A DNA stretch of 57,083 nt from Thermotogota bacterium. Lineage in GTDB: Bacteria; Thermotogota; Thermotogae; Petrotogales; Petrotogaceae. The translations under genes and the position numbers were made by a program. Location of the stretch: NCBI GenBank assembly GCA_051748045.1, contig JBNJGY010000005.1, forward strand, positions 1-57,083, given 5' to 3'. Shown here in pieces: positions 1 to 57,083 of this stretch. Numbering within the stretch: position 1 is the first letter of the stretch; each line of letters opens with the position of its first letter. Below the pieces are notes generated by a model. The model was not told the DNA's origin, ran no database searches, and saw only the letters and a list, made by a program, of their open reading frames with translations.

Positions 1-327
1 ATCAGTGGTGTAAATATTTATTTCATTATTAAGAGACCTTTCAGTTAACCCAAAGGAAGGTCTATCAAAAGCTATTACATGATAATTTTCACCAAGCTCT
101 TTTATAACTTTATCCCAAGTATAAGTGTGAGAACCAAAGCCATGTAATAAAATTAAAGATTGTTCATTATCTTTACCATACTCTTTATAATGCACTTCAA
201 AATCATCTATTGTCATAAATTTGCTATCTTCATAAGCTAATTCCCTGTGAGAATATACTCCATCAGTGTATACATACATAAAAGGAACTGTAAATAATAA
301 AATAAGAATTAAAATTTTTGTATCCAT
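1..327 (-). CDS. alpha/beta hydrolase with N-terminal membrane anchor (3' part outside the window)
   Basis: Hand translation gives MDTKILILILLFTVPF...VHYKEYG...LILLHGFGSHTYTW...VIAFDRPSFGLT. It has the HGF oxyanion motif and a DxPxFG motif, with an AGGATG RBS. Not in the ORF track. Confidence 0.85.
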   Translation of the reverse strand, partial: MDTKILILILLFTVPFMYVYTDGVYSHRELAYEDSKFMTIDDFEVHYKEYGKDNEQSLILLHGFGSHTYTWDKVIKELGENYHVIAFDRPSFGLTERSLNNEINIYTTD

Positions 328-549
328 ATATTCACATCCTTTTTGTCCTTAATACTATTTTACCATTTTTAACACTTTTTTATTAAATTATTAGTATTTT
401 TTTATTATTGCTCAAAATAACTCTTATTAACAAAATAAACATATGTCAACATGTGTTTGTCGAAAAATCTAAATTTATAGATTTAAAAAGCAAATTAAAG
501 ATGTAGGAAAATAATAAATAGCGCTCTTCACAAGATCGAATTATAGAAA

Positions 550-752
550 AAATAATGTAGAAATATAAAAAAGAAAAGTATTGGAGTTTTACTGAGAGAA
601 ACAGTTTTAAAATAAATTACTTTGTAATTTATTTTGTTGTTAGTTGGATGATGGAGGTTGTTGGTTTTTGTATTATTTTAGATGTTTAACAATGTTTTTT
701 ACTTCCAACTTCCAACCATAACCCTTCAACAGAAATTGTGAAACAATTTCTA
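550..752. repeat. dispersed intergenic element, copy 1
   Basis: 550-593 matches 15723-15766 at 43/44 nt. The terminal hairpin 727-752 matches 15953-15978. The core GTTTAACAATGTTTTT..TTCCAAC is shared with ~40684-40715. Confidence 0.8.
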
Positions 753-821
753 CTTCTTGCTCTACTTTGAGTTTTTATATTTCGTAATTAGTTTTTGCTT
801 AAAAATAAAATAACAATTTAA

Positions 822-841
822 AGCCCCCTTTAAAGGGGGCT
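822..841. terminator. intrinsic terminator after the lipoprotein gene
   Basis: AGCCCCCTTT/AAAGGGGGCT inverted repeat just past the stop at 856. Confidence 0.7.
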
Positions 842-855
842 ATTATAACATTTTT

Positions 856-2121
856 TTAATCATCATCTATCAGTCTAAATAAATAAACACCTGCTTCTCC
901 TGCTGCAACCATTAAATAATCAAACTTTTCTAACCCTACAGGATTTTTATTGAAATATTTTATATGATTTGGACTAATATTAGAACCTAAGAAATGCATA
1001 GTGAATTTACCAATTCTTTCAATATTTTCATCTTCTGTATATTTATAAATCATAAAACCAAAATCCGTAGTTGAATAATAATATGTTGTATATATAAACT
1101 CATCATTTGTTGATAAACCGTTAGCCAAAAAGTCTGAATCATTTGTTATTTCATTCATTGACATATCATCAAAGTCGATAAAAAGTGATTTAAAACCATT
1201 ATCAGCTAAACTAGCATGAATAACTGCTTGATTATTATTCATTAAGTCTTTTGTTGTTAAATCTAAAGTAGCTTTGTTATTTGCTAAAATAGATGTTAAA
1301 GGATTTATATTAGAATTAAAAGAGTTATCATATAGATATCCAAGTCCATTTGTTCCAGACAAACTAAACAATAAACTAGAAGCTTCTGTAGATATAGATT
1401 TTATATCTCTTAAATCATCTTCAGAATAAAAATATTGCTCTACAAAATCTTCGTCGTATTCATGTATTCCATCAACAGTTCCGTCAAACCCTGTTGAGAA
1501 AAAATATCTTGCTGGGTCAGTATTTGCTCTGGCTTCTATTCCACCCAATGAGGATATAGATGTAACATTTCTCCCGTCTAAAAACATTAAATTATCATTA
1601 ATGATAGAAGCTAAATTACCACTATTAGCTTTATTTTCTTTGAAATAAGAAAAAAAGGCTTTATTTTCTTCATCATACATTTGGCCACCAAAAAGAACTA
1701 AATCGTTTATTTTATCATAATAAACATAATTTATGTCTGCATTAGAAAAAATTACTGTTTTTTTCAGACTCGGTGTTGCTGATTCTATATTTATTATTTG
1801 TAATGCTCCTTTGTATTCATCTCCAGCATAATTATAACTAACAAAAGCATAATGCTGACTAAAATCAATATGATTTGCTTGAACCAATAACCCATCTACT
1901 TCTATAGGGTCTAATTTTGCGGTATATTCAACTTGATCTATAGGCCATGGTATTGCAACTATTTTGGTTTGTAAAATTTGAGATGTTGCATCTTCTTGAG
2001 TTAATACTAAGTTTCTGTAATCTTCTAACCTAATCAAATCTTTGTTTCCTTCCAAAGGAATTACACATGCTGTCATTAATAACAGTAAAATAACAACTAA
2101 CAGAACATAATATTTTCTCAT
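856..2121 (-). CDS. lipoprotein, probable beta-propeller (LVIVD-like repeats)
   Basis: Lipobox LMTAC. YAFVSY...GALQIINI and YLMVAAGEAGVYLF are blade-like motifs. Confidence 0.6.
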   Translation of the reverse strand: MRKYYVLLVVILLLLMTACVIPLEGNKDLIRLEDYRNLVLTQEDATSQILQTKIVAIPWPIDQVEYTAKLDPIEVDGLLVQANHIDFSQHYAFVSYNYAGDEYKGALQIINIESATPSLKKTVIFSNADINYVYYDKINDLVLFGGQMYDEENKAFFSYFKENKANSGNLASIINDNLMFLDGRNVTSISSLGGIEARANTDPARYFFSTGFDGTVDGIHEYDEDFVEQYFYSEDDLRDIKSISTEASSLLFSLSGTNGLGYLYDNSFNSNINPLTSILANNKATLDLTTKDLMNNNQAVIHASLADNGFKSLFIDFDDMSMNEITNDSDFLANGLSTNDEFIYTTYYYSTTDFGFMIYKYTEDENIERIGKFTMHFLGSNISPNHIKYFNKNPVGLEKFDYLMVAAGEAGVYLFRLIDDD

Positions 2122-2259
2122 GTTACCCCCTCCCTAAAAATACGTTATATAATGTTTTTATAACGTTTAATAAAATTATAACTCTTTTTAGAAAGGGATT
2201 ATCAGCATATTTGAATCTTAAATAAATTATCACTAAAATTTATTAATCAAATGATTATT

Positions 2260-2898
2260 TCATTTCCTTAATGATTTTGACAGTCTATTACCAAAAAACT
2301 GAATAAGCTGGGTTATTACTATTAGTATTAATACATCTATAATAAGAATATCCCATCTAAACCTTTGATATCCGTAATTAATTGCCATAGCACCAAGTCC
2401 TCCTGCACCAACTGCTCCAGCGATAGCTGTGAAGGTAATTAAGTTTATAAGCAAAAGTGTTATTCCGGAAGTGATATCAGCAAAAGATTCTGGTATCAAG
2501 ATTTTGAAAATAAATTGTTTTTTGTTCATCCCTAACACTGTTGCTGTGTCTAACAGCCCTTTTGATAAGTTGTTAAATGAATTTTCAGCCAACCTTCCCA
2601 TAAAAGGTATTGCTGCGATCGATAACGCAACTATCGCTGAATTAGGCCCAATAATAGTTCCTATTATTAATTTTGTTAGTGGAATTAATAATATTATTAA
2701 AATTATAAAAGGGATAGATCTAAATACATTCACAAAAAAATCAACAAAATAATATATTTTTTTATTTATATTTTTTTTTGATTTAGATAAAAAGAAAAGT
2801 AAAATCCCCAAAGGCAAACCAAAGAAAATAGCTATAGCACCTGATAGAAAAGTCATATACAAAGTTTCAAGTGTTGCTCTTATAAATTCATCTATCAT
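2260..2898 (-). CDS. metI: methionine ABC transporter permease
   Basis: ATLETLYM, RSIPFIIL and GAVGAGGLG..AINYGYQRF motifs; in an operon with metN and metQ. Confidence 0.93.
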   Translation of the reverse strand: MIDEFIRATLETLYMTFLSGAIAIFFGLPLGILLFFLSKSKKNINKKIYYFVDFFVNVFRSIPFIILIILLIPLTKLIIGTIIGPNSAIVALSIAAIPFMGRLAENSFNNLSKGLLDTATVLGMNKKQFIFKILIPESFADITSGITLLLINLITFTAIAGAVGAGGLGAMAINYGYQRFRWDILIIDVLILIVITQLIQFFGNRLSKSLRK

Positions 2899-3887
2899 TT
2901 TAATTCCTCCAGTCTATATACCCTTGATTCTAACTCATTTAAAAAACTTTCAATATCTTTATCTTCATATTCAATAATTATTATTAAAGTTCCATAAGGT
3001 TCTGTTTTTAAATGTTCAATTTTCCCATAAATATAATTCATTTTTATATTATATTTTTTTGCTATTCCATCTAAAATAGGTTCATGTGTACTACCTCCAT
3101 AAAAGGTTACTTTAATTAATTTTTGATTATCTTTATCACTTTTAGCTCTTGCTGCTTTCCAGTCAATATTTATTTCTTTATAAAACTCATCATATATTTC
3201 TTTTTCTTTTTCAATAAAAAGTTTATACACAGGGCCAAAAAAGCTAACTTTACCATCTTTTAAATAAACAACTTTATCACAAGATCTTTTTATTACATCC
3301 ATTTCATGGGTAACTATGATTGTTGATAGATTGTGCTTTTTATTCAATTTTAGTACTAATTTCAATATCTTGTCAGTTGTATTTGGGTCAAGAGCTGATG
3401 TAGGTTCGTCTAGTAAAAGAATATCTGGTGAATTCACTATTCCTCTTGCTATCGCTGTTCTTTGTTTTTCACCTCCAGAAAGAGCTGAAGGATAGTGGTT
3501 TAACCTATCAGACAGTCCAACTTCTTCAGCTATTTTTAAAACTTTTTCTTTTATATTTTTTTGCCTACCTATTTCTAAAGGAAGAGCTATGTTTTCATAA
3601 ACAGTCCTAGTATTTAATAAATTATAGTTTTGAAAAACAACGCTTATTTTTTTTCTCTCTATTCTCAAATCTCTTTCTTTTAAAGAAACCAGATTTTTCC
3701 CGTTTAACTGAATTTCTCCACTTGTAGGCTTTTCGAGCATTACCATAGATCTAAGTATTGATGTTTTACCAGCTCCTGAAAGTCCAATTATGCCCGTTAT
3801 TTCACCTTTATCTACTTTAAAATTAATATCTTTTAATATGTGTAGGTTTTTATTGTAAATCAAATTCAAATTTTTTATTTCTAGCAT
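2895..3887 (-). CDS. metN: methionine ABC transporter ATP-binding protein
   Basis: Walker A GLSGAGKT, LSGGEKQR, DEPTSALDP and a C-terminal NIL-like domain. Confidence 0.92.
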   Translation of the reverse strand: MLEIKNLNLIYNKNLHILKDINFKVDKGEITGIIGLSGAGKTSILRSMVMLEKPTSGEIQLNGKNLVSLKERDLRIERKKISVVFQNYNLLNTRTVYENIALPLEIGRQKNIKEKVLKIAEEVGLSDRLNHYPSALSGGEKQRTAIARGIVNSPDILLLDEPTSALDPNTTDKILKLVLKLNKKHNLSTIIVTHEMDVIKRSCDKVVYLKDGKVSFFGPVYKLFIEKEKEIYDEFYKEINIDWKAARAKSDKDNQKLIKVTFYGGSTHEPILDGIAKKYNIKMNYIYGKIEHLKTEPYGTLIIIIEYEDKDIESFLNELESRVYRLEELK

Positions 3888-3902
3888 ATTTATTCCTCCA
3901 TT

Positions 3903-4700
3903 TTAAAATACCGGAACCACAGCACCTTCATATTTATCATTTATATAAGCACTAACCTTTTCTGATTGTAGATAATCAATTAAAGAAATTATCAATTCAT
4001 TTTCTTTGTTTTCTTCTTTTACTGCAACTATATTTGCATATGGTGATTCGGAGCCTTCTATATACAAAGCATCCTCTAAAGGATTTAAATCTGCTTGAAT
4101 TGCATAATTAGTGTTTATAACCCCTCCGTTGACTGTGTCATCTTCTTTATATGTTCTAGGTAAATAAGCTGCATCTAATTCTACAAATTCTAAATTCAAA
4201 GGGTTTTTAACGATATTTTGTATTGTTGCTGATAACTTCTCCTCTTCTTCTAAAGTTATGAGTCCATTGTTTTCCAATAAAATTAACGCTCTTCCTTCAT
4301 TTGTTGTATCATTTGGTATAACAACAGTATCTCCTTTTCTGATTTCATCACTTTTAACATAAAAACCCATTGGTTCTACATGTATTTTTGCAACTGAAAT
4401 TAATCCTTCTAAACCTTGATTTTGGGAAAATGATTCTAAATAAGGTATATGCTGAAAGAAATTTGCATCAATAGACCCATCATCTAAAGCTAAATTTGGT
4501 TGTACATAATCATTAAACTCAACAATTTCTAATGTCGCACCTGTTTCTTTTTCAAAATCTTCTCTAATTAACTCCAATAATTCTGCATGTGGGACTGGTG
4601 TAGCTCCGACTTTTAAAACTTCTTCCCCAGCATTGAAATAATAAATAACCCCTATAACCACTAATACCACAACAACTAATAATCCTATAACTTTTTTCAC
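3903..4700 (-). CDS. metQ: MetQ/NlpA family substrate-binding protein
   Basis: LKVGATPVPHAE, DYVQPNLAL, DANFFQHIPYL and PNDTTNEGRAL motifs. Start moved to GTG 4700 behind GGAGG. Confidence 0.93.
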   Translation of the reverse strand: MKKVIGLLVVVVLVVIGVIYYFNAGEEVLKVGATPVPHAELLELIREDFEKETGATLEIVEFNDYVQPNLALDDGSIDANFFQHIPYLESFSQNQGLEGLISVAKIHVEPMGFYVKSDEIRKGDTVVIPNDTTNEGRALILLENNGLITLEEEEKLSATIQNIVKNPLNLEFVELDAAYLPRTYKEDDTVNGGVINTNYAIQADLNPLEDALYIEGSESPYANIVAVKEENKENELIISLIDYLQSEKVSAYINDKYEGAVVPVF

Positions 4701-4727
4701 AAAAAACACCTCCATAATTTTTTATAT

Positions 4728-4768
4728 AAAAAAAAGGACGGCTACTTTTAAAAAAGTAACCGTCCTTT
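4728..4768 (-). terminator. attenuator terminator in the metQNI leader
   Basis: Minus strand AAAGGACGGTTACTTT-TTTA-AAAGTAGCCGTCC followed by T8, lying between the promoter and metQ. Confidence 0.88.
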
Positions 4769-4785
4769 GATTATCCTAGATTATT

Positions 4786-4887
4786 TTAAATAGCAAAATA
4801 ACCATGGCTAAAGAATCGGTTACGCCATGGCATCATCATATTAAATAAATTTATATTTATATTTTTTGTTTTATTATTATTTTTCAT
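4786..4887 (-). CDS. putative methionine leader peptide (33 aa, MKNNNKTKNININLFNMMMPWRNRFFSHGYFAI)
   Basis: RBS AAGGGAGAG; ATG-ATG-ATG at 4839-4831; overlaps alternative hairpins and precedes a terminator upstream of metQ. Confidence 0.82.
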   Translation of the reverse strand: MKNNNKTKNININLFNMMMPWRNRFFSHGYFAI

Positions 4888-4915
4888 AAAGGTCTCTCCC
4901 TTTGAATTTTTTATT

Positions 4916-4944
4916 ATTATAGCAAAATAAAAATATATTGTCAA
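4916..4944 (-). promoter_or_regulatory. sigma70-type promoter of the met leader and metQNI
   Basis: Perfect TTGACA-17 nt-TATAAT with extended -10 TG. Confidence 0.85.
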
Positions 4945-4995
4945 ATAAAAGCAAATATTTAATTATATTAAACATTAATCCTATAACATACAAGA

Positions 4996-5025
4996 AAACC
5001 CAACCATTATTTAATGGCTGGGTTT
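4996..5025 (-). terminator. terminator after the DOMON gene
   Basis: AAACCCAACCATTA/TAATGGCTGGGTTT hairpin right after the stop. Confidence 0.6.
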
Positions 5026-5029
5026 GTTT

Positions 5030-5572
5030 TTAAAATTGAATTTCTATTGTATCTCTTTGAGAGTGCCTTCTCATAAAGCTATCAGAACTATTATGGTATG
5101 CAATTATTGTTTTTATTTTTGCATCAGGTTTTAAAGTATTATATCTTGATTCTTCATTTAATGGAATTTTTATTTCTGCTAATGAATATTCTTCTGTTCT
5201 TTCTCCATAAAAGTTTTCTATATATTTTTCTTCAATTTTCCTGTGACTTATCATTGAATTACCATAATGTTCTTCTAAAACAACTTCGTCATTATTTAGC
5301 CCTATTATTATTATCTTAGCATCTTTCATTCTATTACTAGGTTCAAACCCTATTGATATCCAACCTGATACAGGTGCTTTTATAACCATATACAAATCAT
5401 TATCTTCTGAAAATTCCCAATATATATCCATTCCTAATTCTGTTTCCATGTAATTACTATAAATTAAATCTTCAACCATCTTACTTTCAAACTGCTTAAC
5501 ATGTCCATCTGCGAAAATAAATGTTGATAATATAACAACGAATAAAATAACAAACAATCTCTTCATTTTCAT
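5030..5572 (-). CDS. secreted DOMON domain protein (possible heme binding)
   Basis: Signal peptide; GWISIGF...RMKDAKIII motif and C-terminal RRH, giving candidate Met/His heme ligands. Confidence 0.75.
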   Translation of the reverse strand: MKMKRLFVILFVVILSTFIFADGHVKQFESKMVEDLIYSNYMETELGMDIYWEFSEDNDLYMVIKAPVSGWISIGFEPSNRMKDAKIIIIGLNNDEVVLEEHYGNSMISHRKIEEKYIENFYGERTEEYSLAEIKIPLNEESRYNTLKPDAKIKTIIAYHNSSDSFMRRHSQRDTIEIQF

Positions 5573-5590
5573 TTGTATTACCTCCTTAGG

Positions 5591-5989
5591 TTATCCAAAC
5601 AACCATGGGTTTGTTAAATGAATAATTAAAAACACAAAAATTAAAATAGCAATATACCTGTGAAAAACCAACCACTTTTTTAATAGTTTCATTTTACCTA
5701 AAATAAATACAACTAAATTTAAAAATATAGCTAAAAATAAAATTAATCCAGTATGCCAATAAAAAATTGTTCCCAATATGAGATAAGCATGAATAGTTGC
5801 GATTATAAGGATTATGACCCCATTAATTCTATGGTATCTAGATATTTTTTTAATTACTTGAGCAAACTTAATTTTAGATTCTTTTGTTTTGAAATTATGT
5901 TTTTTAAAGTAAAATTTGACAAAATAATAACTAAGGCTAATACTCACTAAAACTACATTAATCCAACCTAATACAGCATATAAATCCAA
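5591..5989 (-). CDS. small 4-TM membrane protein with paired histidines (cytochrome b-like)
   Basis: YHRING..IHAY and FHRYIA..IHL give two His pairs on transmembrane helices. Confidence 0.6.
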   Translation of the reverse strand: MDLYAVLGWINVVLVSISLSYYFVKFYFKKHNFKTKESKIKFAQVIKKISRYHRINGVIILIIATIHAYLILGTIFYWHTGLILFLAIFLNLVVFILGKMKLLKKWLVFHRYIAILIFVFLIIHLTNPWLFG

Positions 5990-6086
5990 TTTTATCTCCC
6001 CTTATATTAATATTATTATAATAAATTATATCATATTTTTACTTATTATTAGGTTATTATATTTTATAAATAGTGACTATAGTAAT

Positions 6087-6115
6087 TTGACTATTTGATT
6101 CTTTAGTGTTATAGT
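6087..6115 (+). promoter_or_regulatory. promoter of the ABC exporter
   Basis: TTGACT-17-TATAGT with TG extension. Confidence 0.55.
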
Positions 6116-6164
6116 TAATTAGTACATTAAATATTATAAACAATTTTTTTGGAGGGATGCATAA

Positions 6165-7085
6165 ATGTCAGAAATTTTAAAGGTGAATGGGCTAGAAAAA
6201 AGTTATGGAAAAACAAAGATATTAAAAGGAATAGATTTGAGTATCAAAAAAGGTGATGTATACGGTTTTCTTGGGCCTAATGGCGCGGGAAAAACAACTA
6301 CTATAAGATCTATACTTGGGTTGATAAAAAAAGATAAAGGAGAAGTTTATCTTAACGGTTATGATGCTGATAAATATTTTAAAAAAGCTATAGACAAAGT
6401 TGGTAGTGTAGTTGAAACCCCAAGATTTTATGAACATTTATCTGGTTATAAAAATCTTAAACTAATGGCTAATTTATATAACAATGTTCCAAAAAAAAGA
6501 ATTTACGAAGTATTAGAATTAACAGGAATGCTTAACAGAATGAATGACAAAGTCTCAAAATACTCTCTGGGTATGAAACAAAGGCTTGGAATAGCAAGGG
6601 CCCTTTTAAATAATCCCGAATTAATTCTATTAGATGAGCCAACTAATGGTTTAGACCCAAGTGGTATGAAAGAAGTCAGAGAATTAATAATAAATCTTGC
6701 GAAAGAAGAAAACATCACTTTCATGATTTCATCACATTTATTACATGAAGTAGAAATGATGTGTAATAGAATAGGAATTATTAAAAATGGTGAAAAAATT
6801 ATAGAAGGAGATGTTGATGAGCTTGTAAATGAATCAAAAGAAAATATTGAAATTCATACAAAACATCCTGAAAAAGTTTTAGAACTAATCAAAAAACACG
6901 AAAACTACAGTATCAAAGAACACAAAGGAAATATAATAATCTTAGAATCTGAAAAAGATTTATCAAAAAAAATTAATACTTTATTGGTTGAAAACAATAT
7001 TATTGCAGATTTCATAATTCCAAAGAAAAATGACCTAGAAAAAATATTTATAAACTTAACAGGTGGAGGGGATCAAATTGCTTAA
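6165..7085 (+). CDS. ABC transporter ATP-binding protein (BcrA/lantibiotic-immunity type)
   Basis: GPNGAGKTT, YSLGMKQRLG and DEPTNGLDP motifs. Confidence 0.9.
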   Translation: MSEILKVNGLEKSYGKTKILKGIDLSIKKGDVYGFLGPNGAGKTTTIRSILGLIKKDKGEVYLNGYDADKYFKKAIDKVGSVVETPRFYEHLSGYKNLKLMANLYNNVPKKRIYEVLELTGMLNRMNDKVSKYSLGMKQRLGIARALLNNPELILLDEPTNGLDPSGMKEVRELIINLAKEENITFMISSHLLHEVEMMCNRIGIIKNGEKIIEGDVDELVNESKENIEIHTKHPEKVLELIKKHENYSIKEHKGNIIILESEKDLSKKINTLLVENNIIADFIIPKKNDLEKIFINLTGGGDQIA

Positions 7086-7857
7086 AGTGACAAAAAATGA
7101 ACTTTATAAGTTTTTTACAAGCAAAAAATTAATTTTTTTATCTTTAATAATAGTTGCTATAAATATTTTTGCTGCATATGTAGTAAACGACAGAATGAAC
7201 ATTGAACCAAACCCTATGATGATGAACGCACAATCTTTTCCTATAATGATGTATATGCAAGTATTTTCTGGTTTTTTCCCTATGTTTTTTATTCTATTGT
7301 TTGCTGGTTTAATATCAGATGAAGTTAGAGATGGTACTTTAAAATTAACCCTAGTAAGACCTATAAAAAGATTTGAGTTTATAAATGCAAAAATAATTAC
7401 TTCTTTTATAGCAATTTTATATATAAATCTCTTAGTAATGTTTTCAGCATATTTAGCTGGTATGTTCTTCTGGGGATGGGGAGATAATTTTTCTTTTCAA
7501 AGTCAATTCCTTGTTGATTATGGACCTTTTCTTTCTACTCTAGTTTATTTTTTGCTTAACACAGTAGGATATTCTATTTTTGCATTAATCATAATTTTAT
7601 TTTCAAATATTTTAAAAAATTCAGGCTTTGTTTTTGGTGGAGCTATGGGTATTTGGATTGGAATGATGCTTGTTACTCAATTAAAACCTTCAATAAAAGA
7701 ATTCATTCCTGTTTATTATTTTGATATGGGGAATTTTATTATGAATGGCCCTAATTCATTTGATTTTGTTAAAGGTGTACCAGTTTTATTAGCATATTTC
7801 ATTGGTTTTTATATAATAAATTCTATTATCCTTCAAAGAAAAGAAATCACAACATAA
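7078..7857 (+). CDS. ABC-2 family permease
   Basis: About 6 TM helices; E.RDGTLK..L.RP motif. Start set to TTG 7078 behind GGAGGGG. Confidence 0.85.
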   Translation: MLKVTKNELYKFFTSKKLIFLSLIIVAINIFAAYVVNDRMNIEPNPMMMNAQSFPIMMYMQVFSGFFPMFFILLFAGLISDEVRDGTLKLTLVRPIKRFEFINAKIITSFIAILYINLLVMFSAYLAGMFFWGWGDNFSFQSQFLVDYGPFLSTLVYFLLNTVGYSIFALIIILFSNILKNSGFVFGGAMGIWIGMMLVTQLKPSIKEFIPVYYFDMGNFIMNGPNSFDFVKGVPVLLAYFIGFYIINSIILQRKEITT

Positions 7858-7874
7858 TTTAACAATAACTTAAT

Positions 7875-7905
7875 TTGACCTGGAGTTTACTCCAGGTTTT
7901 ATAAT
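7875..7905 (+). promoter_or_regulatory. MerR-type promoter and operator (19-bp spacer)
   Basis: TTGACC-19 nt-TATAAT with the perfect dyad ACCTGGAGT-TT-ACTCCAGGT (7878-7897) across the spacer. Confidence 0.8.
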
Positions 7906-8019
7906 TTATGTATACTAACTAAGGAGTGTGATTTGTGTGAATGTTTATACTGATATTTTAAAAATGGTGTTTTTAAGAAGTGATGACAAAAAATAAAATA
8001 AATCAGGAGGATATTCACA

Positions 8020-9246
8020 TTGAATATAGAATATAAAGAAATAACAGAAATAAAGGAATTAAAAAAATTAATCGAGGAAGTCATTAAACCAGTTTTCGAA
8101 GAAGAAGGCGAAGTAGATATACTAACAAATGATGTTTGGACAAAGTCTAATAAAAAAGATAAAAATATTGTTTTAGCTGCAATTGATACAGATAAAAATA
8201 AATACATTGGAACTGTATCTTTGATAGACACTCCAATGAAATATGATGGCATCGAAATTAAAACATGTGAGCTTGGAGTTGTTGGAACTTTAGAAGAATA
8301 CAGGGGAAATAAAATTAACGATACTTTGACCAAGTTGTTTTTAGAAAAAGCTGAAGAATTAGAATACGATATGATTATTATAGAAGGGATTCCTTACTTC
8401 TACAGAAGGTATGGTTTTAATTATTCTGTTCCTATGTCTTCTGAATCATTCAAAATAAATAACCTTGAATTTACAAACAAAGAAAAATTAACTATGAGAA
8501 AAGCTGATAAAAAAGATCTTAACTTTATAAAAACTGAATTCGATAAATCCAACGAAAAGGTTGAAATATATTTAAACAAGGAAAAAGAAATAATAGACAA
8601 CCACATGAACGATTATGAAGAAAGATTTTTGGCAAAAGATTATAGAATAATAGAAAAAGAAGGTAAAAAAATAGGTTATTTAGCTTTAACTAAGTTCAAA
8701 GATATCATGCAAATATGTGAAATTTCAGATGATTTAAACTTTGATGTTTATGAAAGCGTTTTGTCTATTCTTGAAAAAGAATTAGATAATTATAAAACTA
8801 AAGATGAAATAAGATTGGATATTCCAGAAACTAATAAATTAATAGCTTTTTCAAGATCAAAAGGTTCTAAAAGAATTGGTGACTACCAATGGCAGATAAA
8901 AATACTAAATCTTTATAGATTTATGGAAAATATTAAACCAGTTTTAGAAAAAAGAATTAAAAACTCTATTTATAATAACGAAAACTTTAAATTTAAATAC
9001 CATAATTACAGAGAAATGATAGAGTTTAATATTAAAAATTCGAAGATAAATATAAAGAAATTAAAGTTCGAACCAGCATATGACGTAAACATTCCCCCTC
9101 AGGCTGAAGTAAAATACCTTTTAGGGAATAATACATATGAAGAACTTAGAAACATTTTACCAGATACAATAATACAGAAAAAATTTCTTGGATTGATGAA
9201 CACTATGTTCCCTAAAACAACAAGACATTTTTATCATAATTATTAA
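8020..9246 (+). CDS. GNAT family acetyltransferase (Eis-like length)
   Basis: VGTLEEYRGNKI acetyl-CoA motif; GIPYFYRRYGF. Confidence 0.8.
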   Translation: MNIEYKEITEIKELKKLIEEVIKPVFEEEGEVDILTNDVWTKSNKKDKNIVLAAIDTDKNKYIGTVSLIDTPMKYDGIEIKTCELGVVGTLEEYRGNKINDTLTKLFLEKAEELEYDMIIIEGIPYFYRRYGFNYSVPMSSESFKINNLEFTNKEKLTMRKADKKDLNFIKTEFDKSNEKVEIYLNKEKEIIDNHMNDYEERFLAKDYRIIEKEGKKIGYLALTKFKDIMQICEISDDLNFDVYESVLSILEKELDNYKTKDEIRLDIPETNKLIAFSRSKGSKRIGDYQWQIKILNLYRFMENIKPVLEKRIKNSIYNNENFKFKYHNYREMIEFNIKNSKINIKKLKFEPAYDVNIPPQAEVKYLLGNNTYEELRNILPDTIIQKKFLGLMNTMFPKTTRHFYHNY

Positions 9247-9253
9247 ATAAATC

Positions 9254-9275
9254 GCCCCTATTTATAGGGGCTTTT
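9254..9275 (+). terminator. intrinsic terminator
   Basis: GCCCCTA-TTTA-TAGGGGC followed by TTTT. Confidence 0.65.
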
Positions 9276-9306
9276 ATAATGTTATAATTAAATGAGGTGA
9301 AAAAAT

Positions 9307-9909
9307 ATGAATAATGATATTATTAAAAAAGCAGAAAACCTTCTTATAAATGCTGAACTAGAAGGAAATCATGATCTAGAACATATCTTGAGAGTTGTGC
9401 ATAACGCCAAGCTTATTGCAGATACAGTTGAATGTGATAAAGAAGTCGTCGTACTATCTGCATTATTACACGATATAGGAAGATCAGAAAAAATATTAAA
9501 TGAATATAATATAAAGAAAAATCATCATGCAGATACAGGAGCTAAAATTGCTTATGAATTTTTAAAGGATTTAGGATATGATAAAGCAAAAGAAGTTAGC
9601 TATGCTGTTTCTGTCCATAATTTTTCTAAAGGTATTATTCCTGAAACAATAGAAGCAAAAATATTACAAGACGCTGATAGACTTGATGCGATAGGATATG
9701 TTGGAGTTATGAGGGTTTTCACAGATGAAAGAGGAGATATTAATGATAAAATTCAACATTTTTATGATAAACTACTTAAATTAAAAAATGGTATGCATAC
9801 TGAAAAAGGGAAACAATTAGCAGAAAAAAAACATGAAAGAATAGAAAAATATATAAAAGGTCTACACGAAGAAATGGATCAAATGCATAAAGTTGACATA
9901 ACTGAATAA
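9307..9909 (+). CDS. HD domain phosphohydrolase (YedJ-like)
   Basis: HDLEHILRV, ALLHDIG, QDADRLDAIG and HFYDKLLKL motifs. Confidence 0.88.
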   Translation: MNNDIIKKAENLLINAELEGNHDLEHILRVVHNAKLIADTVECDKEVVVLSALLHDIGRSEKILNEYNIKKNHHADTGAKIAYEFLKDLGYDKAKEVSYAVSVHNFSKGIIPETIEAKILQDADRLDAIGYVGVMRVFTDERGDINDKIQHFYDKLLKLKNGMHTEKGKQLAEKKHERIEKYIKGLHEEMDQMHKVDITE

Positions 9910-9915
9910 TCCCAT

Positions 9916-9950
9916 AAAAAAGTCACCAATATTATATTGGTGACTTTTTT
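9916..9950. terminator. bidirectional terminator
   Basis: AAAAAAGTCACCAATA/TATTGGTGACTTTTTT between convergent genes. Confidence 0.85.
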
Positions 9951-9967
9951 ATTTTATAATCAAACAG

Positions 9968-10531
9968 TTATATTAAAAAGGGTATTAATTTTTTTGTTTC
10001 TTTTTGATATTGTTTATATTCATCTCCAAAATATTTTAAAAGTAATTTTTCTTCAACATTTATTCTATACATAAGCCCTAAAAATGGAAAAATAATTCCA
10101 AAAGAAGTTGTTATAGGATTATAAAAAGCAATAGATATTCCCACAAAAGCCAAAAATATCCCAAAATAAGCTGGATGTCTTATAACACTAAACAAACCAG
10201 TTTTTAACAATTTTTGTTCTTTATGAACACCAATATTAACAGAAAAAGCATTCCCCAACCTTCGGATTGTATCTACTCTTATAAAAACACCTATTAAAAT
10301 AATTATTATTCCAATATATTGGATAAAATTAAATGGTTCGAAAAATTGATCTATAGCTTCAGTATCTAATACATATCCACCAAACATACCAAATAAAAAG
10401 AGTGAAGTCATTATATATTTTGATCTTTTTTCCTCATGTTTTTTAGTATTTTCTTTATTGAAAAAGAAATGAACAAAAATTTCTACACCAAACCAAAATA
10501 AAACACCTATTAAAAATACTACTTGACCCAT
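9968..10531 (-). CDS. isoprenylcysteine carboxyl methyltransferase (ICMT/STE14) family membrane protein
   Basis: TGLFSVIRHPAYFG and RINVEEKLL..FGDEY..Y motifs. Confidence 0.88.
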   Translation of the reverse strand: MGQVVFLIGVLFWFGVEIFVHFFFNKENTKKHEEKRSKYIMTSLFLFGMFGGYVLDTEAIDQFFEPFNFIQYIGIIIILIGVFIRVDTIRRLGNAFSVNIGVHKEQKLLKTGLFSVIRHPAYFGIFLAFVGISIAFYNPITTSFGIIFPFLGLMYRINVEEKLLLKYFGDEYKQYQKETKKLIPFLI

Positions 10532-10605
10532 CTACATCCCCTCCTTCAACTTATTTAATATTATATCATAAAACCAATTCATAAATTAACTTTTAAAGGT
10601 ATAAT

Positions 10606-10637
10606 AAAAAAATGCAGTGGAAAAAACCACTGCATTT
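10606..10637 (-). terminator. terminator of the hut operon
   Basis: AATGCAGTGG/CCACTGCATT stem with a T-run on the minus strand. Confidence 0.75.
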
Positions 10638-10706
10638 CAATCGACTAACATTACAATTATATCATGGAAATCGAAATTTGTAAATAAATTTTTTGTTAAA
10701 GAATTT

Positions 10707-11324
10707 TTATAATTCTACAATATCTAATATTTCTTTTTCTTTTTGGATTAAAGCATTTTCAATTTCAGTTACTTTTGCATTCATTTTTGATACATAATCT
10801 TCGTCTTTTATGCTAGAAAGATTAATCTTTACATTGTACAAAGCCCCTAAACCAGCTGTTCTAGCTAACATTGCTGACACAGCACCATCAGTAATTGCAT
10901 TTTTATTTCCTTTCTCTACAACAATTTTTGACAAATCCATTATTTTTAATGATTTTTCTGCAACACTCAAAGGTACTTCTGAAGCATGTTTTGACCCATT
11001 TTGAATAGCTTCTTTTCTTTTTACTTTTTCTTCATCAGTAGATTTTGGCATTTTAAATGCTTTCATAACTCTGTTAAAAGCTTCTGAATCTCTTGTGATA
11101 TCACTTATTAAATCTTCTTGTAAGATAATAGCATCTTCTTGAACTTTTTTCATATCTTCTTCTGATTCAGCATATTTTTTCTTTCCTACAGTTAAAGAAG
11201 CAACCATATTTGAAAGAGCAGCTGCTAAAGATCCTGCTAGAGCAGAAACGCTTCCCCCACCAGGAACAGGTTCTTTTGAACCAACTTGTTTTACAAAATC
11301 ATCTAATTTCATTTTTTCAAACAT
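10707..11324 (-). CDS. fchA: formiminotetrahydrofolate cyclodeaminase
   Basis: PVPGGGSVSAL and GNKNAITD motifs; hut context. Confidence 0.88.
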   Translation of the reverse strand: MFEKMKLDDFVKQVGSKEPVPGGGSVSALAGSLAAALSNMVASLTVGKKKYAESEEDMKKVQEDAIILQEDLISDITRDSEAFNRVMKAFKMPKSTDEEKVKRKEAIQNGSKHASEVPLSVAEKSLKIMDLSKIVVEKGNKNAITDGAVSAMLARTAGLGALYNVKINLSSIKDEDYVSKMNAKVTEIENALIQKEKEILDIVEL

Positions 11325-12582
11325 TTATATAATCTCTCCTTTCATAAGCAAGTTTTCCTTTTTTAAAAACTTTTTCAATACTATTTACAGCAATATGATA
11401 AGTTAAAAATTCATAAGAAGGTACATTCAATATATTTATATCTGCTTGTTTCCCTTTTTCTAGAGATCCTATCTTCTCGGATCTATCTATAGCAGCTGCT
11501 CCATTAAGAGTCAAAGCTGTTAATATTTCTTCTGGCATCATATTCATATATAAGGCTGCTAAAGAAATTATCAAAGGAATAGATTCTGTATAACAACTAC
11601 CAGGATTTAAATCAGTAGCTAAGGCTACTGCACAACCAGTGTCAATTAATTTTCTCGCATCAGCAAATTTTTCTTTTAAACTAAATGCTGTTCCTGGTAA
11701 TAAAGTTGCTACTGTACTGCTCTCAGCCATCAATTTTATGTGTTCTTCTGTTATTTGAAGTAAATGATCAGCTGATACAGCTTCTAAATCTACTGCTAAT
11801 TTAGACCCACCAAGAGGAACTATTTCATCAGCATGCATTTTAATCTTAAAACCTTTATTTTTTGCAGCAGTTAAAAGTTTTCTTGATTGTTCGATATCAA
11901 AAACCTTTTCTTCACAAAAAACATCACAAAATTCTGCTAATTCTTCTTCTTTTACAATAGGAAGAACTTCTTGTATCATAAAATCTATAAATTCATCTTC
12001 TCTGCCAACATAATCTTTTGGAACAGCATGGGCTCCCAAAAATGTTTTTGATATTTCAACTGGGGTTTTACCATCCAAATTTTTCATAGCTCTTAACTGT
12101 TTTAATTCTGTTTTTTTGTCTAAACCATATCCGCTTTTACCTTCAACAGTAGTTACTCCAAAGCTTAGCATGGATAAAAGTCTTTTTCCCCCAGCTTCTG
12201 TTAGTTCTTCTAAACTGGCTTTTTTTGTGGAGTTTACAGAACTAATTATTCCTCCTCCAGCTTCCATTATTTCCATATAAGATTTACCTCTAAGTCTCAT
12301 TCCAAATTCATTTTCTCTATAACCCCCAAAAATGAAGTGGGTATGAGAATCAACAAAACCAGGAACAGCTGTTTTGCCGGTCATATCAATTACTTGGTAA
12401 TCTTTTTCATTGTAAATTTTTTTCAATTCTTCTGTCTTTCCAACAAATTCTATCTTCTCATCTTCTATGACGATTGATGCATCAGAAATGACAAGAATTT
12501 TTTGCATATCTTTTCCTTTTTTTGCTCTAAAACCTATTGGTGTAGCTATTTGTTGAAAATTTTTTAAAATCTTCTTATTCAT
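11317..12582 (-). CDS. hutI: imidazolonepropionase
   Basis: PGFVDSHTH, EGKSGYGL, HADE and ATDLNPGS motifs. Confidence 0.95.
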   Translation of the reverse strand: MNKKILKNFQQIATPIGFRAKKGKDMQKILVISDASIVIEDEKIEFVGKTEELKKIYNEKDYQVIDMTGKTAVPGFVDSHTHFIFGGYRENEFGMRLRGKSYMEIMEAGGGIISSVNSTKKASLEELTEAGGKRLLSMLSFGVTTVEGKSGYGLDKKTELKQLRAMKNLDGKTPVEISKTFLGAHAVPKDYVGREDEFIDFMIQEVLPIVKEEELAEFCDVFCEEKVFDIEQSRKLLTAAKNKGFKIKMHADEIVPLGGSKLAVDLEAVSADHLLQITEEHIKLMAESSTVATLLPGTAFSLKEKFADARKLIDTGCAVALATDLNPGSCYTESIPLIISLAALYMNMMPEEILTALTLNGAAAIDRSEKIGSLEKGKQADINILNVPSYEFLTYHIAVNSIEKVFKKGKLAYERRDYINV

Positions 12583-12587
12583 AAAAA

Positions 12588-13481
12588 TTACTCCATTAAA
12601 TGTGATTCAAGAATTTGTTCAGGTTTAAAGTCTTCAATTCCTAAATAATATTCTGCAGTATCTACAAGAGCCATCATAGGAACCAAACCTACAATTTCAC
12701 TCCCAACTACATTTACTCCCCATCTTCTTGCTTCCATTTTTATTGCCTCAAAAGTTTGATATAGTGCTGTTTTTGTATAATCTGTCATATTCATAGAAAC
12801 TTGAACTATTCCTCTATCTTTTAGCTCAACTCCCATAGCTTTACAGAATCTGAATCCACCAGATAAATGTCTTACATTTTTAGAAATTTTATTAGCTATA
12901 TCAAGATTATCTGTATCCAGATTTACATTAAACGCTACTAAAGGAGGTCTTGCTCCTACCGCTGTAACTCCTGATTTTTTATTGAAAGTATCTCCGAAAT
13001 CTGGTCTCCATTTTTCTTGTTGCATTTTTTCTTCCATACCTTCGTATTGTCCTTTTCTTACTTTTGATAAATTTCTTCTATGAGTTGCGGAAGCGGATTT
13101 TTCATATAAGAATACAGGAATTTGATATTTTTCCCATAATTCTTTTCCTACTTCTTTTGACAATTCTTTACACTCATCGACTGTAGAATTTTTTACAGGA
13201 ATAAAAGGTATAACATCTGTTGCTCCCATTCTTGGATGCTGTCCTTCATGAGATGTCATATCTATCAATTCTTGAGCAGTTCCAACTGCATTTATTACAG
13301 CTTCTTTCAAAGCCTTTGGTTCTCCAACAACAGTAACAACTGATCTGTTATGGTCTTCATCCCATTGATAATCTAAAAGTCTCACACCAGTTTTACCTCT
13401 AAAATTATCTACAATTTTTTCTATTTTATCTACATCTCTTCCTTCAGAAAAATTTGGTACACATTCTATTAATTTTCCCAT
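12588..13481 (-). CDS. ftcD: glutamate formiminotransferase
   Basis: ECVPNFSEGR, DHNRSV and HPRMGATDVIPFIP motifs. ATG 13481 lies behind AGGAGG. Confidence 0.93.
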   Translation of the reverse strand: MGKLIECVPNFSEGRDVDKIEKIVDNFRGKTGVRLLDYQWDEDHNRSVVTVVGEPKALKEAVINAVGTAQELIDMTSHEGQHPRMGATDVIPFIPVKNSTVDECKELSKEVGKELWEKYQIPVFLYEKSASATHRRNLSKVRKGQYEGMEEKMQQEKWRPDFGDTFNKKSGVTAVGARPPLVAFNVNLDTDNLDIANKISKNVRHLSGGFRFCKAMGVELKDRGIVQVSMNMTDYTKTALYQTFEAIKMEARRWGVNVVGSEIVGLVPMMALVDTAEYYLGIEDFKPEQILESHLME

Positions 13482-13505
13482 TATCAAAACCTCCTACAGT
13501 ATTTT

Positions 13506-15524
13506 TTAAAATTCTTTATTTACTAATTTTTCAACTAATTCGTCATCTGCAATAAATGGTAAAGTTATATGATTTCCTTCCTTATAAATCTCATTATATT
13601 CAGCAGAAGTGCTGACAGAGTTTTCATTTCTTGCCCAGGCTCTTCTTGCAACTCCTCCCATTACATCCCAAGGAATAGCCATTCTTATTATATTATCAAC
13701 TTTTTCTGAGCCATCTAAGACTAACCCAAATCCTCCGTTAATAGCTTTACCGATTCCTACTCCACCTCCATTGTGAAGTGCAACCAAGCTCATTCCTCTT
13801 GATGCATTTCCAACAAAACATTGAGTAGCCATATCAGCCATAATATTTGAACCATCTTTTATGTTAGCTGTTTCTCTGTAAGGAGAATCCGTTCCGCCTG
13901 TATCGTGATGGTCTCTTCCAATCATAATTGGCCCAACTTCTCCATTTCTAACCATTTCATTGAATTTAAGTGCTATATTCATCCTTCCTATTGCATCTTG
14001 ATATAAAATTCTTGCTTGTGTACCAACAACAAGATTATTTTTTTCAGCATCTCTTATCCACACATAATTATCTCTATCTTGTCCTCTTCTTTCTGGGTCT
14101 ATACAGCTCATAGCTGCTTTATCAGTTTTTCTCAAATCTTCTTTTTTTCCAGAAAGACATACCCATCTAAAAGGTCCATAACCATAGTCAAAAAGCATCG
14201 GTCCCATTATATCTTCAACATAAGAAGGGTATATAAAACCTTCGTTTGTATCTTTACCATTTTTCGCTATTTCAGTAGCTCCAGCATCAAATACTGCTTT
14301 CATGAAACTATTTCCATAATCAAAGAAATATGTCCCTTTTTCTACTAATTTATTAATCGCCTCAAAATGTCTTATTAAAGTTCTGTCTACTAATTCTTTG
14401 AATTTTTCTTTATCTGTATCTAGTAATTCTGTTCTTTCTTCAAAAGTTAATTGAGCAGGGCAATATCCACCGTCATATGGTGCGTGACATGAAGTTTGAT
14501 CACTCAATAAGTCTATATGAATATCATTTTCAACTGCGTATTCTAATAAATCAACAATGTTTCCATCATAAGCAATTGAAACTGTTTCTTCTTTTTCCAT
14601 ATATTCTTTTGCTAGTTCAAATGCTTCTTTTCTATTACTAGTTACTTTTGAAACCCAACCTTGTTCATATCTAGTATCTATTCTTGATTTATCTACTTCA
14701 GCAATAATCCCTACACCATTAGCTATTTCAACAGATTTTGCTTGAGCTCCACTCATTCCTCCAAGTCCAGATGTGACATATAATTTTCCTCTTAAATCAC
14801 CATCATCTGCAATACCCAATTTTTGTCTTCCAGCGTTTAATATAGTGTTGAATGTACCATGAACAATGCCTTGAGGCCCTATATACATCCATCCACCAGC
14901 TGTCATTTGACCATAATTAGCAACACCTAATGCCTGAGCTCTTATCCAGTTTTCCTGATCATCAAATTGACCAATCATAAGTGCATTAGTTATAACAACT
15001 CTTGGTGCCATTTTATGTGATTTAAAAAGACCTAACGGATGCCCTGATTCAACAACAAGTGTTTGTTCATCGGTCATTATTTCTAAATATTTTTTTATAA
15101 GTCTATATTGCATCCAATTTTGACAAACTTGTCCTGTTTCTCCATAAGTAACCAATTCATAAGGATAAAGTGCAACGTCAAAATCAAGATTATTATCCAT
15201 CATAACTTGAAAAGCTTTTGCTTCTGTAATTTTTCCTTTGTATTCTTCAATAGGTTTTGCTTTTAAATTCCCTTTTGGTCTAAACCTATACCCATAAATT
15301 CTTCCTTTAGTTTTCAATTCTTCCAAAAATTCTGGAGCTAGTTTTTCGTGCAGTTCTTCTGGAATATACCTCAAAGCGTTTTTCAAAGCTAATTTAATTT
15401 CATTTTTTGATAAATTCAATTCTCTTTTTGGAGCTCTTCTAATCCCTTCTTCAAATACTGGATATTCTGGCAATTCATTATCCAATTTTACTTTCATTGC
15501 ATTAGAAATATCTATATTTTTCAC
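13506..15524 (-). CDS. hutU: urocanate hydratase (long type)
   Basis: YGQMTAGGWMYIGPQGIVHGT, GLGGMSGAQ, SDQTSCH and GRDHHD motifs. Confidence 0.96.
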   Translation of the reverse strand: MKNIDISNAMKVKLDNELPEYPVFEEGIRRAPKRELNLSKNEIKLALKNALRYIPEELHEKLAPEFLEELKTKGRIYGYRFRPKGNLKAKPIEEYKGKITEAKAFQVMMDNNLDFDVALYPYELVTYGETGQVCQNWMQYRLIKKYLEIMTDEQTLVVESGHPLGLFKSHKMAPRVVITNALMIGQFDDQENWIRAQALGVANYGQMTAGGWMYIGPQGIVHGTFNTILNAGRQKLGIADDGDLRGKLYVTSGLGGMSGAQAKSVEIANGVGIIAEVDKSRIDTRYEQGWVSKVTSNRKEAFELAKEYMEKEETVSIAYDGNIVDLLEYAVENDIHIDLLSDQTSCHAPYDGGYCPAQLTFEERTELLDTDKEKFKELVDRTLIRHFEAINKLVEKGTYFFDYGNSFMKAVFDAGATEIAKNGKDTNEGFIYPSYVEDIMGPMLFDYGYGPFRWVCLSGKKEDLRKTDKAAMSCIDPERRGQDRDNYVWIRDAEKNNLVVGTQARILYQDAIGRMNIALKFNEMVRNGEVGPIMIGRDHHDTGGTDSPYRETANIKDGSNIMADMATQCFVGNASRGMSLVALHNGGGVGIGKAINGGFGLVLDGSEKVDNIIRMAIPWDVMGGVARRAWARNENSVSTSAEYNEIYKEGNHITLPFIADDELVEKLVNKEF

Positions 15525-15722
15525 AATGTTCCCCCCTTTAATATTTTTTTGTCATTATAATTATAACATTATAAAAAAACAAAGTTAATGGCATTTATAA
15601 GCTTCTATAACCGTCTATATGAAAATATTATTCTATATAGATTAAAAATAGACATTTATTCAGGTATGAAATTTTTTTCATTTTTATTTTTCTATTTCAA
15701 AATTATTTTAAAATAATATATT

Positions 15723-15978
15723 AAATAATGAAGAAATATAAAAAAGAAAAGTATTGGAGTTTTACTCAATAAAAATATTTATTGAAAAATGTTGCGTGTG
15801 TCATGTCGAGCAGGGTCGAGACATCTATCCTAACACATAGGACTCACTTCGTTCGCTCAGGATGACATACACAAAGATTTTCAGCATTATTATCTCTTCC
15901 AACATTCAACTTCCATCCTCCATCTGAAAAAGTTCTCAACTTTTCACTCTTCCAACAGAAATTATGAAATAATTTCTA
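15723..15978. repeat. dispersed intergenic element, copy 2 (carries a REP-like insert)
   Basis: Shares the 44-nt left end, TTCCAAC-like heptamers and the terminal hairpin with 550-752. Confidence 0.8.
15796..15872. repeat. GC-rich REP/MITE-like palindromic element
   Basis: GTGTGTCATGTCGAGCAGGGTCGAGACATCT...CTTCGTTCGCTCAGGATGACATAC; the ends are inverted and it is much more GC-rich than its flanks. Confidence 0.65.
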
Positions 15979-16011
15979 TCATGCTATAATAATAACAAAG
16001 GGGGAGATATT

Positions 16012-16563
16012 ATGTATAACATTTATTTAATTGATGATAAAAAAAATATTGTTAACGTAAACGGAAAAATAGTTGGGTATTTTGGCTTGGATGGAAATTT
16101 ACATGATAATTCAAGTAAATTTCTAGATTTAAAAATCGGAAAGTATGGTAAAGTTTTTGATATGAATCAAGATGTAGTAGGATCACTAGAAAATAAAGTC
16201 TTAGTCTTACTAAAACAAGAAGATCCTTATGCCCAAGAAGATGATAAAATCAGTATGAAAGATTATGAATCTCTAGAGTATGATAATCCTTATTTAGAAA
16301 AAAGGACTGTACGAATTCAAGAAATATTAGATTCTTTTGAAAATTATGATACGAAAACTTTTGAGATAACTCCTGACAAAATAAAAATTGATTTATCAAA
16401 TCCAACTGAAGCAGAAGAAATTTTAAAAAAACTATTAGAAAAAAAATATAATGAAGATCCATTAGATATGTTTAAACCTCAAGAATTTGATAACCCATAT
16501 AATTTGGGTGAAGATGAAGAATACTATGACCCTATCGCTGAATTTAAAGAGCAAAAGGAATAA
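16012..16563 (+). CDS. hypothetical acidic protein
   Basis: ORF with a GGGGAG RBS and TGcTATAAT upstream. Confidence 0.7.
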   Translation: MYNIYLIDDKKNIVNVNGKIVGYFGLDGNLHDNSSKFLDLKIGKYGKVFDMNQDVVGSLENKVLVLLKQEDPYAQEDDKISMKDYESLEYDNPYLEKRTVRIQEILDSFENYDTKTFEITPDKIKIDLSNPTEAEEILKKLLEKKYNEDPLDMFKPQEFDNPYNLGEDEEYYDPIAEFKEQKE

Positions 16564-16590
16564 AAAATCAGGCTTAAAGCCTGATTTTTT
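16562..16590. terminator. bidirectional terminator
   Basis: AAAAATCAGGCTT/AAGCCTGATTTTT. Confidence 0.85.
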
Positions 16591-17767
16591 ATTTATGATC
16601 ATTATGGTCTTTATGGTCTTCCCTTGATTCATGATAAATCATATCTTTTTCTTTCTTCTTTTTTTTCTTTTCATGTCTTAAAAGTAAGAATACTCCCAAA
16701 GCAAACACTGCTATTATAGGTAATACATAATTTATTATATTATGTATAATAACTTTTCTTCTCAATTCATCAAGTACTATTTCAACTTCTGGTTGATTTG
16801 GGTTTTGGGTTATTGACATATTAAGCATAGCTCTTGCTAATTGTGCGTTTTCTTCCGGATCTTGATTATAATATGCCATACCTAATTTTCTTAACAATTT
16901 CCAATTTTCAGGGTCTATACTTGAGGCTTGTTTGTAATATTCAATTTTTTCTTCTTGTGTTTCAGATAAATCACCTAAAATTTCAAATGCGTCTCTTTGA
17001 GTGAATGTTGATGTTGAATTATCAATAACATATTGAGCTATTTCTTTAGTCTTTTCAATATCCCCAAGAACCCTATATGAATTGGCTAATGTCAAAACAG
17101 TATTAAAATTTTTATCATCAAAACCCATATAATCTTGGTAAGCTGTATCTAAATACTCAAAATAATTATAAGAATAAGATATTTTAATATATAACTCAAG
17201 TATGGTTTTTTCTTTCTTAAAATTAAGAAAACCATATTTTATATCTTCAAAAGCTCTTTCTTTATCACTATAAACTCTTGAATGCCAGGCTATATAACTA
17301 TCATAATAAATAGTCAAAGGTACTTTTTCACCCACCATATCTTCGATTTTTTCAGCTGTGTCAAACATTTTTACTGCATAAGAAGGATCTTTAGTTTGTT
17401 TCCAATACTCAGATCCAAAAAAGAGATAAAAACTATTGAAAATCAATGAGTCTTGGTAATCCTTTTTCATTTGATCAAGTTCTTTTAGAGGGGCGATAAA
17501 TACATATTCTTCTAAATTTTCTAAAAAATCTATTACCGCTTGTTCATCTTCTGTAAAGTTTAAGTCTAAATCTTGAGTGTTTTTTATAGGTTCATAACCT
17601 TTTTCCCATTTCACAAGTAAATGACCCATGTACTTCATTTCATCAGACTCGGATTCTAACATATCTCCAGGTGTAAAATTGTATAAAAAGTTATCCAATT
17701 CACCTGAAAAAGAAACAGTTGTAAGGATGAGTAACAATACTACAAGGCCTTTTTTCAGGAATTTCAA
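16589..17767 (-). CDS. TPR-repeat protein with signal peptide and C-terminal membrane anchor
   Basis: TPR-like helices (LANSYRVLGDIEKTKE, YYKQASSIDPENWKLLRKLGMAYY); C-terminal TM helix and basic tail. Confidence 0.75.
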   Translation of the reverse strand: MKFLKKGLVVLLLILTTVSFSGELDNFLYNFTPGDMLESESDEMKYMGHLLVKWEKGYEPIKNTQDLDLNFTEDEQAVIDFLENLEEYVFIAPLKELDQMKKDYQDSLIFNSFYLFFGSEYWKQTKDPSYAVKMFDTAEKIEDMVGEKVPLTIYYDSYIAWHSRVYSDKERAFEDIKYGFLNFKKEKTILELYIKISYSYNYFEYLDTAYQDYMGFDDKNFNTVLTLANSYRVLGDIEKTKEIAQYVIDNSTSTFTQRDAFEILGDLSETQEEKIEYYKQASSIDPENWKLLRKLGMAYYNQDPEENAQLARAMLNMSITQNPNQPEVEIVLDELRRKVIIHNIINYVLPIIAVFALGVFLLLRHEKKKKKKEKDMIYHESREDHKDHNDHK

Positions 17768-17800
17768 TTGACGTCCTCCTCTATAAAATAAAAAATAAAA

Positions 17801-19006
17801 TTATAATGTAATTAAAGGTTCAGCTACCTTAAATTTACCACTTGCGTACATATCAAAACTGTTGTTGAAAGTATATATAGCTTCAATCGAATCTAACTTA
17901 TCTGTTTTTATTTTAGATAAAGTTATTCTATCATATTTAACTGAAAATAAATATTCTTTTTCTCCCTCATTATATTTATAAAGAGAAAAGTATATGTTTT
18001 CTACTTTTGGGCTAAGATTAAAAATATGTCCTGATATAAAGAAAGTTAAACCTGTTATAAAATAATTATAATCATCTCTAAATTCTTTCTTGGTTTTATT
18101 CTTCACAGAAGCTTTCCCTGTAGATAAAATATTGACTTTTTTATTGGGCATAATTTTTTCATCTGGTTTTTTTAATTCAATAACAACATCATTATTATTC
18201 ATTGCGTATGTGAAATCTAATCTAACAGGTAAATTAATATTTTCGAGTATATCTTTTATGCTAGTTTCTATATACTCAAAATCGCCTTCTAAGGCTTTTT
18301 CTAATCTATATTTTTCATTTTGATATATGTTCATTTGGTTTTTATAATGAATATATTTTTGTTTTTCTTCGTATTCATGTTTTTCTTTTTTCTTTTCCCA
18401 AAGATCTATACTATCTTTGTAATTCTCTTCTAAATTATTTTCTATATATTCTTTTCTCTTCTTTATAAAATTATAAAACCCAAACTTAAATTTTTTCTTA
18501 GATTCTTGTTTCAATTCTTCATAAATTTCTTGTTTGTTAGGTTTGTCCTCTCTAAAATCTTCTTTTGAATAAAGGAGTGGCTTTTTTAAAGATTTTAATT
18601 TTTCTGGATATTCAGGGGGGAGCATTATTCTAGGCGTTTTTTCATAAAATGATAGATATTTTTCTGTGTATTGATCATATAAATTTTTAAGGTTCTTACT
18701 TAATCTTTTTATAGCTTGTTTATAAGCATCTGTCCTCTTTACTTTTCTGATCAAAGTTTCTTTTTCAACAGGTAAAGTAAAATTTGGAACTTCTATTGTA
18801 TATTCTCCATTTTCATCGATTTTAAATATTACTTTATACATTCTTTTAAACTCATCTAATTGTATAAAAGAAGAATACTCTTTTTTATTGAGTATTTCTT
18901 CTGAATCGATATTGAAGTCTAACACGTTTTCAAACTCGCAATTTAACTCTTTAGGTTCTGTTTTTACCCTCATTTTTTTTAATTCCAAATTGTCCATAAT
19001 AACCAC
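17801..19006 (-). CDS. hypothetical protein resembling the C-terminal body of DUF4236-containing proteins
   Basis: LIRKVKRT, a coiled coil, and LSTGKASVKNKTKKE...FFISGHIFNLSP. Confidence 0.5.
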   Translation of the reverse strand: MVIMDNLELKKMRVKTEPKELNCEFENVLDFNIDSEEILNKKEYSSFIQLDEFKRMYKVIFKIDENGEYTIEVPNFTLPVEKETLIRKVKRTDAYKQAIKRLSKNLKNLYDQYTEKYLSFYEKTPRIMLPPEYPEKLKSLKKPLLYSKEDFREDKPNKQEIYEELKQESKKKFKFGFYNFIKKRKEYIENNLEENYKDSIDLWEKKKEKHEYEEKQKYIHYKNQMNIYQNEKYRLEKALEGDFEYIETSIKDILENINLPVRLDFTYAMNNNDVVIELKKPDEKIMPNKKVNILSTGKASVKNKTKKEFRDDYNYFITGLTFFISGHIFNLSPKVENIYFSLYKYNEGEKEYLFSVKYDRITLSKIKTDKLDSIEAIYTFNNSFDMYASGKFKVAEPLITL

Positions 19007-19068
19007 CCCGAGATAAAAAGTTAATTATCCGTTAAGAATAACATAATAATTATAACACAATATATTTT

Positions 19069-20628
19069 TTATATCTCGTTTGAATATTTTTTTATTTGTT
19101 GTTTTTCTCGTTTAATTAAATACACTAATAACCCCATAAACAATATAGGAACACCAATAAATATGAGGTTTAATAAAAAGGTAGACAAATTTATAAAAGA
19201 ATTCTGCATATTCATTTTGTATGTTGTTAATAGCCCAAATATAGCTATGCCAATCCCCATAATTATTCCTTCAAAAACAATTGTTTCTTTAAAAGTTAAA
19301 ACATTATTTTTATTACTTGTATCTCTTTTAGGGTTTTTTAAATATGTTTTCACTCCGTATAAGGCAGCATAATACAATAATAAGCCAACAGGTATAACCA
19401 TGAAATAGTCAATTATGTTTGTATATCCCATAACTGCTGAAATGATTGTGATAATTACATACTCAGTTAAGAAAATTATCAATGGAATTGATATTTTATT
19501 GTTTATAAATTGTTCTGTTTTTATTGGGTATGTTTTTGGTATAGGCCAAATTTTCATATCATTTACCATCATCCCTACACTTAAAATTGCTGCGTACATT
19601 GATCCTATAAAAATAAACATTATATTCATTGCAGCCATGCTTTGTACGTTAATGAACATAAATATTAGCGGAAATAATAATGGATACAATATTAAAAATA
19701 ATGATTGTGAATCTCTCTGTAAAAGCTTTAAATCTTTTTTTAGAACTGGCATTCCACCTGTTAATTTTATTTTTTGTTCTTTATTTTTTGATTTTTTTCT
19801 TGATGTTACAAAATCTAATTTGGAAGAAACAGCATAAATCACAACCACAAAAAATAAACTTATCAATATTGATATAAAACCAAAATAAAAATTATTGTTT
19901 TTCATACTATCTAGTAAAACTGTATGAGGAAAAATTTCCCCAGTTAAAAAAGTCATATTACCAAAAATACCTGATAATTGTCCTTCTTGTGCCTGGTTTA
20001 TTTGTTCAGTAGGAATGAAATTTGTCATAAATACAAAAGCAAAAATACTAACAAAATACATTAATTGAGAAAATCTTTTAGCTGCTGTTTTTCCTATAAA
20101 ATAAGAGAAAATCAAACCAGCTATTAAAGATAAAGATATCATTAAAAATATATAACCTATACTTGATATTATTAAGTTCATTATATTTACTTCAGAAGCT
20201 ACTCCATAAGCTATTATAACTGAAAGCATCATTCCTATTGGCAATCCTGATACTAGAAAACTATCTATAGCAGAACTTATAAAAATAGTTCCTTTTTTTA
20301 TTGGAGTAGTCAACAAAAATTCAATATTATCGTTATTAAACAACGTATTTATTATTGCTGGAGAATATTGTAAAAAGAAAAACAATGACATCAAAGCAAT
20401 ATACATTGAAGCCATCAAATCTGCAAAAGTAACCCCTTGCATAATTTCAATTTGAGTACTATTAAATAAGTTCAACATAAAAGGTAACATGATAAACATA
20501 AATAAAATGGCTGGGAATAAATACCCAAAAATATTTCCAAAGACTGAGTTGTTAGACATCAACCCTTTTTTCTTTGGTCTAGCTTTATTTTTAAATCCAT
20601 ATTTTAATATTAAAAGTAAATCATTCAT
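19069..20628 (-). CDS. ABC exporter permease (multi-TM)
   Basis: About 12-14 TM helices; EFLLTTPI and KKDLKLLQRD motifs; follows the ABC ATPase. Confidence 0.8.
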   Translation of the reverse strand: MNDLLLILKYGFKNKARPKKKGLMSNNSVFGNIFGYLFPAILFMFIMLPFMLNLFNSTQIEIMQGVTFADLMASMYIALMSLFFFLQYSPAIINTLFNNDNIEFLLTTPIKKGTIFISSAIDSFLVSGLPIGMMLSVIIAYGVASEVNIMNLIISSIGYIFLMISLSLIAGLIFSYFIGKTAAKRFSQLMYFVSIFAFVFMTNFIPTEQINQAQEGQLSGIFGNMTFLTGEIFPHTVLLDSMKNNNFYFGFISILISLFFVVVIYAVSSKLDFVTSRKKSKNKEQKIKLTGGMPVLKKDLKLLQRDSQSLFLILYPLLFPLIFMFINVQSMAAMNIMFIFIGSMYAAILSVGMMVNDMKIWPIPKTYPIKTEQFINNKISIPLIIFLTEYVIITIISAVMGYTNIIDYFMVIPVGLLLYYAALYGVKTYLKNPKRDTSNKNNVLTFKETIVFEGIIMGIGIAIFGLLTTYKMNMQNSFINLSTFLLNLIFIGVPILFMGLLVYLIKREKQQIKKYSNEI

Positions 20629-20641
20629 AATTTTATCCCCC

Positions 20642-21391
20642 TTATAATTCTTTAATTATATCTCCAAATTCGTCTCCACCTGTTAACTCTAAGAAAATAT
20701 CTTCAAGGGATTGATTTTCTTTATCTGTCATACTTCTAAGCTCTTCCATATTTCCTTCTGCTAAAATTGACCCATCTTTGATAATTCCAATTCTATCACA
20801 CATTTTTTCAGCAATTTCTAAAATATGAGTTGTCAAAAAAATAGTTGCTCCTTCATTTTTATATTTCACCAATAAAGATTTCAAAATTTTAGCTGCTCTA
20901 GCATCTAATCCAACTGTAGGTTCATCTAAGAATATTACTTCTGGTCTTCTCATCAATACTGTAGCAACCATTAATTTTTGTTTCATACCGTGAGAATAAT
21001 CTCCAATATAATCATTTAAATAATCAATGTTGAAAGCTTCACAAATTTCATCAAATCTGTTTTTTGTTTCTTCAGTGTTAGCTTTAAAAATCCCCATAAT
21101 GAATTCTACATATTCTGTTCCTTTTAAATTTTCGTACATTTTTGGTTCATCAGGTACAACACCAATTTTTGATTTTATTTCTAATTCATTTTGAAAAAGA
21201 TTCTTTTTTATAATCTCTACATTACCTGATGTTGGCTTAAGTATACCTGTCAACATCCTCATAGTTGTAGTTTTCCCTGCACCGTTTGGACCTAAGAAAC
21301 CATATATTTCTCCAGATTTTACGTCTAAATTTATAGAATTTACTGCTGTAAAATCTCCAAAATCTTTCTTTAAGCTTATTGCTTTGATCAT
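20642..21391 (-). CDS. ABC transporter ATP-binding protein
   Basis: GPNGAGKTT, YSHGMKQK and DEPTVGLD motifs. Confidence 0.9.
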   Translation of the reverse strand: MIKAISLKKDFGDFTAVNSINLDVKSGEIYGFLGPNGAGKTTTMRMLTGILKPTSGNVEIIKKNLFQNELEIKSKIGVVPDEPKMYENLKGTEYVEFIMGIFKANTEETKNRFDEICEAFNIDYLNDYIGDYSHGMKQKLMVATVLMRRPEVIFLDEPTVGLDARAAKILKSLLVKYKNEGATIFLTTHILEIAEKMCDRIGIIKDGSILAEGNMEELRSMTDKENQSLEDIFLELTGGDEFGDIIKEL

Positions 21392-21492
21392 ATTACAAGC
21401 ACCTCCAAAAATTTTTATTTATTATTTCTTTTAATTATAGTCAATTTATGAGAAAACTAGATATTACTTTAGTAATATCTTAGTTTTTTATT

Positions 21493-22281
21493 TTATTTTT
21501 TATCATTAAATATTAACAAATATTTACCTATTTCTTCAAAACCCAATTTTTTGTATATGTTTCCAGCTGAAGGGTTATCGTAAAATAAACAAGGAGATAT
21601 ATTTTCACTCAATAAATCTGAGCATAATTCATAAACTAATTTACTCGCATATCCTTTTCCTCTAAATTCTGGTTGAGTTGCAACTCCTGTTATCATTGCA
21701 CTTTTTGAGTTTTCAGCTGATGTTTCAGCTGTTGCAATTATCTCATCATCTTTTTTGATTATTTTTGCTCTTCCAGTATTTGTTAGAAATTTATTTTTAT
21801 GTTGATCATAATTAGTTTCTTTAAATTCATCAATTCTTTTTCTAAGATTAAAAAGCAAATCAAAATCTTTAACTTCAAAATTTTCAACTTTTTCATTTGA
21901 AAAATCTAGAGCTTTCAAATCTCTTAATACACAAAAGAACTCTTCGTCAATATCTATATTATCTAGTTTTTGAGTGAATTTTTCTACAGCGGTATCCTTT
22001 CCAGAAATAAGCTCATAATTATAATGATTTAAAATTTCAATAAAATTATCAACGTCATAATCATCAATTGCATAGAAAATAAATGCTTTGAAATACCTGC
22101 ATAAAATAGCTATTATTTCACCATTTTTCTCTTCTACCCAAACATCCAAAAAATCATCATCTAATGAAAAGCTCTCAAGATTACCAACCATAAAAAGATT
22201 GTATTCTGGTTCTTTTATAACAAACTCTCTAGCTCTTTCTTGTTCACCAGTATCAATTTTTCTTACCATCCCATCCATCAC
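21493..22281 (-). CDS. GNAT family acetyltransferase
   Basis: VATQPEFRGKGYAS and LFYDNPSAGNIYKKLGF motifs. Confidence 0.88.
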   Translation of the reverse strand: MMDGMVRKIDTGEQERAREFVIKEPEYNLFMVGNLESFSLDDDFLDVWVEEKNGEIIAILCRYFKAFIFYAIDDYDVDNFIEILNHYNYELISGKDTAVEKFTQKLDNIDIDEEFFCVLRDLKALDFSNEKVENFEVKDFDLLFNLRKRIDEFKETNYDQHKNKFLTNTGRAKIIKKDDEIIATAETSAENSKSAMITGVATQPEFRGKGYASKLVYELCSDLLSENISPCLFYDNPSAGNIYKKLGFEEIGKYLLIFNDKK

Positions 22282-22288
22282 TCCCTAT

Positions 22289-22612
22289 TTATTTTAGTGG
22301 ATATTTTATAGCATTTTTTTTCATCTTCGTTTCAATAGCTTCTTTTAAATCAATATCTAAAGAATGTGCCAATTGCATTAAATAAATGGCTACATCTGCA
22401 ATTTCCTCCTCAATATGTTCTTTTTCATTTTCATCTTCCACCATTTTTTCTACTTCTTCATTATTTTTCCATTGAAAACATTCTAAGAGTTCTGCTGCTT
22501 CAAGATTAAGAGATATTGCCAAGTCTTTTGGATAATGAAACTGATCCCAATTTCTATCTTCTACAAATTTTCTGATAATTTTCATCAAGTTATCATATTC
22601 TTTACTCATCAA
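22289..22612 (-). CDS. MazG-like nucleotide pyrophosphohydrolase
   Basis: RNWDQFH.PKDLAISL.LEAAELLE.FQW and EEIADV motifs. Confidence 0.9.
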   Translation of the reverse strand: MMSKEYDNLMKIIRKFVEDRNWDQFHYPKDLAISLNLEAAELLECFQWKNNEEVEKMVEDENEKEHIEEEIADVAIYLMQLAHSLDIDLKEAIETKMKKNAIKYPLK

Positions 22613-22706
22613 ATCACTCCTTTATAATATTAATAAATCGTTACACTTTATTCTTTTGAAAAAATATTATATAATGGTAATAAAAATTATATCTAGGGGG
22701 ATAATC

Positions 22707-24206
22707 ATGAATCTAAAAATGAGATATATTATTATAATTATATTTTATACTGTTGTAATTGGAATTACAATAACAAATTATAACTATTCAAAATCTATTA
22801 TACAAGAAAAATATAATCTTCAAAAAACACACATAGAGAATAGACTTAAAGATGAATTAAGATATGTTAATCTATCAACAAAAATACTAGAGAAACAACT
22901 TAACAAAGAAATGATGAAAAATTCTCAAATCCTTATAGACAAATATATTGAAAACCCTAAAATTTTCACATGGAATCTTGAAAAAATAAAAGATGATTTT
23001 GAGAATTATGAAATATATATAGTAAATGAAGATATGCAGATAATTAGATCCACTTTAAAAGAAGATTTAGGACTTGATTTCAGTAAATATCCATCTTTTG
23101 CACAATTGCTAAGAAAAAGATTAGAGGGAGATGAATTTTCAGCGGATAGAATGGACATATCAATAACCACAAAAGCTTTAAGAAAATATAGCTATATGCC
23201 TACACCAGATAACAAATATTTGATAGAGCTAAGTATTGATATTGCCAATAGATACCCAGATTTTGAAAAAATGGATTTATTTTCAAAAGTAAAAAACTTA
23301 AGAGAAGATTTTGACTTAATAGATAATATATCAATATTCAAATTTAATGAAGATGGAACAAGAATAGGAGTTATTAAAACTGAAGAACTAGAAGAAGGAT
23401 ATGATACAAACGTCAATATTGATAAAAAAGAAATAATAAGAAAAGCATTAAACACAAACTCTCAACAAAATAAAAAAGGTGTAGAAAAAGATAATTTCAC
23501 ATATACTTATTTACCTATTTTAAACTATTTAGAAAATGATGAATTTGATTGGTGGAATTCTTATGTAATTGAGATAGTATACACAGACAGTCCTTTAAAT
23601 CAAGAGTTATCAAGTTTAAATACAAGATTTATAACTAATATGATTTTTTTAAGTATTATTTTTATTATATTTACTATTATAATAGTCTCATTATTTAAAA
23701 AATCAGAAAACATGGCTTATTATGACCATTTAACTGGACTACCAAATAGGAAACTATTCGAAAAAGTTTTTCTAGATAAAATGAATAAAGCAGAAAGAAA
23801 CAATCATTTACTTGGAGTTATGTTTATAGATTTAGATCATTTTAAAGATATAAACGATAATTATGGGCATGAAGTAGGAGATTATTTGTTAATAGCTGTT
23901 GCAGAAAGAATTAAAAATAATTTAAAGAAAGATGATTTTGTTTCTAGATTAGGAGGAGATGAATTCACTATAATCCTTGACAATATTGAAGAAAAAAAGG
24001 ATTTACAAACTATATCAGAAAGAATAATAAAACTATTCGATAAACCTTTTAGCATTAAAAAGAATAAAATTAATGTAACCCCTAGTATAGGAATAAGTGT
24101 TTACCCAGATTCTGGTACAGATATGAAAGAATTAATAAGAAAATCTGACCAAGCTATGTATAAAGCTAAAAAAAGTGAAACACCATTTATGCTAGATATC
24201 GAATAA
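22707..24206 (+). CDS. membrane-anchored diguanylate cyclase (GGDEF)
   Basis: Two TM helices around a periplasmic domain; DHLTGLPNR, DLDHFK and RLGGDEF motifs. ATG 22707 lies behind AGGGGG. Confidence 0.9.
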   Translation: MNLKMRYIIIIIFYTVVIGITITNYNYSKSIIQEKYNLQKTHIENRLKDELRYVNLSTKILEKQLNKEMMKNSQILIDKYIENPKIFTWNLEKIKDDFENYEIYIVNEDMQIIRSTLKEDLGLDFSKYPSFAQLLRKRLEGDEFSADRMDISITTKALRKYSYMPTPDNKYLIELSIDIANRYPDFEKMDLFSKVKNLREDFDLIDNISIFKFNEDGTRIGVIKTEELEEGYDTNVNIDKKEIIRKALNTNSQQNKKGVEKDNFTYTYLPILNYLENDEFDWWNSYVIEIVYTDSPLNQELSSLNTRFITNMIFLSIIFIIFTIIIVSLFKKSENMAYYDHLTGLPNRKLFEKVFLDKMNKAERNNHLLGVMFIDLDHFKDINDNYGHEVGDYLLIAVAERIKNNLKKDDFVSRLGGDEFTIILDNIEEKKDLQTISERIIKLFDKPFSIKKNKINVTPSIGISVYPDSGTDMKELIRKSDQAMYKAKKSETPFMLDIE

Positions 24207-24257
24207 TAGTGTTACGTATTTCATGGGAAAAAATAAATAATTATGACTTTCATAACT

Positions 24258-24366
24258 AAAAAAATTCTGCTTGAGATTATATCATATAATCAAACAAGCA
24301 GAATTTTTCATAGGTTCCCTCTGAGACAGAAAATCGGTGAAGGCCTCCCTAACCTTCACCGATTTT
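24258..24366. terminator. two tandem hairpins between convergent genes
   Basis: AAAATTCTGCTTG/CAAGCAGAATTTT and AAAATCGGTGAAGG/CCTTCACCGATTTT. Confidence 0.7.
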
Positions 24367-24369
24367 GTA

Positions 24370-24591
24370 TTATATATCTAATTCATTCAATAAATCTCTT
24401 AGTTTGACAATTTCTTCTTCTGTAAAAGTCAAACCCTTACTCATTTTTTCATGTTCAGGAGCCCATTCTCTTATATCGTATTTCGCAGGTCTTTCATTGT
24501 AACTAACTAAATTAAGTTCTTTTTTCCAACCTTTTGGGCTTTCTGATAACTCTCCTATTTGTTTCTTAATTTCAAATTTGAATTCCGCCAT
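24370..24591 (-). CDS. ydbC: YdbC family (PC4-like) ssDNA-binding protein
   Basis: MAEFKFEI...GWKKELNLVSYN..PAKYDIREWAPEHEKMSKGLTFT. Confidence 0.88.
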   Translation of the reverse strand: MAEFKFEIKKQIGELSESPKGWKKELNLVSYNERPAKYDIREWAPEHEKMSKGLTFTEEEIVKLRDLLNELDI

Positions 24592-24601
24592 AACAATCCC
24601 C

Positions 24602-25852
24602 TCACTTATTTTTATATTTAGAAATAAAGCTTTCCATTATAATATTCGAACCTTCTTTTATAATTCCCTTTGCATCACCGATGACATCAGAAACATACCT
24701 AGACGGATTTCTCAATACTTTTATATCATTTTTTTCCAGCTCATCTAGTAAACTATCTTCAAAAAAGAATTTTTCTATTTTTAAAAGATCTTTCTCTAAC
24801 TTCCCTTTGTATCTTTCTATAAACATATGTAGTTCAAAAATCATATTATCCTCAGCAAGTAAATCTACTATATCTCTATAATAATATTTTAAATCTTGAT
24901 TAGTTCTATGTAAATACAAAAAATATTCCATCATCGAAAAAGAATTGATGAAAAAATCTACAGAATGTTTTTTTATTGGAATATCTCTTATATCAGAACA
25001 TATATAAATTATTCTTGGGTTTTCTCCAGTAGTTTCAAAATATGATTTGGTAGTTTTAACTATGTCAGCATCAATATCGTTTAAAATATAAAATTTAGAT
25101 TCCAAAAATTCTTTTTTTGCATGGCTAAAGAATGTTCCAAACCCCACTCCAAATTCAAGAATAACTTTATCTTTTCTATCTTCTTTTATTATTTCATCGA
25201 ACAACAGTCTTCCAGTAGTGTATATTTTGCTTGTGTATTTGGATTCTACATTCCCTACATAGTTCTTTTTAAAATCAACATAATTAAATCCTTCTTCAAA
25301 TCTTTTAATGAATGATGGGGTATATATAATCCCATCAATAATATTTGCTTCATAATCACATTTACAATTGAGTTTCCCTTCAAAAATATTGTTATTTATA
25401 ACTTTTGCATCGTTTAACAATAGAGTTCTTCCACATTTTGGACACTCCAAATATTGAAAAAAATCAAAAGGAATGCCAATTTTTTCTTTCTTCATTTTTG
25501 ATATACTGTTTAATTCTTTAATATCATTTTGAAGTAATTCGAGTGCATTTTCTATATGATTTTTTTCATCCAATAATTCTTGTTCTTTTTTCTTATAAAA
25601 ATCCATGATAAAGGAAGAATATATAGATTTTTCATCAATAGATATTCTACCATATGACATTATTTGAGCAATTTGTTTTATTGAAAAATTCAAATCTTTA
25701 TATTTATTTATGGATTCCATATCTCTCAAATCATTATCAGTAAATTCATATCTATTATTTCTCTTTCTTGGAGCTAAAAGTCCTTCATCGATATAATATC
25801 TAACTGTATCTGCATTTATATCGAATTTTTTACAAAAATCCCCCATTTTCAT
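24602..25852 (-). CDS. MerR-family HTH regulator fused to a zinc-ribbon and a SAM methyltransferase-like domain
   Basis: MKMGDFCKK..INADTVRYY...GLLAP; LECPKC...CKC; ILEFGVGFG motif I. Confidence 0.78.
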   Translation of the reverse strand: MKMGDFCKKFDINADTVRYYIDEGLLAPRKRNNRYEFTDNDLRDMESINKYKDLNFSIKQIAQIMSYGRISIDEKSIYSSFIMDFYKKKEQELLDEKNHIENALELLQNDIKELNSISKMKKEKIGIPFDFFQYLECPKCGRTLLLNDAKVINNNIFEGKLNCKCDYEANIIDGIIYTPSFIKRFEEGFNYVDFKKNYVGNVESKYTSKIYTTGRLLFDEIIKEDRKDKVILEFGVGFGTFFSHAKKEFLESKFYILNDIDADIVKTTKSYFETTGENPRIIYICSDIRDIPIKKHSVDFFINSFSMMEYFLYLHRTNQDLKYYYRDIVDLLAEDNMIFELHMFIERYKGKLEKDLLKIEKFFFEDSLLDELEKNDIKVLRNPSRYVSDVIGDAKGIIKEGSNIIMESFISKYKNK

Positions 25853-25868
25853 AAAAATCTCCCCCTAA

Positions 25869-26441
25869 CTAAAAAATAAGTGTTATCACCAAAGGAACTG
25901 ATAAAGAAATTATAATTCCCTGACCAAATGCTATCAATGTTGTTTCTTTATCTGTACTTTTTGATATTACACCTAACATGGTATCCATGGAAGTAGCTCC
26001 TCCGATAGAAGCAGCACCTAAAGGAGACCATTTTGCTACTAACGGTATCAATATAATTGCCAGAACTTCTCTGATCACATTTGCTGTGAAAGAAATTGCC
26101 CCTAAAACTGGTGAATATAAATTACTTATCATTACACCTGAAAGAGAATACCATCCAAAGCCCGCTGAAGCTCCAACAGACTCTTGCAAATTAAGCTCTG
26201 TGAAAAATATTACCATCCCACCAAAAACTAAACTTCCTAGCATGGTTAGAATTGATTGGAAAAAGATATTCTTCATATTCACTTTCAATTTTGATAATAT
26301 TTTTTCTTCACTTCCTATATCTACTCCTACACTGAAAACCAAAAACATCAGTAAAACTGTAATTAAATTTTCTGGAATGGTTATGTTGAAATAAAGTCCA
26401 GATATTATTCCCGCAATAACTGCAGATAAAAGCAATATCAT
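25869..26441 (-). CDS. LysO/DUF340 family exporter, large subunit
   Basis: GFGWYSLSG and GGATSMDT motifs. Confidence 0.85.
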   Translation of the reverse strand: MILLLSAVIAGIISGLYFNITIPENLITVLLMFLVFSVGVDIGSEEKILSKLKVNMKNIFFQSILTMLGSLVFGGMVIFFTELNLQESVGASAGFGWYSLSGVMISNLYSPVLGAISFTANVIREVLAIILIPLVAKWSPLGAASIGGATSMDTMLGVISKSTDKETTLIAFGQGIIISLSVPLVITLIF

Positions 26442-26710
26442 TCAGATTTCCCCTTTTTAAAAAACTTTTCATAAATAGAAGTAAAAAGTATGCTCCCTAT
26501 AATAGAGAAAACCGCTATATAAAAAGCTGTTAATCCAATTTCATCTATTTGAGAAATCAAAGATTCGTCATTACCTATTTCATAACCCATAAAAAAAAGT
26601 AATAATACAGTTGACCACAAAACAGGTTTTATCTTCTTTAACCATTTCATCCAACCTTTTACCCCTATAAACAAACCTATTATAAAGGCTATTAATATTC
26701 CAACCATCAT
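26438..26710 (-). CDS. LysO/DUF340 family exporter, small subunit
   Basis: Three TM helices; LLLFFMGYEIG. Start moved to ATG 26710 behind GGAGTGA. Confidence 0.78.
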   Translation of the reverse strand: MMVGILIAFIIGLFIGVKGWMKWLKKIKPVLWSTVLLLFFMGYEIGNDESLISQIDEIGLTAFYIAVFSIIGSILFTSIYEKFFKKGKSE

Positions 26711-26717
26711 ATCAGCA

Positions 26718-27347
26718 TCACTCCATAATCTTTGGATTTTCAAAATCTGTATTATCTATAATAATATCGCATTTTTCTTTTACATTATTTTCTTTAAGAT
26801 ATCTTTTCTGGATGGGTATATATTTTTTCTTATATTTTTCCAAAAATTCAATTCCATATTTTGGAACATCTCTTTTTTCTGCTCTTTTTAAAACCTCTTC
26901 AAAAGATATGTCTAAAAATATTTTTAAGTCTATATATTTCTCAATTGGTGGTCTGTATAACAAAACACCTTCCAATAAAATTATGGTATCTTTTCTAAAA
27001 AAATAATCCTTTGTTTTAGAAAACTTATCTGTGTCCAAATCAAGGTGTTTAAATCTTTTGTTTTCAATTTTTTTATTTTTAATATCATCTAAAAACATTT
27101 CTAAATTCACCAAATCAAAAGCATCGTTAATATACCCTTCTATAGCATCAGAATTTTTATATCTTATCTTTGATTCATTATGAAAATCATCTACTGATAA
27201 TGTTTCAACATGGTATCCTTTTTTTTCTAAATCCTCTTTCAGCTTCTGAGTAAAAGTTGTCTTACCAGAAGTATCTACACCATTTATTCCTACAATAATC
27301 CTTCCATCTTTTCTACTTTCCTCAATTTGATTGATAACTGGTATCAT
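26718..27347 (-). CDS. uridine kinase-like P-loop protein
   Basis: GINGVDTSGKTT, SVDDFH and LEGVLL motifs. Confidence 0.8.
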   Translation of the reverse strand: MIPVINQIEESRKDGRIIVGINGVDTSGKTTFTQKLKEDLEKKGYHVETLSVDDFHNESKIRYKNSDAIEGYINDAFDLVNLEMFLDDIKNKKIENKRFKHLDLDTDKFSKTKDYFFRKDTIILLEGVLLYRPPIEKYIDLKIFLDISFEEVLKRAEKRDVPKYGIEFLEKYKKKYIPIQKRYLKENNVKEKCDIIIDNTDFENPKIME

Positions 27348-27396
27348 AACATCCCCCCATAAAAAATCTATTCACAATCATTATACATTATCAAAT

Positions 27397-27427
27397 AAAA
27401 AAAGGACAACCCATTCACTGGGTTGCC
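27397..27427 (-). terminator. intrinsic terminator
   Basis: Minus strand GGCAACCCA-GTGAA-TGGGTTGTC-C-T7. Confidence 0.75.
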
Positions 27428-27543
27428 AAAGGGAAAACAATCTCTCCTGACAATCTGGAGGATAGTCAGTTTTTTAATTTTCCCCATTATAACTTTTGTT
27501 TATTAATTAAATATATATCAAACTTAATACTTCTAAAAGGTTC

Positions 27544-28374
27544 TTAAAAATCAAAAGACTTCGGATCAGGACCTGTTCTCTTATCTTTATCTAATTCGTC
27601 TATCATTTTCATCTCAGCTTCTGTTAATTCAAAATCAAAAATTTCTGAATTTTCTTTAATTCTGTCTTTATGTACTGACTTTGGAATAGTTACAACACCA
27701 TTTTGAATATCCCATCTTAAGACTACTTGAGCTGGTGTTTTGTGATATTTTTTTGCTATTTCCACTATTTGAGGGATTTCAATTACTCCTCCACGCATAA
27801 TAGGACTCCAGGCTTCTTGTTGAATGTGATTATCTTTTAAAAAATCTCTCAAAGATGGTTGAACTAATTCTGGATGATGCTCTATTTGATCAACCATAGG
27901 TGGAACATTTGCTGAACTCATCAAATCTCGTAGTTGATGTTCTAAAAAATTACATACCCCTATTGACCTTACAGCGCTTTGCTCATAAAGACTTTCCAAA
28001 GCTCTCCATGTTTGTTTGAATTTTCCAGAAACTGGCCAATGTATAAGGTACATATCTATATAATCTACATTTAATCTACCTATACTTCTATCAAAAGCTT
28101 TTAAAGTTTCATCATACCCTTGTTCATCATTCCAAACTTTTGTTGTTAGAAAAATATCTTTTCTTTCCACATCAGAAGCTTTAATAGCCTTACCTACTTC
28201 TTCTTCGTTTTCATAGAACGAGGCTGTATCTATACTTCTATACCCCATTTTTATGGCTTCTAAAATAGCAGATATAAGTTCATCTCCATGAGCCTTATAA
28301 GTTCCTAAGCCTAAAACAGGAATATCTATACCGTTTTTTAACTTAAAAGTAGATTTAATACTATCTAATTGCAT
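27544..28374 (-). CDS. aldo/keto reductase (AKR5, YvgN/YtbE-like)
   Basis: GYRSIDTASFYENE, TTKVWN, YLIHWP and IPKS motifs. Confidence 0.93.
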   Translation of the reverse strand: MQLDSIKSTFKLKNGIDIPVLGLGTYKAHGDELISAILEAIKMGYRSIDTASFYENEEEVGKAIKASDVERKDIFLTTKVWNDEQGYDETLKAFDRSIGRLNVDYIDMYLIHWPVSGKFKQTWRALESLYEQSAVRSIGVCNFLEHQLRDLMSSANVPPMVDQIEHHPELVQPSLRDFLKDNHIQQEAWSPIMRGGVIEIPQIVEIAKKYHKTPAQVVLRWDIQNGVVTIPKSVHKDRIKENSEIFDFELTEAEMKMIDELDKDKRTGPDPKSFDF

Positions 28375-28456
28375 GAAAAAACCCCCTTTGTAAAATTTTA
28401 AAACGTTTCAACAACATACATTACCATTATACTCCAGTTTACATTTATAAAAAAAT

Positions 28457-28487
28457 AAAAAGAAGGAGATAATTGACATCTCCTTCT
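28457..28487 (-). terminator. intrinsic terminator
   Basis: AGAAGGAGAT/ATCTCCTTCT stem with a T-run. Confidence 0.65.
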
Positions 28488-28539
28488 AATATTATTTGAT
28501 TACACTTCATATTATTAATTACACTATAAATAGGCATAC

Positions 28540-28746
28540 TTAAAATGCCATATCGTCACCAGCTCCAGAATCGTTTTGATCATTCATGGAGTCTTCTTGT
28601 TGATCTTCATAATAATACTCTTCTTCCATTTGTTCATCGGCACCATCTTCTAACTCTTCAAGTCCCTCTGTATCTGTATTTAGGGCAAAAAAAGCAACTA
28701 TTATAAAGAAAACGATAAGAATTATCCAAAGAATAGCTCTTTTCAT
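28540..28746 (-). CDS. small membrane-anchored acidic protein (68 aa)
   Basis: Strong AAGGAGGT RBS; one TM helix and a D/E-rich tail; has its own terminator. Confidence 0.75.
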   Translation of the reverse strand: MKRAILWIILIVFFIIVAFFALNTDTEGLEELEDGADEQMEEEYYYEDQQEDSMNDQNDSGAGDDMAF

Positions 28747-28868
28747 AGAAACACCTCCTTTTGGAACTCATATCATTTACATTATCACCCTAAAACAAAC
28801 AGGTAAAATCGAACTTAAAAAGTTCTTAAAAAAAACTTAAAAGAATTAGAAGTTTTATTTAAACATTT

Positions 28869-30272
28869 TTATACATTTTTTCCCTTTTGAATATGAAATA
28901 TGGATACAATCATTCTAGCAATTTGAACTAAAACATCGATTATTAAAAGAACTGTTAAGTCTGGAACATATAGTAACATAATTTTTAAATCAACACCAAT
29001 TGCTAAAATATTATTTAATATAAAAGGTATACCGAATATCAAAAATAAAAATACAATAAGTGATTTTATACCTTCGTTTATCCATTTCTTTTTTGTTTTT
29101 TTAGATTTTGCAATTTTTACAGTATCCCAAATATCTTTAAGAGTTAAAAACAAAATCAATATCGAAACTATTCTTAGAGCCCAATTAGATGGAAAATGGT
29201 TGTATTCTTTTTCATCTTGAACATATGAAAAAAGATTATCGTTTAAATTTTTAAAAGCTCCAACAAAGTTCATAGCTAAATGGTTCTTATTTGCAATATA
29301 CATATAAGCACTATCTTCTTCTGGAAATAAAGCAACATGAGAACTAAATGTAGCTACAGCTCCACTATGTTCTACAATTTCAACTCCATTCTCATTTCTT
29401 ACGTTCCAACCCATTGCATAACCGCTATCTTCAGTTATTTCTCTCATCTCTTCTATACCATTTAGTGATAAAATATTACCTTTTGGATTAAGTAAAAAAT
29501 CAACATATTCGTTCATATCTTCTAAATTACTCAAAATAAACCCTGAAGGTATATCATACAAAGGTACTCTTTGTTTCATTCTGAAAGAAAATCCAAATAT
29601 ACTTGTATAGCCATGTACATCTTTTTCTCTTATTTCTTCTATATCAGCTGTTGTATTTGTCATATTTAAAGGTTCAAATATATTTTTTCTCATATATTCT
29701 GCATAAGATTCTTTTGTTACTTCTTCAATCAACAAACCTAAAATATTATAATTATCGTTCAAGTAGTAAAATTCTTCTCCTCTGTCAGTAACAGCTTTCA
29801 TAGAAGATAGCTCTCTTATTCTTTCTTCAATTGTTGAATCAAAATCAGAGCTTCTTACCTGATTTTTTCTGGACAAACCACTTTTTTGAACCAATATATC
29901 TCTAACAGTTATTCTTTCGCTAAGATCCTTGTCTGCAACTTCAAAGTAAGGAATATAATTTTGAACAGGATCGTCCAATTCAACAAGCCCTTTTTCTACT
30001 AGTTGCATAACAGCTAAAGCAGTAAAAGATTTTGAAACAGAACCTATAAACATTGGGTCAGTTGATGACAAATCATCGCCTTCTCCATTTTTACCAAGAG
30101 CGTTTAAGAAAACAACTTCTCCATCTTCTACAATACTTGCTGCTATTCCAGGAAAACTGGCTTCATTCATATGTTCTTCTAACAAAGAACTGATTTCTTC
30201 ATTGTTTACTACAGCAAAAACAAACTGAAAAGATAAAACCATCAAAACAAGCAATACTAAAATTTTTTTCAT
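28869..30272 (-). CDS. serine hydrolase (class C beta-lactamase/peptidase S12 family) with C-terminal TM helices
   Basis: GSVSKSF (SxxK), YLN and HSG motifs; signal peptide. Confidence 0.88.
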   Translation of the reverse strand: MKKILVLLVLMVLSFQFVFAVVNNEEISSLLEEHMNEASFPGIAASIVEDGEVVFLNALGKNGEGDDLSSTDPMFIGSVSKSFTALAVMQLVEKGLVELDDPVQNYIPYFEVADKDLSERITVRDILVQKSGLSRKNQVRSSDFDSTIEERIRELSSMKAVTDRGEEFYYLNDNYNILGLLIEEVTKESYAEYMRKNIFEPLNMTNTTADIEEIREKDVHGYTSIFGFSFRMKQRVPLYDIPSGFILSNLEDMNEYVDFLLNPKGNILSLNGIEEMREITEDSGYAMGWNVRNENGVEIVEHSGAVATFSSHVALFPEEDSAYMYIANKNHLAMNFVGAFKNLNDNLFSYVQDEKEYNHFPSNWALRIVSILILFLTLKDIWDTVKIAKSKKTKKKWINEGIKSLIVFLFLIFGIPFILNNILAIGVDLKIMLLYVPDLTVLLIIDVLVQIARMIVSIFHIQKGKNV

Positions 30273-30309
30273 ACCAAAAACACCCCTATCTGAGATTATT
30301 TTACTTTGT

Positions 30310-30461
30310 GCTTTTTTATACTATCAATTCAATGTACCATCGTTATTAGCATTTCATAAACACAATGTAAAACAGGATAAGCTGTCTATATAAGAATTTA
30401 AACGGTTAAATTGTCAATATCCTAACAGTTTTTCAAATAATTCTCTTGCATTTAATCCCAT
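30310..30461 (-). pseudogene. degraded gene remnant (MGLNARELFEKLLGY*)
   Basis: Good RBS (AAGGATGGTGA) and ATG at 30461, stop at 30414, followed by coding-like fragments. Confidence 0.4.
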
Positions 30462-30583
30462 CTGAATCACCATCCTTTGTATATATACTATTATATTTTT
30501 TAATTGAAATCAATAAAAATACATTAATTATATAGAGATATGGTAATATAGAAAATGAAAAATAAATTTTAAGGAGAAAATAT

Positions 30584-31696
30584 ATGCTTCAAGATTTTAT
30601 TCAAGCTTTCTTTTTAGTTTTCATAGCTGAAATGGGAGATAAAAGTCAAATACTTGCTATGGCATTTGCAACGAAATTCCCAGTAAAAAAAGTAATGATA
30701 GGCGTATTTGCAGGTGCTTTATTAAACCATGGATTAGCTGTACTATTGGGAAATTTTATTCAAGATTATATTCCCATAACGACCTTGCAAATTGTGGCTG
30801 GATTTGCATTTGTTTTATTTGCTTTATGGTCACTAAAACCAGAAGACGATGAAGACGAAGAAACAGATAAAAAAATGAAGTTCGGTCCCATACTAACTGT
30901 AGCAATAGCTTATTTTTTGGGAGAACTTGGAGACAAAACACAGCTCACAGCTATAGCTTTGTCAGCAAACAGTCAATTCCCATGGTTAATATTAACAGGA
31001 ACAGTACTCGGAATGACTACAACAAGTGGAATTGGAGTTTTTATTGGTAAAAAACTCGGAGACAGAATCCCAGAGTTCACTATAAGAATAGTTGCTGGAG
31101 CCATATTTATGTTCTTTGGAATATTAAAACTATTTCAGTCTCTACCAGAAAGATTTATTACAGCACCATATTTAATAACATTCTTTGGAGTAGTAGGAAT
31201 AATCTCTTTCTTCTTAGTTAACAGCTCAATAAAACAAAGAAAAGAAGGAAAGAAAACCTTACTACAGAAAAAGGCAAAAGAACTATACGATTATTACCAC
31301 AAAATGGATGAAGAAGCAGATAAACTTTGTTTAGGACTAGACATATGTAAATATTGCCAGGGAAATGAATGTGTTGTTGGTCAGATAAAAAACATAGTAA
31401 AAAGTGGATTGGAAGAGGATTATGTAAGAACATTTTCTACAAAAACACTAAACCTTGAAACACTAAACAAAAACTTCGATAGACAAAAAGTCATTCAAAG
31501 CCTTAAAAACACCGTACATTCAATAAAAGCCATTAAAAAAATCCAAGAAAAAGACAACATACACAATATAAGAAAAAATTTAGAATTAATACTTTTTGGA
31601 AAATGCATAAAAAAATTTGAAAACTGGGAAAATTACAAACAAAAATTATTGGAAATAGACAGAATAACAGCAGAAAAAATCATAAAAAACAAATAA
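30584..31696 (+). CDS. TMEM165/GDT1 (UPF0016) Ca2+/Mn2+ transporter with C-terminal Cys-containing extension
   Basis: Duplicated EMGDKSQ and ELGDKTQ motifs. Confidence 0.88.
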   Translation: MLQDFIQAFFLVFIAEMGDKSQILAMAFATKFPVKKVMIGVFAGALLNHGLAVLLGNFIQDYIPITTLQIVAGFAFVLFALWSLKPEDDEDEETDKKMKFGPILTVAIAYFLGELGDKTQLTAIALSANSQFPWLILTGTVLGMTTTSGIGVFIGKKLGDRIPEFTIRIVAGAIFMFFGILKLFQSLPERFITAPYLITFFGVVGIISFFLVNSSIKQRKEGKKTLLQKKAKELYDYYHKMDEEADKLCLGLDICKYCQGNECVVGQIKNIVKSGLEEDYVRTFSTKTLNLETLNKNFDRQKVIQSLKNTVHSIKAIKKIQEKDNIHNIRKNLELILFGKCIKKFENWENYKQKLLEIDRITAEKIIKNK

Positions 31697-31716
31697 TTTC
31701 ATAACACATATTGGAA

Positions 31717-31745
31717 AAATCCAGGCTAAGCCTGGATTTATTTTT
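31717..31745. terminator. bidirectional terminator
   Basis: AAATCCAGGC-TAA-GCCTGGATTT. Confidence 0.75.
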
Positions 31746-31772
31746 CTTTTCTTACACCTTTAAAAAGAAGAA

Positions 31773-32126
31773 TTAAAAATATTCTTTAAATATCTCTATT
31801 CCTTTTGTATCAAATTCGGTGTTATCACCAATATTTGTGTTTTTCCATTCATTGAATTTATGAGTTACTTCATCTCCAAGTTTTTTAGAACTCATATCCC
31901 CAAATGCATTCCAAATTTTTTCAGCGATTTCTTCTTCTTTTTTAGTTAAATATTTCTTGTAAGTTGTATCTTTTGAGTTTGGTGGGGCTACTACAACCCA
32001 TCTTTTATCTTGTTCTGGTTGAAAAGTGTCTTCAATTAATTCAAAATTTAGTTTATTTGTATAAAAATCTATTGCTTCATCATAATCTTTTACAACTGAT
32101 GCAATGTGGGCTATTGATTGTCTCAT
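31773..32126 (-). pseudogene. chimeric remnant: VOC/glyoxalase N-half fused to a Panacea(DUF4065/SocA)-like C-terminus
   Basis: The first ~54 aa are typical VOC (HIASVVKDYDEAIDFY...KRWVVVAPP). The rest (EIAEKIWNAFGDMSSKKL..VTH..EWKNT) resembles a Panacea tail. Confidence 0.6.
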
Positions 32127-32138
32127 TTTTATCCCTCC

Positions 32139-34538
32139 TTAAAATCCAAAGTATAAGTTATAATCTTGGTTTATTAAAGATTGTGTGTACCTTATTTTGA
32201 ATACCCCCATTGGAGTGTAAAACCCAACAGCTCCTCCAACGACAAAATCAAAGTCTTGTGCTGATATATCTTCTTTTTTATCTATCAGTTTTCCTGTTTC
32301 AAAAATAACTTCTAGATTTATTATATTGTATAGATTTTGACTAATTGATACAGAATCAAATATTTGTCCTTTTGCTACGTCCATACCCTGATAAGATTTT
32401 AAATGGTTTTCAAAGTTGTATTTATCTTGTAATTCTAGAGGTGTATCCATGTCCATATATTTGTTTCTGAATAAGTTGGATACAGTTAAACCAAAATCAA
32501 AATCTAATTTAGCTAAATTAGCATATCCATAATAAGGATAGAAATTATCATAATCATAATTAAAACCTACTTTCATGGCATTTACTGAGCTTAATATTCC
32601 TATTCCATCTGAACTATTAAAGTTGAGGTTTAATCTATAATAATTATCTGGAACTATGTTTAATTCGTTTTTGTCAGTTGAGCTATCAAAAAAGAACTCA
32701 TTTGTTACTGAAGCTGTTATTTTTTCCGTTAGATATGTTGTTTGATTTGTTTTTATATAATTCCTTTTTAACTCAGAAACCTTTTCGTCTTTTGGGATAT
32801 ATTCTGTATAATATCCACCTTCTAGATCATTTCTTTTTGTAAAAAAAATGTTTGTTGGTATTTCAGCTTTTATATATGTAGGAAAATATTTATTAAACGA
32901 ATATCCTCCATGTAAATTAATCATAGTTCCAAAGGTGTTGTAGTAATGCAATGAAACTCTTGACTCGAATATATCTTGAAGTATATTCTCCAAAATATTA
33001 GAAGTGCTTTTAAAAAAACTTTCTCCTTCTTGAACATAAACCGTGATTATTAACTCTTCTTCTTTATATTCTGGGATTAATAGTATTTCTGAAAAACTGT
33101 TCAAGTTTTTAAGCCTTGTTTCTATGTTTTTGATTTTTGTAGCCTTGTAAACTTCGCCTTCTTTTAAATCTATCAACCATTTCAAATAGTTTAAATTAGT
33201 TTTTGAATATCCTTTATATTCTACTTTATCTATTGTTTTTCCATTGAATTTATCATAATCTAACCCATCTTTCAATACAGATTCAGAATTTCCTTCTTTT
33301 GGCATGTAAGATAATATGTTCGAAAATATTTTATTTTCGTATCTTGGTTCTCTTGCTTTGTAGTCAGTGTTTATTAATTCTATTGTTTTTTCTAATGCTT
33401 TCTCTGAATCAACTTTTATGTCTGGTTCTGTACCAGCTATTAAGTTAACAGTTCCATCGGGATTCAGACCTAATATAGACGGAGTTCTCAAAACAAGGTT
33501 TGTGTTTGGTAGTTTGAAAAATATTGGGTTTAACCCTATACCATCTCCACCAGTTTTTTCACCAACTAAAGTGGCAAAATTCGTGTTTTTTGCAAAAGAA
33601 GCAAATGCTTCTGTTGATGAATAAACCCCATTATCCACCAGAAGAAATATATTACCCTCATAATTTAAAGAGTCTTCTGGGGATACTCCTGTTTTGAATT
33701 TCATTGGAGCCATATAATCTACAGTCAATAATTGTTCCGGGGTGTGTGGAAGGCTAAGTACTTCACTTCTGTCTGCTCTCATCAAAGTGTCAACATATGG
33801 AAGATGAATGTTTATAAAATCGACAGCTTCTTTTCCTGATCTGTTGAATATATAATAATCCACTGATAAATAAGCTTTTGTTAATTTAGATACTATATAA
33901 TCTTGCCAATATTTTACAGCTCCACCACCATTTCCTCTGACATCAATTATTATATTTTCATAATCTTTTACTTCTTTTAAAAAAGATACAACTTTTTCCT
34001 CATCAGCTAAATAGTGTGCATATCCAATACTATTTATTTTTAAATAAGCAATTTTATCCTTTTCTATAATTTTGGTTTCTACATTGTTTGGATCCAACTC
34101 TTTTCTTCCTGTTAAATATTTATTTTCTATTATTGATTCTAAATATTTATATGTTTCTAATGATTCCTCATTGAATATTTCTTCAGAAAAATAGTCAAAA
34201 TAGTTCATAGAGCCACTTGAGAATGTGTTAGATAACTCATAATACCAAGATGGATGAATTAAATTGGTGTGTCCGTTTCTAAACCATCTCATGTAGTTAT
34301 TTATTAAGTTATAATACTCTAAATCTGTCATATCTTCACTTATTTCTTTAAAATACTCCTCTGAGATTTTCTCGAAAGACTCTTTTGTCACTCCCTCGAT
34401 AAAATCGAAATAAACATAATTATCTTCCATAAAGTTTATAAGTATTTTAAAATCAGCTCTTTTATCTTTATATGTGAATTTTGAACTAAAAGATATCAGC
34501 GTTACTAATAATAAAACAACCACCAAAAATTTCTTCAT
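32139..34538 (-). CDS. S41 family peptidase fused to POTRA and an Omp85-like beta-barrel
   Basis: Signal peptide; IIDVRGNGGG, YSSTEAF, LVGEKTGG and GTEPD S41 motifs; IDKVEYKGYSKTN...RLKNLNSFSEI POTRA-like; amphipathic strands ending YNLYFGF. Confidence 0.75.
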   Translation of the reverse strand: MKKFLVVVLLLVTLISFSSKFTYKDKRADFKILINFMEDNYVYFDFIEGVTKESFEKISEEYFKEISEDMTDLEYYNLINNYMRWFRNGHTNLIHPSWYYELSNTFSSGSMNYFDYFSEEIFNEESLETYKYLESIIENKYLTGRKELDPNNVETKIIEKDKIAYLKINSIGYAHYLADEEKVVSFLKEVKDYENIIIDVRGNGGGAVKYWQDYIVSKLTKAYLSVDYYIFNRSGKEAVDFINIHLPYVDTLMRADRSEVLSLPHTPEQLLTVDYMAPMKFKTGVSPEDSLNYEGNIFLLVDNGVYSSTEAFASFAKNTNFATLVGEKTGGDGIGLNPIFFKLPNTNLVLRTPSILGLNPDGTVNLIAGTEPDIKVDSEKALEKTIELINTDYKAREPRYENKIFSNILSYMPKEGNSESVLKDGLDYDKFNGKTIDKVEYKGYSKTNLNYLKWLIDLKEGEVYKATKIKNIETRLKNLNSFSEILLIPEYKEEELIITVYVQEGESFFKSTSNILENILQDIFESRVSLHYYNTFGTMINLHGGYSFNKYFPTYIKAEIPTNIFFTKRNDLEGGYYTEYIPKDEKVSELKRNYIKTNQTTYLTEKITASVTNEFFFDSSTDKNELNIVPDNYYRLNLNFNSSDGIGILSSVNAMKVGFNYDYDNFYPYYGYANLAKLDFDFGLTVSNLFRNKYMDMDTPLELQDKYNFENHLKSYQGMDVAKGQIFDSVSISQNLYNIINLEVIFETGKLIDKKEDISAQDFDFVVGGAVGFYTPMGVFKIRYTQSLINQDYNLYFGF

Positions 34539-34721
34539 TGCAATCACCATCCCATATATTTTTCACTTATATTATATATAATAAGATGTCTTTTTGAAAA
34601 AACTTTCTGATGAAATGCAAATAATGAGAATGAAAAGTCTAGATAAAAACACTACACTAATACACCACCCTTTCGAAAAAATGTATAATCTTGAAGATTT
34701 CAAAAAATGAGGAGGAGAAAT

Positions 34722-35684
34722 ATGGAAAAAAACATAATCGAGGTAAATAACCTAACGAAAAATTACAAAGATGTAGAAGCGGTTAAAAACCTTAGTTTTA
34801 ATGTAAAAGAAGGAGAAATTTATGCTTTTCTTGGGACAAATGGTGCGGGGAAATCAACAATAATAAAAGTCATAACAAGTATGATAAAACCAACGTCTGG
34901 AAGTATAAAAGTAGATGGAGAAGAAGTATCTAACAACAAAAACAATCTAAAAAGAATTTTTGGAGTAGCTTTGCAAGATACTGCAATAGATCCCAACCTT
35001 ACAGGCAGAGAATTGATTACTCTACAAGCTCAATTATTTGGATTTTCAAGGAAAAACGCTAAAAAACGTTCGCAGGAATTAGTAGAACTTTTGGATATGA
35101 TGGATTTTGCAGATAGAAAATCTGGAAAATATTCTGGCGGAATGAAACGAAGGTTAGATTTAGCTTTGACTATTGTACATAAACCAAAAATTTTATTTTT
35201 AGACGAACCAACAGTTGGCTTAGATCCAATAAGTAGAGAAAAAATTTGGAAAGAAATTTTGAAATTGAACCGTGATTTCAATACAACTATTTTCTTTTCT
35301 ACTCAATATTTAGAAGAAGCAGACAAATACGCTCAAAAAGTTTGTATCATTAAAAATGGTAAAAAAGTCGTTGAAGAAAAAACTAATATTCTTAAACAAT
35401 CTTTTGATAAAAACATAATAAAATTTATTTTTAACTCAAATAAAGAACTGGTAAAAGCTAAAAAGATTTTAAATAATGATTTTGAAATTAAAAATTCAGA
35501 TAATAACTCTTTGAGTATTTATTCTGAAAAATCAGATAAAAAAGAAAATTATTTGTTAAATGTTATAAAAAAGCTCACTGAAAATAATGTAGCATTTATA
35601 GATTTAAACGTAAGCTCAACTAACTTAGACGATGTTTTTATTAATTTGATGAATGATAATCAGGAGGTTGTATATGATAAATAA
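34722..35684 (+). CDS. ABC transporter ATP-binding protein (DrrA-like)
   Basis: GTNGAGKS and YSGGMKRRLDLA motifs; ATG 34722 lies behind GAGGAG. Confidence 0.9.
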   Translation: MEKNIIEVNNLTKNYKDVEAVKNLSFNVKEGEIYAFLGTNGAGKSTIIKVITSMIKPTSGSIKVDGEEVSNNKNNLKRIFGVALQDTAIDPNLTGRELITLQAQLFGFSRKNAKKRSQELVELLDMMDFADRKSGKYSGGMKRRLDLALTIVHKPKILFLDEPTVGLDPISREKIWKEILKLNRDFNTTIFFSTQYLEEADKYAQKVCIIKNGKKVVEEKTNILKQSFDKNIIKFIFNSNKELVKAKKILNNDFEIKNSDNNSLSIYSEKSDKKENYLLNVIKKLTENNVAFIDLNVSSTNLDDVFINLMNDNQEVVYDK

Positions 35685-36450
35685 ATCTTTTTTAACTCAA
35701 GTTTATTACTTAACAAAAAGAAGTCTTATAGCATCTTTCAGAAATCCTTTTGTTTATATACCAAATTTTGTTATTAGTTTGTTTTTTCTTTTTGTTTATT
35801 CTGGTGGAGTTAATGCAATAACTCAGCTACCAAACCTTGAAAATGTTAATTATGTTGCTTTTATTCTCCCCATTTCAATAGTATCAGCAGCAATAGGGGC
35901 TTCAACAGGAGCTGTTGAAAGTTTGGTAAAAGACATTGAAAATGGTTATTTCACAAGATTATATTTAGCTCCCATAAACAAGATAGCTATAGTTTTAGGA
36001 CCTATACTTACAGGTATGATACATTTAATAATTCAATCAGCTATATTACTTTTGATTTCTTTACCAATGGGTGTTTCAATTAACAATGGTTTAAATGGGT
36101 TTTTAACTATTTTGTTATTAGTTATGGGAATTGGTTTAGCATTTACAGGATATGCTACAGCTATAGCGTTGATTTCAAAAAGTTCTCAAGCTGTACAAAT
36201 GGGGACCATGATATTCTTTCCAATGTTGTTTTTGAGTAGCACTTTTGTTCCTTTGGAAATGATCGACATTAAATGGTTATCTGTCGCTGCAAAGATAAAC
36301 CCTACTACTTATATATTTGAAGGTATTAGAGCCTTATTAATTGAAAACTGGAATACTGATTACATAATATACGGTTTATTAATTGGGCTTGTTGGAACTA
36401 CTGTATCTTTGATAATCGCCACTCTATCCTCAAAAAATATTTTCGAATGA
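35674..36450 (+). CDS. ABC-2 type permease (DrrB-like)
   Basis: Six TM helices; FLSSTFVP and INPTTY motifs; ATG behind AGGAGG. Confidence 0.88.
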   Translation: MINKSFLTQVYYLTKRSLIASFRNPFVYIPNFVISLFFLFVYSGGVNAITQLPNLENVNYVAFILPISIVSAAIGASTGAVESLVKDIENGYFTRLYLAPINKIAIVLGPILTGMIHLIIQSAILLLISLPMGVSINNGLNGFLTILLLVMGIGLAFTGYATAIALISKSSQAVQMGTMIFFPMLFLSSTFVPLEMIDIKWLSVAAKINPTTYIFEGIRALLIENWNTDYIIYGLLIGLVGTTVSLIIATLSSKNIFE

Positions 36451-36454
36451 TTAT

Positions 36455-36490
36455 AAATCTCCTGCAAATAATTATGCAGGAGATTTTTTT
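36455..36490. terminator. bidirectional terminator
   Basis: AAATCTCCTGCA/TGCAGGAGATTTTTTT. Confidence 0.8.
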
Positions 36491-36491
36491 A

Positions 36492-36824
36492 TTATTCAAA
36501 CAGATTATTAAGTATTGGGATAACATTTATAAGAGGTTCTTCATAAGGATGTAGTTCTTTGATCTTTTTTATAGATTCTTTTACAAACTCATATTTGCAT
36601 CTGATTTCCATTTTGCATTCACTACCTTTACTAATCTCACCTTCTTCTCCATCGAACGGGTTAGAACCTTTCAAAGGTCTCCAATAACCTGTTATTTGAG
36701 TTATTGCAACTACATTATCATAATTTCCAACATGGCACGCTCCTATTTTGTTTAGGGCATTTCTTATTTTTTCAACATATTTTTCTGGCACATATATTTC
36801 AATTTTATATTCTTCAAAAATCAT
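36492..36824 (-). CDS. Nif3-insert/YqfO-like PII-fold small protein
   Basis: GACHVGNYD, GYWRPL.GSNP and HPYEEP motifs. Confidence 0.8.
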   Translation of the reverse strand: MIFEEYKIEIYVPEKYVEKIRNALNKIGACHVGNYDNVVAITQITGYWRPLKGSNPFDGEEGEISKGSECKMEIRCKYEFVKESIKKIKELHPYEEPLINVIPILNNLFE

Positions 36825-36869
36825 ATTATCACCTCAATTAATATTATATATCAAAGAAAGAACTTGCTT

Positions 36870-38177
36870 TTAAGCAAGTTCTTTTTCTTTTATATTTGAT
36901 GTATTCACTTCTTCTTCTGGTAGTTCTGGATCGAAAGTTTCTTTAGGTGATGTGAATAAGAATATCAAAGCTAATACTAAACCTATACTCATAGCAGCAA
37001 TTAAAATTTTATGAGGTGCAAATGAGTCAAGCATAAATCCATATATAACAGAACCTATTGGAACTGCGCCTTGGAAAATTAATTCTAAAACTGAAAATAC
37101 TCTTGATCTTATATATGATGGTGCCATTTTTTGAATATTTGTTTGTAGTGGAATATTTAGCCATATGTTGAATATTCCCCAAGAAATCATAGTTGCTATT
37201 ATTACGCCAAAATAAGCCCAGCTTGTTCCTCCAAACATGTTTACTGTTGCTGGAAGAACCAAATATCCTATTGCAAAACCAACAAATATTTGAAGTCCTA
37301 ATCCAAGAGTCATGTTTGTTTTACCAGATTTATTTATTAAAAATTTACTAAATAAAATACTTCCTACTAAAGCCCCTGCAGTAAATCCTGCTTGAACAAA
37401 TCCAAATTTTGATCCTGAGAATCCTATTACTTCTTTAAACAAATATGGGAAAAGCACAAACATCATAGGAGATAACACAAAATTGGAAAACGATGCAAAG
37501 AATAATAGATTTTTAAGGCCCTTTTGTTTCATTATAAAAACATATCCTTCTTTTATATCTGAAGCAAATTTCTTTACTGTCATTTTTTCTTTATCTTTTA
37601 TATGTTCTGGGTTGTATTTTATAAATATTTCTGCAAAACCTGAAATGATGAATGTAAGTGCATTTATCAAAAATACAACACCAATTCCACCGAATGCGTA
37701 TATCATACCTCCAACAGCTGGTCCTATAAGACCAGCAATACTTCTCATGGCGGTTACTTTTGAGTTAGTAAGAGCATAATCTTTTGGTTGGACAAGATCT
37801 GCCCTCATTGCTGATGTTGAAGATGAAAAAAATCCATCCATTACAGAAATAATTCCTTGGAAAACGAAAACTAATACTAAAGGAATTTCAATCATAAAAG
37901 CATAAACCGCTAAAAACATTACCATAGCACCTCTTGCTAAGTCCATGTTCACCATAATATTTTTTCTATTCAGTCTATCTCCAATAACTCCTGCAAAAGG
38001 TGTAACAGCCATAAATGGAAATAAAAGCATAAAAGTAAAAATACCTGTTAAAGAACCTGATCCAGTTCTATCCAAAATAAAAAGTGGCATAGCAATAAAT
38101 TGAATTTGTGTTCCGAGTAAAGAAACAAACATACCAATTAAATAAATGTTGAAGTTTCTCTTTTCAAATTTGTTCAT
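36870..38177 (-). CDS. MFS transporter (DHA3/macrolide efflux-like)
   Basis: Twelve TM helices; GVIGDRLNRK motif A. Confidence 0.9.
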   Translation of the reverse strand: MNKFEKRNFNIYLIGMFVSLLGTQIQFIAMPLFILDRTGSGSLTGIFTFMLLFPFMAVTPFAGVIGDRLNRKNIMVNMDLARGAMVMFLAVYAFMIEIPLVLVFVFQGIISVMDGFFSSSTSAMRADLVQPKDYALTNSKVTAMRSIAGLIGPAVGGMIYAFGGIGVVFLINALTFIISGFAEIFIKYNPEHIKDKEKMTVKKFASDIKEGYVFIMKQKGLKNLLFFASFSNFVLSPMMFVLFPYLFKEVIGFSGSKFGFVQAGFTAGALVGSILFSKFLINKSGKTNMTLGLGLQIFVGFAIGYLVLPATVNMFGGTSWAYFGVIIATMISWGIFNIWLNIPLQTNIQKMAPSYIRSRVFSVLELIFQGAVPIGSVIYGFMLDSFAPHKILIAAMSIGLVLALIFLFTSPKETFDPELPEEEVNTSNIKEKELA

Positions 38178-38213
38178 AAATCATCCCTCCATCCAAATAT
38201 TATTTTCATTATT

Positions 38214-38244
38214 ATAATACATTCTGAAGTAAACTTACTGTCAA
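38214..38244 (-). promoter_or_regulatory. possible MerR-type promoter of the MFS gene
   Basis: TTGACA-19 nt-TATTAT with the partial dyad AAGT-TT-ACTT placed as in the 7875 promoter. Confidence 0.5.
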
Positions 38245-38306
38245 CAGGAGTGATTGATTGATTTGAGTTAATTTTTTGTTAATTCTGGAGTAGGCTTTTA
38301 TAATAG

Positions 38307-38330
38307 AAAAACTCCCCTAAGGGAGTTTTT
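38307..38330 (-). terminator. terminator after the GH65 gene
   Basis: AAAAACTCCC/GGGAGTTTTT. Confidence 0.75.
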
Positions 38331-40614
38331 ATGATAGTTCTATTTTATTACCTTTATTGAAAACTATTATTGGTTCACCCTTTTCAAGTTCAAATTTCAC
38401 ACCTTTTTTATTTACGTTTATTTTTATAATTCTTTTTTTGAATTTGATTTTGAAAGTATACTCATTCCATTTTTTTGGTATTTTTGGATTGAAATGAAGT
38501 TCATCATTATATATTTTCATCCCTCCAAATCCCATAACAACGCCTAACCATGTCCCAGCCATACTCGCAGAATGTATTCCATCTTTAGTATTTCCTTGGT
38601 AATTGTCCAAGTCAGTTCTGGATGTATTTATAAAATAATCATAAGCTTCTTTTTCATATCCTATTCTGTTAGCTACTATAGAATATATACAAGTGGACAA
38701 AGAAGAATCGTGTGTTGTCAATTTTTCATAATAATCATAATCTCTTTTAACTTGATCATCTGAAAATTTATGTGGTAAAAGGGCTTCTACCAAAATCAAA
38801 TCAGCTTGTTTTATGACTTGATGTCTGTAAAGAACTAATGGATGATAATTTAAAAGCAAAGGAAATTTATCCTTAGATGTTTTATCTAGTTCCCAAATAG
38901 GTTTACTAAGAAAACTATCATCTTGAGCGTTTATTTTTAATTTTTTGTCATAAGGATAAAACATTTTATCTGCGTGTTTGTTCCATGTTTTATGTTCTTG
39001 TTCAGATAAATTTAGCTTTTTCTTTAATTCTTCATATACTACATAAGAATCATTTTTTATCTTTTGGATCATTTCAAAGGCAAATTTCAAATTTTCTGCT
39101 GCCATTAAATTAGTATAAAAATTATTATTAATTAAAGCAGTATATTCATCTGGGCCTGTAACACAGTTTATACAAAATTGGCCTTCAGAATTATAGCTTC
39201 CCGCATCTTCCCATAACCTTGCAGTTTCTACCAATATTTCTGCTCCCATATCTTTGATAAATTCAAAGTCATCTGTCACCTGGTAATACTGTTTTATTGC
39301 AAAAGCTATGTCAGCATTTATATGATATTGTGCAGTTCCAGCAGGATAATAAGAAGAGCATTCATACCCGTTTATTGTTCTCCAAGGATACAAGGCACCT
39401 TTTGTGTGTGACATTTCTTTTGCTCTATCTCTAGCAGCATCCAGAGTATTATATCTAAATTCAAGTAATTTTTTTGCTGTCTCAGGTTGTGTGTATAGGA
39501 AAAAAGGTAGAACATATGTTTCTGTATCCCAAAAATAATGTCCTTCATAACCTTCCCCTGTTAATCCTTTAGCTCCAATATTTGTATATCCATCTTTACC
39601 TGTTGATTGTAATAGATGGTACATATTAAACCTTATACCTTGTGTAAGTGCATCATCTCCATCAATTTTTATGTAGGAATCATTCCAAAATTTTTCTAAA
39701 TATTTTTTTTGGAATTTTTCATAATACTCCCAACCTTTTTCTGAAACTTTTTCAAGCTCAATTTCGATTTTTTGTTTTTTTAAATAATTCATTTCTATAT
39801 AATAAACTGAATATTTTTCTATACTAATGGATTGATTTTCTTTTGATTTTATTTTATATTCATTAAAAACTAAATCATTCTCTTTATGTTTTTTAACTGT
39901 ATAATTATTTTGTGTGGTTAAATTTTCTTTCATTCCAACAGAATATTCTTTTCCACTTTTTTTAGTAATTTGATTTATATACATAAAATTATCATTATGA
40001 ATATCTCTTGTTTTAAAAACAGAATTTTTAAATTTATTATCAATTCTTGGATCATCTTCATCTATATAGTTTTTTATAGTTCCATCTAAATATGATCTAT
40101 ATACTATCTCACCTTCAAAATTCAGAGGGGTTATTTCTATATTTTGAGCTACTAAATGTTTATTCTCGAAACTTACGAGTCTTTTGAAATCTATATTTAA
40201 CCTTTTTCCTGTTTTGCTTTCCCACACAATATTTCTTCTTAATACTCCATCTCTAAAATCAAATGTTCTTTTATATTTAATCAAATTACCTTTGTTTATG
40301 TCCAAGTATTCTCCATCTACAAGTATTTCAATTTTTATAGAGTTTGCAACATTAACCATAGATTGACCTTCGGAAGGGTAACCCACATACTTTTCTCCAT
40401 ATTCAATTTTATTAGACTCATAAAAAGCATTGATATATGTCCCTGAATGGCCTAAATAATTTCCTTCTTCAAAACTCCCTCTTACACCTATAAAACCATT
40501 CGCACATGTAAATAGAGTTTCATTTGTAAAATAATCAGAAGGTTTGTATTTTTCTTCTGATATGTCCCAAGGTTTAACTGGAAATCTGTTTTTTATGTTA
40601 TCAAATTTTTTCAA
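38329..40614 (-). CDS. glycoside hydrolase family 65 (trehalose/maltose/kojibiose phosphorylase-like)
   Basis: KGLTGEGYEGHYFWDTE, VTGPDEY, IKQAD and HDSSLS motifs. Confidence 0.93.
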   Translation of the reverse strand: MKKFDNIKNRFPVKPWDISEEKYKPSDYFTNETLFTCANGFIGVRGSFEEGNYLGHSGTYINAFYESNKIEYGEKYVGYPSEGQSMVNVANSIKIEILVDGEYLDINKGNLIKYKRTFDFRDGVLRRNIVWESKTGKRLNIDFKRLVSFENKHLVAQNIEITPLNFEGEIVYRSYLDGTIKNYIDEDDPRIDNKFKNSVFKTRDIHNDNFMYINQITKKSGKEYSVGMKENLTTQNNYTVKKHKENDLVFNEYKIKSKENQSISIEKYSVYYIEMNYLKKQKIEIELEKVSEKGWEYYEKFQKKYLEKFWNDSYIKIDGDDALTQGIRFNMYHLLQSTGKDGYTNIGAKGLTGEGYEGHYFWDTETYVLPFFLYTQPETAKKLLEFRYNTLDAARDRAKEMSHTKGALYPWRTINGYECSSYYPAGTAQYHINADIAFAIKQYYQVTDDFEFIKDMGAEILVETARLWEDAGSYNSEGQFCINCVTGPDEYTALINNNFYTNLMAAENLKFAFEMIQKIKNDSYVVYEELKKKLNLSEQEHKTWNKHADKMFYPYDKKLKINAQDDSFLSKPIWELDKTSKDKFPLLLNYHPLVLYRHQVIKQADLILVEALLPHKFSDDQVKRDYDYYEKLTTHDSSLSTCIYSIVANRIGYEKEAYDYFINTSRTDLDNYQGNTKDGIHSASMAGTWLGVVMGFGGMKIYNDELHFNPKIPKKWNEYTFKIKFKKRIIKINVNKKGVKFELEKGEPIIVFNKGNKIELS

Positions 40615-40647
40615 CGATAATCCTCCTTAATTTTTGTAAATTTTATA

Positions 40648-40750
40648 ATGGGTTAAGGATGTAGGATTTTATCTATTTTACCAGTTTAACAATGTTTTTA
40701 TTTCCAACATCCAACCTTTAACTTTCAAAAGAAATCTTTGATTTCTCTTT
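40648..40750. repeat. dispersed intergenic element, copy 3 (partial)
   Basis: GTTTAACAATGTTTTTATTTCCAACATCCAACC and the terminal AGAAATC-TTT-GATTTCT hairpin parallel copy 1. Confidence 0.65.
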
Positions 40751-40889
40751 TATGTATATATTAATAAACTCAAGTTACAATATTTTTGTTATGAAATTAT
40801 ATTTATAAGAAATATTATACATCTCTTAACTATCTATTGATTATTTTTCTTTATAATAAATTTGTGATTATGTTAATAGAGGTGAAGAT

Positions 40890-41756
40890 ATGGTTGAAAA
40901 AAGAAAAGCAATAATATATATGTTAATATCCTCTCTTGCTTTTGCTACAATGGGAGCCTTTGTAAAATTAGCAGGAGATTTACCCACCGTCCAAAAAACA
41001 TTTTTTAGAAATTTTATCTCTATGTTTATAGCTGGAAGTATTGTTTTATATCACAAAAAACCGTTATTTGGAGAGAGAAAAAACCTAAAATATCTTTTGA
41101 TAAGATCTTCTTTAGGAACTGCAGGTATGCTCGCTTATTTTTATAGTATAGACAATTTATTATTATCTGACTCTTCAATGCTTAATAAATTAAATCCATT
41201 TTTTGTTAGTATTTTTGCATTTTTAATTCTAAAAGAGAAATTTTCAAAAATACAAATACCAGCTCTAATAATAGCTTTTACAGGTGCTGTATTTATTATT
41301 AAACCTGAGTTCAACATGAGTGTTGTTCCAGCTTTATTGGGACTGGCATCTGCAGTTCTTGCTGCTGGGGCTTATACAACAGTAAGATTTTTAGGTGGAA
41401 GAGAAGAATTTTACACAATTGTTTTTTTCTTTTCATTTTTCTCCACTATGGCTACTCTGCCTTTCACAATTGCGTTCTTTCAACCAATGAATTGGACTCA
41501 AATTTTATTTTTAGCATTAACTGGTATAGTGGCATCAATAGGGCAGTTTACTTTAACTATAGCATATAAACATGCTCCAGCTGGTGAGATATCTATTTTA
41601 AATTATACCAATGTTTTATTTTCTGGCATAATAGGGTATTTTTTGTTTGATTCAGTTCCTGATTTTTTAAGTATAATGGGTTATGTTCTTATAATTGCAG
41701 CAGCCTTTTTAATATATTTGAATGCTAACAGCAAAAAAAGAAAAAAACTGAGCTAA
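40890..41756 (+). CDS. DMT/EamA family transporter
   Basis: Ten TM helices; two EamA repeats (ILKEK, AYKHAPA). Confidence 0.9.
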   Translation: MVEKRKAIIYMLISSLAFATMGAFVKLAGDLPTVQKTFFRNFISMFIAGSIVLYHKKPLFGERKNLKYLLIRSSLGTAGMLAYFYSIDNLLLSDSSMLNKLNPFFVSIFAFLILKEKFSKIQIPALIIAFTGAVFIIKPEFNMSVVPALLGLASAVLAAGAYTTVRFLGGREEFYTIVFFFSFFSTMATLPFTIAFFQPMNWTQILFLALTGIVASIGQFTLTIAYKHAPAGEISILNYTNVLFSGIIGYFLFDSVPDFLSIMGYVLIIAAAFLIYLNANSKKRKKLS

Positions 41757-41772
41757 AAAAGCTCAGTTTTTT
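41742..41772. terminator. bidirectional terminator overlapping both stop codons
   Basis: AAAAACTGAGCT/AGCTCAGTTTTT. Confidence 0.8.
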
Positions 41773-42509
41773 ATTATCATTTTTATTTCTTTGTTTTTTT
41801 CATCATATTCAAATAGTTCTAAATTTTCTGTTTTGATTTTCAGTACAGATTCAAGATCTATAATTTGGTTTTGGCATAAATGCTTTATTAGCTGTCCCCT
41901 ATATTTCTTTGAAATATGTCCAGCTGATTTCAAATCGTCTTTTTTCATTAAGTAAAAGTCGATTTTATAAAATTTATCGTTATCTACCATCTTTCTGTAA
42001 TTAGATGTCAAAATATCAAAAACAAAATTATCATCAAAAATGTTATCCATTTTTTCTTTCCAGTATCTATGTATTTTTTTCTTTTCTATGTAACCTTCTG
42101 GTTTTACTTTGAATTCAGGGATTAAGTCTAATGGTTTATTTACACCTAAAAGTGCATTAAAAATACCAAAATGTTTTTCGAAGAAAGTTTTAGATTTGTT
42201 ATCCATATTTGAGTAATCAATTGATTTAAACATTGTTCCATCAAACAGTTCTATTGTCCTTTTCACTTCTGAGTTCATCAATCTTTTATTCATTTCATAA
42301 GCTTCTTCTATGTTTTTCCCTTTTAGCCCTGTCATTTTTTCTAAATCTTTTTCTTTGTATTCCATTCTATTTAAATAATGTATGACTTCTTTTCTAAAAT
42401 CGTTTAATTCTGAAAAAGAAAGCTCTGAAAAAACCTTACTAAAACTTTTACCTGTCTTATTATCTGAATTCTTACCCTCACTTGGAGGTATTAAAAATAA
42501 CGTTTTCAT
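41763..42509 (-). CDS. yaaA: YaaA (DUF328) family peroxide-stress DNA-binding protein
   Basis: LIPPSEGK, FDGTMFKSID and SKKYRG motifs. Confidence 0.75.
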   Translation of the reverse strand: MKTLFLIPPSEGKNSDNKTGKSFSKVFSELSFSELNDFRKEVIHYLNRMEYKEKDLEKMTGLKGKNIEEAYEMNKRLMNSEVKRTIELFDGTMFKSIDYSNMDNKSKTFFEKHFGIFNALLGVNKPLDLIPEFKVKPEGYIEKKKIHRYWKEKMDNIFDDNFVFDILTSNYRKMVDNDKFYKIDFYLMKKDDLKSAGHISKKYRGQLIKHLCQNQIIDLESVLKIKTENLELFEYDEKNKEIKMIIKN

Positions 42510-42513
42510 ATAA

Positions 42514-45165
42514 TCACCTTTTAAACAGTTTTATTATTTCATTAATTAATAGTGGAACTAATGATAACCCCAATACTATTGTCCAATCTGCTATATTCAA
42601 CATTGAAACTTTGAATATTTCCTCTAAAAATGGCACTGTTACTATTATGGCTTGTAAAAAAGCTCCTAATAAAATAGCTCCTATCAAATATTTGTTTTTG
42701 AAAAAACCAATTTTAAATATTGATTTTTTGAAATCTCTCATATTTAATGAATGAACTAATTGAGAAACACTTAAAACAATAAAAGCCATAGTTTGTGCAT
42801 GAATTAAAGCTTTTTCAGTTATTTCAGATGGAAAGATTTGATTAAATCCTGAAATACCCATAGCATCCCTAGCGCCATATATAAAAGCAAAAAGAGTTAA
42901 TCCTCCAATTATCAAACCGTTTAAAAATAGAGAAAACTTATATCCATGAAAAATAGATTCGTTTGGATTTCTAGGTTTTTCTTTCATTATTTTAGGATTC
43001 CCTGGATCTACTCCAAGGGCTAGAGCTGGAAAAGAATCTGTTATAAGGTTTACCCAAAGAATATGAATTGGAATTAAAGGGGTAGGCCATTTAAATAATA
43101 CCGCTAAAAATATGGCTACAATTTCACCAAAATTACATGAAAGCAAGAAAAGAATTGTCTTTTTAATATTGTTATAAATATTTCTTCCTTCTTCTATAGC
43201 ATGCTCAATTGTTGAAAAATTATCATCAGTTAGAATAATATCAGAAGCACCTTTAGCAACATCAGTCCCTGTGATCCCCATAGAAACTCCAATATCTGCA
43301 GCCTTTAAAGAAGGAGCGTCATTAACTCCATCGCCAGTCATTGAAACTACATTTCCTTTGTCTCTAAAAGCGTTAACTATTTTAACCTTATGTTGAGGTG
43401 AAACTCTAGCAAATACTCTTAAATCTTTTATTCTATTGCTTAATTCCTTTTCGGATAATCTATCTATTTCAACTCCAGATATTGACTGTTCTTCTTGCTC
43501 AGCTATATTAAGTTCTTTTGCTATTGCAAATGCAGTTTTTCTGTGATCACCTGTTATCATTATTGTTCTAATTCCCGCATTATGACAGGTTTCAATAGAA
43601 TTTTTTACTTCTTCTCTTGGAGGGTCTATCATACCAACTAAACCTGTATATATAAGATCATTTTCAAAATCTTCTCTTGTACCTTTTTTATTTTTTGTTT
43701 TTTTATACGCAGCACCTAATACTCTAAGTGCTTGTTCTGACATTTCCTCAGCTGTTGATAAAATCTTTTCTTTTATTTCTTCAGTTAACTCTTTTATTTC
43801 ACCATTTATATTTATCTTTGTAGATATTTTCAAAAGGTTGTCTATAGCACCTTTCGTAAAAACAAAATATTCTCCATCAACCTTATTAACTGTTGTCATC
43901 ATTTTTCTTTCTGATTCAAAAGGTATTTCATTAACTCTTTTATGTTTTTCATCTGCTGCTTTTTTACTCAAACGGTTCTTTTCTCCCATAACTAAAAGAG
44001 CTACTTCAGTTGGATCTCCAGTCTGGTTATCTTCAGAATAAGATGAATCATTACACAAAACCATAGTTTTTAAAAGCATTTCTTCTGCATTATTCTCAGT
44101 TTTCATTTCATCTATAGTTTTAATACTCGAATTAGTATAAAACTTTGTCACTGTCATTTTATTTTGAGTCAAAGTTCCTGTCTTATCTGAACAAACTATA
44201 TTGACTGAACCAAGCGTTTCTACTGCTGGAAGTTTTCTTATGATAGCATTTCTTTTTATCATCTTTTGAACTCCCATGGCTAATACTATTGTAACAATAG
44301 CAGGAAGCCCTTCAGGAATAGCTGCAACAGCAAGGCTTATAGCAGTAAAAAACATATCAAAAATATCTCTTCCCTGTAAAATGCCAAGACCAAAAATAAC
44401 AGCACTTACTATTAAAGCAATAACTCCAAGTACTTTTCCTATATCTGCAAGTCTTTTTTGAAGAGGTGTTTTTTCATCTATTGTTTGTCCAAGCATATCA
44501 GCTATTTTACCCATTTCTGTATCCATAGCTGTTCCAACTACAACACCTTCTCCTCTTCCGTAAGTTACAATAGTTGACATAAAAGCCATATTTCTTTGAT
44601 CACCTAAAGCTACATCTTCTTTTCCTGACAAATCTAACTCTGAATCTTTTTCTACCGAAACAGATTCACCTGTAAGAGAAGATTCTTCTATTTTTAAGCT
44701 CGCTTCATCTATTATTCTCAAATCAGCTGGTACCATTCTGCCAGATTCTAATATTACAATATCTCCCGGTACTACTTCCGTAGAATTTATTTCTTTTATT
44801 TCTCCATCTCTTTTTACTAATGATTTTGGCGATGATAATTTCTTTAACTCTCTTATAGCATCTTCAGCTTTTTTCTCTTGAACAATCCCTATAACAGCAT
44901 TAAGTATTATAACTATAGCAATTATTATCGAATCACTTACTTCTCCTAAAGATAAAGAAGCAACAGCAGCAGCAATTAGTATATAAATCATCACATCGTT
45001 TATCTGTTCAAAAAACATTTTAAATATACTCTTTTTCTTTTTTTCTTTGAACTGATTTTTGCCATATTTTTTTAATCTATTTTTTACATCTACACTATCT
45101 AAACCGTTTTCCCTATCTGTATTTAGTTCTTTTATAACTTGTTCTTCTGATTTTTTATACCACAA
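42514..45165 (-). CDS. calcium-translocating P-type ATPase
   Basis: TGES, IPEGL, DKTGTLT, TGDGVND and LWVNLITD motifs. The likely start is TTG. Confidence 0.95.
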   Translation of the reverse strand: MWYKKSEEQVIKELNTDRENGLDSVDVKNRLKKYGKNQFKEKKKKSIFKMFFEQINDVMIYILIAAAVASLSLGEVSDSIIIAIVIILNAVIGIVQEKKAEDAIRELKKLSSPKSLVKRDGEIKEINSTEVVPGDIVILESGRMVPADLRIIDEASLKIEESSLTGESVSVEKDSELDLSGKEDVALGDQRNMAFMSTIVTYGRGEGVVVGTAMDTEMGKIADMLGQTIDEKTPLQKRLADIGKVLGVIALIVSAVIFGLGILQGRDIFDMFFTAISLAVAAIPEGLPAIVTIVLAMGVQKMIKRNAIIRKLPAVETLGSVNIVCSDKTGTLTQNKMTVTKFYTNSSIKTIDEMKTENNAEEMLLKTMVLCNDSSYSEDNQTGDPTEVALLVMGEKNRLSKKAADEKHKRVNEIPFESERKMMTTVNKVDGEYFVFTKGAIDNLLKISTKININGEIKELTEEIKEKILSTAEEMSEQALRVLGAAYKKTKNKKGTREDFENDLIYTGLVGMIDPPREEVKNSIETCHNAGIRTIMITGDHRKTAFAIAKELNIAEQEEQSISGVEIDRLSEKELSNRIKDLRVFARVSPQHKVKIVNAFRDKGNVVSMTGDGVNDAPSLKAADIGVSMGITGTDVAKGASDIILTDDNFSTIEHAIEEGRNIYNNIKKTILFLLSCNFGEIVAIFLAVLFKWPTPLIPIHILWVNLITDSFPALALGVDPGNPKIMKEKPRNPNESIFHGYKFSLFLNGLIIGGLTLFAFIYGARDAMGISGFNQIFPSEITEKALIHAQTMAFIVLSVSQLVHSLNMRDFKKSIFKIGFFKNKYLIGAILLGAFLQAIIVTVPFLEEIFKVSMLNIADWTIVLGLSLVPLLINEIIKLFKR

Positions 45166-45181
45166 CTTATTCTCCCCCCTA

Positions 45182-46087
45182 TTATAAATAATTAAATTTA
45201 TCGAGAGCTTTTAATGCTTGCAGTGTAAATATACCCACCCATTCATTTTTAGCGATTTCAAAATCTTTTTTCATTCTTCCCCACTCAAAATTTATTTTTA
45301 AATATCCATATTTTCTTATTTGTTCACTTATATATTCTAAATTTTTTAAAAGTTCTTCTTTCTTTATTCCAAAATACTCATTATCTTCTACTACCTGTAA
45401 AAAGTGTACTGGTTGTGGCACATATTCTTTCCATTTTGATTCGTCATAAACAACCAAAGAGTTGATTGCTTCATATAGAGGAAGATATATCTTTTTCTTA
45501 TCTTTTTCATTCAAACTGTTATATAACCTTAGATATGAATATATTTCGTGTTCAGAATTTGCATTATCTTTTTCTATTAATTTCTCAATTAGCAAATCTT
45601 TCTGTTTTTCTATATCAATTTTTTTGATTTTATCTTTATGATCAAGAAGAAACCCTACCAATTCAGCAGTTGGATTACCAAATGAATAATCTATAACAGT
45701 CATTTTTTCATCTTCTAAAAAATCCCACCATGGAGCTCTTGGGAAATCATTGACTTTTTCGTTTGCTGCATACCATCTCTTATTATCATAATCAAAGGTG
45801 TTTTCTAAATATTTAATTGTACTTTTTACAATATTATCGCAATTTTTATAGTTGATTTCTTTCATAATTTGAAACGCTACACTTGTAGCTGTAGCTGAAG
45901 AGTGAGGCATTCTAATATCTGGTTCTAAAGCATTACCAAAACCTCCATCTTCGTTTTGATATTTTTCTAATTCATTTATTATATCTATACTTTTTCCGTT
46001 CTCATAAAAATATAGATATCTATAATATTCTAAATCTCTTCCTAACTCTTTTATGTTTCTTTTAACCAAATTCAAATTCATTTGCAT
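45182..46087 (-). CDS. hypothetical protein, prenyltransferase/terpene cyclase-like alpha-alpha toroid
   Basis: YQNEDGGFGNALEPD (QW-like motif) and PRAPWW. Confidence 0.65.
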   Translation of the reverse strand: MQMNLNLVKRNIKELGRDLEYYRYLYFYENGKSIDIINELEKYQNEDGGFGNALEPDIRMPHSSATATSVAFQIMKEINYKNCDNIVKSTIKYLENTFDYDNKRWYAANEKVNDFPRAPWWDFLEDEKMTVIDYSFGNPTAELVGFLLDHKDKIKKIDIEKQKDLLIEKLIEKDNANSEHEIYSYLRLYNSLNEKDKKKIYLPLYEAINSLVVYDESKWKEYVPQPVHFLQVVEDNEYFGIKKEELLKNLEYISEQIRKYGYLKINFEWGRMKKDFEIAKNEWVGIFTLQALKALDKFNYL

Positions 46088-46152
46088 CCCACCCTTTATT
46101 CGAAATATAACTATATTATACCTTAAAAAAAACTCCCGACTAAAGTCAGGAG

Positions 46153-47700
46153 TTAATCATTTATTTTATTCTTTTGTTTATTTATATACATAGTTTCATC
46201 CGCCCTTTTAATAGTTTCTTCTATTGGTTCATAAGATCTTTTAACAGCATAACCAAAAGATAAGTTAAAAGGTTTATCTAGTTTTAGTTTTTTTTCATTT
46301 ATGAGTTTTTTTATTTTAGAGTTTATAAAATTTATATTTTGTTTCAAGTCATCTAATTCTAAAAAGGCAACAACATAGAACTCATCTCCACCCACTCTAA
46401 AAATATAATCGCCTGAATCAAATGCCTGATTTAAAATTTCAGCTGCATAAATTATAAACTTATCTCCTACATCATGACCAAAACTATCATTTATAGGTTT
46501 CAGATTATCTAAATCGATTACATATGTAACTATTTCTTTTTGAATATTTTTATCATTAAAAAGTCTTTTTAATGATTCAAGTTTTTTTCTATTATAAACT
46601 CTAGTAAGTGTATCTCTGTAAGATTCGTCTTCTATTGATTTCTTCTCTCTTCTCATTTTTAACATATGATACATGCTATAAAAAGTCATCAAAATTAAAA
46701 ACAAAACGAATATTATAATAATCCATAAAAGATATTGATTTACAGTATTTTTAGGTTTATTAATTATTATAGAGTTTTGAGGTAATTGATTTTCACTAAT
46801 TTCAAATGTCTGGAGTTTTTCATAATCAAATTTATAGACATAATTCTCTCTTTCAAATTTTGGTATATTTGGATTTTTAAAATACTCTAAAACTTTATTT
46901 GCTAATCTTTCTCCTTCTTCTATTCCTTCAGTAACATAACCACCAATAGCACCATAACCAATTTGATTATTCCATAAAGTAAAAATAGGATTTTCTAATG
47001 ACTCTTCAAATTCTTGAGATATTTCTCTTAATTGTCCTAAATTTTTATCTTTTTCCATAGTTAGATTTCCCAGAATTATAGGTGTATCAGAAGGATATTC
47101 CAATATCGTTTCTATAGTTTTATAAAAATCATCTGAATTGATGGTCACGATATCAATACCATCTTCATCCTTCATCTTTTCCACTGTTTCTATAATATTT
47201 CCTCCAAGTTCATCTTTGTTATTAGTTATAAGTATCTTTTCGCCAGGATAAATAGAAGTAACTAAATCAATATTTTTATCAATATTACTTTCTCCAAAAA
47301 TACCATAAACATTTTCAAAATCTTGCGAATTTTCTCTAATAAATTCTGCTCCAAGAAAAAATAAAGGTATTTCTGGTGCTACTTTATTTCTATAATTACT
47401 TATCAAATCAAAAGCATATTGATCGGTAATTATAACAGCATCAATATCGGTTTTTTCATATCTTAAAGACAGAACTTCTATTAAACTATCTTTATACTCT
47501 TTCGAAGAAGAATTCCTTGAGTAAAGATATTCAATAAAAATATTATAATTTGATTTTAATAAAACACTTTCTAAACCTTTATTAACATCTCTGGTCCAAT
47601 CATATAGAGGACAATAAGAATGCAATATCAAAACATTTTCAGAAAAGCCTGTTACAATTATTAATATTATAAAAGAAATTATTACGATCCCTTTTTTCAT
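46153..47700 (-). CDS. diguanylate cyclase with periplasmic ABC-substrate-binding-like sensor
   Basis: VLILHSY; a TM helix; DLDNLK.IND.FGH and RVGGDEF motifs. Confidence 0.88.
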   Translation of the reverse strand: MKKGIVIISFIILIIVTGFSENVLILHSYCPLYDWTRDVNKGLESVLLKSNYNIFIEYLYSRNSSSKEYKDSLIEVLSLRYEKTDIDAVIITDQYAFDLISNYRNKVAPEIPLFFLGAEFIRENSQDFENVYGIFGESNIDKNIDLVTSIYPGEKILITNNKDELGGNIIETVEKMKDEDGIDIVTINSDDFYKTIETILEYPSDTPIILGNLTMEKDKNLGQLREISQEFEESLENPIFTLWNNQIGYGAIGGYVTEGIEEGERLANKVLEYFKNPNIPKFERENYVYKFDYEKLQTFEISENQLPQNSIIINKPKNTVNQYLLWIIIIFVLFLILMTFYSMYHMLKMRREKKSIEDESYRDTLTRVYNRKKLESLKRLFNDKNIQKEIVTYVIDLDNLKPINDSFGHDVGDKFIIYAAEILNQAFDSGDYIFRVGGDEFYVVAFLELDDLKQNINFINSKIKKLINEKKLKLDKPFNLSFGYAVKRSYEPIEETIKRADETMYINKQKNKIND

Positions 47701-47901
47701 GTGAAATTCCCCCAGTAAATAATTAACACATTCTTTTCAATTATAATATCAAAACATGTTATATATGTAATACAATAAATACAATATGGTAAAATTCTTC
47801 TTCTTTATTTTTATTTTTTTATTTTATATCTAAAATTTTAATCTTTTATGTAAATATCTTATTTTTTAAATAATATAATCATTTGATTAATTAATTTACA
47901 T

Positions 47902-47934
47902 AAAAAATAGGTTTGAGTTAATCAAACCTATTTT
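47902..47934 (-). terminator. terminator after satP
   Basis: AAAATAGGTTTGA/TCAAACCTATTTT. Confidence 0.75.
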
Positions 47935-47944
47935 ATTCTTTATA

Positions 47945-48511
47945 TTATAAAGGTAAAACTTTTTTATTATAAACTGAATTTAAAACCTGTCCTAAAGCGT
48001 TATATATAGCAGATAAACCACAAATTATACCTTCCCAACCAGCAATTAAAGCTATAGTTTCACTACCGGTGAAATCAGCAGCTGCCAGTAAAAAGAATAA
48101 GATAAACAATGTCCCAAAAACAACTTGATTAGCTCTTGTTTGCTTTAACGTTCCGATGAACATAACAAATGTGAAAATTCCCCACATTAACAAATAATAA
48201 CCCATTGCATCTGCAGAAGCTGGTTCTGACAATCCCATTTCTGGTAATACCCAAATCCCTACTAAAGATAACCAAAAAAGTCCGTATGAAGTAAAAGCAG
48301 TAGCTCCAAAAACATTATCTTTTTTAAATTCCATTATTCCAGCTATTATTTGAGCTAAACCACCATAAAAAATACCCATTGAAACAATCATTGCACTTAA
48401 AGGTAAAATACCCGCATTATGTATGTTTAATAAAACTGTAGTCATCCCAAAGCCCATTAACCCTAAAGGAGCTGGATTTGCTGTCAAAACTGATGTTGTC
48501 TTGTTTTCCAT
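47945..48511 (-). CDS. satP: acetate/succinate transporter (GPR1/FUN34/YaaH)
   Basis: [15 protein letters not shown] and FYGGLAQ motifs. Confidence 0.93.
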
Positions 48512-48724
48512 ATAAAATTCCTCCTATTTGTGATATTCATCTCATTTTATCTTAATAAAATTTCTAAGACAATTAACATTCTGTGATGAATGCTAAAATT
48601 TCATTAAAAAAATAACACATAAACAACATGTAAAAATATATGTTATTTTTTTCTTTTAATAAAGATTATAATTTTATATAGTATAATAGTATTTGAAATA
48701 TTTATATTTTAGGAGGTAGCCTCT

Positions 48725-50668
48725 ATGAAGACTATTACACAAAGAATTTTAATGTGGTTTACTGGAGCCTTAGTTGTATTTATGATAATTTTAGGTTTTG
48801 GTATTCTGACAAATGTAAGACAAACTATTGAACCTTTAATAGAAAACTCATCAAGCGATTTATCTGAGCAAACTGCTAAAGGGATAAATCATTATTTCGA
48901 AGGTATACAAAAAGAATTAGAAATATATACAAAAAACAGTCTTACTAAAACTCTATTATGGGAAGTAATGAAACAAGATTTAAATGAAATAAATGATGAA
49001 AAAGATTATCTAAAAAATATTTTTATCATAAAAGCAAATGGAGACTATAGAAATACAGATGGAATCGAAACAAATGTATCCAAAGATCCTATTTTTACAG
49101 AAGTTATGAAAAAGGATAATGAGGATTTTCACTTTAGTGGAGTTAGAAAATCATTAAGCGATAACGATGAAGTAATTGTGATATCACAATCTATTAAAGA
49201 TGCAGGAATGAAGTTGGGAATAATAGGGGCTGAAATTGACACTGAAGCTTTAATTAATGAAATCGCAATAGAAAGTGATGATTTTTCTTTTTCTTTTATT
49301 CTTGATTCAAACGGTAATATAGTAGCAGAAAATTCAAAAATCAGAAATTTTGACTTTAACGCTTTAAATAACGCTATTAAACAAAATAATAAAAAAATAA
49401 AATCATTCAATGTAGATGGAAATAGATTTTTTGCTTTTGACACATCACTAAAAATACCTAGTGGTTGGTCTGTTGGAAGAGTTATAAGCGAAGAATTTCT
49501 TTTCCAAGGGCATAATAGCTTGATAAGATTTATTACAATATTTATGTCTATATTAATTGTTATTATGGTAATTTTATCTTATTTAATAGCTAGAATGATT
49601 AGTAAGCCTTTAATTAAGTTTTCTAAAAAACTCAATGGTGTAGCTGATGGCGATTTCAAAGTACAATTTGACCAAGAAAGAAAAGATGAAATCGGAAAAA
49701 TGGGAACTTCGTTAAACAACTTAACAAAAGCTTTGAGAAATTCTTTTTCAGAAATAAATACTGGTGTTGAAAACGTAGATAATTCTTCTAAAGAGCTCTC
49801 TGATTTAGCCCAACAAAGTTCTGCCACTAGTGAAGAGTTAGATGCTCAGGCACAAGATATAGACAATAACATAAACGGCATAAAAGAAAGAATTTCAAAC
49901 CTTTCAACTGCTATGGATGAAATGACAAATTCATCACAAAATATATCTGGTGTTTCTCAAGATTTAAATAGTATTTCAAACGATACTTCAACTGCAACTG
50001 AAGAAAGCTTTAAAACATTAAAAAATATAATTGGACTAATAGAAAAAACAGCTAGAATTTCTAGCAATTCGAAAGATAAAGTTTCTGATTTAAGCGATAG
50101 TGCAGAAAATGTTGGTCAAATTGTTGAAACCATAGATTCAATAACCGAACAAACCAATTTGTTAGCATTAAACGCTGCTATTGAAGCTGCTAGAGCTGGT
50201 GAAGCAGGAAAAGGCTTTGCAGTTGTAGCGGATGAAATAAGAAAATTAGCGGAAGACAGTTCTAAAGCAACTGAAGAGATAGCTAAAATTTTAAATGTTA
50301 TAAAAGATAAAACAAAACAAACAGTAGAAGCTTCAGACATAACAGAAAAATCTGTGAATCAAATAGATGAAGAAATAAAAGTAATAGAAACAAACTTTAA
50401 AAATATCGAAAGTTCAGTAAACAAAATGAATGATAGTATAGAAAACCTTTCAGCAACTGCACAAGAACAATCAGCAAGTGCTGAAGAAATCAATTCAAGC
50501 ATTCACGAAATTAATAGTTCAATATCAGATATTGCTCGAGACATAGCTGATGTAAGAAAAAGCTCAGATGAACAATCAAGCTCTTCTCAAAGTATTAGTG
50601 CAAACAGTGAAGAATTAGCAGCTTTAGCAGATAATTTAAATGATCAAATAAAAAGATATAAATTTTAA
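48725..50668 (+). CDS. methyl-accepting chemotaxis protein (Cache-HAMP-MA)
   Basis: Two TM helices; HAMP domain; [34 protein letters not shown]. Confidence 0.95.
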
Positions 50669-50680
50669 TAAATGATTTTT

Positions 50681-50712
50681 AAGCCCCTCATATAAAAAGA
50701 ATGAGGGGTTTA
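50681..50712. terminator. terminator between convergent genes
   Basis: AAGCCCCTCAT/ATGAGGGGTTT. Confidence 0.75.
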
Positions 50713-50826
50713 TTTTATTTATATAAAAATCGTAAGCACTTGTAAAAGTAGATAAAATAAAAAGCGAATTTAGTTGTGATGGAAAATTTTTATCAATCAT
50801 ATCTTTAGTTTTAAGAGTGTTTAATT

Positions 50827-52323
50827 TCAATTTATTTTACTTGCATAAAATTCTCTATATACAGAACTAATAATTAAAATAACAGAAAAACCTAAAAGAG
50901 AAAAAAACAACCAATAAGATGCTATAGGGAAAAAAGAGTACAAAGGTTGATAACTCATGTTCATAAGATAAACTACAACTACAAAAATAAACGTAAAAAA
51001 TATGATTTTTAATGGAAATAGCCATAAAGATCTTTTTGATTTTCTTTTTATGGTTTTATTTTCACCTATAAACTGTTCTATTAAGCTCCATAATATAGAA
51101 AGAGATATGTAGATTATTAACCCTGTTATAATCCATGTAATTATCTGACCTATTATTATTAAACCCATACCAGCTGTATCATTTCCAGTCCATTTTGCCC
51201 AATCATTTAATAAATAAGCGAATGCTGGCCAGCTTCTCTGGCTGTTGGTTAGAATGACAATTCCATCCCCAGTCTCAGGTATAAATTGAATTTGAGACAT
51301 CCAACCAGTACCTTGTCCGCCATTAGCGATTGATTTTGTTTCTCCCAAAAAATCAATATAATGCCCCAAAGAATAAGAGTCAAACACTAATCCATAATAA
51401 CCTGGAATGCTTTCATAAACAGGTTCATGTATCATTTTTTTAAGTTTGGAACTAATAAAAGAATTATCATAATTCATACTTTTTATAACAAACTTCGAGA
51501 TATCTTCTAAGTTAGAAAATAAGTTTCCAGAACCCGACATAGCATATGTATAAGGAGGTATTTCTTTCCCATTCACATCGTATCCATTTGGAATATTTCC
51601 TTTCCATTTTTCATTCCATTTATAGCCAGAATTATTCATATCTAATTCAGATAAAACATTTTCTTTCATATATTTTTCAAACGTTTTTCCAATTATTTCT
51701 TCAACCAATATATCAAGAATATTGAATCCTATATCAGAATAATAAAAGGATTTTCCAGGCTCTTGAAAAATATCGAATTCCTCTTTTATTAAATCTCTTT
51801 TATCTGGTAATTCTTCATAAGGCGAAAATAAAGTCTCCGGACCTATTTTCCCTAGATTCAACCCTGCTGAATTGCTCAAAATCATTCTGGTAGTTATTTT
51901 TCCAGAATCATATTCAGAACTATTAAAATTCCAATCATCTATATAGTTTTTAATAGGTTTATCCAAATCAATTCTACCTTCATCAACCAATTTCATTATT
52001 CCCCAAGTAGTTAAAGATTTAGAAATTGATTCTACTCTAAAAACTGTATCTTTTTCCATTTTTCTTTTTTCTTCTAAATCTGCATAACCAAAAGATTCCA
52101 TCCAGACTATCTCATTATTTTTAATTAATGAAATGTTCAACCCTGGAATATCATAATCATAAATAATATTTTCAATTTTATCTGAAAAACGGTTTGTATA
52201 TTCTTCGATATTTTGATTCACCTTTACATCATTATTCAAAAAAACTTTTGAAAATATTACTAAAGGTACAATTGTAATGATTAAAATAATTATTACCTTT
52301 ATATATTTTCTTTTCATGCCCAC
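50827..52323 (-). CDS. serine hydrolase (beta-lactamase-like) with C-terminal TM helices
   Basis: ESISKSL (SxxK), YSD and NGG motifs. Confidence 0.87.
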   Translation of the reverse strand: MGMKRKYIKVIIILIITIVPLVIFSKVFLNNDVKVNQNIEEYTNRFSDKIENIIYDYDIPGLNISLIKNNEIVWMESFGYADLEEKRKMEKDTVFRVESISKSLTTWGIMKLVDEGRIDLDKPIKNYIDDWNFNSSEYDSGKITTRMILSNSAGLNLGKIGPETLFSPYEELPDKRDLIKEEFDIFQEPGKSFYYSDIGFNILDILVEEIIGKTFEKYMKENVLSELDMNNSGYKWNEKWKGNIPNGYDVNGKEIPPYTYAMSGSGNLFSNLEDISKFVIKSMNYDNSFISSKLKKMIHEPVYESIPGYYGLVFDSYSLGHYIDFLGETKSIANGGQGTGWMSQIQFIPETGDGIVILTNSQRSWPAFAYLLNDWAKWTGNDTAGMGLIIIGQIITWIITGLIIYISLSILWSLIEQFIGENKTIKRKSKRSLWLFPLKIIFFTFIFVVVVYLMNMSYQPLYSFFPIASYWLFFSLLGFSVILIISSVYREFYASKIN

Positions 52324-52339
52324 ACCACCTTGTTTAAAT

Positions 52340-52918
52340 TTATTTTTTTAACCCATCAAAAATAAATTTTATTAAATCATTCAATAGTTCAGGAAAAAAA
52401 TCTTTACCAATGTTCATTTTATTAATATATACATATAATAGCGCATCAAAAAAAGCTATTATATACTTTGGATCTTTCTGTTTTATTATGCCCTTTTTTT
52501 GCCATTTTTGTATAAACGGGATAAAAATACTATAAGCTATTTCTCCATTTTCCTTAAAATCAAATTCAGTTTTCTTCTCAATTTTTCTAAAGGTATTTTG
52601 ATTAAACATTTCACTCAAAATTTTATTACTCTGAACACCTTCAAGAAATTTATAAAATATTTTTTTCGTTACTTCAAAGGGATCTTCATCCTCATTAATT
52701 TGATTCATTATTGATTTTTTTAATTTATTATTTTCCTCATTAAAAATTATTAAGAACAACTCTTCTTTTGAAGAAAAATAATTGTAAAAACTACCTGTTG
52801 CCATGTTTGATTTTTTTGTAATCTCAAATACAGAGACATCCTTAAATCCATGATTTAAAAACATGTCCCTCGCACTTTGAATCAAATTTTCCCTTTTGTT
52901 ATCATCTTTTATCTTCAC
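52340..52918 (-). CDS. TetR/AcrR family regulator
   Basis: ARDMFLNHGF..VSV.EI...ATGSFYNYFSSKEELF. Start moved to GTG 52918 behind AAGGAG. Confidence 0.92.
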   Translation of the reverse strand: MKIKDDNKRENLIQSARDMFLNHGFKDVSVFEITKKSNMATGSFYNYFSSKEELFLIIFNEENNKLKKSIMNQINEDEDPFEVTKKIFYKFLEGVQSNKILSEMFNQNTFRKIEKKTEFDFKENGEIAYSIFIPFIQKWQKKGIIKQKDPKYIIAFFDALLYVYINKMNIGKDFFPELLNDLIKFIFDGLKK

Positions 52919-52936
52919 AACAAACGCTCCTTTTAA

Positions 52937-52993
52937 ATGAATGAATTTATTTTTATTCATTCATATTTTACTAAAAAAAATAATAAATGTCAA
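52937..52993 (-). promoter_or_regulatory. promoter plus palindromic TetR operator
   Basis: TTGACA-17-TAAAAT (52993-52965) immediately followed by ATGAATGAAT-N8-ATTCATTCAT (52937-52964). Confidence 0.78.
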
Positions 52994-53006
52994 TTTAAAA
53001 ATCATC

Positions 53007-53038
53007 AAAAAACTCCCCAAAAAAATGGGGAGTTTTTT
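53007..53038 (-). terminator. intrinsic terminator
   Basis: AAAAAACTCCCCA/TGGGGAGTTTTTT. Confidence 0.8.
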
Positions 53039-53819
53039 AATAAAGTATTATGTTGAAATATGCTTGATCAATATTCATTTCACCATCGGTAAAATCTAAA
53101 ATGAGTTCTAAATAACCTAATCTATCAGCATGATAAAATCCTGATACAGATTTTGAGTATCTTATTACATTTTTATCTCCCCAATTAACAACTTCAAACT
53201 GAGCAATCCCACCTATCATAAGTTCTGGTGAATCTGCTAATAATTCTCCATCTTCTGAATAAAATTCGCTTTCAATGTATATTTCTTTTTTATGATCCAA
53301 ATTTATTTTATATTCAAAATAATTTTCTAACTCAATAATTGCTTTAAAATCTTTTTCAAAATTTCCTTCTAAGTCATAATAAACATTTTCTGAGCTGAAT
53401 AATTCTTCTAAATAAGTTCCATTGAAAGATAATAGCTTAACATTTATATATCCTCCACTTCCTCCTGTGCTGTTTTTTATCAAAATATCTTTATTTGAGT
53501 CTCCATTAAAATCTGCTAATTCAATAGTTGTTTCATACCCATCTTCAATAGCATTCTTGTAAAGAATAAAAGTTTCTTTTCTATTGCTAATTACCAATTT
53601 TATATTTCGTACAAATGGACTATCATCGTTTTTTAATTCTCCGATAATCATTATGTTTTCATTTACCCCGTCATTATCAATGTCATCTGTTTTGCTGTTC
53701 AAAATATAATTGACATTTTCAAAAGTCAAATCTTGAAATTTTTCATACGGAATTTCTTTTTCTACTGAAAAAGCCATAATTAATAAACTTACAAATAAAA
53801 ATATAAGAACTTTTTTCAT
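53037..53819 (-). CDS. secreted protein with FG-GAP/VCBS-like Ca-binding loops
   Basis: Signal peptide; DIDNDGVNE and DFNGDSNKDI..TGGSGG motifs. Confidence 0.65.
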   Translation of the reverse strand: MKKVLIFLFVSLLIMAFSVEKEIPYEKFQDLTFENVNYILNSKTDDIDNDGVNENIMIIGELKNDDSPFVRNIKLVISNRKETFILYKNAIEDGYETTIELADFNGDSNKDILIKNSTGGSGGYINVKLLSFNGTYLEELFSSENVYYDLEGNFEKDFKAIIELENYFEYKINLDHKKEIYIESEFYSEDGELLADSPELMIGGIAQFEVVNWGDKNVIRYSKSVSGFYHADRLGYLELILDFTDGEMNIDQAYFNIILY

Positions 53820-53864
53820 ATTCCCACCTCCACATTATTATAGGTCTAAAAGCTAAAAAATAAT

Positions 53865-53893
53865 TTGACAATATTTTTCTTTCAAGCTATAAT
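53865..53893 (+). promoter_or_regulatory. promoter of the trp leader and trpS
   Basis: Perfect TTGACA-17-TATAAT. Confidence 0.85.
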
Positions 53894-53923
53894 AAAATTG
53901 TACCAGAAAAAGGATGTGTTAAG

Positions 53924-53977
53924 ATGAAAAATCAATTAAAATATATAAATAAAAGATTATGGTGGTGGCATCTCTGA
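53924..53977 (+). CDS. tryptophan leader peptide (17 aa, MKNQLKYINKRLWWWHL)
   Basis: AAGGATG RBS; TGG-TGG-TGG at 53960-53968; lies upstream of trpS. Confidence 0.9.
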   Translation: MKNQLKYINKRLWWWHL

Positions 53978-54066
53978 GGATGCCTAATAAATTTTTATAT
54001 AATCGGGCATCCATATTAGGATGCCCTTTAATTTATAAGGGCTTTCCGATTAGGAAAGTCTTTTTT
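53967..54066 (+). promoter_or_regulatory. transcription attenuator (alternative hairpins and terminator at 54037-54066)
   Basis: Mutually exclusive segments GGCATC / GGATGCC / GGGCATCC / GGATGCCCTT / AAGGGCTTTCC / GGAAAGTC followed by T6. Confidence 0.88.
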
Positions 54067-54109
54067 ATTATTATTAATTATTTAAAGAATATACCGAGGA
54101 GGAAATACA

Positions 54110-55165
54110 ATGGACAAAAAAAGAATTTTAACAGGAGATAGACCCACAGGAAAATTACATTTAGGACATTATGTAGGTACATTAAAAAACAGAATTAAAT
54201 ATCAATACGAATATGACAGCATATTTATAATAGCAGATTTACACATGCTAACAACAAAAAATACAAAAGAAGACATTGAAAAATCACAAGATAATTCTAG
54301 GAGCCTAGTTTTAGATGCAATCTCTGCAGGGATAGAACCAGAAAATGTAAAATTCTATCTTCAATCTGCAATTCCAGAAGTTCACGAATTATACACATTA
54401 TTACAAAATTTAACTACTGTAGCTAGACTTGAAAGAATGCCTAGTTTAAAAGATATGGCGAGAGACGCTAACATAGAAATGCCTTTTGGATTATTAGGTT
54501 ATCCAGTTCTCCAAACAGCAGATATAATAGGGGTTAAATCACATGTTGTCCCAGTTGGAAAAGACAATGTAGCTCATGTTGAAATAGCAAGAGAAATAGC
54601 AAGAAGATTTAACAGCTTGTATGGAGAGCTTTTTCCTATACCAAAAGTTATCCAAGGGGAAGAAGCTGCTTTAACAGGAATTTATGGAGAAAGAAAAATG
54701 AGTAAAAGCGCAAACAATGCTATCTTTTTAAGTGATGATGCGAACACGGTGAAAAAGATGGTTATGAAAATGAAAACAGACCCAAATAGAATTAGAGCAG
54801 ATATTCCTGGAAAAGTTGAAGGTAACCCTGTATTTATATACCACGATTTATTCAACCCAAATAAAGAAGAAGTTCAAGATTTAAAAGAGAGATATAGAAA
54901 AGGGAAAGTTGGAGATGTTGAAGTAAAAGAAAAATTAGTGATCGCTTTAAATAACTTTCTTGATCCATTCAGAGAAAGAAGACAAAGTTATGAAACTTCA
55001 GGAATGGTAGAAGAAATAATAGTAAAAGGAACAGAAGAAGTTAGAGAAGAAGTTAGAAACACTGTTCTTGAAATGAAAAAATTAATGGGGCTCTCAGGAG
55101 TTTATAAAAGAATAAGAAGAAAAGCAGAAAGATTTGTAAAAAAACAAGAGAAAAAAGAAAATTAA
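54110..55165 (+). CDS. trpS: tryptophan--tRNA ligase
   Basis: [23 protein letters not shown] and KMSKS motifs. Confidence 0.96.
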
Positions 55166-55179
55166 TAGATTATTTAATT

Positions 55180-55211
55180 AAGAGCACATTTAATAAAATG
55201 TGCTCTTTTTT
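55180..55211 (+). terminator. terminator after trpS
   Basis: AAGAGCACA/TGTGCTCTT followed by a T-run. Confidence 0.8.
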
Positions 55212-55253
55212 ATGATAAAATATTCACAGATGAATTTTTTGGAGGATAAAGAA

Positions 55254-56828
55254 ATGATTAACGTCGAGGAAATTCTTTATAAAATACATAGATATGGAAG
55301 CTATGCAGTTCCTTATTATAACTACGTATTGGAAAAGCATAAAAATGATGAAATAGCTATATTTCTTCAGATAGCCTTGTTAAGAAGAAATAATAACCAC
55401 GAGCAGGCTATTCAAACAATTAATCATGATTTGCTAAACATAAAAAATAAAAATATATATTACTTGTTGATTGGTATGAAAATGTCATCTATGTTTCTCC
55501 TTAAAAGAGAAGATTATAAAACAACTTACAGAATTTTGAAAAAAAATCTTGAAAAAATACCTCCTTTAGCAAGAGAAATTCTTAAACCTGTTTTTTTATC
55601 CATAGAGTCTGACTCTAACTATTTCAACCCTTCAAGATGCTGGGGAGAAAAAACAGAAAGAGATTTGTATTTTAAAAGTTTCAATCTGATAGGTGAAGCA
55701 AGAAAAGAAAAACATTTAAAGAAAAAAAGAAAGTTATTTTCTGAAAGCATGTTAATTGCAAAAAAAATACCAAACCCTTCAATTATGATTACTTCTTTAG
55801 GCAACCTTCAAAGAACTTACAAAAATAATTGTAAAATAAAAAGACAGATATGTTATCTGAGCCTTTACTACGAGTCATATTACTTCGACAATCATTACGC
55901 TACTCTGATGAGAATGAATGATTATTTATCGGTTTATGAAAAGAAAAATATGTATAAATTCATGACAGAGTTGGAATATTTTAGGAGGATATATTCTGTT
56001 TATAAACCAAATATAACTTCAAAATATGTTGAAATGTCTGAAAGACTATATCTAAATAAAAATAAATATGAAATAAACTCTGAGATAAAAAACTATTTAA
56101 CAAAAATCTCAAAAGGAAATGTCACCTATTTTTGTAAAAAACATACTATTTCCAGAACAACTTTTTATTCAATATTAGATAATAAAATTAAATATATTAA
56201 ATCAAACACTATTAGAAAAATAGTGAAAAAATGCGATAATTCTTATGACCTACCTTTTGAATTTAAAATCGAAAAATTCAAAATTTTTTTAGATAAAGCA
56301 ATAAGAGACTTTTTCTATAAAATCCAAAATACTGACAGTAAAAAGGTTCTTTTAGAAATGATTTCCACATATTTAGCCTATCCGAAAACAACATCAAAAT
56401 CAAAGAAACACCATGAAATTATTATGAAAATTAAAAAATACGATTTAAAAGATTTAAGAAAACTTAACTATGATTATAAGCTATTTTTATTACAAGGCTT
56501 TTCAGAAATTCATTCTGTTTACTTAAAAGCAAGAAAAGTATTGATTAAATCAACCTTAGGCCACCTTAAAAAAGACAACCTTTTAAAAGGATTTTCTATT
56601 TATATATCATCAAACAAGAAAAAAAGAAAAATAATTGAGGATTTCTATATATCTTTAGAAAGGTTTCATAGACTAGACAATATAAATGATGAAAATTACA
56701 CAATAAAGATAGATAACAATATAATAACAAATAAGAAATATATCAACGCTTTATATAATTTTAATGAAAAAGATAGAAAAATATTATATAAAATATTGAT
56801 GAAAAATATAAATATTGCTAATCAATAA
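55254..56828 (+). CDS. hypothetical basic helical protein with an internal Cro/C1-type HTH
   Basis: ATG 55254 behind GGAGG; NVTYFCKKHTISRTTFYSILDNK...IKSNTIRKI HTH-like segment. Confidence 0.6.
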   Translation: MINVEEILYKIHRYGSYAVPYYNYVLEKHKNDEIAIFLQIALLRRNNNHEQAIQTINHDLLNIKNKNIYYLLIGMKMSSMFLLKREDYKTTYRILKKNLEKIPPLAREILKPVFLSIESDSNYFNPSRCWGEKTERDLYFKSFNLIGEARKEKHLKKKRKLFSESMLIAKKIPNPSIMITSLGNLQRTYKNNCKIKRQICYLSLYYESYYFDNHYATLMRMNDYLSVYEKKNMYKFMTELEYFRRIYSVYKPNITSKYVEMSERLYLNKNKYEINSEIKNYLTKISKGNVTYFCKKHTISRTTFYSILDNKIKYIKSNTIRKIVKKCDNSYDLPFEFKIEKFKIFLDKAIRDFFYKIQNTDSKKVLLEMISTYLAYPKTTSKSKKHHEIIMKIKKYDLKDLRKLNYDYKLFLLQGFSEIHSVYLKARKVLIKSTLGHLKKDNLLKGFSIYISSNKKKRKIIEDFYISLERFHRLDNINDENYTIKIDNNIITNKKYINALYNFNEKDRKILYKILMKNINIANQ

Positions 56829-56863
56829 AAACGTTTGGATGTGTTCAGTTTCCAAACGTTTTT
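56827..56863 (+). terminator. intrinsic terminator
   Basis: AAAACGTTTGGA/TCCAAACGTTTTT. Confidence 0.8.
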
Positions 56864-57003
56864 ATTTTTTGTAAATAATGTTAAAAAATGATTTAACCTA
56901 TCTACTTATAACACTTCTACTCATTATAGAGATGAATAACCTCTCAATTGATTAGGATTATAATTATATTAGATTAATTATTGGTGAAAAAGGGGATGTT
57001 TTA

Positions 57004-57083
57004 ATGAAAATTAAAAACAAAATTTTGGTACCTGTATTATCTGTAACAATTGTTGGTTTTATCATTTTTGGTATTTTTGGTTA
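57004..57083 (+). CDS. 5' end of a membrane protein (MCP/sensor-like N-terminus), truncated by the window
   Basis: AGGGG RBS; MKIKNKILVPVLSVTIVGFIIFGIFG. Confidence 0.6.
   Translation, partial: MKIKNKILVPVLSVTIVGFIIFGIFG

Follow-up and report, generated by a model that had tools for sequence, protein, structure and literature searches.

The enterobacterial leaders trpL, hisL, pheL, thrL, leuL and ilvL share with the locus described here a short promoter-proximal ORF with tandem cognate codons, 1:2, 2:3 and 3:4 hairpins, an intrinsic terminator and cognate supply genes downstream. They differ from it in the codons, which here are those of methionine, in the host, which belongs to the Thermotogota and not to the Proteobacteria, and in the controlled operon, which here encodes an ABC importer. 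The Rfam families Trp_leader, His_leader, Leu_leader, Thr_leader and Phe_leader have no sequence or covariance-model similarity to this leader. The his leader is a multi-hairpin structure, which the inner hairpin described below resembles. For methionine genes, control is ascribed to SAM riboswitches, Met T-boxes and protein factors. Lopatovskaya, Seliverstov and Lyubetsky reportedly published a survey of attenuators in Russian in 2010. Where leader-peptide specificities are named in the relevant part of PMC3766115, these are His, Leu, Thr, Trp, Ile/Val and Phe; Met is not among them.

Several other systems come close in one respect or another. The Cys-codon leader ORFs of Actinobacteria, in the portion of PMC1262725 that describes them, also place a run of sulfur-amino-acid codons ahead of cognate genes outside the Proteobacteria, and polycysteine uORFs are described for mycobacteria (bioRxiv 10.1101/834739). 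According to the same portion of PMC1262725, the actinobacterial leaders have no conserved terminator or antiterminator hairpins and Rho dependence was suggested, whereas the leader analysed here has Met codons and a full intrinsic-terminator switch. The Met T-box (for example the S. aureus met leader, PMC3771891) also reads the charging of tRNA-Met and acts by antitermination of Met genes, but it is an RNA of about 200 nt that binds uncharged tRNA directly and without translation. The SAM-I (S-box) riboswitch occupies the same position ahead of the same operon in three sister genera (g6, g7 and g10) and also chooses between a terminator and an antiterminator. In contrast to the present leader, which would sense Met-tRNA charging via the ribosome, it binds SAM directly through a conserved 108-position aptamer. 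Finally, the His leader peptides of Bacilli at hisS and hisZ, in the passages of PMC2965389 devoted to them, are classical leaders outside the Proteobacteria that replace a T-box or riboswitch at syntenic genes. This parallels the exchange of Met leader and SAM-I reported below, for another amino acid and in another phylum; those passages mention no methionine leader. We found no methionine leader-peptide attenuator in a literature search whose scope ended short of subscription journals and supplements, in agreement with a reading of the sequence alone (hereafter the sequence-only reading), which had suspected that a methionine equivalent for a transporter might be undescribed.

We analysed a stretch of 57,083 nucleotides (the window) from a bacterium of the Thermotogota, family Petrotogaceae (assembly GCA_051748045.1, contig JBNJGY010000005.1). 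Upstream of metQNI, on the minus strand, it carries an element that is very probably a classical ribosome-mediated transcription attenuator with Met regulatory codons controlling this importer operon, judging from its arrangement and its conservation. Downstream of the promoter and ahead of the first structural gene lie a short ORF with a Shine-Dalgarno sequence (SD) and a start codon, a cluster of cognate codons, an upstream hairpin of the P1 type, an intrinsic terminator and an antiterminator that shares a strand with the terminator. The features are as follows.

5572-5030, minus strand: upstream gene, an ORF with a DOMON domain (Pfam DOMON)
4996..5025, minus strand: intrinsic terminator of the upstream gene, 13 pairs followed by a T-rich tail
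4916..4944, minus strand: sigma-70-type promoter, TTGACA 4944-4939, 17-nt spacer, TATAAT 4921-4916
4894..4900, minus strand: leader SD, GGGAGAG
4786..4887, minus strand: leader peptide ORF, 33 codons plus TAA (ATG 4887, TAA 4788-4786), encoding MKNNNKTKNININLFNMMMPWRNRFFSHGYFAI
4831..4839, minus strand: three tandem Met codons ATG ATG ATG, the proposed stall site (from the sequence and the alignment)
4801..4831, minus strand: P1, the anti-antiterminator hairpin, GCCAUGGC (4831-4824) pairing with GCCAUGGU (4808-4801)
4810..4823, minus strand: antiterminator 5' strand, GUAACCGAUUCUUU, whose partner is the terminator 5' arm 4768-4756
4779..4803, minus strand: inner hairpin, 4803-4794 with 4788-4779, seen on folding the transcript minus its terminator 3' arm
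4728..4768, minus strand: intrinsic terminator, 5' arm 4768-4753, loop 4752-4749, 3' arm 4748-4733
3903..4713, minus strand: metQ, NlpA/Lipoprotein_9 methionine-binding lipoprotein (PF03180, E 1.9e-80)
2895..3887, minus strand: metN, ABC ATPase with a C-terminal NIL domain (PF00005, PF09383)
2260..2898, minus strand: metI, ABC permease (PF00528)

The upstream gene ends at the terminator at 4996..5025, which sets the leader apart as a separate transcription unit. The promoter that the sequence-only reading had called perfect (4944-4916) is there base for base, as are the ribosome-binding site, the 33-codon ORF (4887-4786) and the three tandem ATG codons (4839-4831) that it had described. This promoter is extended by a TG at 4924-4923 (TGnTATAAT), is the sole 12/12 match within positions 1-9000 and recurs in the congener L010; transcription is predicted to start near 4909. 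The terminator placed by the same reading at 4768-4728, just before the metQ ribosome-binding site, is the strongest of eight terminator-like sites in 9 kb (2.2 in shuffles). It has 16 pairs, six of them GC, and a core hairpin of -18.7 kcal/mol (here and throughout, folding energies were computed for 37 °C, which may not be the growth temperature of the host). Its T run comprises eight T's (4735-4728), of which the first three (4735-4733) belong to the 3' arm as well and close it. Between the leader stop codon and the stem there are 23 nt. The metQ SD is GGAGGTG (4713-4707), followed by a GTG start at 4700 that is backed by an ATG at the equivalent place in L010.

Three helices compete within this leader, and their pairings are mutually exclusive. 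The hairpin of CCATGGC (4830-4824) and GCCATGG (4808-4802) proposed from the sequence was recovered as the core of P1, which the pair G4831-U4801 extends to 8 bp in the minimum free energy (MFE) structure. Its 15-nt loop contains the antiterminator strand, and P1 encloses that strand while pairing with 0/14 of its nucleotides. Here, the leader departs from the enterobacterial ones: its antiterminator strand sits in the loop of the first hairpin and is not paired within it. The looped-out segment had also been taken to complement the terminator 5' arm, and indeed GTAACCGATTCTTT (4823-4810) and AAAGGACGGTTAC (4768-4756) form 13 bp, one of them a G-U pair, and leave a single A bulged (-15.0 kcal/mol), the strand beginning 6 nt past the Met run. 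To this reading we add the inner hairpin (4803-4779), which is involved in the switch: it shares nucleotides with the 3' strand of P1, carries the leader stop codon in its own 3' strand, and is enclosed by the antiterminator helix.

The mechanism suggested by this arrangement is as follows. Transcription would start from the strong promoter and a ribosome would load on the 33-codon leader. When charged elongator Met-tRNA is ample, the ribosome would cross MMM and the antiterminator strand and halt at UAA. From there, 23 nt short of the stem, it would let the terminator (4768-4733 plus the U tract) form, and transcription would end before metQ. The placement of the stop codon is compatible with a ribosome that blocks the antiterminator, presumably by steric exclusion, and spares the terminator. 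When Met-tRNA is scarce, the ribosome would stall with a Met codon in its A site and, given the generally known size of its footprint, would cover 4831-4824, so that P1 could not close. The inner hairpin would then form, the freed strand 4823-4810 would pair with 4768-4756, and RNA polymerase would read into metQNI. We infer translation of the leader ORF, stalling at its Met codons and methionine-responsive read-through. Methionine starvation would also lower the charging of the initiator tRNA, which could blunt the response.

The 226-nt leader folds more stably than its shuffled versions (z = -5.8, 200 shuffles). Alternative pairings were judged by folding the transcript with the terminator 3' arm removed, and on this truncated transcript the antiterminator state of the leader reaches -21.2 kcal/mol and the P1 state -14.3 kcal/mol. 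The greater stability of the former implies that an untranslated leader might read through and not terminate. The sequence-only reading expected a ribosome footprint on the Met codons to free the antiterminator. In equilibrium folds with the Met run and the next 11 nt blocked (20-23 nt), the terminator was kept in the MFE structure (14 leaders). The antiterminator formed instead when the same block was put on the leader under study (L009) in a segment ending inside the terminator loop, i.e. without the terminator 3' arm. Since the terminator persists in the blocked equilibrium folds, the switch must be kinetic, as in known attenuators, and equilibrium folding of this kind is not suited to probing it.

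The architecture is conserved in relatives, which argues that it is more than chance. We retrieved 45 metQ matches in 39 of 151 Thermotogota genomes and compared 42 of these 45 places, leaving out three partial ones. A Met-run leader precedes metQ in 32/42, a SAM-I riboswitch in 9/42, and one region is cut by a contig end. The riboswitches (91-98 bits) occupy the same genomic position in the sister genera. The 32 leaders span 11 genus-level lineages, although related genomes are not independent samples. The genus under study is represented by two genomes with nearly identical leaders; the support rests on other genera, and their leaders have diverged too far for alignment by sequence. In each of the 32, an SD and a start codon in frame with the Met run lie 10-16 codons ahead of it. 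The distance from the run to the stop codon is 18-51 nt, and that from the run to the end of the U tract 85-114 nt. P1 begins at the Met run, the antiterminator strand follows 2-9 nt past it, and then comes the terminator. The sequences of the helices vary among lineages while their complementarity stays. When the 28 unique metQ leaders are aligned with MAFFT, the columns that never vary are those of the first and third ATG, plus one G and two T's of the tail. Interrupted runs (MVM, MCM, MNMIM) stay in codon phase. Hence, the three-structure methionine attenuator put forward from a single leader finds support in these 32 leaders and 11 lineages; as that reading anticipated, the Met-run short ORF is conserved across Thermotogota and the stems covary. 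No such run was found upstream of metQ in 71 non-Thermotogota regions. Two of the non-Thermotogota metQ regions show ATGATGATG at -12, which is the start of the gene itself.

The element is not confined to the transporter and also precedes operons for methionine biosynthesis in the phylum. At least 17 more leaders, from four further families, lie upstream of aspartokinase-Asd or aspartokinase-HcyBio operons, with runs such as MMM, MMMCM, MMxMMM and MMNTMMMRMM and with an SD and a start codon in all 17 listed. The density of Met codons reaches five in six codons in family f9 and seven in ten codons in f11. In 8 of 18 lineages, a Cys codon adjoins the Met run or falls within it. The aspartokinase genes of f8, g22, g25 and g43 have no Met-run ORF directly upstream; in f8 the gene is not the first of its operon. 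In five such operons (three of f8, one of g43 and one of g22), the 4.6 kb upstream contain no short ORF with a Met run and no Rfam match. A search for related loci with the aspartokinase of genome G075 returned its own contig and one distant match only. The Met leader is most likely used phylum-wide for methionine uptake and homocysteine synthesis, as far as its distribution in these genomes indicates.

The 45 unique leaders come from 7 of 11 families. Every one of them has an intrinsic terminator, a stop codon 17-37 nt before its stem, and a best partner of the terminator 5' arm that starts 0-9 nt past the Met run. In 43/45, the MFE structure of the pre-terminator RNA has a hairpin that starts at or in the run and encloses the antiterminator strand. 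Antiterminators range from -11.7 to -25.5 kcal/mol, and terminator cores from -9.8 to -22.2 kcal/mol. When terminator arms were swapped among 18 lineage representatives, own pairs averaged -17.7 kcal/mol and swapped ones -10.1 kcal/mol (s.d. 3.5); the own arm ranked first in 12/18, the arm of the g15b representative being wrongly delimited. Nine leaders of f9 could be aligned: their antiterminator is 97% paired, with 4 of 11 pairs changing on both sides. This score was reached by none of 500 shuffles, and slid controls were 9-48% paired. Column 75 of this alignment covaries with its partner in the antiterminator as well as with that in the terminator. Against mononucleotide shuffles, the antiterminator duplex has a median z of -1.6 and is reached by 0/300 shuffles in only 3 of 28 leaders; for several leaders the terminator arm had been cut to 5 nt in this comparison. 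RNAalifold recovered the terminator and the inner hairpin from 10 close leaders, and no pair from a MAFFT alignment of 21 leaders (f2, f4 and f6), because the latter is out of register. The counterpart of the inner hairpin in relatives also shows covariation.

Within the genome under study, an Rfam scan of positions 1-12000 (E ≤ 10) matched the leader only with L20_leader (E 0.44), on the terminator itself. Phe_leader matches the opposite strand at 752-849 (E 0.48), away from this leader, and no amino-acid leader family matches within 4690-4950. Neither the SAM-I riboswitch (RF00162) nor the T-box (RF00230) has a match in the window or in the whole genome (99.65% complete), so that both are excluded at the leader by Rfam. 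BLAST of the 261-nt leader against its own genome returned AT-rich chance matches and no second copy. A crude scan of this genome for short ORFs that contain a Met run and have a terminator after them returned 43 candidates; the triple ATG run is found only in this leader among the 41 distinct candidates listed. No HcyBio, MetE or MetH domain was found in this genome; hence, uptake is probably the only methionine supply, and the element probably gates it.

Could the leader ORF be incidental, with a ligand (in a new Met or SAM riboswitch) or a TRAP-like protein deciding between terminator and antiterminator? These alternatives exist regardless of translation, which is itself a prediction for the leader ORF, and at this locus the sister genera do rely on an RNA that senses a ligand, SAM-I. 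Yet nothing but the Met codons (plus one G and two tail T's) is conserved between genera, so that no conserved ligand pocket is visible, and the stretch from the run to the terminator is merely 45-64 nt of simple hairpins. All 49 leaders retain an upstream SD, a start codon in frame and a stop 17-37 nt before the stem. The interrupted runs (MVM, MCM, MNMIM and MMxMMM) hold their AUGs in one reading frame, which indicates a constraint on codons and not on the spacing of repeats. Three triplets are also far below the number found in TRAP-type sites. We therefore regard a translation-independent RNA switch as highly improbable. Slimmer still are the chances of an arrest peptide of the TnaC or SpeFL type, in which stalling would result from the nascent peptide together with free Met or SAM in the exit tunnel, and not from a shortage of Met-tRNA. 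Ligand-dependent arrest peptides such as TnaC are described (PMC8429421), and W, C, Y, P or R often follows the run. However, these residues coincide with the P1 stem, so that RNA pairing explains them, and apart from its Met run the peptide shows no conservation between genera. Furthermore, stalling at abundant methionine would switch on uptake and homocysteine synthesis just when the cell has least use for them.

Conditional control could also be lacking altogether: the promoter would be strong, the short ORF present by chance and the terminator leaky (or the transcript small and independent), and metQNI would simply be expressed at a constant low level. The genome is AT-rich (28.2% GC) and rich in chance ORFs and promoter-like sites (65 in 9 kb versus 62.6 in shuffles). 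On the other hand, the architecture is conserved with covariation over the 45 unique leaders, is linked exclusively to Met supply genes among the matches listed, is replaced by SAM-I at orthologous loci and is absent upstream of the 71 non-Thermotogota metQ genes. Of the explanations considered, this one seems to us the least probable.

A ribosome-mediated attenuator with Met codons would add a new specificity to a textbook mechanism for which the literature consulted names Trp, His, Phe, Thr, Leu and Ile/Val, with Cys as a tentative case. The cell could thereby read methionine itself, through tRNA charging, rather than SAM. Such a leader would extend classical attenuation to the Thermotogota, implying coupled transcription and translation there, and would provide a clean evolutionary exchange of a ribosome-based sensor and a riboswitch at one gene. 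It would also be a regulon marker that ties metQNI to the aspartokinase-Asd and aspartokinase-HcyBio operons and is of use for annotating methionine metabolism in genomes that have received little study. A broader proposal is possible, if doubtful: the Met leader would be the ancestral, phylum-wide master control of uptake (metQNI) and of the archaeal-type homocysteine pathway (aspartokinase-Asd-HcyBio), would sense the charging of elongator Met-tRNA and not SAM, and would have been swapped repeatedly with SAM-I at shared loci, many copies being joint Met/Cys sensors via the recurrent Cys codon. If true, this would imply tight transcription-translation coupling in a deep-branching, largely thermophilic phylum.

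RNA from this locus is represented among assembled contigs from two metatranscriptome runs of one study. One contig of 151 nt covers positions 4780-4930 and begins upstream of the -10 box, so that it does not bear on where the transcript starts or ends or on attenuation. Further metatranscriptome pieces fall in metQ and in the upstream gene.

We read the region ahead of metQ base by base on the minus strand, and every element listed by the sequence-only reading is there: the promoter, a ribosome-binding site (SD), a short ORF with three tandem ATG codons, a hairpin directly after them (P1), a strong terminator ahead of the metQ SD, and a P1 loop strand complementary to the 5' arm of this terminator (the antiterminator strand). 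The promoter is the only one matching at 12 of 12 positions in the first 9 kb of the window. Pfam confirmed the identities of metQ (NlpA lipoprotein), metN (ABC and NIL domains) and metI. Downstream of metI on the same strand lies a 421-aa ORF (856-2121) that has no Pfam match, with a 36-aa ORF (2123-2233) in between.

Features of the metQ leader
5025-4996, minus strand: terminator of the upstream DOMON-domain (Pfam) ORF
4944-4916, minus strand: promoter, TTGACA (4944-4939), 17-nt spacer, TGcTATAAT (TATAAT at 4921-4916)
4900-4894, minus strand: leader SD, GGGAGAG
4887-4786, minus strand: leader ORF, ATG at 4887 to TAA at 4788-4786, peptide MKNNNKTKNININLFNMMMPWRNRFFSHGYFAI
4839-4831, minus strand: three Met codons, inside the leader ORF
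4831-4824 with 4808-4801, minus strand: P1, 8 bp, 15-nt loop
4823-4810, minus strand: antiterminator strand GUAACCGAUUCUUU, contained in the P1 loop
4768-4733, minus strand: terminator, 16 pairs, followed by a T run
4713-4707, minus strand: metQ SD, with the GTG start at 4700

Compared with its shuffles, the fold of the 226-nt leader is more stable (z = -5.8). When the 3' arm of the terminator is left out of the fold, 4823-4810 pairs with 4768-4756 in a 13-bp helix that has a single bulge and a single G-U pair. Inside this antiterminator helix sits an inner hairpin (4803-4794 with 4788-4779), which overlaps the 3' strand of P1 and contains the leader stop codon. The minimum free energy (MFE) structure of the whole leader also includes a long-range pairing of the leader SD/start region (4885-4905) with the metQ SD/start region (4698-4716, minus strand), which may be chance purine/U-rich complementarity.

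Neither a SAM riboswitch nor a T-box explains the region in an Rfam search of positions 1-12000 with E up to 10, where the sole match of the leader is L20_leader (E 0.44), aligned only to the terminator. SAM-I and T-box also gave no match in the whole genome (2.41 Mb, 28.2% GC, 99.65% complete). A crude scan of this genome for Met-run short ORFs with a terminator behind them gave 43 candidates; of the 41 distinct ones listed, the metQ leader alone contains three ATG codons in a row. Elsewhere in the window, Phe_leader matches weakly at 752-849 on the plus strand (27 bits, E 0.48; gathering score 55) by virtue of the GC-rich hairpin AAAGCCCCCUUUAAAGGGGGCU, which is probably just a terminator.

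We then compared 151 Thermotogota genomes, coded by family (f1 to f11) and genus (g-numbers). MetQ has 45 matches in 39 of them: 18/25 in f1 (our own f1 genome not counted), 16/25 in f2, 1/2 in f4, 3/18 in f6, and none in the remaining coded families. Loci on public contigs, whose names (Thermotogota, Kosmotogales and Petrotogaceae MAGs) confirm the phylum, repeat the coded genomes and do not count as independent samples. We took in 42 upstream regions, the remaining three places being partial: two belong to G088 and one to G089, where it is the second part of the split gene. Comparing these regions, a check that the sequence-only reading had proposed, showed a short ORF with a Met run and a terminator in 32 of the 42. 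Nine others carry a SAM-I riboswitch (91-98 bits), namely all the genomes of g6 (six), g7 (two) and g10 (one), three genera of the same family (L016-L021, L023, L026, L013). The last (G009), cut off by a contig end after 163 nt, shows neither. At L013, L019 and L020, tandem arrays of ~100-nt repeats with GGGCGGCAGCCC- or GGGCACAGCCC-type palindromes separate the SAM-I terminator from metQ, and L013 also has a HEARO RNA (RF02033, 140 bits).

Each of the 32 metQ leaders has an SD, its start codon 10-16 codons ahead of the run and its stop 18-51 nt past it; 85-114 nt separate the run from the end of the U-tract. Their peptides vary freely between genera. Most runs are MMM or MMMM; g3 has MCM, g18 has MNMIM, and the second g15 copy of metQ has MVM. 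The 28 unique metQ leaders, aligned with MAFFT, share the run's first and third ATG without exception; otherwise only one G and two tail T's are invariant. As a control from outside the phylum, none of 71 metQ upstream regions, a set heavily biased to Selenomonadaceae, has such a run ahead of the gene; the motif ATGATGATG occurs at the gene's own start in two. At L130 (G089:C9:29688-30472), an in-frame TAA splits metQ, and the Met leader ahead of it is intact. In 8 of 18 lineages, a UGC Cys codon immediately follows the run or occurs within it (MMMC, MVMC, MIMC, MCM, MMMCM), which may reflect joint Met/Cys sensing or just the start of the P1 stem (GUGC...GCAC).

The leader is not restricted to metQ. 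A pattern search of the 151 genomes (ATGATGATG, 68-98 nt, TTTTTT; 302 matches fall outside those listed) and targeted inspection upstream of aspartokinase genes gave at least 17 further Met-run leaders in 17 genomes of f6, f7, f9 and f11 (L131-L136, L170-L173, L175-L181). The gene after these 17 is an aspartokinase (AA_kinase and ACT), followed by aspartate-semialdehyde dehydrogenase (Asd) or HcyBio (PF01837; with a ferredoxin domain in one case). Their runs are MMM, MMMCM, MMxMMM (f9) and MMNTMMMRMM (f11). Overall, Met-run leaders occur in at least 45 of the 151 genomes, at least 17 genera and at least 7 of the 11 families, and among the matches listed they always precede genes for Met uptake or homocysteine synthesis. 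The recurrence of the same hairpin logic at aspartokinase-Asd and aspartokinase-HcyBio operons suggests a phylum-wide Met regulon that would include the sulfide-dependent homocysteine pathway.

The leader is directly upstream of 13 of the 45 HcyBio-type aspartokinases. In f8, aspartokinase-HcyBio is internal to an operon beginning with a MetH-like B12-binding ORF (L149-L165, L187-L189). Searching 4.6 kb upstream of five leaderless operons (three in f8, L187-L189; one in g43; one in g22) turned up no Met-run leader and no Rfam element. Two f1 genomes, from two genera other than g6, g7 and g10, have SAM-I upstream of aspartokinase (L185, L186). SAM-I and the Met-run leader are interchangeable at the same loci. 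One f9 locus (L174; G110, g36) lacks its congeners' MMxMMM leader upstream of aspartokinase and has there a different GC-rich structured stretch of ~150 nt, without an Rfam match, ending in a terminator.

The pairings themselves were analysed in 45 unique leaders, by seeking the best duplex between the terminator 5' arm plus 5 nt and the 45-64 nt separating run and arm. In all 45, the best partner starts 0-9 nt past the Met run. These duplexes range from -11.7 to -25.5 kcal/mol, similar to the terminator cores (-9.8 to -22.2), and their sequences differ by lineage.

Antiterminator pairing by lineage
Window: GUAACCG.AUUCUUU
g9: GGUCUUCUC
g3: GCAACCGA
g16: GCCCC
g15: ACGCCC
g15, second copy: AACCCCG
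g22: GAUCCCCUUUU
f9: CCGACCGUCC, CCGACCGCCGA or CCGACCGUUGG

When arms were swapped among 18 lineage representatives (one terminator arm being mis-cut), own pairs averaged -17.7 and swapped pairs -10.1 kcal/mol (sd 3.5). The own arm ranked best of 18 in 12 cases; most of the lineages where it did not are relatives whose GC-rich terminators resemble one another. The nine f9 leaders that can be aligned have an antiterminator helix that is 97% paired (9-48% in slid controls) and a terminator that is 95% paired. Four of the 11 antiterminator pairs change on both sides, and the helix has a covariation score reached by none of 500 shuffles. Changes in column 75 are matched in column 33, its partner in the antiterminator, and in column 103, its partner in the terminator, as predicted by mutually exclusive helices with a common strand. 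A hairpin starting in or at the Met run encloses the antiterminator strand in 43 of the 45 leaders (MFE of the pre-terminator RNA). The leader stop lies 17-37 nt ahead of the terminator stem, hence a terminating ribosome would be clear of it. Parts, exclusive pairings, conservation and gene context are what the analysis shows.

This anatomy fits the classical attenuation model with one extra hairpin. From it we infer translation of the ORF, stalling and a response to methionine. With charged Met-tRNA present, the ribosome would pass the antiterminator strand and halt at the stop codon, letting the terminator form. If the leading edge of a stalled ribosome reaches ~13 nt past the first base in its A site, a ribosome halted on the Met codons would cover the 5' strand of P1; the inner hairpin would take up the other strand, and the freed antiterminator strand, 6 nt past the run in the window, would capture the terminator 5' arm. 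In equilibrium folds with the ribosome footprint blocked, a check that had been proposed, the terminator is retained whatever is blocked (14 correctly cut leaders), so the choice must be kinetic. In the window's own leader, the antiterminator strand lies in the P1 loop without being base-paired to P1, and in the unfinished transcript the antiterminator state is the more stable (-21.2 vs -14.3 kcal/mol for the P1 state; energies at 37 °C). Hence, an untranslated leader may read through rather than super-attenuate. Severe Met starvation would limit initiator tRNA too.

On the defining features that sequence analysis can address, the element very probably qualifies as a trp/his-type leader-peptide attenuator, in agreement with the sequence-only reading, and its stop-codon position is compatible with one; the Rfam amino-acid leader models do not match it. 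The mechanism as such is already known. The specificities named in the relevant passages of one survey are His, Leu, Thr and Trp, plus Ile/Val and Phe (PMC3766115). For Actinobacteria, the corresponding passages describe Cys-codon leaders without terminators and report no RNA structure at Met operons (PMC1262725); those on Bacilli describe His leaders and sensor switching and do not mention a Met leader (PMC2965389). The earlier remark that no characterised Met equivalent is known for a transporter held in a full-text literature search, where no attenuator with a methionine leader peptide came up; it extended to few subscription journals and to no supplements, so a Met leader may have been listed earlier. 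Within the literature covered, three aspects would be new: Met specificity of such an attenuator, in a new phylum; its control of a transporter and of an archaeal-type homocysteine pathway; and its interchangeability with SAM-I at the same locus.

Contigs from two metatranscriptome runs of one study, compared with positions 3700-5400, match almost exactly in metQ and in the upstream gene, and one 151-nt piece does so at 4780-4930. This piece begins upstream of the -10 box and has no bearing on attenuation either way. In our own genome (99.65% complete), HcyBio, MetE (PF01717) and the MetH domains (PF02965, PF02574) have no matches, and Cys_Met_Meta_PP has weak partial ones only. From this gene content, the organism is probably unable to make methionine and dependent on MetQNI, in which case a sensor of Met-tRNA charging at metQNI makes sense.

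Follow-up and report, generated by a model that had tools for sequence, protein, structure and literature searches.

A predicted toga protein of Thermotogota that combines an S41 peptidase domain, a single POTRA and an Omp85-type β-barrel

INTRODUCTION

Outer membranes universally rely on Omp85 proteins as insertases and translocases, and few of these proteins bear enzymes. The passages cited here from the survey by Heinz and Lithgow (2014) describe ten Omp85 subfamilies, including 'Metallo' and 'WD40-like', report that Thermotogae often encode BamA only, and suggest that enzyme-Omp85 fusions might serve in quality control of the periplasm. The words 'S41' and 'peptidase' are absent from the main text of that survey.

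The best-studied enzyme-bearing Omp85 protein is PlpD, the topology of which was recently overturned. In the passages cited from PMC6555100, type Vd secretion is defined by patatin-like lipase passengers, all described ones being lipases, and by the domain order enzyme, one POTRA, Omp85 barrel. According to the cited parts of PMC11116518, an experiment of 2024 showed that the patatin domain of PlpD is kept in the periplasm, surface detection of the Fusobacterium homologue was negative, and the periplasm is the sole location in which POTRA domains have ever been found.

Here we describe an open reading frame in a window of 57,083 nucleotides (contig JBNJGY010000005.1 of the Thermotogota assembly GCA_051748045.1; the window is the whole stretch of DNA that was analysed). 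A sequence-only reading of this DNA had proposed that the product is an S41 peptidase joined to a POTRA and an Omp85-like barrel, possibly an autotransporter of the type Vd kind with a protease as its passenger.

RESULTS

Reading frame and start codon

The frame (32139..34550, minus strand, on which all features given below are located) encodes 803 amino acids followed by a stop codon, and is free of internal stops in DNA with a G+C content of about 29%. Translation probably starts at the second ATG (34538, Met5 of the frame), which would yield a protein of 799 aa, because this codon is preceded at a distance of 5 nt by a GGTGA resembling a ribosome-binding site and the database copy of the S41-POTRA-barrel protein is 799 aa long. 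The N-terminal segment MKKFLVVVLLLVTLISFSS (residues 1 to ~23; 34482..34550) reads as a signal peptide, in which inspection of the sequence found no lipobox Cys. In the model of the full-length protein (pLDDT 82.8, pTM 0.77) it contains a helix (residues 2-20), and we infer cleavage near residue 23.

The S41 peptidase domain

Residues 24-395 (33366..34481) form an S41 peptidase module composed of an N-terminal helical part and a catalytic core. Pfam recognized Peptidase_S41 at residues 166-380 (E 1.4e-23, 83.7 bits, cut-off 24), and the translation contains the motifs DVRGNGGG (203-210), YSSTE (310-314) and GEKTGG (330-335), in agreement with the complete S41 peptidase that the sequence-only reading had described. 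Over residues 22-399 the fold matched 4ghn (Z 22.3), 4l8k (Z 21.9), 8vcb (Z 20.3) and CPAF (Z 19.0) (VIA). The 8vcb structure is B. fragilis Q5LIA5, which its authors described as a serine protease candidate on the basis of competitive activity-based profiling with fluorophosphonate probes. Homologues of 916-943 aa carry an insert of ~100 aa between the two S41 halves; the window protein is devoid of it.

Peptidases of the CtpA/Prc type are taken here to have a Lys general base ~25 residues after the Ser, plus a PDZ domain. Position Ser+25 is occupied by Asp336 in the window protein and by Asp in 37 of the 38 aligned sequences, Pfam did not find a PDZ domain on the window protein, and the NCBIfam prc and Ctp models scored far under their cut-offs. 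On these grounds the Ser-Lys dyad type was rejected. Two residues are invariant in all 38 aligned sequences: His94 (codon 34269..34271), which is located in the N-terminal helical, tricorn-C1-like part of the module and is the probable general base, and Ser311 (codon 33618..33620), the probable nucleophile, which stands at the N-terminal end of helix 311-323 (DSSP of the model). The DxRxNxGG loop is also retained. With His94 and Ser311 invariant, the protease is probably of the tricorn/CPAF type, and a weak Tricorn_C1 signal was detected in homologues. Neither the kind of protease nor the lineage-specific loss of a conserved Glu described below had been mentioned in the sequence-only reading.

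In tricorn, the Glu of the triad stands at Ser+58. The CPAF triad is given in the cited passage as His105/Ser499/Glu558, i.e. with the Glu at Ser+59. By spacing and fold, the aligned family probably matches this triad, Glu371 being assigned as the acid by spacing alone. Glu occupies position 371 in 34 of the 38 aligned sequences. The window protein has Asn-Leu-Ile at residues 369-371 (33438..33446), where relatives have Asn-Glu-Glu; at the same site L006 has LI and P0003 has FY, and all three sequences of the genus carry either Asn-Leu-Ile or Asn-Phe-Tyr. The triad acid is thus probably missing in the lineage of the window protein. Because Leu-Ile or Phe-Tyr replace the common Glu, protease activity may be weak or lost in the window protein and in its two closest relatives. 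The genus-specific Glu375 could serve as a stand-in.

Linker, POTRA and β-barrel

The S41 module is followed by a linker of 43 residues (396-438; 33237..33365), which was modelled with lower confidence (pLDDT of 10-residue blocks ~55-75), and by a single POTRA (residues 439-509; 33024..33236). The POTRA begins with TIDKVEYKGYSK at residue 439, has the order β-α-α-β-β by DSSP of the model, and was recognized by Pfam (E 4.7e-6, 27.7 bits, cut-off 21.3), with the same coordinates in the genome scan. An amphipathic helix (residues 516-528; 32967..33005), conserved across the family, forms the junction between the POTRA and the predicted Omp85-type barrel, which comprises residues 531-803 (32142..32960) and has Phe803 as its last residue.

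Residues 510-803 had no Pfam match: PF01103 remained unmatched on the window protein at E values up to 1, and no Omp85 model of Pfam or NCBIfam attained its cut-off. This was not counted against an Omp85 barrel, because both the fold and the homologues indicate one. POTRA and barrel modelled alone gave a pLDDT of 92.8 and a pTM of 0.85, and all 50 Foldseek matches listed for this C-terminal model were TamA or BamA. POTRA and barrel superposed end to end on TamA (8us1: Z 25.4, rmsd 3.7 Å, 351 of 374 residues aligned) and on BamA (Z 22.3). The barrel was also matched by barrel-only structures of TamA (8us4: Z 20.6, rmsd 3.1 Å, 273 residues aligned) and BamA (6qgw: Z 20.3, rmsd 3.0 Å, 279 residues aligned), with 273-282 residues aligned at 3.0-3.2 Å in the barrel-only structures overall (VIA). 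Three homologues with the same architecture (P0016, P0018 and P0021) exceed the Pfam Omp85 cut-off, and profiles of the family, run against the PDB, match F. nucleatum BamA at E 1e-17 and TamA at E values between 2e-9 and 1e-5. By predicted fold and transitive homology, the C-terminal part is an Omp85 superfamily barrel. The earlier description of the barrel as short and diverged proved apt.

DSSP divided the modelled barrel into 15 strand runs, one of which (residues 570-587, 18 residues) has a central Gly-Gly. The near-complete superposition on 16-strand barrels argues for 16 strands, although DSSP shows 15 runs. Of the C-terminal structure expected by the sequence-only reading, the POTRA and the Omp85 barrel were recovered. 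Five strands follow loop 6 in the model, as in Omp85, and the extracellular loops are short.

BamA loop 6 carries a motif of the type (V/I)RG(F/Y), and a later strand the acidic xxDxG motif. The equivalent of loop 6 in the window protein is a long loop (residues 700-727; 32370..32453) that reads LKSY. Its Pro704 and Tyr720 are invariant (9/9 aligned), and in an HMM alignment Tyr720 coincides with the Tyr of 'LRGY' in the 'NSLRGY' of F. nucleatum BamA; the position of the Arg varies among family members. A profile alignment placed 'FETGK' opposite 'FADAG'. The protein terminates in ...YNLYFGF, with Phe803 as the terminal aromatic residue. In alignment A3, 18 sequences extend to the C-terminus, and all but one of them have F, Y or W as the last residue (17 of 18; P0031 ends with Ser). 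The signal peptide, the single POTRA and the terminal Phe had all been pointed out beforehand, and sequence, Pfam and model bear them out.

Distribution of the fusion

Of 151 genomes of the phylum, five carry the fusion intact, and these belong to two genera: two of the three genomes of the window's genus (its own included) and all three of the other. It is absent from one same-genus genome that is 99% complete, and is therefore dispensable. A DNA search for the syntenic region in the same-genus genome G030 yielded short ABC-transporter matches only. Among 1.84 billion representatives, six clusters at 50% identity contain the fusion. It was found in several metagenomic lineages, including a copy of 943 aa encoded on a metagenome contig of 175 kb and a family member labelled as a Firmicutes MAG; in metagenome loci, 1 of 84 related S41 reading frames carries the barrel. 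Gene neighbourhoods in three lineages did not contain a conserved neighbouring gene pointing to a substrate. In a sister family the same POTRA-barrel module bears a C45 hydrolase with TPR. The host genome encodes one separate canonical BamA.

An S41-Omp85 architecture was not described in the literature searched, and the papers listed for tricorn with Omp85 (8 of 27) were unrelated works on diatoms. We take the S41-POTRA-Omp85 fusion to be a rare, previously undescribed subfamily of Omp85 proteins.

DISCUSSION

Comparison with described systems

The order N-terminal hydrolase, linker, one POTRA and C-terminal Omp85 barrel in a single polypeptide is common to the window protein and PlpD/FplA, so the resemblance to PlpD noted in the sequence-only reading is confirmed at the level of architecture. 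The enzyme is an S41 serine peptidase here and a patatin-like lipase there, and the host is a member of the Thermotogota with a toga. This likeness is architectural and need not reflect common descent of the enzyme-barrel junction; a full-length PlpD-type chain was not among the structure matches listed. In the place of the patatin-like lipase passenger that characterizes type Vd, the N-terminal domain is Peptidase_S41. The 'Metallo' and 'WD40-like' fusions follow the same principle, a hydrolase borne by an Omp85 barrel; among such fusions the enzyme families differ from S41 and include metallophosphatase and zincin plus propeller.

Sequence profiles align with TamA and BamA over loop 6 and over the C-terminal half of the barrel. 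The window protein differs from these proteins in having a single POTRA, where they have three or five, in lacking a conserved loop-6 Arg and in the additional helix 516-528 before strand 1. The NCBIfam TamA model scored 18.3 bits (cut-off 625), and hhalign assigned a probability of 78% to the match with the genome's own BamA. In view of the single POTRA and the TamA score, a BamA or TamA proper was rejected. The peptidase module shares with tricorn-core/CPAF-like S41 peptidases the fold (Z 19-22, residues 22-399) and the placement of two invariant residues, the His of the helical N-terminal part and the Ser of the core; it departs from them in its fusion to an outer-membrane barrel and in the absence of the conserved Glu from the window protein.

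On balance we favour, by a modest measure, the reading that the gene product is an outer-membrane (toga) Omp85-superfamily protein in which a single POTRA, with a tricorn/CPAF-type S41 peptidase ahead of it, forms the periplasmic extension instead of a row of POTRA domains.

Alternative interpretations

An assembly or gene-calling artefact that joined two genes has next to no probability. The source is a draft genome of 158 contigs, and we found no evidence in support of such a junction; the continuous frame speaks against it, and it is refuted by the homologues, which keep the same single-gene architecture in four further genomes as well as in metagenome assemblies of independent origin (26-89% identity). 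The question of two separate genes, raised by the sequence-only reading itself, is settled by the same homologues. A quite improbable interpretation is that the S41 domain of this lineage has become a non-protease binding module, which would make the protein an outer-membrane receptor or scaffold. IRBP is a retinoid-binding protein with the S41 fold, and IRBP modules were among the structural matches of the S41 domain (Z ~18); the replacement of Asn-Glu-Glu in every sequence of the genus points the same way. Against a binding module stand the retention of His94, Ser311, the DxRxNxGG loop and Asp336, the full-length identity of 76-89% to two close relatives with no sign of decay, and the nature of the acid itself, which was assigned by spacing and could be replaced by Glu375.

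It is also rather unlikely, if less so, that the protein is a type Vd-like autotransporter in which barrel and POTRA move the S41 domain across the toga, where, surface-displayed or released, it would digest external proteins for a peptide fermenter. The shared domain order, the linker, which could span the barrel, and the short extracellular loops are compatible with export, and the C45 enzyme is a second hydrolase on the same module, as would be expected of a general export cassette. However, the enzyme domain of PlpD is periplasmic and its Fusobacterium homologue went undetected on the surface in the cited parts of PMC11116518, and the type Vd passengers described in the cited passages of PMC6555100 are all lipases. 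The autotransporter and passenger labels of the sequence-only reading are not upheld by these reports. The S41 protease is, in our analysis, more likely to reside on the periplasmic side than to be exported, because POTRA domains are periplasmic only and the enzyme domain of PlpD stays there (PMC11116518, in the parts cited).

Proposed mechanism

For the toga-anchored protein with a periplasmic S41 domain, we suggest the following sequence of events. The protein would first be exported by Sec. The single canonical BamA of the host would read the C-terminal Phe signal and insert the barrel into lipid patches of the toga, and POTRA and barrel would then tether the protease at the periplasmic face, as shown for the patatin domain of PlpD. 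The tethered protease could cut peptides or unfolded envelope proteins near the toga. Two candidate tasks are the trimming of incoming peptides prior to uptake and the removal of unassembled outer-membrane proteins caught by the POTRA and the barrel edge. In the window's genus catalysis would depend on the Ser-His pair alone, because the conserved Glu is missing.

Implications

The S41-Omp85 fusion is a rare variant of a known habit, that of placing an enzyme on an Omp85 barrel. It represents a second Omp85 protein in some Thermotogota, contrary to the single-BamA picture of the 2014 survey, and a further candidate for the small set of barrel proteins of the toga. The S41 and C45 versions on the same POTRA-barrel module offer an independent natural test of whether such modules are periplasmic anchors or export devices. 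A broader proposal, which we regard as doubtful, is that the POTRA-barrel is a cassette specific to diderm Terrabacteria, those with a toga included, and has been fused on at least two occasions with different hydrolases (S41; C45 Ntn-hydrolase with TPR) as a self-contained outer-membrane device for quality control or export. If its export version is true, type V secretion would come to include Thermotogota, and proteases as passengers. In its quality-control version, the Omp85 edge and the POTRA would feed unassembled barrel proteins to the protease, and the fusion would be the single-polypeptide counterpart of BAM plus DegP/BepA.

The protease-barrel gene and its product

The protease-barrel gene (32139-34550, minus strand) is an open frame of 803 codons, which is not there by chance, since long open frames are not chance events at the G+C content of the window (about 25-33%). 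Translation probably starts at Met5 of this frame, as a GGTGA ribosome-binding-like site lies 5 bases ahead of the second ATG (34538) and the protein is 799 residues long in its database record. The N-terminus is a classical hydrophobic signal sequence, in which a lipobox cysteine is absent. A promoter-like site lies upstream of the gene (34600-34571); the frequency of such sites in the region is not above that in shuffled sequence.

The sequence-only reading had described an S41 peptidase followed by a single POTRA domain. All motifs that it quoted are present in the translation at the expected positions, and Pfam identified both domains above the curated cut-offs: Peptidase_S41 at 166-380 (E 1.4e-23) and POTRA at 439-509 (E 4.7e-6). 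The last 294 residues had no Pfam match. NCBIfam matches, all below threshold, hinted at prc, CPAF and TamA (the last with 18 bits, cut-off 625).

Modelling of the C-terminal region

The full-length AlphaFold model (38 sequences) had pLDDT 82.8 and pTM 0.77, the model of residues 430-803 (19 sequences) pLDDT 92.8 and pTM 0.85. The latter consists of the anticipated POTRA (beta-alpha-alpha-beta-beta, 439-507) and barrel (531-802), with a conserved amphipathic helix (516-528) between them, and all 50 of the Foldseek matches listed were TamA or BamA chains. VIA-align superposed 351 of the 374 residues on P. aeruginosa TamA (Z 25.4, rmsd 3.7 A) and also matched Sam50 (Z 23.9) and E. coli BamA (Z 22.3). 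Barrel-only structures of TamA (8us4; Z 20.6, rmsd 3.1 A, 273 residues aligned) and BamA (6qgw; Z 20.3, rmsd 3.0 A, 279 aligned) also matched. Among PDB entries, family sequence profiles matched F. nucleatum BamA (E ~1e-17) and TamA (E 2e-9 to 1e-5), and the nearest ESM-Atlas clusters, among the matches listed, were mostly Omp85 by annotation. At the level of the model, these results establish the fold.

DSSP of the model counted 15 strand runs, not the predicted 16; one run of 18 residues has a central Gly-Gly, and the modelled barrel is likely to have 16 strands. A long loop (700-727), with invariant Pro704 and Tyr720, is followed by five strands, as after loop 6 in Omp85 barrels. Where BamA loop 6 has LRGY, the window protein has LKSY. 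The genome encodes one canonical BamA (747-aa ORF), which is only distantly related to the barrel (hhalign probability 78%, E 1.8e-5).

The protease module

Module 22-399 matched the structural-genomics S41 proteins 4ghn (Z 22.3) and 4l8k (Z 21.9), a B. fragilis S41 protease (8vcb, Z 20.3), CPAF (Z 19.0), IRBP modules (Z ~18) and CtpA-type enzymes (Z ~17). The catalytic Lys of CtpA/Prc enzymes is located at Ser+25; this position is Asp in 37 of the 38 aligned sequences. His94 and Ser311 are invariant in the same alignment, and homologues show weak Tricorn_C1 matches over the helical part that bears the His. By these three features the protein is not a classical tail-specific protease but probably an S41 enzyme of the tricorn/CPAF-like kind. 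The 8vcb protein (Q5LIA5) was reported as a serine protease candidate from competitive activity-based profiling with fluorophosphonate probes (preprint 10.1101/2025.01.15.633241).

The triad of CPAF was described as His105/Ser499/Glu558, water-mediated (PMC8787135). At the spacing of the CPAF Glu the family has a conserved Asn-Glu-Glu, and Glu371, found in 34 of the 38 sequences, would by spacing alone be the counterpart of the triad Glu. In the window protein and in the two sequences nearest to it Asn-Glu-Glu is replaced by Asn-Leu-Ile or Asn-Phe-Tyr, accompanied by a genus-specific Glu375; loss of Glu371 may weaken catalysis in this lineage. In relatives of 916-943 aa the helical part is separated from the core by an insert of ~100 residues that is missing from the window protein and for which Pfam named no domain.

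Conservation and distribution of the fusion

Protease and barrel remain one gene in other genomes and in metagenomes, which demonstrates that the architecture is real and conserved rather than a product of assembly. A word-index search of 5.8 billion proteins returned the window's own protein and an 801-aa relative (76% identical); a family-profile search of the same proteins found ten full-length members (791-942 aa), one labelled as coming from a Firmicutes MAG. When residues 430-803 were compared exhaustively with 1.84 billion representatives, 13 proteins, the query among them, had E <=1e-3. Six of the 12 non-query matches combine S41 with the POTRA-barrel part, and three of these six pass the Pfam Omp85 cut-off. 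A copy of 89% identity, cut by a contig end, occurs in a MAG labelled 'uncultured Thermotogaceae bacterium'.

Within the phylum the full architecture was found in 5 of 151 genomes: two of three in the window's genus (its own genome counted) and three of three in another genus within its family. It is missing from a genome of the former genus that is 99% complete. In 80 metagenome loci encoding related S41 proteins, one of 84 S41 reading frames, a 943-aa gene on a contig of 175 kb, carries the POTRA-barrel part. By sequence comparison the fusion is a rare branch within a broader S41 group, as most protease relatives are stand-alone proteins of ~530 aa encoded by Clostridia (Caloramator, Caldanaerobacter and Thermosediminibacter among others).

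No neighbour gene was conserved between the window, the other genus and the metagenome contig. The protease-barrel gene stands alone. It is flanked in the window by a divergent ABC transporter pair and a 117-aa chimeric ORF, in the other genus by a membrane protein gene and a large repeat-protein gene, and on the metagenome contig by MutS2 (upstream) and an alpha/beta hydrolase. The 117-aa ORF (31773-32126, minus strand; 13 nt downstream) combines the N-terminal 50 residues of a glyoxalase/VOC domain with a SocA/Panacea antitoxin domain reduced to its C-terminal half, and is probably a rearrangement remnant. The repeat protein (loci L007, 3545-4930, and L009, 3-1397; cut by the locus end) has units of ~95 aa with the motif 'NRAP..SIPDQ...DPDGD.L.Y' and resembles cadherin-like surface repeat proteins.

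Two other window genes encode proteins with C-terminal extensions. A beta-lactamase/PBP-like serine hydrolase with a signal peptide (28869-30272, minus strand; Pfam E 1e-52), 2 kb from the protease-barrel gene, has a long hydrophobic C-terminal extension (~130 aa); like the protease-barrel protein, it is an envelope hydrolase anchored to the membrane in an unusual way. A GDT1/UPF0016 cation transporter (30584-31696, plus strand) has an additional C-terminal soluble region (~160 aa) with a Cys-rich stretch, CLGLDICKYCQGNEC, and no Pfam match.

Related modules with other N-termini

The POTRA-barrel module was also found in four further Thermotogota genomes of the 151 (family profile E 1e-43 to 1e-47; loci L026, 1-2715; L028, 1-2688; L029, 1-2694; L027, 1495-4170). 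The encoded sister proteins (~1000 aa) have a C45 autoproteolytic acyltransferase/hydrolase domain ahead of the same diverged barrel module, together with TPR repeats and a single POTRA. Pfam detected AAT in all four frames and POTRA in three, and C45_proenzyme (NCBIfam) was above cut-off in 3/3 sister-type proteins scanned. The family also occurs in metagenomes (database proteins P0019 and P0025). Two short relatives of the module lack an enzyme: P0015 (450 aa) has only a short N-terminus, P0020 (588 aa) has TPR repeats.

In a quick maximum-likelihood tree (21 modules, two BamA outgroups, several long branches), S41-type, C45-type and short forms all lay opposite the outgroups across one branch (SH-aLRT 95), and the two Thermotogota S41 genera grouped together (SH-aLRT 98). 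The position of P0015 among S41-type modules suggests that it either lost its enzyme domain or represents an ancestral short form.

Localization and relation to known systems

The S41-barrel protein would be exported by Sec, its C-terminal Phe would be recognised by the host BamA, and the barrel would be inserted into the toga. The T. maritima toga was described, by cryo-tomography and proteomics, as arrays of barrel proteins with lipid patches in which BamA presumably resides (PMC10160955). The main rival possibility is that the protease is exported across the toga, in line with the earlier type Vd model. That model is contradicted by PlpD, in which the enzyme was reported to stay periplasmic, as a homodimer; POTRA domains were likewise described as seen only in the periplasm (PMC11116518). 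On these two grounds we favour a protease on the periplasmic side, PlpD being the one studied enzyme-POTRA-Omp85 protein. Heinz and Lithgow proposed periplasmic quality control for the 'Metallo' Omp85 group (PMC4104836).

The protein had been considered a possible type Vd-like autotransporter. Membership of type Vd is rejected since the defining patatin passenger is absent, an S41 peptidase taking its place; the type Vd passengers described in a 2019 review of type V systems were all lipases (PMC6555100). The main text of a 2014 survey distinguishes ten Omp85/TpsB subfamilies, does not contain the words 'S41' or 'peptidase', and states that Thermotogae often encode BamA only (PMC4104836). No paper joining Omp85 with peptidase S41 was found in the literature searched, and the C45-barrel sister family appears to be as undescribed as the S41 form. 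We regard the S41-POTRA-barrel protein as a new subfamily of Omp85-type proteins.
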